Below, in pieces: positions 1-24,000 of a DNA stretch of 24,000 nucleotides (positions are counted from its first letter, which is position 1; the number at the start of each line of letters is the position of its first letter). Source of the stretch: Candidatus Saccharimonadota bacterium (GTDB lineage: Bacteria > Patescibacteriota > Saccharimonadia > Saccharimonadales > 2-12-FULL-41-12); contig JAYUAP010000146.1 in assembly GCA_043741255.1 (NCBI GenBank), positions 1 through 24,000 on the forward strand, written 5' to 3'. The translations under genes were made by a program, and so were the position numbers. The notes beneath the pieces were generated by a model. It did not search any database. It was not told where the DNA came from and worked only from the letters and a program-made list of their open reading frames with translations.

Positions 1-90
1 ACTGCATCAACTGCATCAACTGCATCAACTGCATCAACTGCATCAACTGCATCAACTGCATCAACTGCATCAACTGCATCAACTGCATCA
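1..90. repeat. perfect 9-bp tandem repeat ACTGCATCA x10, reaching the window edge
   Basis: Ten identical head-to-tail copies at 1-90. They are in frame with the minus-strand ORF (GTT GAT GCA = VDA). Confidence 0.95.
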
Positions 91-242
91 ACTGGATGGT
101 TATCTACTGCAACGCCTGCATCAACCGGATGGTTATCTACTGCAACGCCTGTGCGTATGAAATACAGACCTCTTTCGACGTCTACGGTTGCTTCGTCGCC
201 TTCTTTATGCGCTAAATGATCTTTTAGGAATGTAATTTGCAT
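1..242 (-). CDS. hypothetical protein, N-terminal fragment (ORF runs off the left window edge) with (Val-Asp-Ala)n tandem repeats
   Basis: ATG at 242-240 with the frame open down to base 1: MQITFLKDHLAHKEGDEATVDVERGLYFIRTGVAVDNHPVDAGVAVDNHPVDA(VDA)n. It is missing from the ORF track only because the window truncates it. It is on the same strand as the structural genes. Function not recognisable. Confidence 0.6.
   Translation of the reverse strand, partial: MQITFLKDHLAHKEGDEATVDVERGLYFIRTGVAVDNHPVDAGVAVDNHPVDAVDAVDAVDAVDAVDAVDAVDAVDAVDA
94..159. repeat. 33-bp tandem duplication
   Basis: GGATGGTTATCTACTGCAACGCCTG occurs at 94-118 and again at 127-151. On the minus strand this encodes GVAVDNHPVDA twice. 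Confidence 0.9.
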
Positions 243-319
243 AGTTTTAAATCTTTATGTTTCCCAAAAGTACAAAATAATTGTTTAGGCTCTGCGATTT
301 TGCACCTATTTTCCTAATA

Positions 320-383
320 GTAAAATAAATTTACTATTTATGTGTAAAATAATTTGCATATATGGTTTTTAGGCGTATATTTG
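320..383 (+). promoter_or_regulatory. Bacteroidota-type promoter (-33 TTTG, -7 TATATTTG) with two tandem GTAAAATAATTTGCA-like boxes
   Basis: GTAAAATAAATTTAC at 320-334 and GTAAAATAATTTGCA at 344-358 (containing TTTG 353-356). A 19-nt spacer follows, then TATATTTG at 376-383, 25 nt before the ATG at 409. The same architecture and the same 19-nt spacer occur at 11026-11088(-) and 22904-22966(-). Confidence 0.6.
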
Positions 384-408
384 TTGAAACTTTAAAAATG
401 TAGAAATT

Positions 409-693
409 ATGAAAATAGAACAAAACCTCATCGGCGTTACGGACGCCACGTTCGAATCGAACGAAAACACTTTTAGCGGATCTGAGACGATACAAAAACA
501 CGTCTTTTTCGTTAACGAAACCTCGATAGCTATGGCTAAAAAGAATTTCATCCTAAGATTCTTAAAGCGTTTACCACAGGAGAAACTCGAAGAGCTTGTA
601 AATCTGCAAATGGTAGATGTAGATCTGGAAGGTCAATACTCTGAGGGTTGCAGGCTTAGCGCCGAATTAACTATACGGATAAAGGGCTCCTAG
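409..693 (+). CDS. hypothetical protein (94 aa), the only credible plus-strand gene; moron-like
   Basis: ATG-initiated ORF with its own consensus promoter (320-383) and a terminator hairpin (723-747) 30 nt after the stop. No recognisable motif. Confidence 0.6.
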   Translation: MKIEQNLIGVTDATFESNENTFSGSETIQKHVFFVNETSIAMAKKNFILRFLKRLPQEKLEELVNLQMVDVDLEGQYSEGCRLSAELTIRIKGS

Positions 694-719
694 CCTCTTA
701 CGATAGACCTTAAAACATT

Positions 720-751
720 AAAAACCCGAGCTATATTAGTTCGGGTTTTTT
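720..751. terminator. bidirectional intrinsic terminator between convergent genes
   Basis: Stem AACCCGA 723-729 pairs with TCGGGTT 741-747 around an 11-nt loop. A T run (746-751) follows on the plus strand and an A run (720-724) precedes it, which gives a U run on the minus strand. The homing endonuclease stop codon (731-733) lies in the loop. Confidence 0.7.
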
Positions 752-1483
752 GTATTCATACGCAGTATTATTTTTACTAGCTCCTCGCATTTTACGCTTC
801 ATAGTTCCGTAGCAAAAGCCTTTTAAGTCGCAAAGGTATTTAAGGTTTTTAAACTCTTCCCCTGTCACCATATCTATTACGGTCTTTCCTGTTTTAGCGC
901 TTTCGAGTCTAGCTTTTAAACGAATTGCTTTTGCATCTTCCGTAGGCTTTACACCTAGTTTAGCTTTAGACATTTTCGCTTTTGTTTCAGCACTCCTCGG
1001 TGGTCGCGCAAAAGCTTTTTGGCGCATAAGTTCTATAGATTCAGTTTTGTGATTTCTACCTAAAAGAGTTTCACTTACTTTTGCTTTGTGAGAGCCAGAT
1101 AGACTCACTCCTGTTCGACTTAAATTGAAAAGTGTTAAATCTGGGCGACTACGCCCCGAATTGCTTTTACTTATTTTACGCTTAGTCTCTTCTGAAACTC
1201 TCTTATTAAGGCCGCCAGAGGATAGATTTAAACCGCGCTCGTTGTTGAAAGTTCCATAGAACTCTATCCAATACTCCTCGCGACTATTTAAACCCTCCCA
1301 ATCGCATTCCTCAATAACTTCGAAAACATGTGCCGAAAATCCATATTTGACTAAACTAGCGTGCAATTTCTGTTGTTTGTGACAATGGTTATTAACGTAC
1401 ATTTTGCGTCTTTTTTCTATATCGATACTTTGTCCGATATAGATTCGTCCTGTCGGACTCGTAATCTTATAAATTCCTATCAT
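731..1483 (-). CDS. GIY-YIG family homing endonuclease with NUMOD3-like DNA-binding repeats (free-standing)
   Basis: From the ATG at 1483 the protein reads MIGIYKITSPTGRIYIGQS (GIY...YIG), followed by EYWIE and a conserved N. Three NUMOD3-like repeats follow (SEETKRKISKSNSG, SGSHKAKVSETLLG, SAETKAKMSKAKLG). The track start at 1519 would read through the upstream -7 box and the terminator U run, so I use the start at 1483. Confidence 0.85.
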   Translation of the reverse strand: MIGIYKITSPTGRIYIGQSIDIEKRRKMYVNNHCHKQQKLHASLVKYGFSAHVFEVIEECDWEGLNSREEYWIEFYGTFNNERGLNLSSGGLNKRVSEETKRKISKSNSGRSRPDLTLFNLSRTGVSLSGSHKAKVSETLLGRNHKTESIELMRQKAFARPPRSAETKAKMSKAKLGVKPTEDAKAIRLKARLESAKTGKTVIDMVTGEEFKNLKYLCDLKGFCYGTMKRKMRGASKNNTAYEYKKPELI

Positions 1484-1487
1484 GCGC

Positions 1488-1495
1488 CAAATATA
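1488..1495 (-). promoter_or_regulatory. -7 box TATATTTG located 4 nt upstream of the homing endonuclease ATG
   Basis: The minus strand reads UUUUUGTATATTTGGCGCATG. This matches the Bacteroidota TAnnTTTG consensus. The same spacing is seen at 5632-5639 and 7167-7174. Confidence 0.45.
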
Positions 1496-1496
1496 C

Positions 1497-1538
1497 AAAA
1501 AAAAAATCCCTTTAATCAATTAAGACTAAAGGGATTTT
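1497..1538 (-). terminator. intrinsic terminator after the major capsid gene
   Basis: A 12-bp stem pairs AAAATCCCTTTA 1503-1514 with TAAAGGGATTTT 1527-1538 around a 12-nt loop. On the minus strand it is followed by a long U run (A run 1497-1506 on the plus strand). Confidence 0.8.
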
Positions 1539-1563
1539 TAACCAATTTAAAACTATAGAAAGA

Positions 1564-2805
1564 TTATGCTTGAACTGTACTGCCCTTTATGAAATATGTT
1601 TGGCCATAAACTGGGAGTGCGAAATTACCTTCAATACGTACAGTTACCTTGTTTTCAGTAACGTTGTTACCGTCTTGCTCAAAGAATTCAATCCTCATTG
1701 ATTCCTGAGTTAATAACTGAGCACCTTCTAAATCACATACCACATAATCTGGAGCAGTGATTGCAGTAGTAGCATAAGCAGGAATGCCCATAAAGAACAA
1801 ACGCCCATTTACGATTGTCACACCTTGTGGCAAGTCATATTCTCCTGATCCCGCAGCTTTTTGCAAGAAAAATGAGTAATACGCTGCAGGGCGTAAAAGA
1901 ATCGCGTTTGCGTCTCTTTCGTACGTATCTTCCAAGACCGAAACGTCAGTGATGATCTTCTCGATTAAAGGTAAAGAGATTAAAGCCGTAGAAGCTGTGA
2001 AGTTTCCAGCCGTTAAAATACCTTTCAATTGCGGAGAAGTACCTGTTCCGTACAGTATTTGTTGATCTAATACATTTCTAAACTTCTGAGGTAAACGTCT
2101 TTGTAAGAACGAAATTAATCCAGGGATATTGTTCATCGCCTTACGAGTAATTCTCATCCATCCCGCAATAGTCTCAATTTGAACCGTAGCCTCTTGCAAG
2201 TCTAAATCGAATTGAGATTTTGCAGCCCCTTCTGCTACTGGTGCAATTGCCCCCTCGCCGTTACCATTTTCACGCATGAAAGTGAATGAATTACCAGGCC
2301 CAATTGATCCTGCTGGCAATATCTCGTCCATGTGGATTTTACGGCTTGGGTTCATTATGATCTCAGGCGCAAAGATTTGACCGTAGCGGTTTCCGCCCGT
2401 AACGTTCGCAGTCGTGAAGTCCCCAACGGCTTTAAGCTCTAAAGAAAAGCTTTTAATCTGCTTGGTCTCTAATTGCGCAATCTCTGCCGATTTAGCCATA
2501 AGTGCTTTCGCCAACTCGGCGTTAAAGTTAGCGTATTCGCCACCTTGCGCCCCTTTAGCTTGCAATTTAACATCTAATTTGTCGGCATGGTCTTGGATCT
2601 TTTTGATCTCGTCCATGTATTTAAGATCTAATGCGTCCGTAGCTTTTTTAAGCTCTTCGGCGTAAGCCGCTTTAGTTGCTTCCGAAGCGCTATTCAATTT
2701 TAATTCAAACGCATCGATCTGAGCTTTTACTTCTGTCGCCGTTTTTGTTTCTAAGGCGGTTTTGATTGTATCAAATTCCGCTTTTACTTCTAGGTCTAGT
2801 GCCAT
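1564..2805 (-). CDS. major capsid protein, HK97-fold family
   Basis: 413 aa, located directly after the prohead protease gene. An N-terminal coiled-coil segment rich in Ala, Lys and Glu (delta-domain-like) precedes a body typical of HK97-type capsid proteins. A strong terminator follows the gene. Confidence 0.85.
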   Translation of the reverse strand: MALDLEVKAEFDTIKTALETKTATEVKAQIDAFELKLNSASEATKAAYAEELKKATDALDLKYMDEIKKIQDHADKLDVKLQAKGAQGGEYANFNAELAKALMAKSAEIAQLETKQIKSFSLELKAVGDFTTANVTGGNRYGQIFAPEIIMNPSRKIHMDEILPAGSIGPGNSFTFMRENGNGEGAIAPVAEGAAKSQFDLDLQEATVQIETIAGWMRITRKAMNNIPGLISFLQRRLPQKFRNVLDQQILYGTGTSPQLKGILTAGNFTASTALISLPLIEKIITDVSVLEDTYERDANAILLRPAAYYSFFLQKAAGSGEYDLPQGVTIVNGRLFFMGIPAYATTAITAPDYVVCDLEGAQLLTQESMRIEFFEQDGNNVTENKVTVRIEGNFALPVYGQTYFIKGSTVQA

Positions 2806-2807
2806 AT

Positions 2808-3467
2808 TTATTTTAAATTTAATAATTGTGAAAATGATTTTAACGTCTCTAAGATAAGCGGCTTATCGTTGCTAGTGTCAGGCTCTGACGGCTCACTGGA
2901 AAGTGCTTTTAATAAGTTCTCAATCTGAACCATTCTCGTGTCGGAGTAGTCAAGATTATATGCTTTAGTCAATAGCTCCATGAAGCCGTAGACCGATTTT
3001 ACTGATTTAATACCTTGTACCGTGCTTAGCTCATTTGCCCCCCAACTCGATAAGAATGAGTACTCCATTAGCTTGTACTCAGTAATGATCTTTTTGTTCT
3101 TTTGGTCCCGTTGCAGTATCTGATAACCTATTGATAGCTCTGCGTTCATGCCGCTTTCGTGCATCAATTTCACATCGGTAAACATGTCTTTGCCTAATGG
3201 CTTATTCATGTTAAACTGTGTTGTGGTCAATAGTCCATAACTGTCTTTAGGATCAATTAGCAATGGTACGCCTATCATCATTGTAGGATTGTGATCCTTT
3301 AAAACTCGAATGCGCTTAAAGTTCTCCGTGACAGTCTTGTCGAATGCTCCGGGGGCAGATATATCCTTATCGGAATCCTCGTTATTATAGGCGTTGGCAT
3401 AGGCTTTTACTACGCCTTTGCTCTCGTCTAAGTCTTTAAGCTCGTAGGATAATTGTTTGAAATCCAT
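2808..3467 (-). CDS. prohead maturation protease, HK97 family
   Basis: 219 aa, between the head morphogenesis and capsid genes. The N-terminal pattern GVVKAYANAYNNEDSDKDISAPGAFDKTV...RVLKDHN is typical of caudoviral prohead serine proteases. Confidence 0.8.
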   Translation of the reverse strand: MDFKQLSYELKDLDESKGVVKAYANAYNNEDSDKDISAPGAFDKTVTENFKRIRVLKDHNPTMMIGVPLLIDPKDSYGLLTTTQFNMNKPLGKDMFTDVKLMHESGMNAELSIGYQILQRDQKNKKIITEYKLMEYSFLSSWGANELSTVQGIKSVKSVYGFMELLTKAYNLDYSDTRMVQIENLLKALSSEPSEPDTSNDKPLILETLKSFSQLLNLK

Positions 3468-3471
3468 TCGT

Positions 3472-4242
3472 CTAAGTTTTAAATATTAACATTCCGTCCG
3501 CATCGCGTTTCGGCGTAAAGGCTATAGTGCACCTGCAATTGATAACTTCTTTGGCCGCCGCTTTCGGATCGCCCGGAAACCTTATCAACTCTCCTGATTG
3601 CATTATAAAGGGCTCGTTGAGATCAACCGATTGGCTAACTAGTCCAGCCTTATAGTGGTCGGGTCTTGTCCTGTTGTCTAACGCGGCTATCCACGTTTTA
3701 GTCAAAACTAAGTCCGAAGCCTCCGCGGTTTTCATTGCCGCAAAGCCGCTTGCCGCTGTTGTCTCTGTTCTTGCTATTCTCAACGCCTGATACTTGTAAA
3801 ATGTACCTGATTTTGAAATTATAGCATAAATGGCGTTCTGTAGATCTATTACTGTGCCATTTATGCCCAGTGTGGCTTTTAAAGAGTCAATTACGTCTTT
3901 AATCAGCGTATCTCGTACGCTTGTGATCTTGTCTCCGCCTTCACTAGACAAAAATAGTAAAATATCTCTTAATAACTGCTCGTTGAACAGAATATTTGCT
4001 TTTTTGACCTTTTCGAGCTCTTTGTCGATACGTTTCGAGTAGTCCAATCCTATCGTGTTGTAAATCTCTACAAACATACGGCGTATCTGCTCTTCGCTTA
4101 TATTCGCTTCGATTGTCGCCTCGTAGTTCGTTAAGGTGGCACTTTTATATGGGATATTTAGCAGAATAGCCTTAATGTGCTTCTGCACGATACGGTACGC
4201 TTTGCGCTCGTATAGCGGCTGTAACTTTTCCCAAATTATCAC
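3472..4242 (-). CDS. head morphogenesis protein, SPP1 gp7 / Mu F-like
   Basis: Motifs ARTETTAASGFA, WIAALDNRTRPDHYKAGL and INCRCT. The GTG start overlaps the portal TGA (GTGA), and the gene sits right after the portal gene. Confidence 0.8.
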   Translation of the reverse strand: MIIWEKLQPLYERKAYRIVQKHIKAILLNIPYKSATLTNYEATIEANISEEQIRRMFVEIYNTIGLDYSKRIDKELEKVKKANILFNEQLLRDILLFLSSEGGDKITSVRDTLIKDVIDSLKATLGINGTVIDLQNAIYAIISKSGTFYKYQALRIARTETTAASGFAAMKTAEASDLVLTKTWIAALDNRTRPDHYKAGLVSQSVDLNEPFIMQSGELIRFPGDPKAAAKEVINCRCTIAFTPKRDADGMLIFKT

Positions 4243-5627
4243 GGTGTGCTTGCATTATCCATTACCCCCGGACTCACATCGTCAATCCTCTGGACATTCG
4301 TAGGCATCCAAACCACGTCCATGCCGTCATCCGGTAATGTCTCATAGCCGAATACTGTACGTTTCTCATTAGGCGTAACAGGTAATAGGTTCAACGCCTC
4401 AGCTTGTTTTTTCATGTCCTCCTGCATTTCAGGTAGTTCGGTCACGTCCCACTCGATTACGGTGTTCTCATAGCCTTTAAACCTTGGCAACCACGATTTG
4501 TTCAACGCGTTTTGCAATAAAACTAAATCGGGCTTAATGTCGTCGGTTATGAGTTGCTTACGAGCTTGATTTGTATCGGTGCTGCCTAATGAAGCCTTAC
4601 CATCGTTGTTTAGTAATTCGTCTGGGAAATTCAAGACATTGCAAATAGTTTTTCTGTCCCATTCCAAGTATTCGAAGGGTCTAAGTTCTTCAGTTGTCAG
4701 GCTTATGCGTTGGAAGCCTACCTCAGCAGAGAATGCCCCTATTTTGGCTAAGCGTCCTGGGCTTTTATCCATTTCGGTTAGCTGCTGTTTAGCTGTTTGA
4801 GCTTGTTCATAAGTCCACGGTGTGCCTTTCCCGTACATAAAGCCGAAAGCCCCCGAAGATTGAAGCATTTTAATGTTATTATCTATCGCGCTGTTTTGGC
4901 TATTTATATTACGAAGTGCCGCTTTTAGTGGAGATTGGCCGTAAAGGTGCGAGCCTTGAAAGTCAAAGTTAGGATTAACGTACTTCACGTGCATAATGTC
5001 TTCTACTTCAAATCGGATCCACTGTAAGCCCTCAATGAGCATGTAGTAGTCAATCGGATTTTCAGTAGTTAGCATCGAAGCGTCTTTCTTAAGCACGATT
5101 TGCATAAGCTGAGACGGCAAGACGTATGTTTGTATTGGTTGTTCTGCTCTCACGCCTTCTTTAGGCGATAGGTCATATTGGTAATAGTTACCTGTAAGTT
5201 TCATGTACGTTTTGTACAACCCCCATATATCCGCCCATGTTTGGGTCGGGTTCGGGTCGTCAAGCGGGAAGGCTTTCTCTTCCGCCTTATAGGCTTTTAT
5301 CTCTAGCTTTTTACGCTTAATGTCTTGCATTAGCGTTAAGTTACCTTTAGTCGCTAAACCCATTTGCTGCAAAGACTTATAGGCGGATTTATCCTCTATG
5401 GCTTTGATGCAATAGGGCACACTCACGGTCTTTACGGTAGCTTTGTTGATGCAGGCGTAGACGTCAGGATTGGTATTATACCCCTTTTCGAGATAAGTCT
5501 TTCCGTTTGCATCGTACTTAGTCGGCATATCGCCCAACCATTGGTAAAACGCCTTGTTGAAAGAATTACTTATCGTTTGTTTATCGAATAGTCGAGCCGC
5601 TAAAGATTGTATGAAGTTCTGAGCCAT
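4239..5627 (-). CDS. portal protein
   Basis: 462 aa, positioned between terL and the gp7-like gene. Size and overall composition fit HK97-family portals. The call rests mainly on synteny. Confidence 0.8.
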   Translation of the reverse strand: MAQNFIQSLAARLFDKQTISNSFNKAFYQWLGDMPTKYDANGKTYLEKGYNTNPDVYACINKATVKTVSVPYCIKAIEDKSAYKSLQQMGLATKGNLTLMQDIKRKKLEIKAYKAEEKAFPLDDPNPTQTWADIWGLYKTYMKLTGNYYQYDLSPKEGVRAEQPIQTYVLPSQLMQIVLKKDASMLTTENPIDYYMLIEGLQWIRFEVEDIMHVKYVNPNFDFQGSHLYGQSPLKAALRNINSQNSAIDNNIKMLQSSGAFGFMYGKGTPWTYEQAQTAKQQLTEMDKSPGRLAKIGAFSAEVGFQRISLTTEELRPFEYLEWDRKTICNVLNFPDELLNNDGKASLGSTDTNQARKQLITDDIKPDLVLLQNALNKSWLPRFKGYENTVIEWDVTELPEMQEDMKKQAEALNLLPVTPNEKRTVFGYETLPDDGMDVVWMPTNVQRIDDVSPGVMDNASTP

Positions 5628-5631
5628 AGGT

Positions 5632-5639
5632 CAAAGATA
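5632..5639 (-). promoter_or_regulatory. -7 box TATCTTTG located 4 nt upstream of the portal ATG
   Basis: The minus strand reads TGA tgcgaataatttta TATCTTTG acct ATG within the 26-nt terL-portal gap. Confidence 0.4.
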
Positions 5640-5653
5640 TAAAATTATTCGCA

Positions 5654-7162
5654 TCAAAAGAAAAAAGTTTCTATGGGCTTATCGAGGTCAAAGCGTTCTC
5701 GCATCATAAACATGTCCATCATATCTGGCGATTGACCGTTAAGCTTGGCTTTCATCGCCCCTTTTTTGATTATGCACAATTTACCGTCTTGGTCCAGTTT
5801 ATCCCTCTTTATGGCTTTACGCTCGAATAACAACCGTTGCCTTACGGTCATTTTCTCGTCGTACATCGTATTTGCGACCTTCTCGGATATTTTGTATAAT
5901 CCATCTTGCACCTTCTTGCCTGAGCGGTAATAGCATTGCGTCTTAGCGTTGTAATAGCGCTCAGGCCTCCCATAGTCGGGCTCGTGAGGCTTTAAGTCTG
6001 GATTAGGGAAAGGCGACCCTCCGTTATGGAATGGGATTGCGCCAGGGATAAAACCCTCAATAAAGCCTCCTACCCCGTCGTTATCGTAGCATATATGGCG
6101 ATTCTGCACCGAGTGTTCTCGCGCCATTAGCTTAATTGCGTCTACAACCTCGTTGCCTTTAGACTTGGCGATAATGCGAATGTCGACAAGCTCTCGACCA
6201 TACCAACATCCGATAATAAACTTATCTGAGCCTTCTAAGGCAATATCTGCCGTAATGTATCTCTGAGTATCAGGAAGATCGTAAACGTTGTGGAACATGC
6301 CCAAAAAGGCGCTATAATCGTAGATGTCATGATCTGATAGAACTACTTTCCAGTTCCCTTTGAGTAAAGCTGCTTGTGTTTCGCTATCTTGGGCGATGAG
6401 GTTTCCAAGGTATGCGGGGTTGGTTTTTAGAAGCTCTTTATTGTCGTAGATGCTGCCGCTTATGAACGTTACAGACTTAACGAACTCGTTAGGGTCTATA
6501 CCGGATTGCTCGACTGCCTCTTCGAGGATGTGCCACCCCTTCTCGATAGCCTCAGCTTTAGTATCGCCCCAAATGTAGTTATCGCCATCGACGACCAAGT
6601 AGCGCAATACCCCGTCGCGCTCTGGGATTGGGTAGCCTGTCTCCTGATCTATCCACCAAGATATGAACTCTGCTACCCAACTATCGGGATCAGGATTGCA
6701 TGTGGCACGAACGTAGGGGTTAACACCGCATACTGAGCGGTTACGGGTCAAAAGATAGAAAAACATCTTCTTAGGGAAGTGTGTAAGCTCGTCGAATTCG
6801 ATAAGAGGGATCTGTGACCCTTGCCAGTCATACATGTTCTTTTCGTACTCCAGATGCGTGAACTTCACTTTGCTTTCGCCAAAATCCCATTCAAGAGAAG
6901 ACTCTCGGGGCGTTCCGCCTGCTTGGGCGTAGATGCTCATTGAAGTATCCCAAAGGGCCCCTTCGGCTTTGATCTGTGGAGTAGTTCGTCTGAAACAAAC
7001 AACCCCAAAGCCAGGAACGTGTTTATGCCTTAAGTTTTCAAGTAGCAGGCTGTATGTTTTACCAACTCCCGCAGCGCCTCCGCCGATAGCTATATCGGCC
7101 GAAGTGCTTAAGAACTTCATTTGGTATCCTGGTTGAGGGCGAACTACATTTGTTATTGACAT
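5654..7162 (-). CDS. terL: terminase large subunit
   Basis: Walker A GGGAAGVGKT, Walker B-like LIEFDELTHF, and a C-terminal nuclease-sized domain. 502 aa, directly upstream of the portal gene. Confidence 0.9.
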   Translation of the reverse strand: MSITNVVRPQPGYQMKFLSTSADIAIGGGAAGVGKTYSLLLENLRHKHVPGFGVVCFRRTTPQIKAEGALWDTSMSIYAQAGGTPRESSLEWDFGESKVKFTHLEYEKNMYDWQGSQIPLIEFDELTHFPKKMFFYLLTRNRSVCGVNPYVRATCNPDPDSWVAEFISWWIDQETGYPIPERDGVLRYLVVDGDNYIWGDTKAEAIEKGWHILEEAVEQSGIDPNEFVKSVTFISGSIYDNKELLKTNPAYLGNLIAQDSETQAALLKGNWKVVLSDHDIYDYSAFLGMFHNVYDLPDTQRYITADIALEGSDKFIIGCWYGRELVDIRIIAKSKGNEVVDAIKLMAREHSVQNRHICYDNDGVGGFIEGFIPGAIPFHNGGSPFPNPDLKPHEPDYGRPERYYNAKTQCYYRSGKKVQDGLYKISEKVANTMYDEKMTVRQRLLFERKAIKRDKLDQDGKLCIIKKGAMKAKLNGQSPDMMDMFMMRERFDLDKPIETFFF

Positions 7163-7166
7163 AAGG

Positions 7167-7174
7167 CAAATATA
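7167..7174 (-). promoter_or_regulatory. -7 box TATATTTG located 4 nt upstream of the terL ATG
   Basis: The minus strand reads ...GCUUUUUUCG TATATTTG CCTT ATG, immediately after the terminator hairpin at 7181-7203. Confidence 0.45.
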
Positions 7175-7176
7175 CG

Positions 7177-7203
7177 AAAAAAGCTATTCGAGTTGAATAG
7201 CTT
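7177..7203 (-). terminator. intrinsic terminator-like hairpin between the small ORFs and terL
   Basis: A perfect 9-bp stem pairs AAGCTATTC 7181-7189 with GAATAGCTT 7195-7203 around a 5-nt loop. A U6 run follows on the minus strand (A run 7177-7182). The stop codon of the 48-aa ORF lies inside the stem. Confidence 0.6.
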
Positions 7204-7330
7204 GGATAAATTCGATTATTCTTTTTCTGTGTTCTGGCTCTATGCGATAGCTGAACATAACTTTTGTAGAGGTCTTTGGCTTATGTCCGCCCCGGTTATC
7301 GGATCGGTTAGGTTTTAGGTTCTGCGCCAT
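7184..7330 (-). CDS. small hypothetical protein (48 aa), possible ribbon-helix-helix DNA binder
   Basis: MAQNLKPNRSDNRGGHKPKTSTKVMFSYRIEPEHRKRIIEFIQAIQLE. The ATG overlaps the upstream TAA (TAATG). A basic N-terminus is followed by a short strand-then-helix pattern like Arc/CopG proteins. The ORF is below the 60-aa cutoff of the ORF track. Confidence 0.45.
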   Translation of the reverse strand: MAQNLKPNRSDNRGGHKPKTSTKVMFSYRIEPEHRKRIIEFIQAIQLE

Positions 7331-7494
7331 TAATTTAAGATTAAATAGCATCTGCCATTGTGGATATTCACAATATATTCCGTACCTGTTTTGGAGAATC
7401 TAATTTCGTGGTTTTTTTTCATTGCTGTTCTTGGGAAATAGTACGCTCCTGTGTAAAATACCGTACTGTCTGTCATTATCACTGGGTAGCTCAT
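7330..7494 (-). CDS. small hypothetical protein (54 aa)
   Basis: MSYPVIMTDSTVFYTGAYYFPRTAMKKNHEIRFSKTGTEYIVNIHNGRCYLILN. It starts 2 nt after the stop of the 103-aa ORF and its stop is coupled to the next ATG. It is below the ORF-track cutoff. Confidence 0.45.
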   Translation of the reverse strand: MSYPVIMTDSTVFYTGAYYFPRTAMKKNHEIRFSKTGTEYIVNIHNGRCYLILN

Positions 7495-7496
7495 GG

Positions 7497-7808
7497 TTAT
7501 TTAGTTAAATTAATATTATAATTTCCTGATTTTATTTGAGAATCGCAAAAATGGTCTTGTAAAATCGCCATACTCATTGCGGATTTTTCTTTAGCATACA
7601 TTCTTGATGCGTTTGCTTTAGCTTTCTCAGAAACAGGCTCTGCTGCTCTCTTGTAAACTTTAGCTTTTGGCATTTCGGTTACTTCAACAACTTCAACAAT
7701 TGAAGTTTGAAACATTTTAACTTTACCTTTTGGATCCTCTGTAATTGTGAACGCTCCTTTTTCTCCTGTTACTTTGTAAGTGATTCCTTTTTCGATAATT
7801 GCTTCCAT
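7497..7808 (-). CDS. hypothetical protein (103 aa)
   Basis: ATG-initiated ORF on the operon strand, preceded by TATATTTG (7844-7851). No recognisable motif. Confidence 0.65.
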   Translation of the reverse strand: MEAIIEKGITYKVTGEKGAFTITEDPKGKVKMFQTSIVEVVEVTEMPKAKVYKRAAEPVSEKAKANASRMYAKEKSAMSMAILQDHFCDSQIKSGNYNINLTK

Positions 7809-7843
7809 AATATTTGTTTTAGTGTTTAGCTTTATTGCTGAGA

Positions 7844-7851
7844 CAAATATA
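7844..7851 (-). promoter_or_regulatory. -7 box TATATTTG upstream of the 103-aa ORF
   Basis: Perfect TAnnTTTG 35 nt upstream of the ATG at 7808. No clear -33 TTTG is present. Confidence 0.35.
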
Positions 7852-7906
7852 CGGCGACTATTTGGATAATGTATTACATTTTAAAACTTTAACATAATTT
7901 TAACAT

Positions 7907-8347
7907 TTATTCTCTACCATTGCTCGGAAGTTCAAAGATAGTTACTTGCCCTACCTTCTCGCCGTCACTGGTCACATCGAGCTTATCGCCGTATTTGCGA
8001 GGCGCCTCTTTGCCTAACCTCCATTTGATTGTATCAAGCAATAGCCTTCTGTGGTGTATCTGGTCTTTTGTAGTAATTGTTACGCCGTTAGGCCCTATTG
8101 TAGTTTCATCACCCATAATAGGCGTTTCGGCTATTCTTATCATCTCGTCGTAGAGCGCTTCGGCGCTGAGTTCTTTCGCGCGCACGTATTTTTCTTCAAA
8201 GCCTTCTTCGGACTTTAGCCAGCTGTAGAACCCAGTACGGGACGGCATATTAGGCTCATCGAGTATATTGCCCAAAGTCTTGCCCGATTCTAAGGCTTTT
8301 ATAACTTTTTTGAAGGCTACGAGCTTCTGGGAGGGTGTATAGGCCAT
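7907..8347 (-). CDS. terS: terminase small subunit
   Basis: 146 aa. An N-terminal HTH-like region is followed by the C-terminal pattern RRLLLDTIKWRLGKEAPRKYGDK, common in small terminases. It is the first gene of the packaging module. Confidence 0.7.
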   Translation of the reverse strand: MAYTPSQKLVAFKKVIKALESGKTLGNILDEPNMPSRTGFYSWLKSEEGFEEKYVRAKELSAEALYDEMIRIAETPIMGDETTIGPNGVTITTKDQIHHRRLLLDTIKWRLGKEAPRKYGDKLDVTSDGEKVGQVTIFELPSNGRE

Positions 8348-8370
8348 TTCTGTTATTATTCTGTTCGAGA

Positions 8371-8399
8371 CAAAGATAATTAATTTTTATGTAAACAAA
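8371..8399 (-). promoter_or_regulatory. candidate promoter of terS (-7 TATCTTTG, -33 TTTG, 17-nt spacer)
   Basis: The minus strand reads cTTTGtttacataaaaattaatTATCTTTG, followed by 23 nt and then the ATG at 8347. The -33 box overlaps the first GTAAACAA iteron. Confidence 0.45.
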
Positions 8400-8740
8400 G
8401 ATAAACAATGATCGTTTACTCGTTAAGCCTTATATCCGTTGAGGTCAGATAGAAGTAAACAAAGTAAACAAAAAAGTCTCAGGATATATATAATACGTGT
8501 GTACGCATATTATATATACGTGTATGTACGCATTATCTTATATATTATTTTATTACTATATTTAATTAGTATTATTGTTTACATTGTTTACATCCTTGTT
8601 CCCGCCAATGGCTGCACGGGGTTCAAGCGTAAACAACCATTGTTTATTATTGTTTACCATTGTTTACTTTTCGGTTTTAAGCACAAAAAAGCGCCTTTTT
8701 CGAGGCGCTTCGCGTAAACAATGATTTTAGTATTGTTTAC
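8391..8740. repeat. noncoding boundary element R1: GTAAACA/TGTTTAC iteron array around an AT-rich core; homolog of 22968-23277
   Basis: Exact 7-mers start at 8391, 8455, 8464, 8629 and 8714 (GTAAACA) and lie within the TTGTTTAC copies starting at 8575, 8584, 8650, 8660 and 8733 (TGTTTAC). Degenerate copies start at 8401, 8413 and 8640. The core 8481-8574 is about 80% A+T. Four blocks are shared with R2 in the same order and spacing. Confidence 0.85.
8684..8710 (-). terminator. intrinsic terminator after the 138-aa ORF (end of the early/replication module)
   Basis: Stem AAGCGCC 8689-8695 pairs with GGCGCTT 8704-8710 around an 8-nt loop, with a U run on the minus strand (A run 8685-8690). Confidence 0.7.
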
Positions 8741-8742
8741 AT

Positions 8743-9159
8743 TCAATAAAGTGTTTTTAAACAGTTAATATTTATAAATTCGAGTCCTAAACGCTCGGAT
8801 TCCTTCTTTATGGCGTTAAGAGTGCTGCCGTGGCGTTTTTGCGACGTAAAAACAATATTTTCGTATTTACCTGCGTATTTCTCGATCTCTTTGGCTATGC
8901 TCTCGCGATCAGCGCAATTAACCTCAACGGCTTTGGGTATTTTAGCTAATAATCCAGCTTTTCCCGAGTCTTGGGCGCCTGTCAGGTATATAAGGCCTTT
9001 TGGCTTTGGTTCAAATTTAGCATATCCGTTTTTAGGATCCCAAAGCAACGTTCCGTCGTCAATCGCCCAGATTTGTGTATGTCTCGGCTGCATAAGCTTT
9101 GTGTCTTTCGGCAGTAGATCGCCAAAATGGCCCCTTAATTCCCATTCGTCGGGACTCAT
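8743..9159 (-). CDS. hypothetical protein (138 aa)
   Basis: ATG start overlapping the upstream stop (ATGA). It contains GAQDSGKA, which resembles a P-loop but is not canonical. Function unknown. Confidence 0.7.
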   Translation of the reverse strand: MSPDEWELRGHFGDLLPKDTKLMQPRHTQIWAIDDGTLLWDPKNGYAKFEPKPKGLIYLTGAQDSGKAGLLAKIPKAVEVNCADRESIAKEIEKYAGKYENIVFTSQKRHGSTLNAIKKESERLGLEFININCLKTLY

Positions 9160-9353
9160 ACCTGATGAATTATCAATTGCTCTACTGGACCATATATTCC
9201 GAAAGAGCCGTCCTCGAACTTAAGGTAGGTGCCACAGTCTTGCACGGGCTTAAAAAGTACGGCCTCTAAATTATGGTCAAAGCCTTTATATTCAGCGATA
9301 TCATTTCTACCTAAACTATAATTTTTCCCTATTTCTAAATCTTCTAATCTCAT
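9156..9353 (-). CDS. hypothetical protein (65 aa)
   Basis: ATGA overlaps at both ends tie it into the gene chain. Confidence 0.6.
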   Translation of the reverse strand: MRLEDLEIGKNYSLGRNDIAEYKGFDHNLEAVLFKPVQDCGTYLKFEDGSFGIYGPVEQLIIHQV

Positions 9354-9541
9354 CTGCTATTAAAATTAAATTGATAATTGTGTTTTTTACATATTCGTAT
9401 TCTCGATCTTTTAGGCTTCTCAGTCCTTTTAGTGAGAATAAACGCCGCTACTATTTCTAGCGCCTCTGCGCCATTCCCTGCATCAAATCGATAGTTTTTA
9501 AACTGGATGCCTGTTCTTGGATTATGCGGTATGTACACCAT
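9350..9541 (-). CDS. hypothetical protein (63 aa)
   Basis: ATG start 3 nt after the stop of the upstream ORF. The C-terminus is basic. Confidence 0.55.
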   Translation of the reverse strand: MVYIPHNPRTGIQFKNYRFDAGNGAEALEIVAAFILTKRTEKPKRSRIRICKKHNYQFNFNSR

Positions 9542-9544
9542 AAC

Positions 9545-9889
9545 TTAATTGTTTTTAAATTTGAAACTGCCCTTAGGTGTGGCACCTACTTTTGCTTCGA
9601 GCCTCAGGATCTCAGCCGTCAGGGATTCATTTTGATTAATAAGTTCGGCATTTAGCCCTTCCGTTTGATCTAAAAGGGTGCCATATTCAACTTTAGAGAT
9701 CTGTAAGGCTTCCTGCGCAGCGGCTAAATTTATTCTAAGGCTATTGTTCTCCCTGAGCATGTGATCAAGGACTGCATAAACGCCTACGCCTGCTTTTAGT
9801 GAATTGACAGCAGCTTTGAAGTCCGCATCTTGTTCGTATCGGCGTTCCCCGTTTTGGAAATTCTCTAATATTTCGTCTAGTGTTTTCAT
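9545..9889 (-). CDS. hypothetical coiled-coil protein (114 aa)
   Basis: ATG-initiated ORF with a heptad-like sequence rich in Leu, Glu and Ala. No enzymatic motif. Confidence 0.65.
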   Translation of the reverse strand: MKTLDEILENFQNGERRYEQDADFKAAVNSLKAGVGVYAVLDHMLRENNSLRINLAAAQEALQISKVEYGTLLDQTEGLNAELINQNESLTAEILRLEAKVGATPKGSFKFKNN

Positions 9890-9892
9890 AAT

Positions 9893-10009
9893 CTACCATC
9901 TAGTTTCTTTTGGTGCAATATTGCGTTGATCTCCGTAAAGATCTTTCGAGATCTCGTCAATGTTTAGAGCCAGTGTAATTATAAAGGCCAGTAGGGGGAT
10001 TAGTATCAC
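9893..10009 (-). CDS. possible small membrane protein (38 aa)
   Basis: The GTG start overlaps the upstream TGA (GTGA). Sequence: MILIPLLAFIITLALNIDEISKDLYGDQRNIAPKETRW, with a hydrophobic N-terminal helix. The ORF fills an otherwise empty 116-bp gap. Confidence 0.4.
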   Translation of the reverse strand: MILIPLLAFIITLALNIDEISKDLYGDQRNIAPKETRW

Positions 10010-10194
10010 GTTTTTACTTTTTTTATAGAGTTTTTAAATGTTGTTTGCTCGTTTGATGGAAGTCTATTAAACCAATCTACCCAAAATTGTTTAAGCGATT
10101 CGGGAATTAGTTTGAATTTAATATCCGTTATTTTTGACATTATGTAGGCTCTGTGTATCGTAGATACTTTGGCGGTTTTTAGTAGTGCTATCAT
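10006..10194 (-). CDS. hypothetical protein (62 aa)
   Basis: ATG-initiated ORF on the operon strand. Confidence 0.55.
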   Translation of the reverse strand: MIALLKTAKVSTIHRAYIMSKITDIKFKLIPESLKQFWVDWFNRLPSNEQTTFKNSIKKVKT

Positions 10195-10208
10195 GGCTAT
10201 TTAGGGTT

Positions 10209-10547
10209 TTATAATTTTCTTAAGAAGTTGAGCATCTCAGGGAAGTTCTCCGGATCTAATTCTCTAATTCTGTTTGCCCCGAAGGTGTTAATTTTTGCTT
10301 TGATTTCTGCTCGATGGTTCTGCGCTTTATGACTTACGAGTTCTCTCATTTCGGAGAGCGCGTCGTTGAATTCTAATTTTTTACAAGGTTCAGACTCAAC
10401 TCTTTTACAAGGTTCAGACTCAACTTTTTTAAATTCTTTTCGGCGTTTAGCCTTTACAATAAAATCGTACATAATAGGCAATATGATTGTTAAGAATATA
10501 CCTAAAACCACGCCGATTGCGCCATTAATTAATTGCTCCGAGTTCAT
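10209..10547 (-). CDS. hypothetical membrane-anchored protein (112 aa) with an internal 8-aa duplication
   Basis: N-terminal TM helix (GAIGVVLGIFLTIILPIMY) followed by the duplicated motif VESEPCK(R/K). Confidence 0.65.
   Translation of the reverse strand: MNSEQLINGAIGVVLGIFLTIILPIMYDFIVKAKRRKEFKKVESEPCKRVESEPCKKLEFNDALSEMRELVSHKAQNHRAEIKAKINTFGANRIRELDPENFPEMLNFLRKL
10381..10428. repeat. 24-bp tandem duplication (23/24 identical) inside the 112-aa ORF
   Basis: TTTACAAGGTTCAGACTCAACTCT at 10381-10404 and TTTACAAGGTTCAGACTCAACTTT at 10405-10428. Confidence 0.9.
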
Positions 10548-10570
10548 AATATTTTAGATTAAAGTTAGTT

Positions 10571-10593
10571 AAAAAATGCTCGTCTTTCCGAGC
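10571..10593 (-). terminator. candidate intrinsic terminator
   Basis: The minus strand reads GCUCG GAAAGA CGAGC A UUUUUU. The stem pairs 10578-10582 with 10589-10593. The stem is short (5 bp). Confidence 0.45.
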
Positions 10594-10757
10594 TGCCAGT
10601 CTTACCTTAATTGATCCGAATGAAAATACTCCCAAAAACAGGCCCTCGAAAAGCCGAATATAGCATTAAGGATAGCAACCTTACCGACAAGTAAAGAGTG
10701 TCTATTGCTTTCGAGGTTATGATAATCGGGCTTTTGCACCAGCCCGATCAAAAGGTT

Positions 10758-10979
10758 TTAAATTAGTCCTTTTCTTTTAACGATTAGGGCCAAATGGAAT
10801 AGCGTATTGGCCCTATATTCCTTTTTCATTTTATTTATTCTCTTCTCGATAGTACTTAAACTATTTGGCACAATTCCCATTTTCACAAAATGGTCGCTGA
10901 TTTCACTTTGGGTCAGTCCTGCAGATAGAGATTGGAGGATTAAATTATCGACTTCTGGGTTCTGTTCTTTTGTATTCAT
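10758..10979 (-). CDS. LuxR/GerE-type helix-turn-helix transcription regulator (73 aa)
   Basis: The pattern LTQSEISDHFVKMGIVPNSLSTIEKRINKMKKEY...LALIVKRKGLI matches the GerE HTH layout. The gene has its own consensus promoter. Confidence 0.6.
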   Translation of the reverse strand: MNTKEQNPEVDNLILQSLSAGLTQSEISDHFVKMGIVPNSLSTIEKRINKMKKEYRANTLFHLALIVKRKGLI

Positions 10980-10994
10980 GATTTTTAGACTTTA

Positions 10995-11020
10995 AGATAT
11001 CAACGTCATTGTTGATATCT
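10995..11020. promoter_or_regulatory. perfect 10-bp inverted repeat (operator or 5' UTR hairpin)
   Basis: AGATATCAAC at 10995-11004, a 6-bp spacer, then GTTGATATCT at 11011-11020. It lies between the -7 box (11026-11033) and the ATG at 10979. Confidence 0.6.
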
Positions 11021-11025
11021 GAGTA

Positions 11026-11088
11026 CAAATATACAACCTTTTTCGAACTGTGCAAATTATTTTACTTAAAAAATGCAAATTATTTTAC
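11026..11088 (-). promoter_or_regulatory. Bacteroidota-type promoter with tandem GTAAAATAATTTGCA boxes
   Basis: On the minus strand GTAAAATAATTTGCA occurs twice (plus-strand 11074-11088 and 11051-11065). The -33 TTTG lies at 11053-11056, followed by a 19-nt spacer and TATATTTG at 11026-11033. The distal box overlaps the SNF2 stop codon. Confidence 0.65.
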
Positions 11089-12465
11089 TTTTTTAATCGA
11101 AAGCCCGTATTTCTTGATCTTAGCCTTAACCGCGGCCATTAAAACCTCTTGCGTATTTGCTTTACGTCCTAAAACCTCTTGCACCGTTTCGTCCTCTGTG
11201 CCTTGAGCGATTAAATGCCCTATGACTACTGGGTATTTACGCCCTTGACGGTGCAACCTCTTATTAAACTGTTGGTATAGCTCTAAAGACCAATTAAGGC
11301 TGAACCACAAGGCGCAGGTGTGCCCCTCTTGTAAATTAAGTCCGTGTGAGGCACTGGCGGGGTGTGCGAGCATAACTTGTATTTTGCCTGCATTCCAATC
11401 GCGTATATGCTGCTGAGTTTCGAGCTTCACGGGCTTATATTTCTTAAGTCTTATAAGTAGTCGCTCTAGCTCATGCTTATAGCTGTAGGCGATAAAAATA
11501 GGCTTGCCGTTAGCCGATTCGATAAACTCCTCTGCGGCATCGAGCTTACAATCGTGTATCCTGTGAACCTCTCTGTTTTCATCGTAGACCGCCCCGCCCG
11601 CAAACTGTAAGAGCTTATTGGATAGAGCCGCCGCATTCATCGCTGTTATTTCCGTATCGCCACTAAACATTTCGAGCACCTTTTCGCGTTCGAATGCCTT
11701 GTATCGTTTCTTAATATCGGGAGGCAATACGACATTTATAAAAGTGTCTATGCGCTCTGGAAGCTCCAAATAGTCCTCGGACTTAAGTGACATACATATA
11801 TCTTTTAGCTGTCCATGAATCCTGTCCTCGGACTCCTTAAGGATCTCGTAGCCGTAGCCATTATAACCTCTGCGGAAATAGTTATCTCGAAAAAAAGTAA
11901 TCGTCTTGCCGAGTCTCAGCCCCCTGTCTAAGAGAAAGATTTGGGGCCATAAGTCGATTAGCCCATTTGGCGCAGGCGTGCCTGTTAAAAGAACAACTCT
12001 GTGAAAGCAAGCCTGTACGCCTTTAAGTGCTTTGAACCTTACTGATGCGTGGTTCTTAAACGAACTGCTCTCATCTATCACAAGCATCTCGAATGGCAAT
12101 TTCCCGCCGCCAAATTGACCCACAAGCCAAGCGATATTATCTCGACTTATGATGTGTAGGCAGGCTTTTTCTTTTAACGCCGTTTTTCGTTGCTTCTCAT
12201 TACCTATTACCTTCGAGATTGTTAAGTTCTTAAGGTGTGACCATTTATCGATCTCATCCGACCAAACAACCTCCGCCACCCTTTTAGGCGCGATTATGAG
12301 CACAGAACTGATTTCGAAGTCCTCGAACATTAAACGGTTAATTGCTGTAAGTGTTGAGGTTGTCTTGCCCGTGCCCATTTCTGCAAATACGCCCGCAAAC
12401 ATATTGGCTATTATGAACTCAACTGTGTTTCGTTGATAATTGTGTAGGTTTGATTCGTTTAGCAT
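11080..12465 (-). CDS. SNF2-family DEAD/DEAH-box helicase
   Basis: Motif I AEMGTGKT, motif II VIDESSSFKN, motif III LLTGTP, and C-terminal helicase motifs (HPASASHGLNLQ, NKRLHRQGRK). Confidence 0.85.
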   Translation of the reverse strand: MLNESNLHNYQRNTVEFIIANMFAGVFAEMGTGKTTSTLTAINRLMFEDFEISSVLIIAPKRVAEVVWSDEIDKWSHLKNLTISKVIGNEKQRKTALKEKACLHIISRDNIAWLVGQFGGGKLPFEMLVIDESSSFKNHASVRFKALKGVQACFHRVVLLTGTPAPNGLIDLWPQIFLLDRGLRLGKTITFFRDNYFRRGYNGYGYEILKESEDRIHGQLKDICMSLKSEDYLELPERIDTFINVVLPPDIKKRYKAFEREKVLEMFSGDTEITAMNAAALSNKLLQFAGGAVYDENREVHRIHDCKLDAAEEFIESANGKPIFIAYSYKHELERLLIRLKKYKPVKLETQQHIRDWNAGKIQVMLAHPASASHGLNLQEGHTCALWFSLNWSLELYQQFNKRLHRQGRKYPVVIGHLIAQGTEDETVQEVLGRKANTQEVLMAAVKAKIKKYGLSIKKVK

Positions 12466-12468
12466 AAT

Positions 12469-13677
12469 TTAAAATAGATCTAAGTTGTTAACAGGTAAGT
12501 GTTTGAAAAACTCGCAAACAGCATCTACCGTCCAGCCGTTGCCGAGCATTTTATAGCGTTGTGAGTTCGATACGCCGAGAGTGTAATTATCAGGTAAGGT
12601 TTGCAATCGTTCGCACTCTATGGGCGTGAGTTTACGGATGTAACCCTCAATTAAAATGCCGTGTTTATCTTGCGCCGTCAAGGTGTAGAACTTACGCCCG
12701 TCGTTGAACCTCTGCCCGTTTTGCCGTTTGTCTACTCGATCGGGCGTTATGCAGCCGAATAAATATAAGCCGCGACTGGCCCGAGCTATTCCGCCTCTTT
12801 GTGCTGTGAGGGCCACCGCCTTATCGTGGATATAATAGACTCTATTACCCTGCGAATTACTTTTAAAGTGCCCGACTTTACCCCGTTCGACTTCTTTTTC
12901 CAAAATCTGTAACGTCTTATCGAATGGTACTATATATTGTTCTAAATCCTGGAAAATCTTCTGTCCTTCGCCTTTATTGGTCGTTAGGCAGTTGCATTTA
13001 TCTTTATGCACATTCTGCACTAACCCATTCATGCCTTTACCGCTCGGATTAATATTAAATTGGTGAGCCATTTGCCCTTGCTGTTTTTTAAAGTACTCCC
13101 TCTCTGTCGTTCGACCAATATTTGAAATTATGCAACGGCTTTTATCTCGGTCAACTAAACAGTACTCGTGCACAATATTTTTAAGTAGAATTCCTTTATC
13201 CTCTGGCGGCGCATAACCTGTAATATTTGTCCAGTATAACCGTTTGCGATTTTGGGCCGATACTAGCGATGAATTTAGTTCTATCGGCTCAACGCCTAAA
13301 TAGCTACTAATTACATCCTGATACTCTTTTTTCATCTTAACATTTTCCAAGAAGAAGAACTTCGGCTTGCAATCTTTTAATAATCGCACAAACTCGAAAA
13401 AAAGTTTAGAACGGGGGTCTTCGAAATTCAATTGCTTGCCTGCAAAACTGAAACCCTGACAAGGTGACCCGCCTATTAGTAAATCGATCGATTCTAAATC
13501 TTCGGCTTTTACTTTCGTAACGTCGCCAATCGGGATTGTATCAGGGTAATTGTTGAGAGCCACTTGTATTGCGTATTTATCAATCTCTGCGGCGTAATAG
13601 TTATTAATCTCAAAGCCGCATCGCTCTAAGGCGAATCGACCGCAAGACATTCCGTCGAATAGGCTTAAAACATTCAT
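12469..13677 (-). CDS. DNA (cytosine-5)-methyltransferase
   Basis: Motif I LSLFDGMSCG, motif IV GGSPCQGFSFAG, motif VI FLENVK, motif VIII QNRKR, and C-terminal YKMLGNGWTV. No adjacent restriction endonuclease gene. Confidence 0.9.
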   Translation of the reverse strand: MNVLSLFDGMSCGRFALERCGFEINNYYAAEIDKYAIQVALNNYPDTIPIGDVTKVKAEDLESIDLLIGGSPCQGFSFAGKQLNFEDPRSKLFFEFVRLLKDCKPKFFFLENVKMKKEYQDVISSYLGVEPIELNSSLVSAQNRKRLYWTNITGYAPPEDKGILLKNIVHEYCLVDRDKSRCIISNIGRTTEREYFKKQQGQMAHQFNINPSGKGMNGLVQNVHKDKCNCLTTNKGEGQKIFQDLEQYIVPFDKTLQILEKEVERGKVGHFKSNSQGNRVYYIHDKAVALTAQRGGIARASRGLYLFGCITPDRVDKRQNGQRFNDGRKFYTLTAQDKHGILIEGYIRKLTPIECERLQTLPDNYTLGVSNSQRYKMLGNGWTVDAVCEFFKHLPVNNLDLF

Positions 13678-13956
13678 CTATTTATAAGTATTAATTATTC
13701 GGAGTAAGTCGTCTAGAGTGTCGATCACGTAGACAGTAAAGCCTAATTTTATGAGCTTGTCGTGTACTATTTTTTGTACGGGTGTCGGCTTTTTGCCTGT
13801 ACTTTTTAATTCTGCAAAGAATATAACTCCTTCGGGGAGTAGCACCATGCGGTCGGGAAGCCCTGAGACATAAACGCAGGGGAGCTTTAATGACCATCCC
13901 CCTAGTTTAGCCACTTCGCTGTTAAGCGTTTTCTCTATTAGTTTTTCAGAATCCAC
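13678..13956 (-). CDS. VRR-NUC domain nuclease
   Basis: GLPDRMVLLPEGVIFFAELKSTGKKPTPVQ (a D...ExK nuclease core). 92 aa. The GTG start overlaps the upstream ORF by 11 nt. Confidence 0.75.
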   Translation of the reverse strand: MDSEKLIEKTLNSEVAKLGGWSLKLPCVYVSGLPDRMVLLPEGVIFFAELKSTGKKPTPVQKIVHDKLIKLGFTVYVIDTLDDLLRIINTYK

Positions 13957-14137
13957 CTAAGTCAAGATGAGTACTCTCTTTCTTTTCGAGCATGTAAGCG
14001 TCGTAGCACTCTGCACTACAAAACGGGGGCTCTACGGGCAGCCCCTGGCAACCGCAATCATAGGCACCGCAGCATAATTCAATTTCTATTTCCTCTTTGC
14101 AATTTGGGCCCCAGCAATAGCCTTTTTCTAATCCCAT
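13946..14137 (-). CDS. Cys-rich small protein (63 aa), probable zinc-binding, FCS/TRASH-like C-terminus
   Basis: 8 Cys residues: CWGPNC...CCGAYDCGC...FCSAEC. Confidence 0.6.
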   Translation of the reverse strand: MGLEKGYCWGPNCKEEIEIELCCGAYDCGCQGLPVEPPFCSAECYDAYMLEKKESTHLDLGGF

Positions 14138-14142
14138 AATTT

Positions 14143-14511
14143 CTATTTTTTAGCATTATATAAATTAATATTGTACTCCGCAAGCTTTTTCATAATCATG
14201 GCCTTTTCGATTAAGAAGTAAACAAGGATGTCATTATACTTTTCGTGAATCTTTTCTATTTTAGGGAAAACGCCCATTTTAGAATCATTTCGGATATCCT
14301 CAGCGGATATAAGGTGTTTAAGGAGAAAGCCTTGTAAAACTTCTTCGGGTGACCTCCCTGACAACTCCGCGCCTCTTTCGAAGTTGTGAAAGGGGTTATT
14401 ATTTCGTCGGTACTCTTTACCCTTTTCGATTAAAAGGGTTCTTAGGCTTCTTAGCGTAGTTTCTATCTCGGCCTCAAATGCCGCTTCATCGTCAGTGATA
14501 ATTTCTTTCAT
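14143..14511 (-). CDS. hypothetical protein (122 aa)
   Basis: ATG-initiated ORF. The segment KGKEYRRNNNPFHNFERGAELSG...LLKHL weakly resembles small all-alpha nucleotide-pyrophosphohydrolase-like phage proteins (MazG/DUF1599-like). This is not verifiable here. Confidence 0.65.
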   Translation of the reverse strand: MKEIITDDEAAFEAEIETTLRSLRTLLIEKGKEYRRNNNPFHNFERGAELSGRSPEEVLQGFLLKHLISAEDIRNDSKMGVFPKIEKIHEKYNDILVYFLIEKAMIMKKLAEYNINLYNAKK

Positions 14512-14660
14512 AATCCGTTTTCTTTTTTATATATTTTTAAAATATCTTTCATCGGCATCCTGATATAAGAATTGTCAACTCCCGATTTGATGTATAATTT
14601 GGGGTAGCTCTGTTTTAGGAGCCAATTGCCAAAGAGCATTAATTTCTGATCGTCCGTCAT
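14508..14660 (-). CDS. small hypothetical protein (50 aa)
   Basis: MTDDQKLMLFGNWLLKQSYPKLYIKSGVDNSYIRMPMKDILKIYKKENGL. The ATG lies 5 nt after the primase stop, and its TGA overlaps the next ATG (ATGA). It is below the ORF-track cutoff. Confidence 0.5.
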   Translation of the reverse strand: MTDDQKLMLFGNWLLKQSYPKLYIKSGVDNSYIRMPMKDILKIYKKENGL

Positions 14661-14665
14661 AATTT

Positions 14666-17074
14666 CTATTTTTTACGTTGATAATATTTTTGTTTCCCAT
14701 ACTCGCCAAAATTGGCGGTAGTCGGCCTGTAGTCCCAATCCTCTAATGACTTCATAATGTCATTTATGTCACGTGTGAGGTATCGACTCATGTCCTCTTT
14801 GTTCTTGCCTAAGCACTCACACCAGATCTCAGCCATGCACACTTTATCGCGTTTAATACCTTTTCCATCGTTCTCAATATCGGTAAAATCTCTAAAATAC
14901 ATACGTCGTTCGTCGATACCCATATTCCTCCAATCTTTCGGCAATTCTCGCTCTAAATAGAACTCAATAACGCCTCTGCGGTCGTCAACCTCGCAATGGT
15001 CGCTCTGCTCCTGACCTGCTATCTGCTCGGCTTCTGCGCTGAGGTATAATTTCTCCCCCTTGTCGAATAGGTGTTTAGCCTCTGCCCATATTTGAGCTAC
15101 TTCGCCGTCAAGGTCTGTCCACACGTCTTTTAAAATGTCCTCTGACACAACGTCGATAGGCCAAAACCTCCTATTACCAGTAGCGTCAGTGAATAGGTCT
15201 CTTTTATTTGAAGAGGCTATGAATACATTCTGTCTTGGGAACGACTCTACGGCTCTCCCGTAAGCAGGTCTAAACGAATCGACCTGCTTAGATATATAAT
15301 GTTTAATCGCTTCGGCGTCTGCTTTTCTAAATCCCGACATTTCGGCAATTTCCATAAGCCACGCGCCTTGCAATTGTTCAAAGGCCTGGTTGCCATGTAC
15401 GGTCATAAAAGTATCGCTGTACCAGATCCCTCCTAGCTTATTCACAAATGAACTTTTCTTTGTGCCTTGCGGCCCTATAATGGTAAGAACTGAATCGTAT
15501 TTGCAACCAGGATTGTAGATTCTTGCTACTGCAGCTACAAGGCACTTGCGTATAACCTCGCGGGTGTAAATATTATCGGGTGTGCCGAAGTAATCGATAA
15601 GCAGGAAGTCTAAACGGCTTGTACCATCCCAGATAAGCCCGTTTAAAAAGTCTTTTATTGGATGAAAGGACTTTTTCTCAAACTCCATTGCGAGCGAGTC
15701 ATCTATTTTAGTTACTCCCGTAATGCCGTATATCGTTTCTAAATAATTCCTAACGCCTGAGTAGTCTACATTCTTTATCGGTTCGGGAGTTCTGAGCCTC
15801 CTCCACGGCAGAGTCTTAAAGATATATCTTTTATTATCGAATAGATTTTGTTTAAAACAATCCCTTAGTCTTGCATCATTTGATAAGATGAGGTTAATGT
15901 TGGGCGCACTAGAGAGGTACGCCCCTTTACTATCCGTGTCAAGCTCACTCATCCAGTCGATAGAGTCCTGATCGCCTTCTACGGCTTCGGGCCCCTCCTC
16001 GAAATCGTCGAAATCCTCTGCGAAATCATATCGTACTGCCTCCATAGTCTCAGCGGCAATAAGCTTCTTAACCTCTTTATCTTTTAAGGCCAGTGTCTCC
16101 ATCGCCGCAAAGCTTTTAGGCTTTGAGTTCGGCTGTGCATTCTCGTCGTCCAAATGCCCGTAAAGGTGCAAGCGAACTAAATCAAAGGCGTTTGAGGTTT
16201 TGCCGCTGCATGGATCTGTACCGTGATGCGAGAAGGCGAAGGTGTCCTCGTAGATAATAAGTCCTGCAGCTGTTGAGCCTTGGGTGTACGTATATCTATC
16301 CTCGTGTGCCGTTTCTACGTACTGCGCGCTCAAATACTTTTCGATCACTTCGGTAATTGAATAGGTGCGGCAAAATGCGCCGACTATACCGCGTTTCTCT
16401 CTTGGGTCTGCCTGCTTTTTCGCATTCTCTCCTAGCTCTCTGAGCATCTGCCCAGAAGTAGGCCAAAGGCTTGTATCAGTCCAGTCGATATACTCCCCAA
16501 GTACCTCATCGACATTAAGCCAAGGGCCGTCCTGCACCTCCATATAATAATCGATGTCTTTTGGCGTTGATGGCCAAAACATAAGCCTGTTAGTCTCAAA
16601 GGTTGTATTGTCAAATAGATCGATGCCCAAATCGCCCGCAACCTTTCGAGCTACTGCGGCGTACTCGTCCGGTGTAGCTTCTCGATCTAGCGGTATTAGC
16701 AGTCTGTAACGCGGCGTAGTCTTGGAGTGCTTATGCGTTCCGTGCAGGATCGCGGTATTGTCGAATTGTAGGGTGAAATCACTCCAAAAATCCATGTGCG
16801 CGAAATCCAAGTCAAGTGTCAAGAGTTGGCGGTGCATAACGTTTTTAGGGTTGCGGCGACCATTTCTAAGGTACCCGCCGACATATCCGCCGACATCCTT
16901 TATTTTACCCTGCTCCTGCTTGCTAAACGACATAAACTGTTTATAGGTTTCACGGGTTCTGGTATTATCGGCGATACGCTCCATAAACTTTGAGAATAGG
17001 ATCGATTCGTTTTTCCAAAGTTTAGAAGTCGCCGAGTTCCCAGTGGCTATTTGTATTTTTCCGTCGTATTGCAT
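14666..17074 (-). CDS. DNA primase/helicase, VirE (virulence-associated protein E)-type P-loop NTPase with an N-terminal primase-like domain
   Basis: 802 aa. Walker A IIGPQGTKKSSF and a Walker B-like WLMEIAEM. Size and position in the replication module match phage VirE/D5-like primase-helicases. Confidence 0.75.
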   Translation of the reverse strand: MQYDGKIQIATGNSATSKLWKNESILFSKFMERIADNTRTRETYKQFMSFSKQEQGKIKDVGGYVGGYLRNGRRNPKNVMHRQLLTLDLDFAHMDFWSDFTLQFDNTAILHGTHKHSKTTPRYRLLIPLDREATPDEYAAVARKVAGDLGIDLFDNTTFETNRLMFWPSTPKDIDYYMEVQDGPWLNVDEVLGEYIDWTDTSLWPTSGQMLRELGENAKKQADPREKRGIVGAFCRTYSITEVIEKYLSAQYVETAHEDRYTYTQGSTAAGLIIYEDTFAFSHHGTDPCSGKTSNAFDLVRLHLYGHLDDENAQPNSKPKSFAAMETLALKDKEVKKLIAAETMEAVRYDFAEDFDDFEEGPEAVEGDQDSIDWMSELDTDSKGAYLSSAPNINLILSNDARLRDCFKQNLFDNKRYIFKTLPWRRLRTPEPIKNVDYSGVRNYLETIYGITGVTKIDDSLAMEFEKKSFHPIKDFLNGLIWDGTSRLDFLLIDYFGTPDNIYTREVIRKCLVAAVARIYNPGCKYDSVLTIIGPQGTKKSSFVNKLGGIWYSDTFMTVHGNQAFEQLQGAWLMEIAEMSGFRKADAEAIKHYISKQVDSFRPAYGRAVESFPRQNVFIASSNKRDLFTDATGNRRFWPIDVVSEDILKDVWTDLDGEVAQIWAEAKHLFDKGEKLYLSAEAEQIAGQEQSDHCEVDDRRGVIEFYLERELPKDWRNMGIDERRMYFRDFTDIENDGKGIKRDKVCMAEIWCECLGKNKEDMSRYLTRDINDIMKSLEDWDYRPTTANFGEYGKQKYYQRKK

Positions 17075-17271
17075 AGTGCGGGGCTTTGGGCTAAATTTAT
17101 TTTATCGAATAATTCTTCTGGGGAATTTGTGTTGTAGTAATGTCGCTCATTGCTCCTAGTATATATCACACTTCTATTTTTCTGCGAACTTGAAGGAACT
17201 ATTCTCAATATGTCGTCTATTGGTATCACATAACTATCTTGGCCGCAATCGGCTTTTATAAATATCTGCAT
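17047..17271 (-). CDS. hypothetical protein (74 aa)
   Basis: ATG-initiated ORF that overlaps the primase start by 28 nt. Confidence 0.5.
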   Translation of the reverse strand: MQIFIKADCGQDSYVIPIDDILRIVPSSSQKNRSVIYTRSNERHYYNTNSPEELFDKINLAQSPALCNTTEKYK

Positions 17272-17275
17272 GGCT

Positions 17276-17752
17276 TTACAATTTATTAGGGCCGATAAAA
17301 ATTATTTTTCTTCTCTGCTTCTCTGCATATCGAATACAATTCTGTGTGCCTCCTTCCGTACCGTCGTATACGGCGATTAGCAAGTCGCAATTATCTACCA
17401 TCCATTGATTACGGGTCTGCATACACCAATTCGTAAAGGGTAATCGAGATATGTATATAGGCGTAGTGCGTATGTGTTTAATAATTGAATTGTACTCGTC
17501 TTTCGCCTTATCCGTCCAAAATTGAGACTGATTTCCGCAAGGGATTGCGGCGATGAGATTTATCTTTTGCTCTATGGCAATTTTAGCGAAAAGCGTATCG
17601 ATCCCAAGAGCCATACCGCTGATAAGTGTATCAGGTTCATGCTCTTTCAGTATCTCGATTATTATCTTTTTAATCTTAGCGATTAATGGACTCGTTAAGT
17701 CGTAATCATTTCCTAATTTGTTGGGTCTGTGGCCCGTTATAGCTATTTTCAT
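17276..17752 (-). CDS. YpsA-like SLOG-fold protein (DUF1273 family)
   Basis: MKIAITGHRPNKLG..., ISGMALGIDTLFA, IPCGNQSQFW...EY, NCDLLIAVYDGTEGGT. The order and spacing match Bacillus YpsA/DUF1273 proteins. Confidence 0.7.
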   Translation of the reverse strand: MKIAITGHRPNKLGNDYDLTSPLIAKIKKIIIEILKEHEPDTLISGMALGIDTLFAKIAIEQKINLIAAIPCGNQSQFWTDKAKDEYNSIIKHIRTTPIYISRLPFTNWCMQTRNQWMVDNCDLLIAVYDGTEGGTQNCIRYAEKQRRKIIFIGPNKL

Positions 17753-17773
17753 ATTAATTGGTTTTAATTGGTT

Positions 17774-19741
17774 TTAATCTTTTTTATAATAGGGTGTTGT
17801 AAATCCTGCGGCGGTAAGGTGCAAACCCTTAGCCCACCTAACGGGCTCGCTTAATATTCGGCATAGCTCCGATACGACAAACTCGGTCGATTTATTCTCA
17901 ATGTCACATGCGACTTCGTCGTGTACGTGCATTACAATATCAAAGCCCTTATCATCTGCTCGTCGCATACCGTCCGCTAGTATATCTCTCGCAATGGCTT
18001 GAATTACATTTTCCGAAATTTTTCCGCCGTAGGTATCCGTCCAGCCCCATTGTTTAGTCTCTTGATTCATACCTTGGTACTTTATACTTTCGCCGCCCCA
18101 TTTGTTTTTTGATAGTACTGGGCTTTGGTACACAAGTTTACGCCCCGAAGGCAATTCGATAGTTAGGCATTTATATTCGTACCTAAATGTAATTCCTTTC
18201 AGTTTTGAAACTACGGGCTTTCGAGTCTTAAGGGCTCTTAGTGCGCAATCCTCAAATTCGTACCACATTTTAACTATCTGAGGGGAGGCTTTACGCCATC
18301 TATCTACGATGTCTTTCATCATGTCCTCCGTCCATCCCATACGCTCCCCGCCCATGGTCTTAAGTGCTCCGACTGAACCGCCAAACCCTAGAGCCAATTC
18401 TGCTATTTTCCCCTTGTCTCGCTGCTCGCCTACTACTGAGTCAATTGGTACCTTGTACATCATAGCCGCAGAGGCTTCATAAATTTTCCCGTCTCCTGCG
18501 AAAATGTCTAGTCTCCATTGTTCGCCAGATAGCCATGCTGTTATTCTTGCCTCTATAGCTGAATAATCGGCAATTGCAAAGACATTCCCCTCTGAGGCGA
18601 CTAGCGCGGTACGGATCAACTGCGAAAGGACGTTCGGAATATTATCAAACATGATATTAAGCATTTCGTAGTCATTCGCCTTGACTAGATCACGGGCACA
18701 ATCCAGTAGTTTCATTTTGTTACGGGGCAAGTTTTGCAGCTGTACGGCTCTACCAGCCCAACGACCTGTGCGGTTTGCGCCGTAGAAATATAATAGCCCG
18801 TGAGCCGTAGCGTCTGACATGGCGTAATTAACCATTGCGTTATACTTCTTTGTTGAGGTGCTAGATCCGAGCTGTCTAAGTTTTAAAACCTCTACCGCAG
18901 CCCCGCTTTTATGCTCTTGTATTAAAGCACTAACGTTATCCTTTGCAAGTGATTTTACTTCTTGTTGCAGTGCGGAACTCAGCCACTTTGAGAGCTGGGC
19001 GGGACTATTCGGGTTTACGAGTCCTGTTAAGTCTTTAAGCTTGTCGATAACTCCAAGTTTGAAGCGATTATCTATCTCGATAGCGTTTTGAGCCATTTCT
19101 ACGTCGATATTGACCCCTCTATCGTTTATCTTTTGGTCTAAGATGTAATTAAGTCTTTCAGTCTCAGGGATTTCAAAATATTTCAATCGTTCGAGTAATT
19201 CCATTTCGGCGGCAACATCCTGCGCGCAATAATCCTTATATCTTTCCCACTTCTCGGGATCATGTCTCCGGAGGTTTCTAAATCTCTCTCCGTTCGTTTT
19301 AGTTGGCTTTACGAGGCAAGAGAAATAACGAATTAAGGATTTACCCTCTGCGCTTTTACCCTTATCCCCCATCTGTAGTGCTTTTGTTGCACCGTCTAAC
19401 GACATCGGAAGTCCACAATATCCTGCTTTTACGGCTGAACAGTGCCACTGCTCTGCGGGTATGTCGTAGCCAATAGCCTTAAAGGCGTTGCGCTCAAAGT
19501 TTGCATTATGGGCGTGCTTTTCGACTGTTGGATCTTGCAGTAATTTTAAAAACAATTTAGGTATTTCGCCGCCTTGGGCTAGATCGATAGTTCTTACCCC
19601 CCCTGTTGTTGTGTCGTTTTTAATACAGTAGCACAAAATCAGTATTTCAAAATCTGGACTCTCAAAGTATTTATAAGACCCGCAACTCGTTATGTCAACA
19701 CTCGAAAAAGTCTCGACGTCAATGTGTAATTCTACCGCCAT
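17774..19741 (-). CDS. family A DNA polymerase with N-terminal 3'-5' exonuclease domain
   Basis: From the ATG at 19741 (MAVELHIDVETFS): Exo I DVE, Exo II HNANFE, Exo III YCAQDV, pol motif A DYSAIEARI, motif B RDKGKIAELALGFGG, motif C HVHDEV. The track start at 19834 would translate through a tRNA-like element. Confidence 0.9.
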   Translation of the reverse strand: MAVELHIDVETFSSVDITSCGSYKYFESPDFEILILCYCIKNDTTTGGVRTIDLAQGGEIPKLFLKLLQDPTVEKHAHNANFERNAFKAIGYDIPAEQWHCSAVKAGYCGLPMSLDGATKALQMGDKGKSAEGKSLIRYFSCLVKPTKTNGERFRNLRRHDPEKWERYKDYCAQDVAAEMELLERLKYFEIPETERLNYILDQKINDRGVNIDVEMAQNAIEIDNRFKLGVIDKLKDLTGLVNPNSPAQLSKWLSSALQQEVKSLAKDNVSALIQEHKSGAAVEVLKLRQLGSSTSTKKYNAMVNYAMSDATAHGLLYFYGANRTGRWAGRAVQLQNLPRNKMKLLDCARDLVKANDYEMLNIMFDNIPNVLSQLIRTALVASEGNVFAIADYSAIEARITAWLSGEQWRLDIFAGDGKIYEASAAMMYKVPIDSVVGEQRDKGKIAELALGFGGSVGALKTMGGERMGWTEDMMKDIVDRWRKASPQIVKMWYEFEDCALRALKTRKPVVSKLKGITFRYEYKCLTIELPSGRKLVYQSPVLSKNKWGGESIKYQGMNQETKQWGWTDTYGGKISENVIQAIARDILADGMRRADDKGFDIVMHVHDEVACDIENKSTEFVVSELCRILSEPVRWAKGLHLTAAGFTTPYYKKD

Positions 19742-19758
19742 AATTTCTATAGTTTTTT

Positions 19759-19817
19759 GTGGGCGTACGGGATTCGAACCCATTCCTGCTGCCGTGCTCC
19801 CATTACACCACCGCCCT
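19759..19817 (-). ncRNA. tRNA-like element 1 (acceptor, D and T arms present; anticodon arm absent)
   Basis: The minus strand reads A GGGCGG UG GUGU AAUGGGA GCAC GGCAGCAGGA AUGGG UUCGAAU CCCGU ACGCCCA C. It has a canonical T arm and a 4-bp D stem with a GG-containing loop. The acceptor has 5 G-C pairs. Only 10 nt stand where about 22 nt (anticodon arm plus variable loop) are expected. Confidence 0.5.
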
Positions 19818-19985
19818 TTGCCTGATCGACTCATAGGCGAGAGTGTTTAAGTTTAACTGTCTTAAACAACGACATTTCTATTGCCTTGATCCAATGCGCA
19901 TGTCGAGGCGTATATGCGGCTACTTTATTTAAACTCGTGAACTTCGAGCATCGCTGTACCTGTTCCGTATTACTGAGAAGGGTTG

Positions 19986-20011
19986 CAAAAATTAAGAGAA
20001 ATTAATCTCTT
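19986..20011 (-). terminator. weak terminator-like hairpin after tRNA-like element 2
   Basis: The minus strand reads AAGAGA UUAAUU UCUCUU AAUUUUUG. The stem pairs 19994-19999 with 20006-20011 and is A/U-rich (6 bp). Confidence 0.35.
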
Positions 20012-20013
20012 TG

Positions 20014-20095
20014 TGGAAAAATTAGGATTCAAACCTAAATTTCTGGTATATTTTATTCCGCAGTTCGAGCGCTTTATCCGTTAAACCATTTTCCC
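20014..20095 (-). ncRNA. tRNA-like element 2 (82 nt; 7-bp acceptor stem with G3:U70 and A73, D and T arms, no canonical anticodon arm)
   Basis: The minus strand reads GGGAAAA UG GUUU AACGGAUA AAGC G CUCGAACUGCGGAAUAAAAUAUACCAGAAAU UUAGG UUUGAAU CCUAA UUUUUCC A. I tried every register of the 31-nt insert and found no 5-bp stem with a 7-nt loop. Confidence 0.5.
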
Positions 20096-20207
20096 GTTTA
20101 GCACACTTTTCTAGAGGTGTGCAAGCGCCATGTTTCTAATGTTCTCTTTATGCAAGACGTTGAGAGGTTTATCGCCTTATTTCTTGCTGCGGCTCATTAG
20201 TTTTAAT

Positions 20208-20753
20208 CTATAAATCGAATTCCTCTTCGTCGAGTTCATCGAAGACATCCTCAACTCTAACATTGGCAACGCCTAGAGGTTCGCCGTCGCTTACTTTTTG
20301 GATAGCCTCCAAGCTGGCTGTAATCCCCTTAGAGTCTTCTCTCCAGTAATAGTAGAATTCAATAGCTACATTTGCTATGCATCCGCTGTATACCTCGTCC
20401 TCGTCTGTAATTAAATTACGTCTCCTATCGACTATTTTAGGTTTTGTGGTTTTGGAGACATTTATGTAAAACCTATTCTCATAAATTTCATCGTCTTTGT
20501 CCTCGTCCCCGTCGTTAAATGAGTTTTTGATCTCTTTTTTAGGACGCTTACCTGCATATTTTTCGGTAATCATTTTTTCTTCTACCTCCTTAATTGCAGC
20601 CTTAATTTTAGCTACGGAAGCTTTGTCCGACTTATCGATTAGAAGTAAACATTTATACTTCGGTTTTTCGTCAGGTCGTTTCGGATCTGTGTAAGGTTTG
20701 AAAACACTTACATAACTTAATAGTGCTCTTACTGTAACTCTGGTCTCTGCCAT
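20208..20753 (-). CDS. single-stranded DNA-binding protein, DUF2815-type (T7 gp2.5-like) with acidic C-terminal tail
   Basis: 181 aa. N-terminus RVTVRALLSYVSVFKP and acidic tail DELDEEEFDL. It is encoded directly after the DUF2800-type nuclease, as in many phage replication modules. Confidence 0.6.
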   Translation of the reverse strand: MAETRVTVRALLSYVSVFKPYTDPKRPDEKPKYKCLLLIDKSDKASVAKIKAAIKEVEEKMITEKYAGKRPKKEIKNSFNDGDEDKDDEIYENRFYINVSKTTKPKIVDRRRNLITDEDEVYSGCIANVAIEFYYYWREDSKGITASLEAIQKVSDGEPLGVANVRVEDVFDELDEEEFDL

Positions 20754-20832
20754 AATAATTTTCTTTTTAAATTAGTGAATAGTTATCCTCGCCGATAAAA
20801 ATCAGCGGATTCAAATGTATTAAATTCTTTGA

Positions 20833-22053
20833 TTAGTTGAGGTCGAAATCGCCGCCCTCTTCGATAATTTCAGCGAAGTCCTTCTCTAATTGACCTGTGC
20901 CGTAAACGTCTCTTTTGTCATTCTCATCTACTAAAGTTGGTGCGCCTTGCGGCTTAACGATTAAATGCCCTAGCAGCTTTTCGAAATTAGCTTTTTTGAG
21001 TAATTTTTCTAAATCCCCCAGTCCTTTCAGTTTGAAGTTAACAAATTCCGCAGGTTCATATAGATTTTCCTCTAAAATCTCAATGGCTTTAAACTCGTCT
21101 GTCCATTGTCGATTAGATCTACCCTCTACAAGCTTGTAGCCCTGCCAAACTTTACCGTTTAGCGCCTCTTTTAAAACTGTCGCCTTTACGTCTTCAAGCC
21201 ACTTCTTAATGAAATCTGCATTATTGTAAATGCTTAAAAGCTCTTCGTCGTTAATTAGTCCAGGATCTGCAATCTCTTCGAAATCTCGCTTTACTATTTC
21301 CATCCCTAGATCGAATAAAGCTCTGCATTTCGCTCTAGCTTTACAGAATTGGCACCAATCGCCTGCTTTTTGTTTGCCATTACCTGTGAAAGCCTCTACT
21401 GCTTTAAGCTTTAATACGTCCTCCCCCCAAGCTCTAAGCTCTTTGGCTGAAATTTCCCAACTTGAGATGTTATCGAGTCTCGGTTGGACAATAGTTAAAG
21501 TCACTTTTGCAAATGTCGTTGTGCGTTCTGCGACCTTCATCGCTCCGCGACCGTAAGTCATGAGCTGCGTATTTTCAGTAGCGTAAACTGGCTTACCTTT
21601 GCCAAATTTAAGGTCTATGACCTCAATACCCCTATTGCAAACAATTATTGCGTCAGAGGTACCAAAACCGTCTTCGATCCATTCCGTGAGATCTAAGCGT
21701 TCCTCAATTAAAAGCTTTGCGTGAGGGTCAACTCTTTTAGCCTCTGCGAATTGTTGCTTAACGTAATTGACGTAAGCCATAATAGGCTCATCCATTTCTG
21801 AATTATAAAGCTCATTCGATTTCAAAGCGGTTAAATGCTTTTTATAATCTGCCATCGAGATAAGCTTCAAATCTACTCTAAGCATGATCTCGGCGAGTTC
21901 ATGCGCCAATGTGCCCTCTTCGGCGTAAACGCTTGTCTCGTTTTCGAAATTCTCTTCGAGTCTAGGCGATGCGGGACAATTGATCCAACGGTCTGAGCCA
22001 GAGGCGGAGAGAAGCGCGTGTGCCCTCTCCGCATGATTTACCTCAGCTTTCAA
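20833..22053 (-). CDS. PD-(D/E)XK nuclease, DUF2800 / Cas4-like
   Basis: N-terminal LSASGSDRWINCPAS, a D...E.K-type core (SDAIIVCNRGIEVIDLKFGKG), and a C-terminal Cys cluster CQFCKARAKC. The apparent start is TTG at 22053. Confidence 0.7.
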   Translation of the reverse strand: MKAEVNHAERAHALLSASGSDRWINCPASPRLEENFENETSVYAEEGTLAHELAEIMLRVDLKLISMADYKKHLTALKSNELYNSEMDEPIMAYVNYVKQQFAEAKRVDPHAKLLIEERLDLTEWIEDGFGTSDAIIVCNRGIEVIDLKFGKGKPVYATENTQLMTYGRGAMKVAERTTTFAKVTLTIVQPRLDNISSWEISAKELRAWGEDVLKLKAVEAFTGNGKQKAGDWCQFCKARAKCRALFDLGMEIVKRDFEEIADPGLINDEELLSIYNNADFIKKWLEDVKATVLKEALNGKVWQGYKLVEGRSNRQWTDEFKAIEILEENLYEPAEFVNFKLKGLGDLEKLLKKANFEKLLGHLIVKPQGAPTLVDENDKRDVYGTGQLEKDFAEIIEEGGDFDLN

Positions 22054-22055
22054 GG

Positions 22056-22469
22056 CTACTTTAATTTTGCTAAGAAATCGTAGTACTCTTGGAAGTGCTC
22101 AGGATCTAAGGTGCTGATGCCTTTTGCCCCTAGTTTTTTAAGTTTATCGATAATTGCATCACGGTGAGCAGTTACCTTTTTAGCCTGCATCAATTTGATG
22201 TCCTCAGCATCGACGCCTTCTTGCTCATCGGTCCCAGGATCTTCGGCATCCTCCCCTAATTCCATTTCGTACTCAGGCTCTTCTTCTTTTGGCTTAGCTC
22301 TAGAAGATCTCTTAGCTGGGGCTTTAACCGTTTCGGTTTTTACCTCTTCGGGTTCTATGACTTCGATATTTTTTACCTTTTTGTCGTCTTGGGCTAACTC
22401 CCCTAAGAATTTTTGAACTGCTCCAACGTTTGAAGCATCTACAGTAATCTCAATTTTAACTACACTCAT
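22056..22469 (-). CDS. hypothetical acidic protein (137 aa)
   Basis: The ATG overlaps the upstream TGA (ATGA). The central region is rich in Glu, Asp, Lys and Pro. Confidence 0.65.
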   Translation of the reverse strand: MSVVKIEITVDASNVGAVQKFLGELAQDDKKVKNIEVIEPEEVKTETVKAPAKRSSRAKPKEEEPEYEMELGEDAEDPGTDEQEGVDAEDIKLMQAKKVTAHRDAIIDKLKKLGAKGISTLDPEHFQEYYDFLAKLK

Positions 22470-22882
22470 TTTTGTCTATATTTAATTATTAAATCGGTTA
22501 AATCTGCTAAGTACTCCGTAAGCATTATGCCTTCTGGGTGTGACATCTTTTCAAAAAAGAGCATATTATCTTTTGATATTCGAGTCGTCATATCTGCTGT
22601 ATTAAGCTCAGCGAAGTAGTCATAGATCCTAAAATACAAAATCCCTTTTTGCCCCGCGGGGGCAGACATACTCCACTCGACATCTTCGAATAAAAGCCCT
22701 ATCGGTACGTTTAGCACTTCTGACAATTTGGCTATTTGCCAGGAGTTTAAAAATCCTTCGCCTTTTATTATTCGGGTAACGGCTCTATTGCCATGATTGT
22801 GTTCTGGGAAAAGATGCGAAGCGATAAACGATGTTTCTACGTTTGCCACTTTCATAATATGTCCAAGGTCTATTGTCTGCAT
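22466..22882 (-). CDS. XRE/Cro-like helix-turn-helix protein, first gene of the early operon
   Basis: From the ATG at 22882 (MQTIDLGHIMKV...). The segment RIIKGEGFLNSWQIAKLSEVLNVPIGLLFE resembles the recognition half of an HTH_3 domain. The track TTG start at 22906 overlaps the -7 box. Confidence 0.55.
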   Translation of the reverse strand: MQTIDLGHIMKVANVETSFIASHLFPEHNHGNRAVTRIIKGEGFLNSWQIAKLSEVLNVPIGLLFEDVEWSMSAPAGQKGILYFRIYDYFAELNTADMTTRISKDNMLFFEKMSHPEGIMLTEYLADLTDLIIKYRQK

Positions 22883-22903
22883 ATCTTTTGTTTTTATCTG
22901 TGA

Positions 22904-22966
22904 CAAATCTACAACTATTTTTCAATTGCGCAAATCATTTTACGTAAAAAATTAAATTATTTTTAC
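22904..22966 (-). promoter_or_regulatory. Bacteroidota-type promoter with tandem upstream boxes (early operon)
   Basis: On the minus strand: GTAAAAATAATTTAA (22952-22966) and GTAAAATGATTTGCG (22929-22943, with TTTG at 22931-22934). A 19-nt spacer follows, then TAGATTTG at 22904-22911. It aligns almost base for base with the promoter at 11026-11088. Confidence 0.65.
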
Positions 22967-22967
22967 A

Positions 22968-23277
22968 GTAAACAATGCATAATTATATAAGGGGCTGATT
23001 TTAAAGTACTTAAGATTAAAAGTAAACAAAGTAAACAATAAACAAAGATTCGACAAACTATATAAAGGTCTGTATGTGTAATATATAAATACTATGTAGG
23101 TATTATATTATATATTATTATATTTATAAAGTTAGATAGTATAATAGTATATGTTGTTTACATTTTAGCTGCCGCCAACGGTGGTATGGGCGGCAGAGAT
23201 ATACGATACTGGAATACTTTGTATATCTCGGTTTACTTTTCGATATTAGGCATAAAAAAAAACGACCTTACGGCCGT
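22968..23277. repeat. noncoding boundary element R2: second copy of the iteron / AT-core / GC-hairpin / terminator arrangement
   Basis: GTAAACA starts at 22968, 23022 and 23031 (plus a degenerate copy at 23039). TGTTTAC lies within the TTGTTTAC at 23154-23161 (plus a degenerate copy at 23230). Blocks shared with R1: a 19-mer (23020-23038), a 10-mer (23154-23163), GCCAAYGG (23174-23181) and a 12-mer (23231-23242). Confidence 0.85.
23253..23277 (-). terminator. intrinsic terminator after the lysis gene region
   Basis: The minus strand reads ACGGCC GUAA GGUCGU followed by a U9 run. The stem spans 23262-23277 and the A run on the plus strand is 23254-23262. Confidence 0.75.
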
Positions 23278-23419
23278 TTATGATTTCTTAATCTCGTCGA
23301 ATATCTCGTCGACCCTTCCGACGTTGTCAGTCCCTTTTACGCCTTTTTGGTTATTAATTACCATTTGGAGAGCAATAACTCCTATTGTTTTTAGGATCCT
23401 CCCAAATAGGCTTCTCGGT

Positions 23420-24000
23420 TTAAGATCTGTTTTTATCTGTTGCAACATATTCTTTTTTGTATTTAATTAGCAATGCCTCTCTTTTATTGTAGCCGACTAA
23501 GCCCCCATTAACTTTAATGCAACTGGCTTTAAAATCACCCCTATCGGCAATGGCGTTTAGCCCTTTGGCTTTCCAAAACCACCCCGCTGAATCTAAAGCG
23601 TATTTAAGTTGTTGCAGTTTATCCGGGTCGCAGGGTTCCCCTATCGATTTGAAATAAGCCTCTTGATTAGCTCTACCAGTAAGTTGTATGGCTCCTGCCC
23701 CTCGGTGTTTCCATCCGTCCCCAGGTACAATATTACCTAAATTCTTTTTACCCCAGACGCCGCCGTATACAGTATTGGCGATAGCCATTTGGTTCGCGGC
23801 GTGCTCGGCTGTACGACCGTACACTATGCAAGCCTGTTCAGCTATTCGATCTCTAGAGAATAGCGCTAGTAGAGCCTCGGCCTTGTAGTTTAAATTCTCT
23901 ACAAATTTAGTAAAACCTAATGACTCGTGTTCGGCGTGAGCCATAAAATAGGCTCTCCTTAAAGGAGTATTAATATCATATCGTTTGAAAACTATATCTA
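23420..24000 (-). CDS. endolysin, glycoside hydrolase family 19 (chitinase-like lysozyme); 5' end beyond the window
   Basis: AHAEHESLGF (catalytic Glu region), GNIVPGDGWKHRGAGAIQLTGRANQ and GWFW. The frame stays open upstream of the track ATG (23944) to base 24000 (...DIVFKRYDINTPLRRAYFMAHAEHES), so the true start probably lies outside the window. Confidence 0.8.
   Translation of the reverse strand, partial: DIVFKRYDINTPLRRAYFMAHAEHESLGFTKFVENLNYKAEALLALFSRDRIAEQACIVYGRTAEHAANQMAIANTVYGGVWGKKNLGNIVPGDGWKHRGAGAIQLTGRANQEAYFKSIGEPCDPDKLQQLKYALDSAGWFWKAKGLNAIADRGDFKASCIKVNGGLVGYNKREALLIKYKKEYVATDKNRS

Follow-up and report, generated by a model that had tools for sequence, protein, structure and literature searches.

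Phage P4 possesses two iteron-bearing cis regions, ori and crr, which are located several kb apart and are both bound by the initiator. The genome of the Bacillus phage SPP1 contains two related, distant origins, oriL and oriR, bound by one initiator, G38P. In the P4 alpha protein, a DnaG-like primase, an SF3 helicase and an origin-binding winged helix are combined in one polypeptide (PMC2777425). The SPP1 oriL is mentioned in a work that also describes a predicted non-coding origin downstream of the replication module of Streptococcus phages (PMC13575424). The Rep proteins of SaPIs act both as initiators and as helicases, and their C-terminal winged helix recognises iterons (PMC9371898). The SaPI origin is located immediately downstream of the rep gene. 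Its 6-12 iterons of 5-6 nt surround an AT-rich centre, two or more on either side and in opposite orientation; binding and melting by Rep require no ATP, and SaPI5 possesses a primase fused to Rep, the 790-aa PriRep5 (PMC9371898).

The window analysed in the present study, a stretch of DNA of 24 kb (24,000 nucleotides), comes from a Flavobacteriia-type phage. It includes two related non-coding elements, R1 and R2, which, judging by the sequence comparisons, are probably replication origins of the phage recognised by its own Pri-Rep primase-helicase. All genes of the region are located on the minus strand. In the order of transcription, the region begins with the endolysin gene, R2, two small ORFs, the genes of an exonuclease and a Gp2.5-like SSB, an Rfam tRNA match, and the genes of PolA and the 802-aa primase-helicase. 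These are followed by the genes of a 92-aa VRR-NUC-type endonuclease, a methyltransferase and an SNF2 helicase, small ORFs, R1, terS, terL and the portal gene. Two genes of this list are of particular importance for the analysis:

7907-8347, minus strand: terS (small terminase, phrog_1482), the first gene downstream of R1
14666-17074, minus strand: 802-aa primase-helicase (phrog_256), proposed as the initiator; VapE-like ATPase, winged helix at the C-terminus

R1 adjoins terS, being located 44 bp upstream of it. The two elements bracket the replication module, and each is placed between a terminator and a promoter-like TTTG...TAnnTTTG sequence. Both are 5.9 kb distant from the primase-helicase gene; the next gene starts 6 nt past the primase-helicase stop codon, and just one stray copy of the motif was found near this gene in the window. 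Protein conservation falls sharply across R1, from 60-78% identity for the primase-helicase to about 25% for terL. A comparison of the window with the relative L125 gave 78% identity for PolA and 73% for the primase-helicase, as against 35% for terS and 25% for terL. The bracketing position and this drop agree with the designation of R1 as a boundary element in the preliminary description of the sequence. The GC and AT skews, calculated for the window and for the complete genome of Croceibacter phage P2559Y, are monotonic, because every gene is located on one strand, and carry no information on the origin.

Structure of the elements R1 and R2

In the 24-kb window, 17 copies of the 7-mer GTAAACA/TGTTTAC were counted, compared with 3.46 ± 1.70 expected, and none of 100 shuffled sequences reached this number. 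Ten exact copies are located within the non-coding R1 (8391-8740) and start at positions 8391, 8455, 8464, 8576, 8585, 8629, 8651, 8661, 8714 and 8734. About 0.05 copies are expected per 350 bp, and the chance of finding ten in R1 is approximately 1e-19 by a Poisson estimate. Three degenerate copies are also present in R1, namely ATAAACA at 8401, CGTTTAC at 8414 and TGTTTAT at 8641. Four of the remaining exact copies belong to R2 (22968-23161) and three are located elsewhere (3178, 14218 and 20645).

The recount reproduces the ten exact and three degenerate copies of the preliminary description and its expectation of about three copies per window. The starts of two reverse copies, given there as 8575 and 8584, are corrected to 8576 and 8585. 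The two exact copies that it listed outside R1 and R2 (14218 and 20645) are present, and a third one, at 3178, had been missed. The repeat unit itself had been taken as the 7-mer; the comparison of 69 distinct clusters from related sequences, among the matches listed, shows that the informative iteron is the 9-mer RTAAACAAT. In these 69 distinct clusters, neighbouring iterons are spaced by 9 bp in 150 cases and by 10 bp in 89 cases, which is about one helical turn.

Followed in the order of transcription, R1 opens with two outer iterons and a terminator. An array of three tandem iterons and one inverted copy comes next and is separated by the spacer of about 37 bp from an inner pair, GTAAACAATGTAAACAAT. 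Beyond the AT core of 104 bp there is a second inner pair, which is inverted, and then the outer inverted iterons:

8743-9159: 138-aa ORF, the last gene before the R1 terminator
8734-8740, minus strand: outermost iteron, read as GTAAACA and preceding the terminator in the order of transcription
8714-8720, plus strand: iteron GTAAACAAT, its orientation opposite to that of the 8734 copy
8688-8711, minus strand: intrinsic terminator of the replication/early operon, a 9-pair stem followed by a T run
8629-8667: upstream iteron array, three tandem copies with 10-bp spacing (8661 and 8651 exact, 8641 degenerate) and the inverted copy 8629
8592-8628: spacer of about 37 bp with a higher G+C content and no significant or conserved hairpin
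8575-8591, minus strand: inner iteron pair TTGTTTACATTGTTTAC with 9-bp spacing, at the edge of the AT core
8471-8574: AT-rich core of 104 bp, 79% A+T, the proposed DNA unwinding element
8455-8470, plus strand: the other inner iteron pair GTAAACAAAGTAAACA, pointing towards the 8575-8591 pair
8391-8420: downstream outer iterons, 8391 exact, 8401 degenerate (ATAAACA), 8414 degenerate and inverted (CGTTTAC)
8371-8399, minus strand: putative Bacteroidota-type terS promoter with the -7 box TATCTTTG at 8371-8378

Two iterons on each side of the core point inward, 8455 and 8464 facing 8576 and 8585. In the upstream array, the inverted copy at 8629 forms the imperfect palindrome ATAAACAATGGTTGTTTAC in the minus-strand reading. 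Several other elements of the preliminary description are present as it gave them. The section 8481-8574, described there as about 80% A+T, contains 79.8% A+T compared with 58.6% for the window. The internal direct repeat of the core, ACGTGTGTACGCAT at 8495-8508 and ACGTGTATGTACGCAT at 8518-8533, represents purine-pyrimidine runs, and the minus-strand terminator is found at 8688-8711. Among the 100-bp windows richest in A+T, the R2 core ranks first and the R1 core third.

The GC hairpin that had been placed in the spacer of R1 did not withstand the analysis, since its folding was no better than that of shuffled sequences (z -0.43) and no counterpart fold was present in the relatives L021 and L092. 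The Rfam scan of the window gave no match in R1 or R2, the sole match being the tRNA at 20014-20095.

The sequences TTTG and TAnnTTTG constitute the promoter consensus of Bacteroidota. Promoters were called by this pattern, and a sigma-70 promoter scan was set aside as not meaningful for a Bacteroidota phage. The TTTG (-33 box) of the putative terS promoter is located at 8396-8399, 17 nt upstream of the -7 box, and overlaps iteron 8391.

R2 (22968-23279) is located 14.57 kb away from R1. The alignment of the two elements, suggested in the preliminary description, showed 74-77% identity over about 330 bp and thus a true paralogue. Its features are as follows:

22904-23279: R2 with its promoter-like part, at the start of the replication module, more degenerate than R1
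23260-23279, minus strand: terminator
23169-23196: 8-bp stem
23155-23161: single inner iteron
23046-23153: AT core, about 82% A+T
23022-23045: three iterons
22968-22974: outer iteron
22904-22940, minus strand: promoter-like TTTG...TAGATTTG

The inward-facing layout with two iterons per side is only partly present in R2, where one iteron faces three. R2 may be a weak or auxiliary site and perhaps not a working origin, because it is consistently poorer in iterons than R1 and in the window has one good site on one side. In the genomes of the window, P2559Y, L142 and L125, R2 is closer to R1 of the same genome than to R2 of the other genomes, and this likeness within genomes points to gene conversion or repeated re-duplication as its probable source.

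Distribution and position of the element in related phages

The blastn search with the region 7000-10000 against 50,697 phage records found Croceibacter phage P2559Y alone, and the match covered just the iteron region. The genome of P2559Y has the same order of the module and contains equivalents of both elements, that of R1, upstream of terS and rich in iterons, near 43.1 kb and that of R2 near 23.7 kb. Scanning viral contigs for an exact iteron pair gave at least 120 loci, and the replication module is common to 62 of the 122 loci compared, among the matches listed. As a rule, the element is accompanied by this module. The element is represented by at least 71 clusters in at least 64 sources, and at least 46 elements have the strict layout of a pair, a core of 85-155 bp and an inverted pair. 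Among the matches listed, 36 of 70 distinct clusters have two forward copies before and two reverse copies after the largest gap (median 105 bp), compared with 1 in 16 expected at random; the opposite orientation pattern was found in 4 of the 70 distinct clusters. The flanking pairs of the relatives are nearly invariant, and the sequence of the core varies freely but stays AT-rich, often with RCGTATA/GCGTACA runs.

A set of 30 relatives selected by protein homology alone also contains clusters at the R1 and R2 positions. In these phages, AAACAA occurs 7.7 and 9.3 times per 500 bp at the two positions compared with about one in the background, and R1 is always richer in it than R2. The conservation in related phages, which the preliminary description had named as a way of checking the element, was found for both the element and its positions, in P2559Y as well as in the viral contigs.

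The element occupies three positions in related phages. It may lie upstream of terS or of the replication module, or directly follow the primase-helicase gene. The position varies with the relatedness of the primase-helicase. Where this protein is at least 50% identical, the stretch from the primase-helicase to the VRR-NUC gene contains no more than three AAACAA in 40 of 40 loci, and the element is absent there. Where it is 38-47% identical and the iteron has a GTAAAC core, the element follows the gene directly in all 15 loci, most of the distant loci of this kind having come from the motif search itself, which implies an ascertainment bias. The gap that holds the element in these 15 loci is 265-385 bp long, and 1,199 bp in L080. 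At the element of L021, located between the primase-helicase and VRR-NUC genes, no terminator or TAnnTTTG box is evident.

An isolate genome of Sporosarcina contaminans (Bacillota) contains identical iterons behind the same gene, among phage genes, with a purine-pyrimidine AT core resembling that of R1. Two more phages, Bacteroides phage F2 and Staphylococcus phage phi12, were chosen by protein similarity only. Phage F2 has its own iteron, GTAAACGG, and keeps the full architecture. Of the 23 copies found, where six were expected, 11 belong to the gap after the gene; no second iteron cluster was found in its 29.8 kb. The primase-helicase of phi12, the ORF of which is broken in the record, is 40% identical, and another iteron, GATGCAACA, occupies the same gap. 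The position behind the primase-helicase gene is taken to be ancestral, because it is common to SaPIs, Staphylococcus phages, Bacteroides phages and the Sporosarcina phage-like region.

The locus L107 contains the element upstream of a terS of another family (phrog_51 instead of phrog_1482), and no homologue of the primase-helicase was found in the 6.4 kb available upstream of this element. Together with the Sporosarcina copy, the different terS family of L107 shows that the element is independent of the host and of terS.

The scan of 185,579 bacterial species genomes gave 98 matches. Most of them are chance occurrences or simple tandem arrays of a 9-mer, such as (GCAAACAAT)n, as in the Draconibacterium contig L162. 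Inverted clusters similar to the element were present on a few bacterial contigs, and those contigs that also match the replication module (L153, L204 and L230) are phage-like. None of these was seen at a recognisable chromosomal origin. The literature search for the iteron strings retrieved primer sequences only, and no description of the iteron was found in the searchable literature.

The candidate initiator and competing explanations

The 802-aa protein encoded at 14666-17074 contains a VapE-like domain according to Pfam, and its residues 369-793 align with residues 12-455 of SaPI1 Rep1 (PDB 7pds) with an E-value of 6.7e-73, through the C-terminal domain. In the AlphaFold model of residues 655-802 (pLDDT 82.8), the protein ends in a winged helix with the order strand-helix-helix-strand-strand, and the sole significant structural match of the modelled C-terminal domain is 7pds (E 1e-6). 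Homologues of this phrog_256 primase-helicase were found in 628 phage records, and there are many Streptococcus phages among the carriers. The conservation of the C-terminal domain is not clearly above that of the rest of the protein, and no specificity residues could be discerned in the alignment with the primase-helicase of phage F2, which has the GTAAACGG-type iteron. This VapE-like homologue of SaPI Rep was not on the list of candidate binders in the preliminary description; the comparison favours it over the proteins listed there.

It is proposed that the winged-helix C-terminal domain of the primase-helicase would bind the 9-bp iterons RTAAACAAT, which are one helical turn apart and face each other across the core. 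Hexamers formed on either side of the core might then open its 104 bp of AT-rich DNA with the purine-pyrimidine runs. The first primers would be made by the N-terminal primase part, and replication would be continued by PolA, the Gp2.5-like SSB and the exonuclease of the phage. In the clade of the window, the origin seems to have left its place behind the initiator gene and to have been duplicated, one copy at each non-coding border of the replication module. There it would share the gap with the terminator of the upstream operon and the promoter of the downstream one, which in the case of R1 is the terS promoter. The change of the iteron sequence with the clade of the initiator, while the position or architecture is kept, supports an origin served by Rep.

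Some observations count against the origin function. The element of the window is 5.9 kb distant from the initiator gene, its iteron is 9 bp long rather than 5-6 bp, no homologue of the primase-helicase is present near the L107 element, and R2 has one good iteron on one side. The iteron is also near-invariant across primase-helicases that are 38-76% identical, and such constancy needs conserved recognition residues in the initiator.

The preliminary description had left open the choice between a replication origin, a pac site and a switch region bound by an HTH protein. Comparison with relatives favours the origin and disfavours the other two. As operators of a phage regulator, the repeats would control the early (R2) and late (R1) operons by looping or promoter occlusion. 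Such a transcriptional switch would account for the location of R1 and R2 exactly at the operon borders, between a terminator and a promoter-like sequence, and for the overlap of the -33 box with iteron 8391; a dimeric regulator would also agree with palindromic pairs like GTAAACAATCATTGTTTAC of P2559Y. However, the 73-aa and 49-aa HTH proteins (the latter given earlier as 48 aa) have no homologue in any relative that carries the element, while the iteron is invariant, and homologues of the 138-aa protein are present in the closest few relatives only. Besides, the element is located inside the replication operon, between the primase-helicase and VRR-NUC genes, in 15 distant relatives, and a Bacillota genome, with its different promoter grammar, contains the same iterons. 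The switch is therefore unlikely and does not stand as a separate explanation, but it is compatible with the proposed origins as a secondary regulatory effect of Rep binding.

The second alternative, a pac site, assumes that the small terminase binds repeats just upstream of its own gene. R1 is indeed located 44 bp upstream of terS, the richest cluster is found upstream of terS or terL in most close relatives as well, and the P2559Y record begins inside the AT core of its R1 equivalent. This record is, however, marked as circular, so its start point may be arbitrary. The paralogue R2 is located 14.6 kb off, beside the replication genes, and the distant relatives have the element behind the primase-helicase gene, away from terS. 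Moreover, an identical iteron is combined with terS proteins that are just 33-58% identical, and with a terS of a different, unrelated family in L107. Packaging initiation at R1 seems very unlikely in view of these data.

The repeat arrays could also be recombination joints, serving as patches of homology for the exchange of modules, or a small mobile unit with inverted ends. The drop of conservation across R1 seen in L125, the three different genomic positions in related phages and the greater resemblance of R2 to R1 of the same genome would fit this explanation. At the same time, two copies of one genome reach an identity of only about 75%, R1 and R2 keep their positions in a clade in which proteins have diverged to about 50% identity, and the strict orientation of the iterons, their helical spacing, the AT core and the link to a Rep-type initiator are left unexplained. 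We consider this explanation hardly credible; recombination at R1 would more plausibly be a consequence of the conserved sequence than its purpose.

The least probable explanation is that of sites for a host nucleoid protein or a DnaA-like factor recruited by the phage: the 9-mer is near-invariant across phages with proteins 38-76% identical, and TTGTTTACA matches the DnaA box TTATCCACA at six of nine positions by our own comparison, but the same iteron is found in a Bacteroidota phage (P2559Y, host Croceibacter) and a Bacillota genome (Sporosarcina), it becomes GTAAACGG or GATGCAACA with more distant primase-helicases while the position is kept, and the clusters linked to the module in bacterial genomes are phage-like, none being located at a recognisable chromosomal origin.

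If R1 and R2 are origins served by the primase-helicase, they might also act as a pair, although this extension is doubtful. Bound Rep would bracket and perhaps also bridge the 14.6-kb module and couple the onset of replication to the early-to-late switch, gene conversion would keep the copies alike, and the invariant arrays would serve as joints for the swapping of replication modules by phages that are otherwise unrelated and have Bacteroidota or Bacillota hosts. The coupling of initiator occupancy to the transcription switch is suggested because iterons overlap the -33 box of terS and adjoin the early promoter of R2.

Comparison with described origins

Few environmental phages have a known replication origin, and this also applies to the abundant marine phages of Flavobacteriia; the element provides a searchable, sequence-defined family of putative origins with a named candidate initiator. 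It also gives a rule for the search in phages with a phrog_256 protein, which would concern the gap that follows the gene or else the two ends of the replication module. In evolutionary terms, the comparison suggests that an origin once located behind the initiator gene was moved and duplicated, so that each border of the module now has a copy. In view of the drop of conservation across R1, origins of this kind may mark the joints in the mosaic of phage genomes or even give rise to them. Possible uses in Bacteroidota include a phage-dependent replicon and a tool for resistance based on an origin decoy.

The placement of R1 immediately upstream of terS resembles that of the pac sites of the SPP1 type, but the R1 element is not unique in the genome and, in relatives, is tied neither to terS nor to one terS family. 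As to origins, SPP1 is likewise a tailed phage in which two related regions are separated by a long distance, and it differs in having a separate origin-binding protein, a DnaB-type helicase and a loader, and in the location of oriL inside the initiator gene. The Streptococcus phages have a predicted non-coding origin after the replication genes and resemble the window in this placement, and their origin is present in a single copy. The similarity to P4 includes two iteron regions, 14.57 kb apart in the window, and a primase-helicase with a winged helix and a matching domain order; the iteron sequences are unrelated, and the P4 alpha primase is DnaG-like.

The similarity to SaPIs includes the initiator, which is homologous (7pds, E 6.7e-73) including the C-terminal winged helix (structures 7pds and 7ola), and the fusion of a primase to Rep, 802 aa in length in the window and 790 aa in PriRep5. 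The iterons of R1 flank an AT core, with at least two inward-pointing copies per side, and number ten exact and three degenerate compared with 6-12 in SaPIs. In relatives with a primase-helicase no more than 47% identical, the element is located directly downstream of the rep gene, as in SaPIs. The differences concern the iteron, which is 9 bp long (RTAAACAAT) instead of 5-6 bp, the distance of 5.9 kb between the putative origin of the window and the initiator gene, the presence of two copies, and the carrier, a full tailed phage with PolA, SSB and exonuclease instead of a satellite. Compared point by point, the sequence of R1 appears to fit the description of the SaPI origin, the exceptions being the longer repeat and the location away from the gene. 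Origins that combine iterons with an AT-rich region and depend on a self-loading Rep helicase are of a known kind; the novelty of the proposed origins is a widespread member in tailed phages, with a longer iteron and an unusual placement of two copies at the borders of the replication module.

Module boundaries at R1 and related elements

The replication-module proteins of loci L125, L127, L126 and others, taken from other sequences compared with the window, are 60-80% identical to their counterparts in the window, whereas directly across R1 (8391-8740), the iteron and AT-core element proposed as an origin, terS is 35-58% identical and terL about 25%. This fall in protein identity indicates that R1 marks a mosaic joint between modules.

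The deposited record of Croceibacter phage P2559Y begins within the AT core of the element equivalent to R1 (42870-43153 plus 1-60). This start point may be arbitrary, since the record is marked circular, or it could represent an assembly break or a terminus. In the window, the primase-helicase gene (14666-17074, minus strand) lies almost exactly centrally between R1 and its paralogue R2 (22968-23277), 5.9 kb from each. The primase-helicase gene of P2559Y is not placed midway between the R1 and R2 equivalents, so the arrangement in the window is probably a coincidence.

An element was also found in Bacillota, in the isolate genome of Sporosarcina contaminans CCUG 53915 (L204, NZ_JBHTLT010000001.1, 48001-56000). 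It is located at about 7140-7440 of this locus, behind the primase-helicase gene, and its iterons include the same GTAAACAAT as elsewhere and the variant GTTAACAAT. The 125-kb contig carries phage genes encoding thymidylate synthase, MazG, a phrog_256 primase-helicase, a VRR-NUC-type endonuclease (phrog_93) and an SNF2 helicase, and the region containing them may be a prophage.

Simple arrays resembling iterons were detected in contigs of Draconibacterium metagenome-assembled genomes. In L162, copies of the 9-mer GCAAACAAT/GTAAACAAT follow one another head to tail in a long array at 4753-4987, N-masked in part and in a single orientation throughout, and L151, L160 and L193 contain 9-bp-spaced runs of the same orientation. 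As simple tandem repeats without the inverted architecture and the AT core, all four were rejected as R1-type elements.

Promoter-like boxes, tandem repeats and a tRNA call

Four copies of a 12-nt box are present in the window.

Copies of the shared box
347-358, plus strand, AAATAATTTGCA
11051-11062, minus strand, AAATAATTTGCA
11074-11085, minus strand, AAATAATTTGCA
22929-22940, minus strand, variant AAATGATTTGCG

The copy at 22929 constitutes the -33 region upstream of the TAnnTTTG box at 22911, and the TAnnTTTG box at 11033 has one member of the 11051-11085 pair as its -33 region. The copy at 347 precedes ORF 409-693, the lone plus-strand ORF. The four copies look like a single family of putative early-type promoters.

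Tandem repeats in the window
1-94, perfect 9-bp repeat ACTGCATCA, 10.4 copies
69-151, 33-bp repeat, 2.5 copies, overlapping the ACTGCATCA array
10379-10431, 24-bp repeat TTTTACAAGGTTCAGACTCAACTC, 2.2 copies, 96% matching

The 9-bp and 33-bp repeats at the extreme start of the window (1-151) are probably within a gene running past the edge, and the 24-bp repeat falls within a 112-aa ORF (10209-10547).

An Rfam tRNA match (20014-20095, minus strand) scoring 40.5 bits, above the gathering score, is located between the SSB and PolA genes. ARAGORN found no tRNA in the whole window, including this interval, and the Rfam call may represent an atypical or decayed phage tRNA.

Resemblance to forkhead proteins

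The iteron core of R1, GTAAACA, is identical to the eukaryotic forkhead consensus. Forkhead domains bound to GTAAACA, e.g., 7yzd (E 0.7), are among the weak matches, below significance, to the fold of the predicted winged helix (model of 14669-15112). The forkhead resemblance of both the iteron and the winged helix is treated here as coincidence or convergence carrying no evidential weight.

Follow-up and report, generated by a model that had tools for sequence, protein, structure and literature searches.

A tRNA-shaped element that has lost decoding lies between the SSB and DNA polymerase genes of a siphophage and may serve as a transcript-processing signal

The window, meaning the whole 24,000-nt stretch of DNA analysed here, is a siphovirus-type phage genome with all genes on the minus strand, ordered as DUF2800 nuclease, Enc34-type ssDNA-binding protein (SSB), a 466-nt gap, family A DNA polymerase, YpsA, VapE primase, methylase, SNF2 helicase, terminase, portal, protease and capsid. 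The SSB gene (20208..20753, minus strand; Pfam PF10991, E = 8e-49) is the upstream neighbour of the gap, and the polymerase gene polA (17774..19741, minus strand; Pfam DNA_pol_A) follows it. Within the gap, on the same strand, lie a 59-nt tRNA-like element next to polA (19759..19817; element 1) and an 82-nt one closer to SSB (20014..20095; element 2), the only two tRNA-likes in the 24-kb window. A blastn search of the gap against 50,697 phage records returned no match. By PolA, the nearest cultured phage was Croceibacter phage P2559Y, with 52% amino-acid identity, and the Bacteroidota −7 promoter motif TAnnTTTG was enriched in the window, with 38 matches against 24.4 expected, a count that 0 of 100 shuffles reached; from these two observations the host of the phage is probably a member of the Bacteroidota.

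Three of the four tRNA arms are present in element 1, namely the acceptor stem, the D arm and a T arm of canonical type, and the anticodon arm is missing. Read from 19817 to 19759, it begins with A and the acceptor 5′ strand GGGCG (19812..19816), followed by G, then U8 and G9, the D arm GUGU-AAUGGGA-GCAC (19794..19808; stem strands 19808-19805 and 19797-19794, loop with GG), a 10-nt linker GGCAGCAGGA (19784..19793) that stands in for the anticodon arm and variable loop, and the T arm AUGGG-UUCGAAU-CCCGU (19767..19783), which has a canonical T loop on a 5-bp stem. The T arm is followed by A, the acceptor 3′ strand CGCCC (19765-19761), A and C. GGGCG and CGCCC (19761-19765) form five contiguous pairs at positions 2-6, flanked by two mismatches, A19817·A19760 at 1:72 (A·A) and G19811·A19766 at 7:66 (G·A). 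An earlier note, made from the letters alone, had read the same T arm, D arm with U8 and GGGCG/CGCCC acceptor, both mismatches and only 10 nt between the D and T arms, and the sequence, the Rfam tRNA model RF00005 and the predicted fold agree with it on these points. The claim that the element cannot decode a codon holds as well; the RF00005 alignment sets 1 nt of element 1 against 13 anticodon-arm model positions.

RF00005 placed element 1 at exactly 19759..19817 with 26.6 bits, below the gathering score of 29 (E = 0.003 in a 701-nt search), and ARAGORN called 0 tRNA genes over the window, leaving element 1 uncalled; a normal cloverleaf, which would have overturned the hand folding in the earlier note, was reported by neither program. 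Compared with a canonical tRNA, element 1 has a T arm with a UUCRANY loop and a D arm with G18, G19 and U8, and lacks the anticodon arm, a score at the curated level and a tRNA-finder call. The minimum free energy (MFE) structure of the isolated 59-mer comprised the acceptor, D and T arms at −21 kcal/mol with a frequency of 0.70, and its z-score of only −1.4 marks a stability not significantly above that of shuffles. In a 159-nt context, the MFE paired GGGCG with an upstream CGCCU instead, in a fold with a frequency of 0.0005 that was not significant. Matches to a simple T-arm regular expression across the window were no better than chance.

The open reading frame list gave polA as 17774-19834, a product of 686 aa, and the public protein P0001 is the same 686 aa. 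The N-terminus MAxELHIDVETFSS, conserved in 38 PolA homologues, corresponds to the ATG at 19741, which is the true start. Because these 38 homologues start at this motif, the 31-codon in-frame 5′ extension (19742..19834, minus strand), which passes through element 1, is on protein comparison an annotation artefact, and the suspicion in the earlier note that the open reading frame across 19742-19834 hides the element was well founded. With polA starting at 19741, 17 nt separate C19759 from the ATG (18 if counted from 19759), forming an A-rich leader without a Shine-Dalgarno sequence (19742..19758, minus strand). The N73-CAAA trailer motif is common to element 1 and its relatives.

Element 2 (minus strand) scored 40.5 bits with RF00005 and was not called by ARAGORN; it has a G3:U70 wobble, a 3-bp anticodon stem, a long AU-rich insert and the T loop UUUGAAU, and its homologues in contigs L007 (1138-1220) and L116 (1690-1773) keep the wobble. 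Directly after element 2 lies a small hairpin, AAGAGA/UCUCUU followed by AAUUUUUG (19986..20011, minus strand; −6.2 kcal/mol, z −3.2), which a terminator scan did not flag and which, as folded, is possibly a weak terminator or attenuator; if it ends the SSB transcript, element 1 would need its own promoter. A TAnnTTTG match, TACATTTG (20812..20819, minus strand), is located upstream of the SSB gene, whereas the sole match within the SSB-polA gap falls inside the T arm of element 2, and none occurs between element 2 and polA. A promoter inside T arms, suggested by TAnnTTTG in element 2 and in phage BF486P2, was treated as coincidence, as no −33 motif accompanies it. A sigma-70 promoter scan found nothing, the sigma-70 model being unsuited to Bacteroidota. 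With no promoter motif between element 2 and polA and one before SSB, polA is probably read from the SSB transcript through both tRNA-likes.

Protein-database and contig look-ups traced PolA homologues at 76-78% identity to six contigs (L007, L008 and L213-L216), whereas a single-protein scan of IMG/VR yielded only relatives at 46-56% identity. All six contigs carry a homologous element in the SSB-polA gap, starting 8-10 nt after the SSB stop in L007, L008, L213, L214 and L215; L216 begins too near the element for this distance to be taken. The clade elements share a 5′ AGGGYG, a canonical T arm and a 3′ ACRCCC followed by ACAAAA, and vary freely in the anticodon region, which is missing in the window (59 nt), L215 (52 nt) and L216 (57 nt) and otherwise forms a GAAA-tetraloop hairpin (UCUC-GAAA-GAGG, L007), a CAG-UAUA-CUG hairpin (L214), AGGC-8 nt-GCCU (L213) or a 6-bp stem with an 8-nt loop (L008). 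The same gap in related phages, which the earlier note had advised comparing for intact tRNAs, holds homologous elements, in truncated or variant form in the close relatives.

All seven clade members have a perfect T loop and paired stems, and the remainder of the gap in the relatives is not alignable with the window. Compensatory changes occurred at 5:68 (U-A to C-G), 6:67 (G-C to U-A) and 49:65 (A-U to G-C), and the acceptor strands of relatives covary, as in GGGUG/CACCC and GGGGCUU/AAGCCCC. The 4-bp D stems of five members differ and all pair: GUGU/GCAC in the window, GUCU/AGAC, UGCC/GGCA, UAGC/GCUA and GAGU/ACUC, the last read by eye where the MFE drew another hairpin; likewise, the MFE fold of the L007 element came without the T arm. 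The 1:72 mismatch is a family trait rather than damage specific to the window, whose copy has the lowest Rfam score within its clade. The L214 element scores as a tRNA in Rfam, and the arm-less relatives gave nothing at threshold. An exact pattern of D arm, short linker and T arm had 0 matches in IMG/VR. In a crude neighbour-joining tree of PolA, the forms without the arm did not group as sisters, so that the anticodon arm has probably been lost more than once.

A tRNA-like before polA was also found at 17 further loci with PolA 45-71% identical (L006 and 16 of 80 IMG/VR loci), with the T arm ending 23-39 nt, and the whole element 14-29 nt, ahead of the polA ATG. These elements reach Rfam tRNA scores of 28-54 bits, and their anticodon region is either expanded (17-30 nt against 9-17, with one element of 137 nt) or deleted, as in the arm-less 57-nt element of L052, whose acceptor sequence is unrelated and whose score is 49.1 bits. 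Most of these elements go uncalled by ARAGORN, which assigns incompatible anticodons to orthologous copies (ccat, ttg at position 37, att at position 36). Unannotated members occur in the cultured phages P2559Y (52 bits) and BF486P2 (an eroded form), at 26696-26782 of KC688701 and 10020-10086 of OP172667, respectively. The SSB-polA gap of two relatives holds tRNAs, a normal tRNA-Leu(UAA) in L002 and a tRNA-Gln in L058. In alignment-based scans of IMG/VR and GTDB, which were dominated by distant PolA proteins and served as background, 80 of 80 loci, these being mostly Bacillota prophages, had no element.

Across 22 pol-linked elements, the 12-bp acceptor-T helix was 96.2% paired with double changes in 11 of 12 pairs; 0 of 500 shuffles reached this, and slid registers were 37-55% paired. 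This count was made on spliced strings of the acceptor and T-arm strands, and only its T-stem part is free of bias, the 5′ acceptor strands having been located by complementarity. Because MAFFT placed the 5′ strands wrongly wherever element lengths differed, equal-length spliced strings or uniform mini elements were used.

The mini elements came from a scan for GGTTCRANYCC-N4-CRCCCACAAA, which returned 4 IMG/VR and 38 metagenome sites; as the metagenome matches were chosen with CRCCCACAAA, part of their pairing and part of their trailer conservation is by construction. Many sites are 42-45-nt units (a class of 40-45 nt) composed of GGGUG, a connector, a 6-bp T stem, the T loop, CACCC and A-CAAA, in which the connector is 11-12 nt with a conserved GG (CUGGCAGACAU) and there is no D stem. 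We defined a mini element as a 5-bp acceptor helix, an 11-14-nt GG-containing bulge, a 6-bp T stem, the T loop, N73 (mostly A) and C. As to the tRNA isotype from which element 1 descends, the acceptor GGGUG/CACCC-A may resemble that of E. coli tRNA-Val. No Rfam 15 family matched the mini elements at threshold, the sole resemblance being a non-significant one to mascRNA-menRNA (20 bits, E about 4).

When a covariance model built from ten mini elements with the window left out (R1; its E-values are rough by design) was run on both strands of the 24-kb window, element 1 was the top match with 29.3 bits and E about 1e-8 (19755-19805), the next best having E 0.11. Because a model made from other phages ranks it top and syntenic homologues exist, element 1 is, by these sequence comparisons, a site above chance expectation. 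The alignment uses the GGCAG connector, the T arm and the 3′ strand, and the linker GGCAGCAGGA of element 1 resembles the GGCAGACA connector of the mini elements. R1 sets the mini 5′ strand on the window D loop instead of the acceptor strand, and the window has a true D stem where the minis have none, so that kinship between element 1 and the 40-45-nt mini elements of phages with other hosts is only probable; the link may be a likeness of parts rather than strict homology.

Arrays also came to light with R1: the contig L029 (2.7 kb) has three copies, and L012, a Cluster R mycobacteriophage related to Send513, has 13 complete ones within 11.5 kb, all on one strand. In Send513 (NC_042033), R1 with filters off gave 15 matches between 38593 and 61335, all on the gene strand and in the right arm; 12 of them begin no more than 15 nt past the end of an annotated CDS, and none is annotated. 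The acceptor sequences of the 13 L012 copies are all different and all pair (97.9% paired, double changes in 9 of 11 pairs, covariation 0.91 against 0.20 for shuffles), and downstream of every copy come a small hairpin, a Shine-Dalgarno sequence and then the next ATG. Among all loci examined, 19 elements begin 4-14 nt after the stop of an open reading frame of at least 80 codons, and the orientation of the elements is strand-specific, always matching the genes.

We conclude from these comparisons that element 1 is a tRNA-derived RNA structure under selection whose decoding has been lost, and that its family fills the SSB-PolA intergenic region in a clade of siphophages whose hosts are probably Bacteroidota. 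As judged by sequence, the conserved half is the part of a tRNA that RNase P, RNase Z, the CCA-adding enzyme and elbow-binding factors recognise, and the decoding half is dispensable. Since the shape is kept while the sequence is free even among copies in one genome, a shape-reading processing enzyme is favoured over a sequence-specific partner; strand-locked elements, placement after stop codons and arrays fit a cis-acting punctuation of polycistronic RNA. Our preferred reading, to which we give about an even chance, is that element 1 is a co-transcribed, non-decoding tRNA-shaped module for host RNase P and RNase Z. The starts of the class 4-16 nt after stops, together with the arrays in other phages, lend this idea indirect support.

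On the punctuation reading, the SSB-PolA polycistronic RNA would carry element 1 and present its fold to host RNase P on the 5′ side and to RNase Z, or exonucleases and the CCA-adding enzyme, on the 3′ side, with the D arm supplying GG for the tRNA elbow and the acceptor-T coaxial helix kept. Excision would separate the SSB and PolA messages, as would suit the unequal demand expected for abundant SSB and little polymerase, so that polA would keep just a short A-rich leader without structure, beginning at CAAAA, and a stable RNA of about 58 nt would be set free. Short A-rich leaders are favoured in Bacteroidota translation. Structure, conservation, covariation and positional regularity were observed directly; co-transcription, cleavage and an effect on expression are the steps that we infer, co-transcription from the gene order, the common strand and the missing promoter motif between element 2 and polA. 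RNase P is known to cleave the phage C4 and M3 RNAs, operon mRNAs and tRNA-like structures (PMC11143913), and the non-decoding tRNA-like domain of M. smegmatis YrlA is RNase P-cut and CCA-tailed in vivo (PMC4201824). Against punctuation count the only five contiguous acceptor pairs and two flanking mismatches of the window copy, since RNase P depends to a large degree on a 7-bp acceptor stem (PMC4201824), as well as the alternative pairing of GGGCG in its 159-nt context, the modest stand-alone z-score and the small hairpin with a U-run between elements 2 and 1, which might stop the SSB transcript. Given that the 24 kb hold only two tRNA-likes, punctuation is not a general strategy of this phage.

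An unlikely alternative, though one to be weighed seriously, is that the excised small RNA is itself functional as a trans-acting tRNA mimic that binds or titrates a reader of the acceptor-T elbow. Such a reader might be a toxin of host defence that attacks the 3′ ends or acceptor stems of tRNAs; a modification enzyme, EF-Tu, the CCA-adding enzyme and an anticodon-blind synthetase are the other candidates. What the element retains coincides with the surface recognised independently of the anticodon; the G3:U70 wobble, which is the alanine identity element and is active in tmRNA too, persists in element 2 and its homologues; N73 = A followed by C is conserved; and arrays would raise dosage. However, the 13 copies in L012 have wholly different acceptors, where a decoy for a sequence-specific factor should keep its sequence; the window encodes no tRNA-related enzyme or toxin; and a trans-acting RNA has no need of the tight placement after stop codons.

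Distinctly unlikely, in our view, is a cis-acting structure that works without excision, as a stable cap-like fold shielding the polA mRNA from its 5′ end, a stabiliser of the SSB 3′ end or a translational operator to which a phage protein binds, the last having a parallel in the autoregulation of T4 gp43 and gp32. The SSB 3′ stabiliser variant applies to relatives in which the element abuts the SSB stop codon. In its favour, the distances to genes are fixed (at 18 loci 14-39 nt ahead of the polA ATG, and in the clade of the window 8-10 nt past the SSB stop), a hairpin is often found 3′ of the element, and tRNA folds have been argued to resist exonucleases (PMC4201824). By contrast, a stabiliser would need nothing nearly so specific as a canonical T loop, a GG-containing D loop and an acceptor-like helix, a tRNA-like shape would be cut by RNase P unless this were prevented, and no candidate binding protein was identified.

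A neutral remnant, namely a phage tRNA gene that has had its anticodon arm deleted and is on its way out, is improbable and was called the least likely beside the trans-acting mimic and the non-excised stabiliser or operator. The gap is indeed a tRNA locus in L002 and L058, no other member of the clade has so low an Rfam score as the window copy, in which two acceptor positions are mismatched, and the BF486P2 version is clearly eroded. Nevertheless, neutral decay should spare the T loop and the acceptor no more than the anticodon arm, whereas seven clade members keep a perfect T loop and compensated stems within a gap that is otherwise unalignable with the window; the arm was swapped for tidy tetraloop hairpins or cleanly removed in non-sister lineages; and the 1:72 mismatch is shared by the family. 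The earlier note had offered a decayed tRNA gene, an mRNA processing signal and a decoy for tRNA-binding host factors without choosing among them; its structural reading is fully supported by the present data, and against plain decay stand the compensatory changes, the free anticodon region and the recurrence of the arm-less form in non-sister lineages.

That the element acts at the DNA level, be it as an attP-type tRNA fragment, a hotspot of recombination or part of a replication origin, is highly improbable: element 1 does sit inside the replication module, and repeated copies in L029 and Send513 could mediate recombination, but the elements always point the same way as the genes, there are G-U pairs and covariation of the RNA type, and an attP fragment is ruled out since both tRNA halves are there, not a 3′ fragment alone, and the genes of the 24-kb window include no integrase.

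Extending the punctuation reading beyond this locus is a tentative step that we hold to be somewhat short of an even prospect: minimal tRNA-elbow mimics of 40-60 nt may form a widespread, unannotated phage class that, as an equivalent of mitochondrial tRNA punctuation, recruits host RNase P and RNase Z to polycistronic phage mRNAs for cleavage just after stop codons, in hosts among the Bacteroidota, Actinobacteria and probably Firmicutes. As proposed, the class would have an acceptor-T helix and a GG-bearing connector, with the D stem optional and never an anticodon arm. Its members would be the window, P2559Y and BF486P2 for Bacteroidota, Cluster R mycobacteriophages with at least 13 copies per genome, and L029 (probably Firmicutes).

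The type of mechanism is already known from t-elements, mascRNA, the tmRNA domain and YrlA. Plant mitochondrial t-elements and mitochondrial tRNA punctuation resemble element 1 in being tRNA-shaped and non-decoding and, as predicted for element 1, lie within polycistronic transcripts, where RNase P and RNase Z cuts define mRNA ends, and mitochondrial intergenic arrays resemble the Send513-type phage arrays; they differ in being organellar with demonstrated processing, whereas here the setting is a phage with bacterial enzymes and two elements at one junction, known from sequence alone. The mascRNA and MEN-beta tRNA-likes (MALAT1; RF01684) are likewise about 60 nt long and combine acceptor and T arms with a vestige of the anticodon region, and mascRNA is excised by RNase P and RNase Z so that one cut yields the 3′ end of the upstream RNA and a small RNA. 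By contrast with element 1, mascRNA is vertebrate and nuclear and shares no sequence homology, the mini-element score lying far below the RF01684 gathering score of 42.5.

The tRNA-like domain of tmRNA shares the acceptor stem, T arm, reduced D region and absence of an anticodon arm, and G3:U70 is common to it and element 2. Element 1, however, lacks G3:U70, an mRNA-like open reading frame and pseudoknots, and a G-C pair at 3:70, a length of 59 nt without insert and no full RF00023 match are at odds with a tmRNA domain. The YrlA module, which also occurs in mycobacteriophages (PMC4201824), likewise mimics a tRNA in its acceptor, D and T arms without decoding, yet its Ro-binding helix and rsr linkage are both absent at element 1; with no rsr-like gene among the window ORFs and no Y RNA match in Rfam, YrlA was ruled out. 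Phage RNase P substrates (the P1/P7 C4 antisense precursor, phi80 M3 and T4 stable RNAs; PMC11143913) are also phage non-tRNA transcripts with a tRNA-like acceptor/T-type fold, but they are single coliphage regulatory RNAs without the combination of T loop and D arm, the SSB-polA position or arrays. Plant-virus 3′ tRNA-like structures are a further case of viral tRNA mimicry read by host tRNA enzymes, and differ in lying at RNA-virus genome termini, in being pseudoknotted and aminoacylatable and in keeping an anticodon-like domain.

Full-text literature searches turned up no description of the Cluster R arrays or of SSB-polA tRNA-likes that lack the anticodon arm, although an earlier mention of Cluster R repeats is possible, and a 2023 catalogue notes only unclassified "tRNA or tRNA-like" structures in phages (PMC10690425). 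What appears to be new is the occurrence in phages, the stepwise reduction from 83 to 40 nt and the arrays. Such elements would have been overlooked because tRNA finders reject them, open reading frame callers read through them, at the cost of 31 spurious PolA residues, and Rfam 15 holds no family for them. Related elements are present in systems that can be cultured, namely Croceibacter phage P2559Y, Bacteroides phage BF486P2 and mycobacteriophage Send513/Papyrus in M. smegmatis.

If the punctuation reading is true, phages would reuse the top half of a tRNA as a compact, portable handle for host tRNA-processing enzymes, through which they would control where operon transcripts are cut or make tRNA-shaped small RNAs. 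The natural reduction of a tRNA from about 83 to about 40 nt would then mark the parts needed by the recogniser, and the elements would represent a post-transcriptional layer of phage gene expression that annotation pipelines have overlooked.

Element 2, the second tRNA-like sequence in the SSB-polA gap of the window (20014-20095, minus strand), scored 40.5 bits against RF00005 and was not called by ARAGORN. Its anticodon stem had 3 bp, its T loop read UUUGAAU, and it contained a G3:U70 wobble as well as a 20-nt insert rich in A and U. Homologues lay in L007 (1138-1220), a relative with a closely similar PolA, and in the phage locus L116 (1690-1773). The SSB-polA gaps of two cultured phages also held tRNA-like sequences, both unannotated: that of Croceibacter phage P2559Y (L211 1857-1943, corresponding to KC688701 26696-26782; 52 bits) carried ~16 nt inserted in its anticodon loop, and that of Bacteroides phage BF486P2 (L212 2395-2461, corresponding to OP172667 10020-10086) was eroded; its T loop was UUUGAAU, and a terminator-like hairpin lay upstream of it. 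The G3:U70 wobble, the alanine identity pair that is also used by tmRNA, was kept in both homologues of element 2 and in the P2559Y element.

In the in-context minimum free energy fold, GGGCG, the 5′ strand of element 1 (the tRNA-like sequence without an anticodon arm), was able to pair with CGCCU at ~19835-19839, within the region 19818-19870 (minus strand). In the same region, a TGA located 13 nt upstream of element 1 ended a 56-codon open frame. In four relatives, the tRNA-like sequence was immediately followed on its 3′ side by a long conserved hairpin, GCCCCCGC...GGGGGC, which enclosed the inner hairpin GUGAU-UUUU-AUCAC (L007 1070-1135, L213 930-995, L215 1209-1270 and L216 88-150), and a leader, CUUUCACUAAAAAGUAAAACAU, was conserved upstream of the polA ATG in L008, L116, L213, L215 and L216; neither this hairpin nor this leader was present in the window. 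The wider relative L052 contained a long and nearly perfect nested hairpin of ~43 nt (790-833) between the SSB stop codon and its arm-less tRNA-like sequence, and the 141-nt segment spanning both (775-915) folded with a z-score of −5.1.

Six close PolA homologues (P0019, P0025, P0030 [encoded at L116 1801-4074], P0032, P0036 and P0042) were 733-776 aa long compared with the usual ~656 aa, and their best alignment segment covered 57-61% of the query, except for P0032 (100%). The extra length and, in all but P0032, the partial coverage suggest an insertion within polA, possibly an intein or a homing-endonuclease-type insert. A free-standing GIY-YIG/NUMOD3 homing-endonuclease-like ORF (731-1519, minus strand) adjoined the major capsid gene of the window.

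The Bacteroidota −7 promoter motif TAnnTTTG was enriched across the whole window (38 matches versus 24.4 expected) and lay upstream of several genes, such as at 20812-20819, 8371-8403, 7167-7174 and 5632-5639 (minus strand), which points to Bacteroidota as the probable phage host. One match (20030-20037) fell within the T arm of element 2.

Mini elements, which lack both the D stem and the anticodon arm, formed an array of 13-15 copies of 40 nt on the gene strand of Cluster R mycobacteriophages, namely L012 (IMGVR_UViG_3300020599_000001) and Mycobacterium phage Send513, which it matches (NC_042033.1 38593-61335). Each Cluster R mini element lay 6-16 nt 3′ of a stop codon, and downstream of it came a hairpin and then the next Shine-Dalgarno sequence and ATG; the acceptor stems differed in every copy yet paired, and none was marked in the GenBank annotation. 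The 2.7-kb contig L029 carried three near-identical mini elements (645-695, 1308-1358 and 1622-1672), each with ACCCUG...GUGGGUG on its 3′ side, just upstream of the next ATG. Because this sequence is complementary to both acceptor strands, it suggests an alternative pairing that could couple the fold of the mini element to translation of the next gene.

Follow-up and report, generated by a model that had tools for sequence, protein, structure and literature searches.

The gap between the genes for an ssDNA-binding protein (SSB) and a family A DNA polymerase (PolA) in this stretch of phage DNA holds an 82-nt tRNA-like element (element 2; 20014..20095, minus strand) that has the acceptor stem, D arm, T arm and tertiary core of a tRNA, and 31 nt where the anticodon arm should be. 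Judging from the sequence and from its pattern of change among homologues, we regard it as very probable that element 2 specifies a structurally constrained, non-decoding tRNA-like RNA. On the best reading, it is the relic of a phage tRNA-Ala(UGC) gene that has lost its anticodon arm, and is thus unable to decode. The same reading has it under selection for the acceptor/T-arm helix, the D/T elbow, the L-shaped core and a C74-A-A trailer lacking CCA. It also places element 2 in a family of at least 60 SSB-PolA elements, in a clade of siphophages whose nearest cultured relatives infect Bacteroidota. As to function, the explanation we favor, at just short of an even chance, is that a tRNA-Ala gene was exapted and kept as a substrate of tRNA maturation, acting as a processing module.

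The window (the whole stretch of 24,000 nucleotides that was analysed) has a siphophage layout with all genes on the minus strand. A DUF2800 nuclease gene and the gene for an Enc34-type (DUF2815) SSB (20208..20753, minus strand; Pfam PF10991, E=7.8e-49) are followed by a gap of 465 nt, and then by genes for PolA, a YpsA/SLOG protein and a VapE-type primase-helicase. The later part includes a C5 methylase and an SNF2 helicase, then terminase, portal, protease and capsid genes. The SSB gene is the upstream neighbor of element 2, which begins 112 nt past the SSB stop codon and ends 272 nt ahead of the PolA start. The PolA gene (17774..19741, minus strand) aligns with its relatives from residue 1, and the true start is probably the ATG at 19741. 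A longer ORF, taken from a mechanical list, starts at 19834 and would read through a second tRNA-like element of the same gap (element 1). By PolA, the nearest cultured phage is Croceibacter phage P2559Y (52% identity), followed by Bacillus phage SPO2 (49.8%), and then by Bacteroides fragilis phages and an Elizabethkingia phage. These cultured relatives suggest a host of the Bacteroidota type. A sigma-70 promoter scan found no match, and GC-skew, folding of the whole gap and a terminator scan were uninformative; there was no compositional signal at the site of element 2. The single-strand operon and the missing promoter match suggest that element 2 is co-transcribed with the operon. Elsewhere in the window, a GIY-YIG/NUMOD3 homing-endonuclease-like ORF (731-1519, minus strand) adjoins the major capsid gene.

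Read on the minus (gene) strand from 20095 to 20014, element 2 is GGGAAAA-UG-GUUU-AACGGAUA-AAGC-G-[CUCGAACUGCGGAAUAAAAUAUACCAGAAAU]-UUAGG-UUUGAAU-CCUAA-UUUUUCC-A. The initial annotation had described a 7-bp acceptor stem with G3:U70 and A73, well-formed D and T arms and a U at position 56. A stem-pair check bears out every part of this description and supplies the strand that the annotation had left unstated. The 5′ strand of the acceptor stem, GGGAAAA (RNA positions 1-7; 20089..20095), pairs at 7/7 positions with 20015-20021, including G3:U70; its 3′ strand, UUUUUCC, together with the discriminator A73 (at 20014), occupies 20014..20021. The D arm (GUUU AACGGAUA AAGC; 20071..20086) has a 4-bp stem and carries A14, A15 and G18G19, with U8 at 20088. 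The T arm (UUAGG UUUGAAU CCUAA; 20022..20038) has a 5-bp stem, and U56 where C56 is expected. U56 is the sole deviation in the elbow and core: U8, A14, G18G19, G53:C61, U54, U55, A58 and R15:Y48 are all there, the last (the Levitt pair 15:48) as A:U. Between the D and T arms, the 31-nt middle segment (20039..20069) stands in place of the anticodon arm and variable loop; it includes a UGC remnant, and its last nucleotide is U48. The 3′ trailer CAAAG (20009..20013) contributes C74-A75-A76 and no encoded CCA, fitting both the family consensus and the trailers of bona fide phage tRNA genes. All of these parts lie on the minus strand.

The Rfam tRNA model (RF00005) recovers element 2 at the same coordinates with 40.5 bits (E=1.5e-5 for the 24-kb window). 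Since the gathering score is 29, the tRNA resemblance is well above chance. Beyond RF00005, no Rfam family matches element 2 or element 1. The alanine identity set (G1:C72, G2:C71, G3:U70 and A73) is complete and is kept in the homologues from P2559Y and from two metagenomic contigs, L045 and L036. Charging with alanine, as the initial annotation had it, is therefore plausible. Hairpins flank the element on the same strand. One, GCACAC...GUGUGC (20101..20122), was read from the sequence 5 nt 5′ of the start, and hairpins also precede the elements of P2559Y, L014 and L016. The other, just 3′ of element 2 (19987..20011) and likewise read from the sequence, is a weak AU-rich hairpin, AAGAGA/UCUCUU, followed by a U-run; hairpins are found 3′ of the P2559Y and L036 homologues as well. 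It is possibly a terminator or stabilizer, although a consensus terminator scan did not call it, since it has two GC pairs only.

That a 31-nt insert replaces the anticodon arm held up under each approach used to look for one. When element 2 is aligned to RF00005 by Infernal, the anticodon arm becomes a local-end gap of 23 nt, against the 13 that the model expects. In RNAfold, the middle adopts no stable structure (z = -0.41). Introns were sought by deleting each contiguous block that leaves 1+17+4 or 1+17+5 nt. In no case does a 5-bp anticodon stem around a 7-nt loop result; the best deletion reaches 4/5 pairs and is without U33, and shuffled sequence equals or beats element 2 in about a quarter of the trials. 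The P2559Y and L036 homologues gave the same outcome. The tRNA finders proposed in the initial annotation differed: RF00005 matched, whereas ARAGORN in default mode reported zero tRNAs and zero tmRNAs in the whole window. With thresholds relaxed to 90% and introns allowed, ARAGORN forced the element into a "tRNA-Arg(gcg)" with an 8-nt intron and 2/5 stem mismatches, in a run that made eight further calls in the window, mostly spurious. Rescue of the anticodon arm by an intron or an expanded loop was rejected, given the poor ARAGORN model and a deletion scan no better than shuffles. Also rejected was an antisense "cargo" in the 32-nt stretch made of G26 and the 31-nt middle, where the longest match to window transcripts is 8 nt and the shuffle mode is 9.

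The closest sequence relatives of element 2 are in P2559Y (L007 3357-3443), L045 and L036. All four sequences of this type have GGG.../...UCC-A, including G3:U70, and a UGC triplet. The 3′ part of their inserts can be aligned (AUWAAAAYAU..ACCARAAWU), and after their CACRAAARAGA trailer comes a hairpin. Compared with P2559Y, the 16 stem pairs of element 2 have 4 two-sided and 2 one-sided changes with 0 broken pairs; compared with L036, there are 6 two-sided and 2 one-sided changes, again with 0 broken of 16. The Levitt pair covaries too, being A15:U48 in the window and P2559Y and G15:C48 in L036. The compensatory changes and the covarying Levitt pair, with no pair broken, argue that element 2 is not in neutral decay. 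A tRNA gene merely degenerating, which the initial annotation had taken as the conservative explanation, fits poorly with these 4-6 compensatory changes and with retention of a tRNA-gene 3′ trailer. The register of UGC relative to any possible stem, on the other hand, differs among the homologues, so decoding is not what is conserved. It should be added that the element-2 subfamily comprises three independent lineages only.

The distribution of this subfamily is sporadic, since the closest relatives by SSB (74-79% identity) have a different type of element after the SSB gene, namely a GC-rich AGGGYGU type. One of these GC-rich relatives retains a CUUGCAC loop remnant. A search of IMG/VR with the exact T-arm pattern returned 65 matches, all 65 of them unrelated coding sequence or ordinary tRNAs, and a D-arm pattern search recovered just the three known contigs with element-2-type sequences. 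No closer relatives came from a metagenome scan, and a genome scan gave only distant prophages, mostly without elements. The only exact SSB match is an identical contig. BLAST against GenBank phages left element 2 unmatched, and the P2559Y element carries no annotation there.

The family was delineated in 80 IMG/VR loci picked solely by PolA homology, which are not phylogenetically independent. When a script was set to require a T arm together with a 7-nt acceptor complement and a D stem, 50 loci had such elements on the gene strand in the 900 nt upstream of PolA, 59 elements in all; the other ~1 Mb that it covered gave only 29 matches, all of them weak. Perfect matches (7/7 acceptor and 4/4 D-stem pairs) number 24 upstream of PolA vs. 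2 elsewhere. The Rfam tRNA model at its gathering threshold, applied to 20 loci, gives 7 matches, every one on the gene strand just upstream of PolA, and 5/7 of them have a gap at the anticodon arm. A covariance model (R1) was built from 24 seed elements using acceptor and T-stem pairs only, and its E-values are rough. Run over 590 kb on both strands, R1 has 61 matches at E<=0.1, in 51/80 loci, all on the gene strand and all upstream of PolA. The comparison with related phages suggested in the initial annotation thus places element 2 in a family of tRNA-likes with defective anticodon arms at one and the same junction and with the tRNA fold under selection, which backs the annotation's notion of a non-decoding tRNA mimic. 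The 49.7 bits of element 2 against R1 are by construction, as it is a seed member; its Rfam match is independent. Element 2 shares with the family its gene strand, its location in the gap, the acceptor and T stems, the trailer and a variable middle.

About half of the loci with a match have an element that ends 11-41 nt ahead of the PolA ATG, and the members cluster either there or directly behind the SSB stop codon. Several loci missed by R1 have elements that are visible by eye. Among the missed forms are minimal ones of ~45 nt in L081-L087 (about 2435-2480), which consist of a 6-bp acceptor helix, a GGGG-UUCGAAU-CCCC T arm and a short linker, and fill most of the ~85-nt spacer between SSB stop and PolA start. 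In about a third of the related loci no element was detected, and some of these have a terminator only; the function of the element must therefore be dispensable. Among more distant prophage loci, an R1 match was present in only 2/45. In a few lineages the junction is occupied by apparently canonical tRNAs (Ser-GCU in L042, Met-CAU in L073 and Ser-GGA in L041), which fits an exaptation scenario.

Two members are from cultured phages. In the complete genome of P2559Y, the sole tRNA-like sequence is the one in the SSB-PolA gap, unannotated in RefSeq. Bacteroides phage BF486P2 (OP172667.1; L327 1395-1461), a cultured B. fragilis phage, has a 67-nt member with a UUUGAAU T loop and a CACAAAG trailer, as in element 2, and this element is unannotated in GenBank. 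Many family members are labeled by ARAGORN as "tRNA-???", with 2- or 4-base anticodons, or with the anticodons ata, aat, atg or tat. A full-text literature search, with much of the subscription literature outside its coverage, found such elements nowhere described, and the family of tRNA look-alikes is apparently undescribed so far.

Across the family, what is kept is the tRNA fold and what varies is the middle. The acceptor and T stems show strong covariation. In the R1-fitted alignment, 96.7% of the stem cells are paired and there are 265 double-sided changes, whereas sliding by 1-3 columns lowers pairing to 39-51%; because the alignment was fitted to R1, these counts lean towards structure. 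MAFFT was unable to align the 5′ halves of short members, so the D arm and tertiary features were tested by script. In the 36 elements with a clean D stem, features that are outside the model are retained: U8 in 36/36, A14 in 32/36 and the D-loop GG in 34/36. The Levitt pair 15:48, also outside the model, is G:C or A:U in 22/36; shuffles give 10.3 +/- 2.2, and 0/10,000 reach 22. The nucleotide just 5′ of the T stem therefore still serves as position 48, whatever replaces the anticodon arm, and this retention points to selection for an L-shaped fold. The trailer is similarly uniform, with C74 in 47/58, A or U at 75 in 54/58 and A76 in 51/58. Among 450 ARAGORN-called phage tRNA genes from unrelated contigs (L088-L152 and L207-L326), C74 is present in 90%, A or U at 75 in 87% and CCA in none (0/450). 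Phage tRNA genes thus look to follow a C74/non-C75 rule, which would fit 3′ processing of the RNase Z type.

The segment between the D and T stems, by comparison, ranges from 5 to 115 nt across 60 elements (median 32.5). It has canonical length in 4/60 and is shorter than 22 nt, too short for any anticodon arm, in 18/60. A crude anticodon-arm test was passed by 5/59 family elements; in a control set, made up of phage tRNAs picked with a D-arm pattern, 59/80 complete tRNAs passed it. The identity of pair 3:70 (GC, AU, CG, GU or UA) and of the discriminator also varies across the family. G3:U70 is found in 7/58 members, and G:U is no commoner at 3:70 than at 7:66. Anticodon-loop-expanded tRNA-likes are present in other phage groups as well. 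Four unrelated phage contigs (L246 3685-3778, L279, L292 and L280) have 94-nt tRNA-likes with a normal 5-bp anticodon stem and a 27-nt loop; three of these have a common GCUGU...ACAGC hairpin, and none is beside a PolA or SSB homologue.

Element 1 (19759..19817, minus strand), the other tRNA-like element of the gap, is 59 nt long with its anticodon arm essentially deleted, and its 3′ end is 17 nt ahead of the PolA ATG. It scores 26.6 bits (E=0.013) with the Rfam tRNA model and, as a non-seed sequence, 40.4 bits (E=2.8e-6) with R1. In sequence it is of the GC-rich AGGGYGK...ACRCCC type, which the closest relatives have right after SSB. Upstream of element 1 is a conserved box, GTTGTTTAAGACAGTTAAACTTAAACAC (19843..19870, minus strand), with counterparts TTTGGTTTAAAAnAGTTAAnCTTAGAC in L006, L007, L009-L013, L022, L026 and L331-L333. 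The box precedes the PolA-proximal element, is followed by a small hairpin, and is without a match to the sigma-70 consensus; either version might act as an RNA motif or as a phage promoter. Another conserved block, AACGCACCGCGTAATGGCGACCCACTGTTA..., lies between the two tRNA-like elements of relatives (L009 2240-2300, L010 2270-2310, L013 2265-2300, L006 3780-3810 and L331 2310-2350) and has no Rfam match. The 196-nt spacer between the elements of the window is weakly similar to it. The block could be a tRNA-flanked non-coding RNA released by the same processing.

How might such an element work? For RNase P, RNase Z and the CCA-adding enzyme, recognition depends on the elbow and on the acceptor/T helix, whereas the anticodon arm is dispensable. 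These enzymes read exactly the parts that are retained, so the simplest common function would be that of a tRNA-maturation substrate. Element 2 would be co-transcribed with the replication operon, and then cut by host RNase P at its 5′ end and by RNase Z after A73. The two cuts would part the SSB message from the PolA message and free a tRNA-like RNA of ~82 nt, to which CCA would then be added. As tRNA-type punctuation, the element could uncouple the stability and dosage of the SSB and PolA mRNAs. As to origin, a real tRNA gene at the junction may have become part of operon processing and lost decoding later, whereupon the anticodon arm would be free to decay, shrink or expand. The clustering of members beside the SSB and PolA genes, the spacer-filling minimal forms and the apparently canonical tRNAs at the junction are consistent with such a history. 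The punctuation role is less obvious for element 2 than for element 1, since element 2 is not at an ORF boundary. Other points against a processing role are that G3:U70 and A73 are kept although processing has no need of them, that the distribution of element 2 is sporadic, that about a third of the related loci show no element, and that tRNA-likes with aberrant anticodon arms occur in unrelated phage contexts.

Several known systems have some of these properties. The mascRNA of MALAT1 and the vtRNAs of murine gammaherpesvirus 68 each lie within a longer transcript as a cloverleaf whose acceptor, D and T arms are present and whose anticodon arm is degenerate. This cloverleaf serves as a signal for RNase P and RNase Z cleavage, and the small RNA that is freed receives CCA and does not decode. 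Element 2 has in common with them the cloverleaf without a working anticodon arm and, as proposed here, the cleavage role: an intact acceptor/T/D fold with a non-functional anticodon arm would lie inside a longer transcript. The mascRNA and vtRNAs, however, are eukaryotic nuclear or herpesviral, and have no sequence relationship to element 2. In mitochondrial tRNA punctuation and at the RNase III sites of T7 early mRNA, intercistronic structured RNAs recruit an endonuclease to a polycistronic transcript. The former uses functional tRNAs and the latter RNase III hairpins, whereas element 2 would be a non-decoding tRNA relic at one junction. The C4 antisense RNA of P1/P7 and the stable RNAs C and D of T4 are phage transcripts other than tRNAs whose acceptor features resemble those of a tRNA, and which the tRNA enzymes of the host mature. 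Unlike element 2, they are without the full D/T elbow cloverleaf and are found in other genomic contexts. A canonical phage tRNA-Ala(UGC) resembles element 2 in G3:U70 and A73, the D and T arms, the tertiary core, the UGC (a remnant in element 2) and the C74-A-A trailer, and differs in that element 2 has 31 nt for the anticodon stem-loop, has U56 and is not called by ARAGORN at default. The initial annotation had drawn an analogy with tmRNA, which likewise combines alanine identity (G3:U70, A73) with the lack of an anticodon in its tRNA-like domain. The analogy goes no further. A tmRNA is 260-400 nt long, with a tag reading frame, pseudoknots and no D stem; element 2, at 82 nt, has a normal 4-bp D stem and no tag-coding domain or pseudoknots, and neither ARAGORN nor Rfam finds a tmRNA match, so a tmRNA identity was rejected.

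The retained alanine set would suit a different function, which we think unlikely: host AlaRS would charge the CCA-tailed RNA through G3:U70 and A73, and the RNA would act in trans without decoding. It might, for instance, bind EF-Tu or the ribosome, or serve as a decoy for antiphage toxins directed at tRNA acceptor ends. The full identity set is present in all four element-2-type sequences even though pairs 4-7 have turned over, and G3:U70 is found in the 7/58 family members counted above; the tRNA-gene trailer and L-shaped core are conserved, as expected of an RNA matured like a tRNA, and a hairpin with a U-run lies 3′ of the element. But the identity set is not uniform in the family, where the 3:70 pair and discriminators vary and G:U is not enriched at 3:70, and element 2 is missing from the closest relatives. 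Moreover, no tRNA-related enzyme is encoded in the 24-kb window, and a fixed position beside ORF boundaries points to a role in cis. The broader proposition, that phages encode host-matured, anticodon-less tRNA-like RNAs of which the Ala type is charged by AlaRS and acts in trans beyond being a cleavage signal, we hold to be decidedly doubtful; such RNAs might possibly soak up toxins that target acceptor ends, or modulate EF-Tu or the ribosome. Alternatively, element 2 could be a non-functional pseudogene, a phage tRNA-Ala minus its anticodon arm that is decaying neutrally. The UGC remnant, the U at position 56, the AT-rich and unstructured middle, the absence from closest relatives and the rejection by ARAGORN all agree with this. 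We nevertheless find it quite improbable, as 16/16 stem pairs are intact against P2559Y and L036 despite 4-6 double substitutions, the Levitt pair, U8, A14, GG and trailer signature are kept, and more than 50 lineages have, at this junction, the same kind of damage limited to the anticodon arm, when 59/80 control tRNAs pass the arm test.

A further possibility, a real decoding tRNA whose anticodon arm is odd, with a short intron or an expanded loop (a quadruplet or suppressor tRNA, for instance), is barely credible to us. Besides the Arg(gcg) model of the relaxed ARAGORN run, it can draw on the ARAGORN label "tRNA-?(gcaa)", with an 8-nt loop, for the homologues in P2559Y and L036. The stems so proposed, however, contain mismatches and weak G:U pairs, the deletion scan does no better than with shuffled sequence, the three homologues do not have UGC at the same place with respect to any stem, and in 18/60 members the middle could not accommodate any anticodon arm. 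Finally, the location within a replication module, and a T-arm sequence that phages have in common, might suggest an element acting as DNA: a replication origin, a single-strand initiation signal or a recombination linker between modules. This we consider highly improbable. The G:U pairs can form on the transcribed strand alone, conservation extends to the trailer of a tRNA gene and to tertiary nucleotides specific to tRNAs, and the site lacks a compositional signal.

The processing module thus remains our preferred explanation, and the family has some bearing beyond it. tRNA finders miss or mislabel its elements, which could mislead analyses of codon usage, host prediction and recoding. The family is a natural experiment on what maturation enzymes require of a tRNA: its members keep the acceptor, T arm, elbow and trailer, and the anticodon region is anything from 5 to 115 nt. 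With members in two cultured phages, Croceibacter phage P2559Y and Bacteroides phage BF486P2, the hypothesis is directly testable. If it is true, phages of Bacteroidota-type hosts would have repeatedly turned tRNA genes into RNA-processing modules at the junction of SSB and DNA polymerase, a bacterial-virus counterpart of mascRNA and of mitochondrial tRNA punctuation.

Follow-up and report, generated by a model that had tools for sequence, protein, structure and literature searches.

In phage lambda, in iteron plasmids and at viral SF3-helicase origins (SV40, papillomavirus, HSV oriS), initiator sites lie next to or flank an AT-rich unwinding element, and transcription takes place nearby. Satellite phage P4 has such sites at two loci. 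Its alpha primase-helicase carries a C-terminal DNA-binding domain that recognises octamer iterons at ori and at crr, a tandem duplication about 4.5 kb from ori, and ori and crr are jointly required for a single initiation event.

Two other systems are closer to the locus described here. The SaPI origin is composed of 6-12 short iterons and a central AT-rich region, with at least two iterons on each side in opposite directions (PMC9371898). SaPI Rep is a self-loading SF3 initiator-helicase whose C-terminal winged helix recognises the iterons, and in SaPI5 Rep is fused to a primase (PMC9371898). Phage SPP1 has two similarly organised origins about 13 kb apart, each made up of repeats and an AT-rich unwinding element; oriR is intergenic, lies in the late region and is bracketed by transcription signals (PMC6316719). 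It has been proposed that the SPP1 initiator bound at oriR stalls the replication fork, with an exonuclease, an annealing protein and SSB then leading to concatemer synthesis (PMC6316719).

Here we describe two look-alike intergenic elements, R1 (8348-8742) and R2 (22883-23279), in a 24,000-nucleotide stretch of phage DNA (the window). Their repeats and architecture, together with the relatives in which they recur, lead us to propose that R1 and R2 are two paralogous iteron-type replication origins, or at minimum initiator-binding origin-like sites, a reading to which we give a probability of roughly 70%. As a pair they would be analogous to SPP1 oriL and oriR. Searching the literature, we found no description of origins or iterons for Flavobacteriia phages or for the phage group to which the window belongs.

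Genomic context of the elements

Every long ORF of the window is on the minus strand. Along transcription the order is the endolysin gene (23944-23420), a 56-aa ORF, R2, the early/replication module, R1, terS (8347-7907), and the genes for the large terminase, portal and head proteins. The early/replication module begins with an exonuclease (22053-20833), a Gp2.5-like SSB/annealing protein (20753-20208) and a tRNA-like sequence, and continues with a family A DNA polymerase (19834-17774), a primase-helicase (17074-14666), a methyltransferase, an SNF2 helicase and small ORFs. This gene order bears out the description given in the initial annotation of the window, that R1 and R2 bracket the module, with R2 at the late-to-early and R1 at the early-to-late boundary. 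ARAGORN detected no tRNA in or near R1 or R2.

A sigma-70 promoter scan gave fewer matches than in shuffled sequence and was therefore uninformative, and the Bacteroidetes promoter consensus was used in its place. This pattern (-33 TTTG and -7 TAnnTTTG, with N17-19 spacing) has six matches against 0.76 expected. The early promoter (TTTG-N19-TAGATTTG; 22904-22934, minus strand) is conserved in relatives, and the first early gene probably starts at the ATG at 22882. The late (packaging) promoter is at 8371-8399 on the minus strand, with TATCTTTG as its -7 element and with its -33 TTTG inside the iteron at 8391-8398; R1 is directly upstream of terS. A megablast search of the whole window against GenBank phages gave no match, and among cultured relatives the closest is Croceibacter phage P2559Y (polymerase 52%, primase-helicase 58.5% identical). 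The Bacteroidetes-type promoters and the kinship with P2559Y together identify the window as siphovirus DNA of a Bacteroidota host.

R1 and R2, which are 14.6 kb apart, align with each other (Smith-Waterman local alignment) over a collinear stretch of about 250 nt, 8446-8690 against 23012-23259, at about 62% identity, no identical run being longer than 19 nt. The alignment scores 116; 300 dinucleotide-preserving shuffles give 24.9±3.4 and reach 39 at most, and the reverse-complement control also gives 39. The likeness therefore survives a control for AT-richness, and the proposal that the two elements are paralogous and collinear stands. The four shared blocks that had been listed are all found where they had been placed: AAGTAAACAAAGTAAACAA at 8453-8471 and 23020-23038 (identical at 19 of 19 positions), TTGTTTACAT at 8584-8593 and 23154-23163, GCCAAYGG at 8604-8611 and 23174-23181, and GTTTACTTTTCG at 8662-8673 and 23231-23242. 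The spacings between them are also correct (131, 20 and 58 nt in R1; 134, 20 and 57 nt in R2). The AT-rich cores between the blocks had been said to differ in sequence, but they align at about 65% identity.

Architecture of R1 and R2

The two elements share one order along transcription. The terminator comes first, and behind it lies a distal group of GTAAACA boxes, of which two to three are direct and one is inverted. A GC-rich spacer (about 35 nt), in which CCRTTGG is semi-conserved, separates this group from inner direct boxes that repeat every 9 bp. The AT-rich core, about 105 bp long, comes next and is bordered on its other side by inner inverted boxes; after a further spacer of about 50 nt there are one or two more boxes, and then the promoter of the next operon. 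The 8-mer TTGTTTAC/GTAAACAA occurs 15 times in the window, where 1.06 occurrences are expected, and 14 of the 15 are inside R1 or R2. In total R1 has 13 boxes and R2 has 5-6.

R1 is the fuller copy. On the far side of its intrinsic terminator (8688-8711, minus strand), which ends the early/replication operon, it has an additional inverted pair of iterons at 8714-8740, between the stop codon of the upstream gene and the terminator, a place where relatives have an extra half-copy. The distal cluster (8629-8667) consists of one iteron on the plus strand (8629-8636) and three on the minus strand (8640-8647, 8650-8657 and 8660-8667), and is followed by the GC-rich spacer with GCCAATGG (8592-8628). 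Two inner iterons with a 9-bp period lie on the terminator side of the core (8575-8591, minus strand), and two more lie on its promoter side (8455-8471, plus strand), inverted relative to the first two and 105-107 bp away. The core between them is 79% AT and includes an alternating purine-pyrimidine tract (ACGTGTGTACGCAT, twice; 8472-8574). Towards the late promoter there is an outer iteron cluster (8391-8419) made up of GTAAACAA, ATAAACAA and the inverted GTAAACGA.

In R2 the intrinsic terminator that ends the late/lysis operon (23260-23279, minus strand; an 8-bp stem followed by a T-run) precedes a decayed distal group. The distal cluster that is kept in R1 and in relatives is reduced here to a remnant, one degenerate iteron (GTAAACC; 23231-23238, minus strand) that aligns with the R1 boxes at 8650-8667. 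In the GC-rich spacer of R2 (23162-23205) are GCCAACGG and a hairpin of 8 bp. Box search located one inner iteron at the terminator side of the core (23154-23161, minus strand; TTGTTTAC on the plus strand), and on the promoter side three inner iterons (GTAAACAA, GTAAACAA and ATAAACAA) follow each other with a 9-bp period (23022-23045, plus strand). An outlying iteron lies upstream of the early promoter (22968-22975, plus strand). The 108-bp core of R2 (23046-23153, 84% AT) is the least stable duplex of the window and is a putative DNA unwinding element. The two cores are indeed the two least stable 100-bp duplex segments of the 24 kb, at 23055-23155 (z 4.5) in R2 and at 8484-8584 (z 3.65) in R1.

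Two structural details of the initial annotation need to be amended. A terminator is present on the minus strand at each element, but it starts 15-18 nt from the fourth block and not about 30 nt from it. A GC hairpin had been reported around the third block in both copies; it is significant in R2 (-10.1 kcal/mol, z -2.97) but not in R1 (z -0.05), and it is not conserved in relatives, so that it was rejected as a shared feature.

The core of each element fits the design of iteron-type origins used by self-loading initiator-helicases, as exemplified by SaPI ori and Rep (PMC9371898), whereas the initial annotation had not assigned the elements to any described family. As in SaPI, iterons run in opposite directions around an AT-rich centre. 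When the rule of at least two iterons per side in opposite orientation is applied, R1 has two on one side and two inverted on the other; R2 has three on one side, and on the other one exact iteron and a degenerate box 70 nt off. In the R2-type copies of relatives there are usually at least two iterons on each side of the core. The iteron itself is longer than in SaPI (7-8 bp, GTAAACAA, as against 5-6 bp), and the core of about 105 bp, the additional distal iteron clusters and the GC-rich spacer are features of R1 and R2 that can be set against the SaPI origin.

The position of the elements had suggested a different function, in which each would combine a terminator for the incoming operon with a promoter for the outgoing one. 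Each element does sit between a terminator and a promoter, but these features belong to the flanks and not to the shared core: the promoters are outside the homologous 250 nt and are unlike each other in R1 and R2, so that this function leaves the shared element unexplained. A related possibility is that R1 and R2 are transcriptional boundary or operator modules, with the boxes serving as operators of a phage regulator (such as an early repressor or late activator) that acts at both junctions on termination, read-through or the use of the promoters. The siting of each element, with a minus-strand terminator on one side and a Bacteroidetes-type promoter on the other, the overlap of the late -33 TTTG with an R1 iteron, and the existence of several small early proteins with no assigned function are all in keeping with operators. 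We nevertheless think this unlikely, since the promoters that would be regulated differ and are not part of the shared sequence, another promoter of early type, nearly the same in sequence, lies at 11056-11026 and lacks such repeats around it, and a conserved 105-bp AT core flanked by inverted pairs of repeats is not needed for an operator. Furthermore, no helix-turn-helix or other regulator domain is found among the small proteins of the window, and searches of the small early proteins against Pfam, PHROGs and PDB sequences gave no DNA-binding candidate. Any one of these small proteins of no assignable function could still be the real box binder.

Conservation in related phages

Related phage contigs were gathered from IMG/VR by an exact 19-mer search and by protein-anchored searches, and a profile HMM was made from 13 elements. 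With this profile, exactly two full-length copies are found in all nine loci that cover both positions (the window and the IMG/VR loci L108, L109, L110, L114, L118, L121, L125 and L131). One copy is about 1 kb upstream of the exonuclease gene, which is the R2-type position between the lysis genes and the early operon, and the other is just upstream of terS; R1-type copies frequently have an extra half-copy. Relatives thus have two copies with conserved blocks, and not a single copy without them.

Copy number per genome was read from the complete genomes of two cultured phages. P2559Y has two elements, at 23611-23881 and at 42873-43153/1-110, and none elsewhere. Elizabethkingia phage TCUEAP1 (primase-helicase about 50% identical), whose host family differs from that of the GTAAACA-box phages, has the same two-position layout with a different box: TGTCTCA(A) is present in both copies, and in each copy a core of about 105 bp separates a pair of direct boxes from a pair of inverted ones. 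In Bacteroides phage BF486P2 (PriRep 53% identical) no obvious iteron cluster was seen in the 34.5 kb examined.

The location of R1 directly upstream of terS, and its greater number of boxes (13 against 5-6), could also mean that the small terminase recognises R1 as its pac site and that R2 is a secondary or decayed version of it. If pac occurred twice, 14.6 kb apart, headful packaging series would be disturbed. R2-type copies are moreover conserved, full-length and far from the terminase genes in all relatives, and in distant relatives the equivalent element adjoins the primase-helicase gene and not terS (see below), which makes a packaging site extremely unlikely.

Copies within the same genome are 0.62 alike (0.65 in the core, up to 0.83), compared with 0.57-0.59 for orthologues in other genomes. 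This slightly higher likeness, judged from the aligned sequences, points to some concerted evolution or co-adaptation of the two copies. It also hints at occasional gene conversion. As a pair of direct repeats, each about 250 nt long, R1 and R2 might be recombination substrates, a mobile repeat or, alternatively, a structured RNA (a leader or sRNA) encoded at both junctions. Recombination substrates would be surprising at about 62% identity with no identical run beyond 19 nt, no recombinase gene was seen in the window, and the positions are fixed across deep divergence, which is not what a mobile repeat would show. A structured RNA was rejected, as RNAalifold on 17 copies returned no conserved pairs and no Rfam family came near threshold. 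We regard this whole group of explanations as barely credible. An Rfam search at the gathering threshold and at E<=1 gave nothing meaningful; weak matches to mir-297/466 reflect the alternating purine-pyrimidine tract only.

The primase-helicase as a candidate initiator

The protein most likely to act on the boxes, in our interpretation, is the 802-aa primase-helicase (14666-17074, minus strand), which is of the PriRep type, with a VapE-like SF3 helicase and a C-terminal winged helix. It is both a sequence and a fold homologue of SaPI1 Rep1: residues 369-793 match Rep1 (PDB 7PDS) with an E value of 6.7e-73, including the C-terminal domain of Rep1, and 7PDS is also the top Foldseek match of the AlphaFold model (E 2e-27; mean pLDDT 71), followed by other fusions of an AEP primase and an SF3 helicase. 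At the end of the model, residues 744-800 have a beta-helix-helix-beta-beta arrangement, a winged-helix-like topology, with pLDDT of about 77-89. An SF3 helicase with a C-terminal winged helix is common to SaPI and the window.

Iteron sequence and the end of this protein vary together. The ratio of identity in the last 60 residues to identity over the whole protein is 1.02-1.25 in all five GTAAACA phages and 0.58-0.81 in all seven phages with other iterons, a trend that bears on iteron specificity indirectly and is partly confounded by phylogenetic distance. The segment MSRYxTR(D/E)INDIMK is invariant in the GTAAACA phages and variable in the phages with other iterons, and in two phages (L049 and L056) a similar helix goes together with similar iterons. 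Altogether, the iteron that a phage uses is matched by the C-terminal domain of its primase-helicase in every one of 12 comparisons, and in TCUEAP1 the iteron has switched to TGTCTCA in both copies together. One further contig, L037, had appeared to be a different-iteron phage as it has no TTGTTTAC matches; it was rejected as such because it has the GTAAACA core with another eighth base, and it provides no co-variation test.

These comparisons also bear on the possibility that the boxes are sites for a host protein, either a nucleoid-associated protein or a transcription factor, recruited at operon junctions. The GTAAACA box is common to many related phages, and TCUEAP1, with its different box, infects a different host family, as might be expected if the box followed the host. 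However, the iteron follows the C-terminal domain of a phage protein throughout the 12 comparisons, at least six different iterons exist among related phages, and the layout of the elements is that of an origin for a self-loading helicase. A host-protein site is, in our view, very unlikely.

A difference from SaPI is found in the location of the elements. In SaPI a single ori is directly downstream of rep, whereas here there are two elements at operon junctions, each about 6 kb (5.9 kb) from the primase-helicase gene and one on either side of it. The stop codon of the primase-helicase gene (14666) is directly followed by an ORF with no gap, and the same position is filled by a gene in P2559Y and TCUEAP1, so the window has no element at the SaPI-type position. 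More distant relatives (PriRep 38-42% identical) do have one there: in them an element with iterons and an AT core is immediately downstream of the PriRep stop codon. The iterons of these relatives are lineage-specific (TGGAAACAG in L097, AAAGTACC in L068, GGAACAAC in L084 and GTTGACA in L075), and the profile of the window's clade gives weak but specific matches in the AT cores of two of them, L097 (E 0.002) and L075 (E 0.006). From these sequences the origin appears to have moved from beside the initiator gene to two operon junctions, and to have doubled. The siting of the distant relatives' element within an operon, directly after the primase-helicase gene, also argues against an operator.

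Possible modes of action

The sequences show repeats in a distinct architecture, kept at two fixed positions, cores of low duplex stability, a helicase homologous to SaPI1 Rep1, and iterons that vary together with its C-terminal domain. From this evidence we infer that R1 and R2 are replication origins. Counting against origins are the distance of about 6 kb from the helicase gene and the single clear terminator-side iteron of R2. In the proposed scheme, the winged helix of the primase-helicase, a protein composed of AEP primase, SF3 helicase and winged helix, would bind the GTAAACA(A) iterons, and initiator hexamers would assemble on both sides of the AT-rich core. The core would then melt, and the primase-helicase would load itself and prime synthesis, in the manner of the SaPI Rep proteins. 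Each origin would be located in a transcription-free gap, from the terminator of one operon to the promoter of the next. This placement of a terminator and an outward promoter may keep RNA polymerase out of the initiator complex, and the departing polymerase may supply negative supercoiling behind it, at the origin. A regulatory role of R1 and R2, possibly a secondary one, may exist alongside replication, because the elements coincide with operon boundaries and the -33 element at R1 overlaps an iteron.

The paired layout, which had been left unassigned, has a two-copy precedent in SPP1 oriL and oriR (PMC6316719). Both phages have two elements of repeats and AT-rich DNA several kilobases apart (about 13 kb in SPP1, 14.6 kb here), and both encode an exonuclease, an annealing protein and SSB, represented here by the exonuclease and the Gp2.5-like protein near R2 (20208-22053, minus strand), which are the recombination functions needed for an SPP1-like concatemer switch. 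The initiation machinery differs. In SPP1, origin binding falls to a separate protein, gp38, which acts together with the loader gp39 and the DnaB-type helicase gp40, whereas PHROG and Pfam searches of the replication module of the window found no DnaB-type helicase or loader, and a VapE/SF3 primase-helicase and an SNF2 helicase are present instead. Also unlike R1 and R2, oriL is inside gene 38 and the SPP1 repeats are direct; no homology to SPP1 was found, either between the elements or between the initiators. P4 offers a further likeness, in that one primase-helicase and iterons at two separate loci several kilobases apart are common to both. The origins of lambda, of iteron plasmids and of SF3-helicase viruses differ from R1 and R2 in having other initiator families and a single origin or other layouts, and there is no sequence relationship.

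The second copy could serve in one of two ways. Both origins may fire, or, in line with the proposal for SPP1 oriR, one copy with initiator bound to it may stall forks and so set off, by way of the neighbouring exonuclease and annealing protein, a change to concatemer synthesis. A stronger proposal, that R1 and R2 form an obligate pair rather than two independent origins, seems to us rather unlikely. In one version of it, only one copy would fire, and the initiator-helicase at the other would arrest the fork, thereby timing recombination-driven concatemer synthesis. In another, hexamers would bridge R1 and R2 (handcuffing) and loop out the 14.6-kb replication module, and bridging would couple replication to the early-to-late switch, for example via the R1 iteron that overlaps the late-promoter -33. 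If the obligate pair were true, the fixed positions and the partial co-evolution within genomes would be the marks of a device for timing replication and transcription.

Implications

The kind of element proposed here is known, namely an iteron origin for a self-loading SF3 initiator-helicase. What is new is the arrangement, with two paralogous copies that are remote from the initiator gene, fixed at operon junctions, and conserved despite a change of iteron. If R1 and R2 are origins, the replication origins would have been located for a large, mostly metagenomic group of Bacteroidota siphoviruses without described origins, a group of which Croceibacter phage P2559Y and Elizabethkingia phage TCUEAP1 are cultured members. 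The origin design of the SaPI self-loading helicases would then extend to true phages, and in the course of evolution a single origin adjoining the initiator gene would have given way to a pair at operon junctions.

The related phages would also provide a natural series of matched pairs of iteron and winged helix, with at least six specificities, in which the reading of DNA by initiators can be studied. Potential uses include annotation, phage-dependent plasmid tools in Bacteroidota and resistance strategies based on origin decoys. For the biology of these phages, the second copy would be a testable parallel to the switch of SPP1 from circle-to-circle replication to concatemer synthesis.

Promoters and gene content of the window

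A third Bacteroidetes-type promoter (-33 TTTG / -7 TAnnTTTG) is present on the minus strand at 11026-11056 (TTTGCACAGTTCGAAAAAGGTTGTATATTTG), and is near-identical to the early promoter of R2, one of the paired intergenic elements read as putative origins. Its surroundings contain neither iterons nor an AT core, and it probably serves the small-gene cluster as an internal (middle) promoter. In the region of the first early gene (22880-22911, minus strand), the mechanical ORF start, TTG 22906, falls within the -7 promoter box; the true start is probably ATG 22882, which gives a protein of 138 aa. The sole plausible plus-strand gene of the window (409-693, 94 aa) has a Bacteroidetes-type promoter of its own (353-383, plus strand), and the gene is likewise called on the opposite strand in the matching Logan contig.

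Two small minus-strand proteins (22056-22469 and 10209-10547) each match phrog_5053 and phrog_408 and appear to be paralogues; one lies within the early operon and the other downstream from the internal promoter. A minus-strand ORF (731-1519) immediately follows the major capsid gene. In the corresponding Logan contig (L137, 8926-9678), Pfam gave a weak GIY-YIG and a faint NUMOD3 match for this ORF, which may represent the insertion of a homing endonuclease into the structural module. The gap between the SSB and DNA polymerase genes contains a tRNA-like sequence (20014-20095, minus strand), which matches the Rfam tRNA model (40.5 bits, E 1.5e-5) and was not called as a tRNA by ARAGORN.

Origin-like elements in related phages

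In distant relatives whose primase-helicase (PriRep, the inferred initiator) is 38-42% identical, an iteron/AT-core element lies directly 3' of the primase-helicase stop codon (L097, 12386-12655; L068, 10299-10560; L084, 13133-13400; L075, 20690-20900), an arrangement like that of SaPI. The iterons of these elements are lineage-specific, and the gene 3' of the element encodes a conserved small protein; in P2559Y and TCUEAP1, a gene with a nuclease annotation follows that of the primase-helicase. A GTAAACA-type element was not found in Bacteroides phage BF486P2, although its primase-helicase is 53% identical. A non-coding stretch of 1.66 kb (L134, 29233-30894) separates divergent gene blocks in this phage and repeats several short words (GCATTAA, ATGTCAA), and the origin may be located there.

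The AT core is polar, with an alternating purine-pyrimidine tract in its promoter-proximal part (window 8484-8560; L097, 12590-12640; L068, 10370-10420; L125, 15540-15580). The tract takes the form ACGCGTA, CACGTAT or TACGCGCGCGTAAGG, often with TATAGG after it. It is weak in R2 of the window and absent from the TCUEAP1 core. It is retained across lineages whose iterons differ, and might serve as a priming or helicase-entry site.
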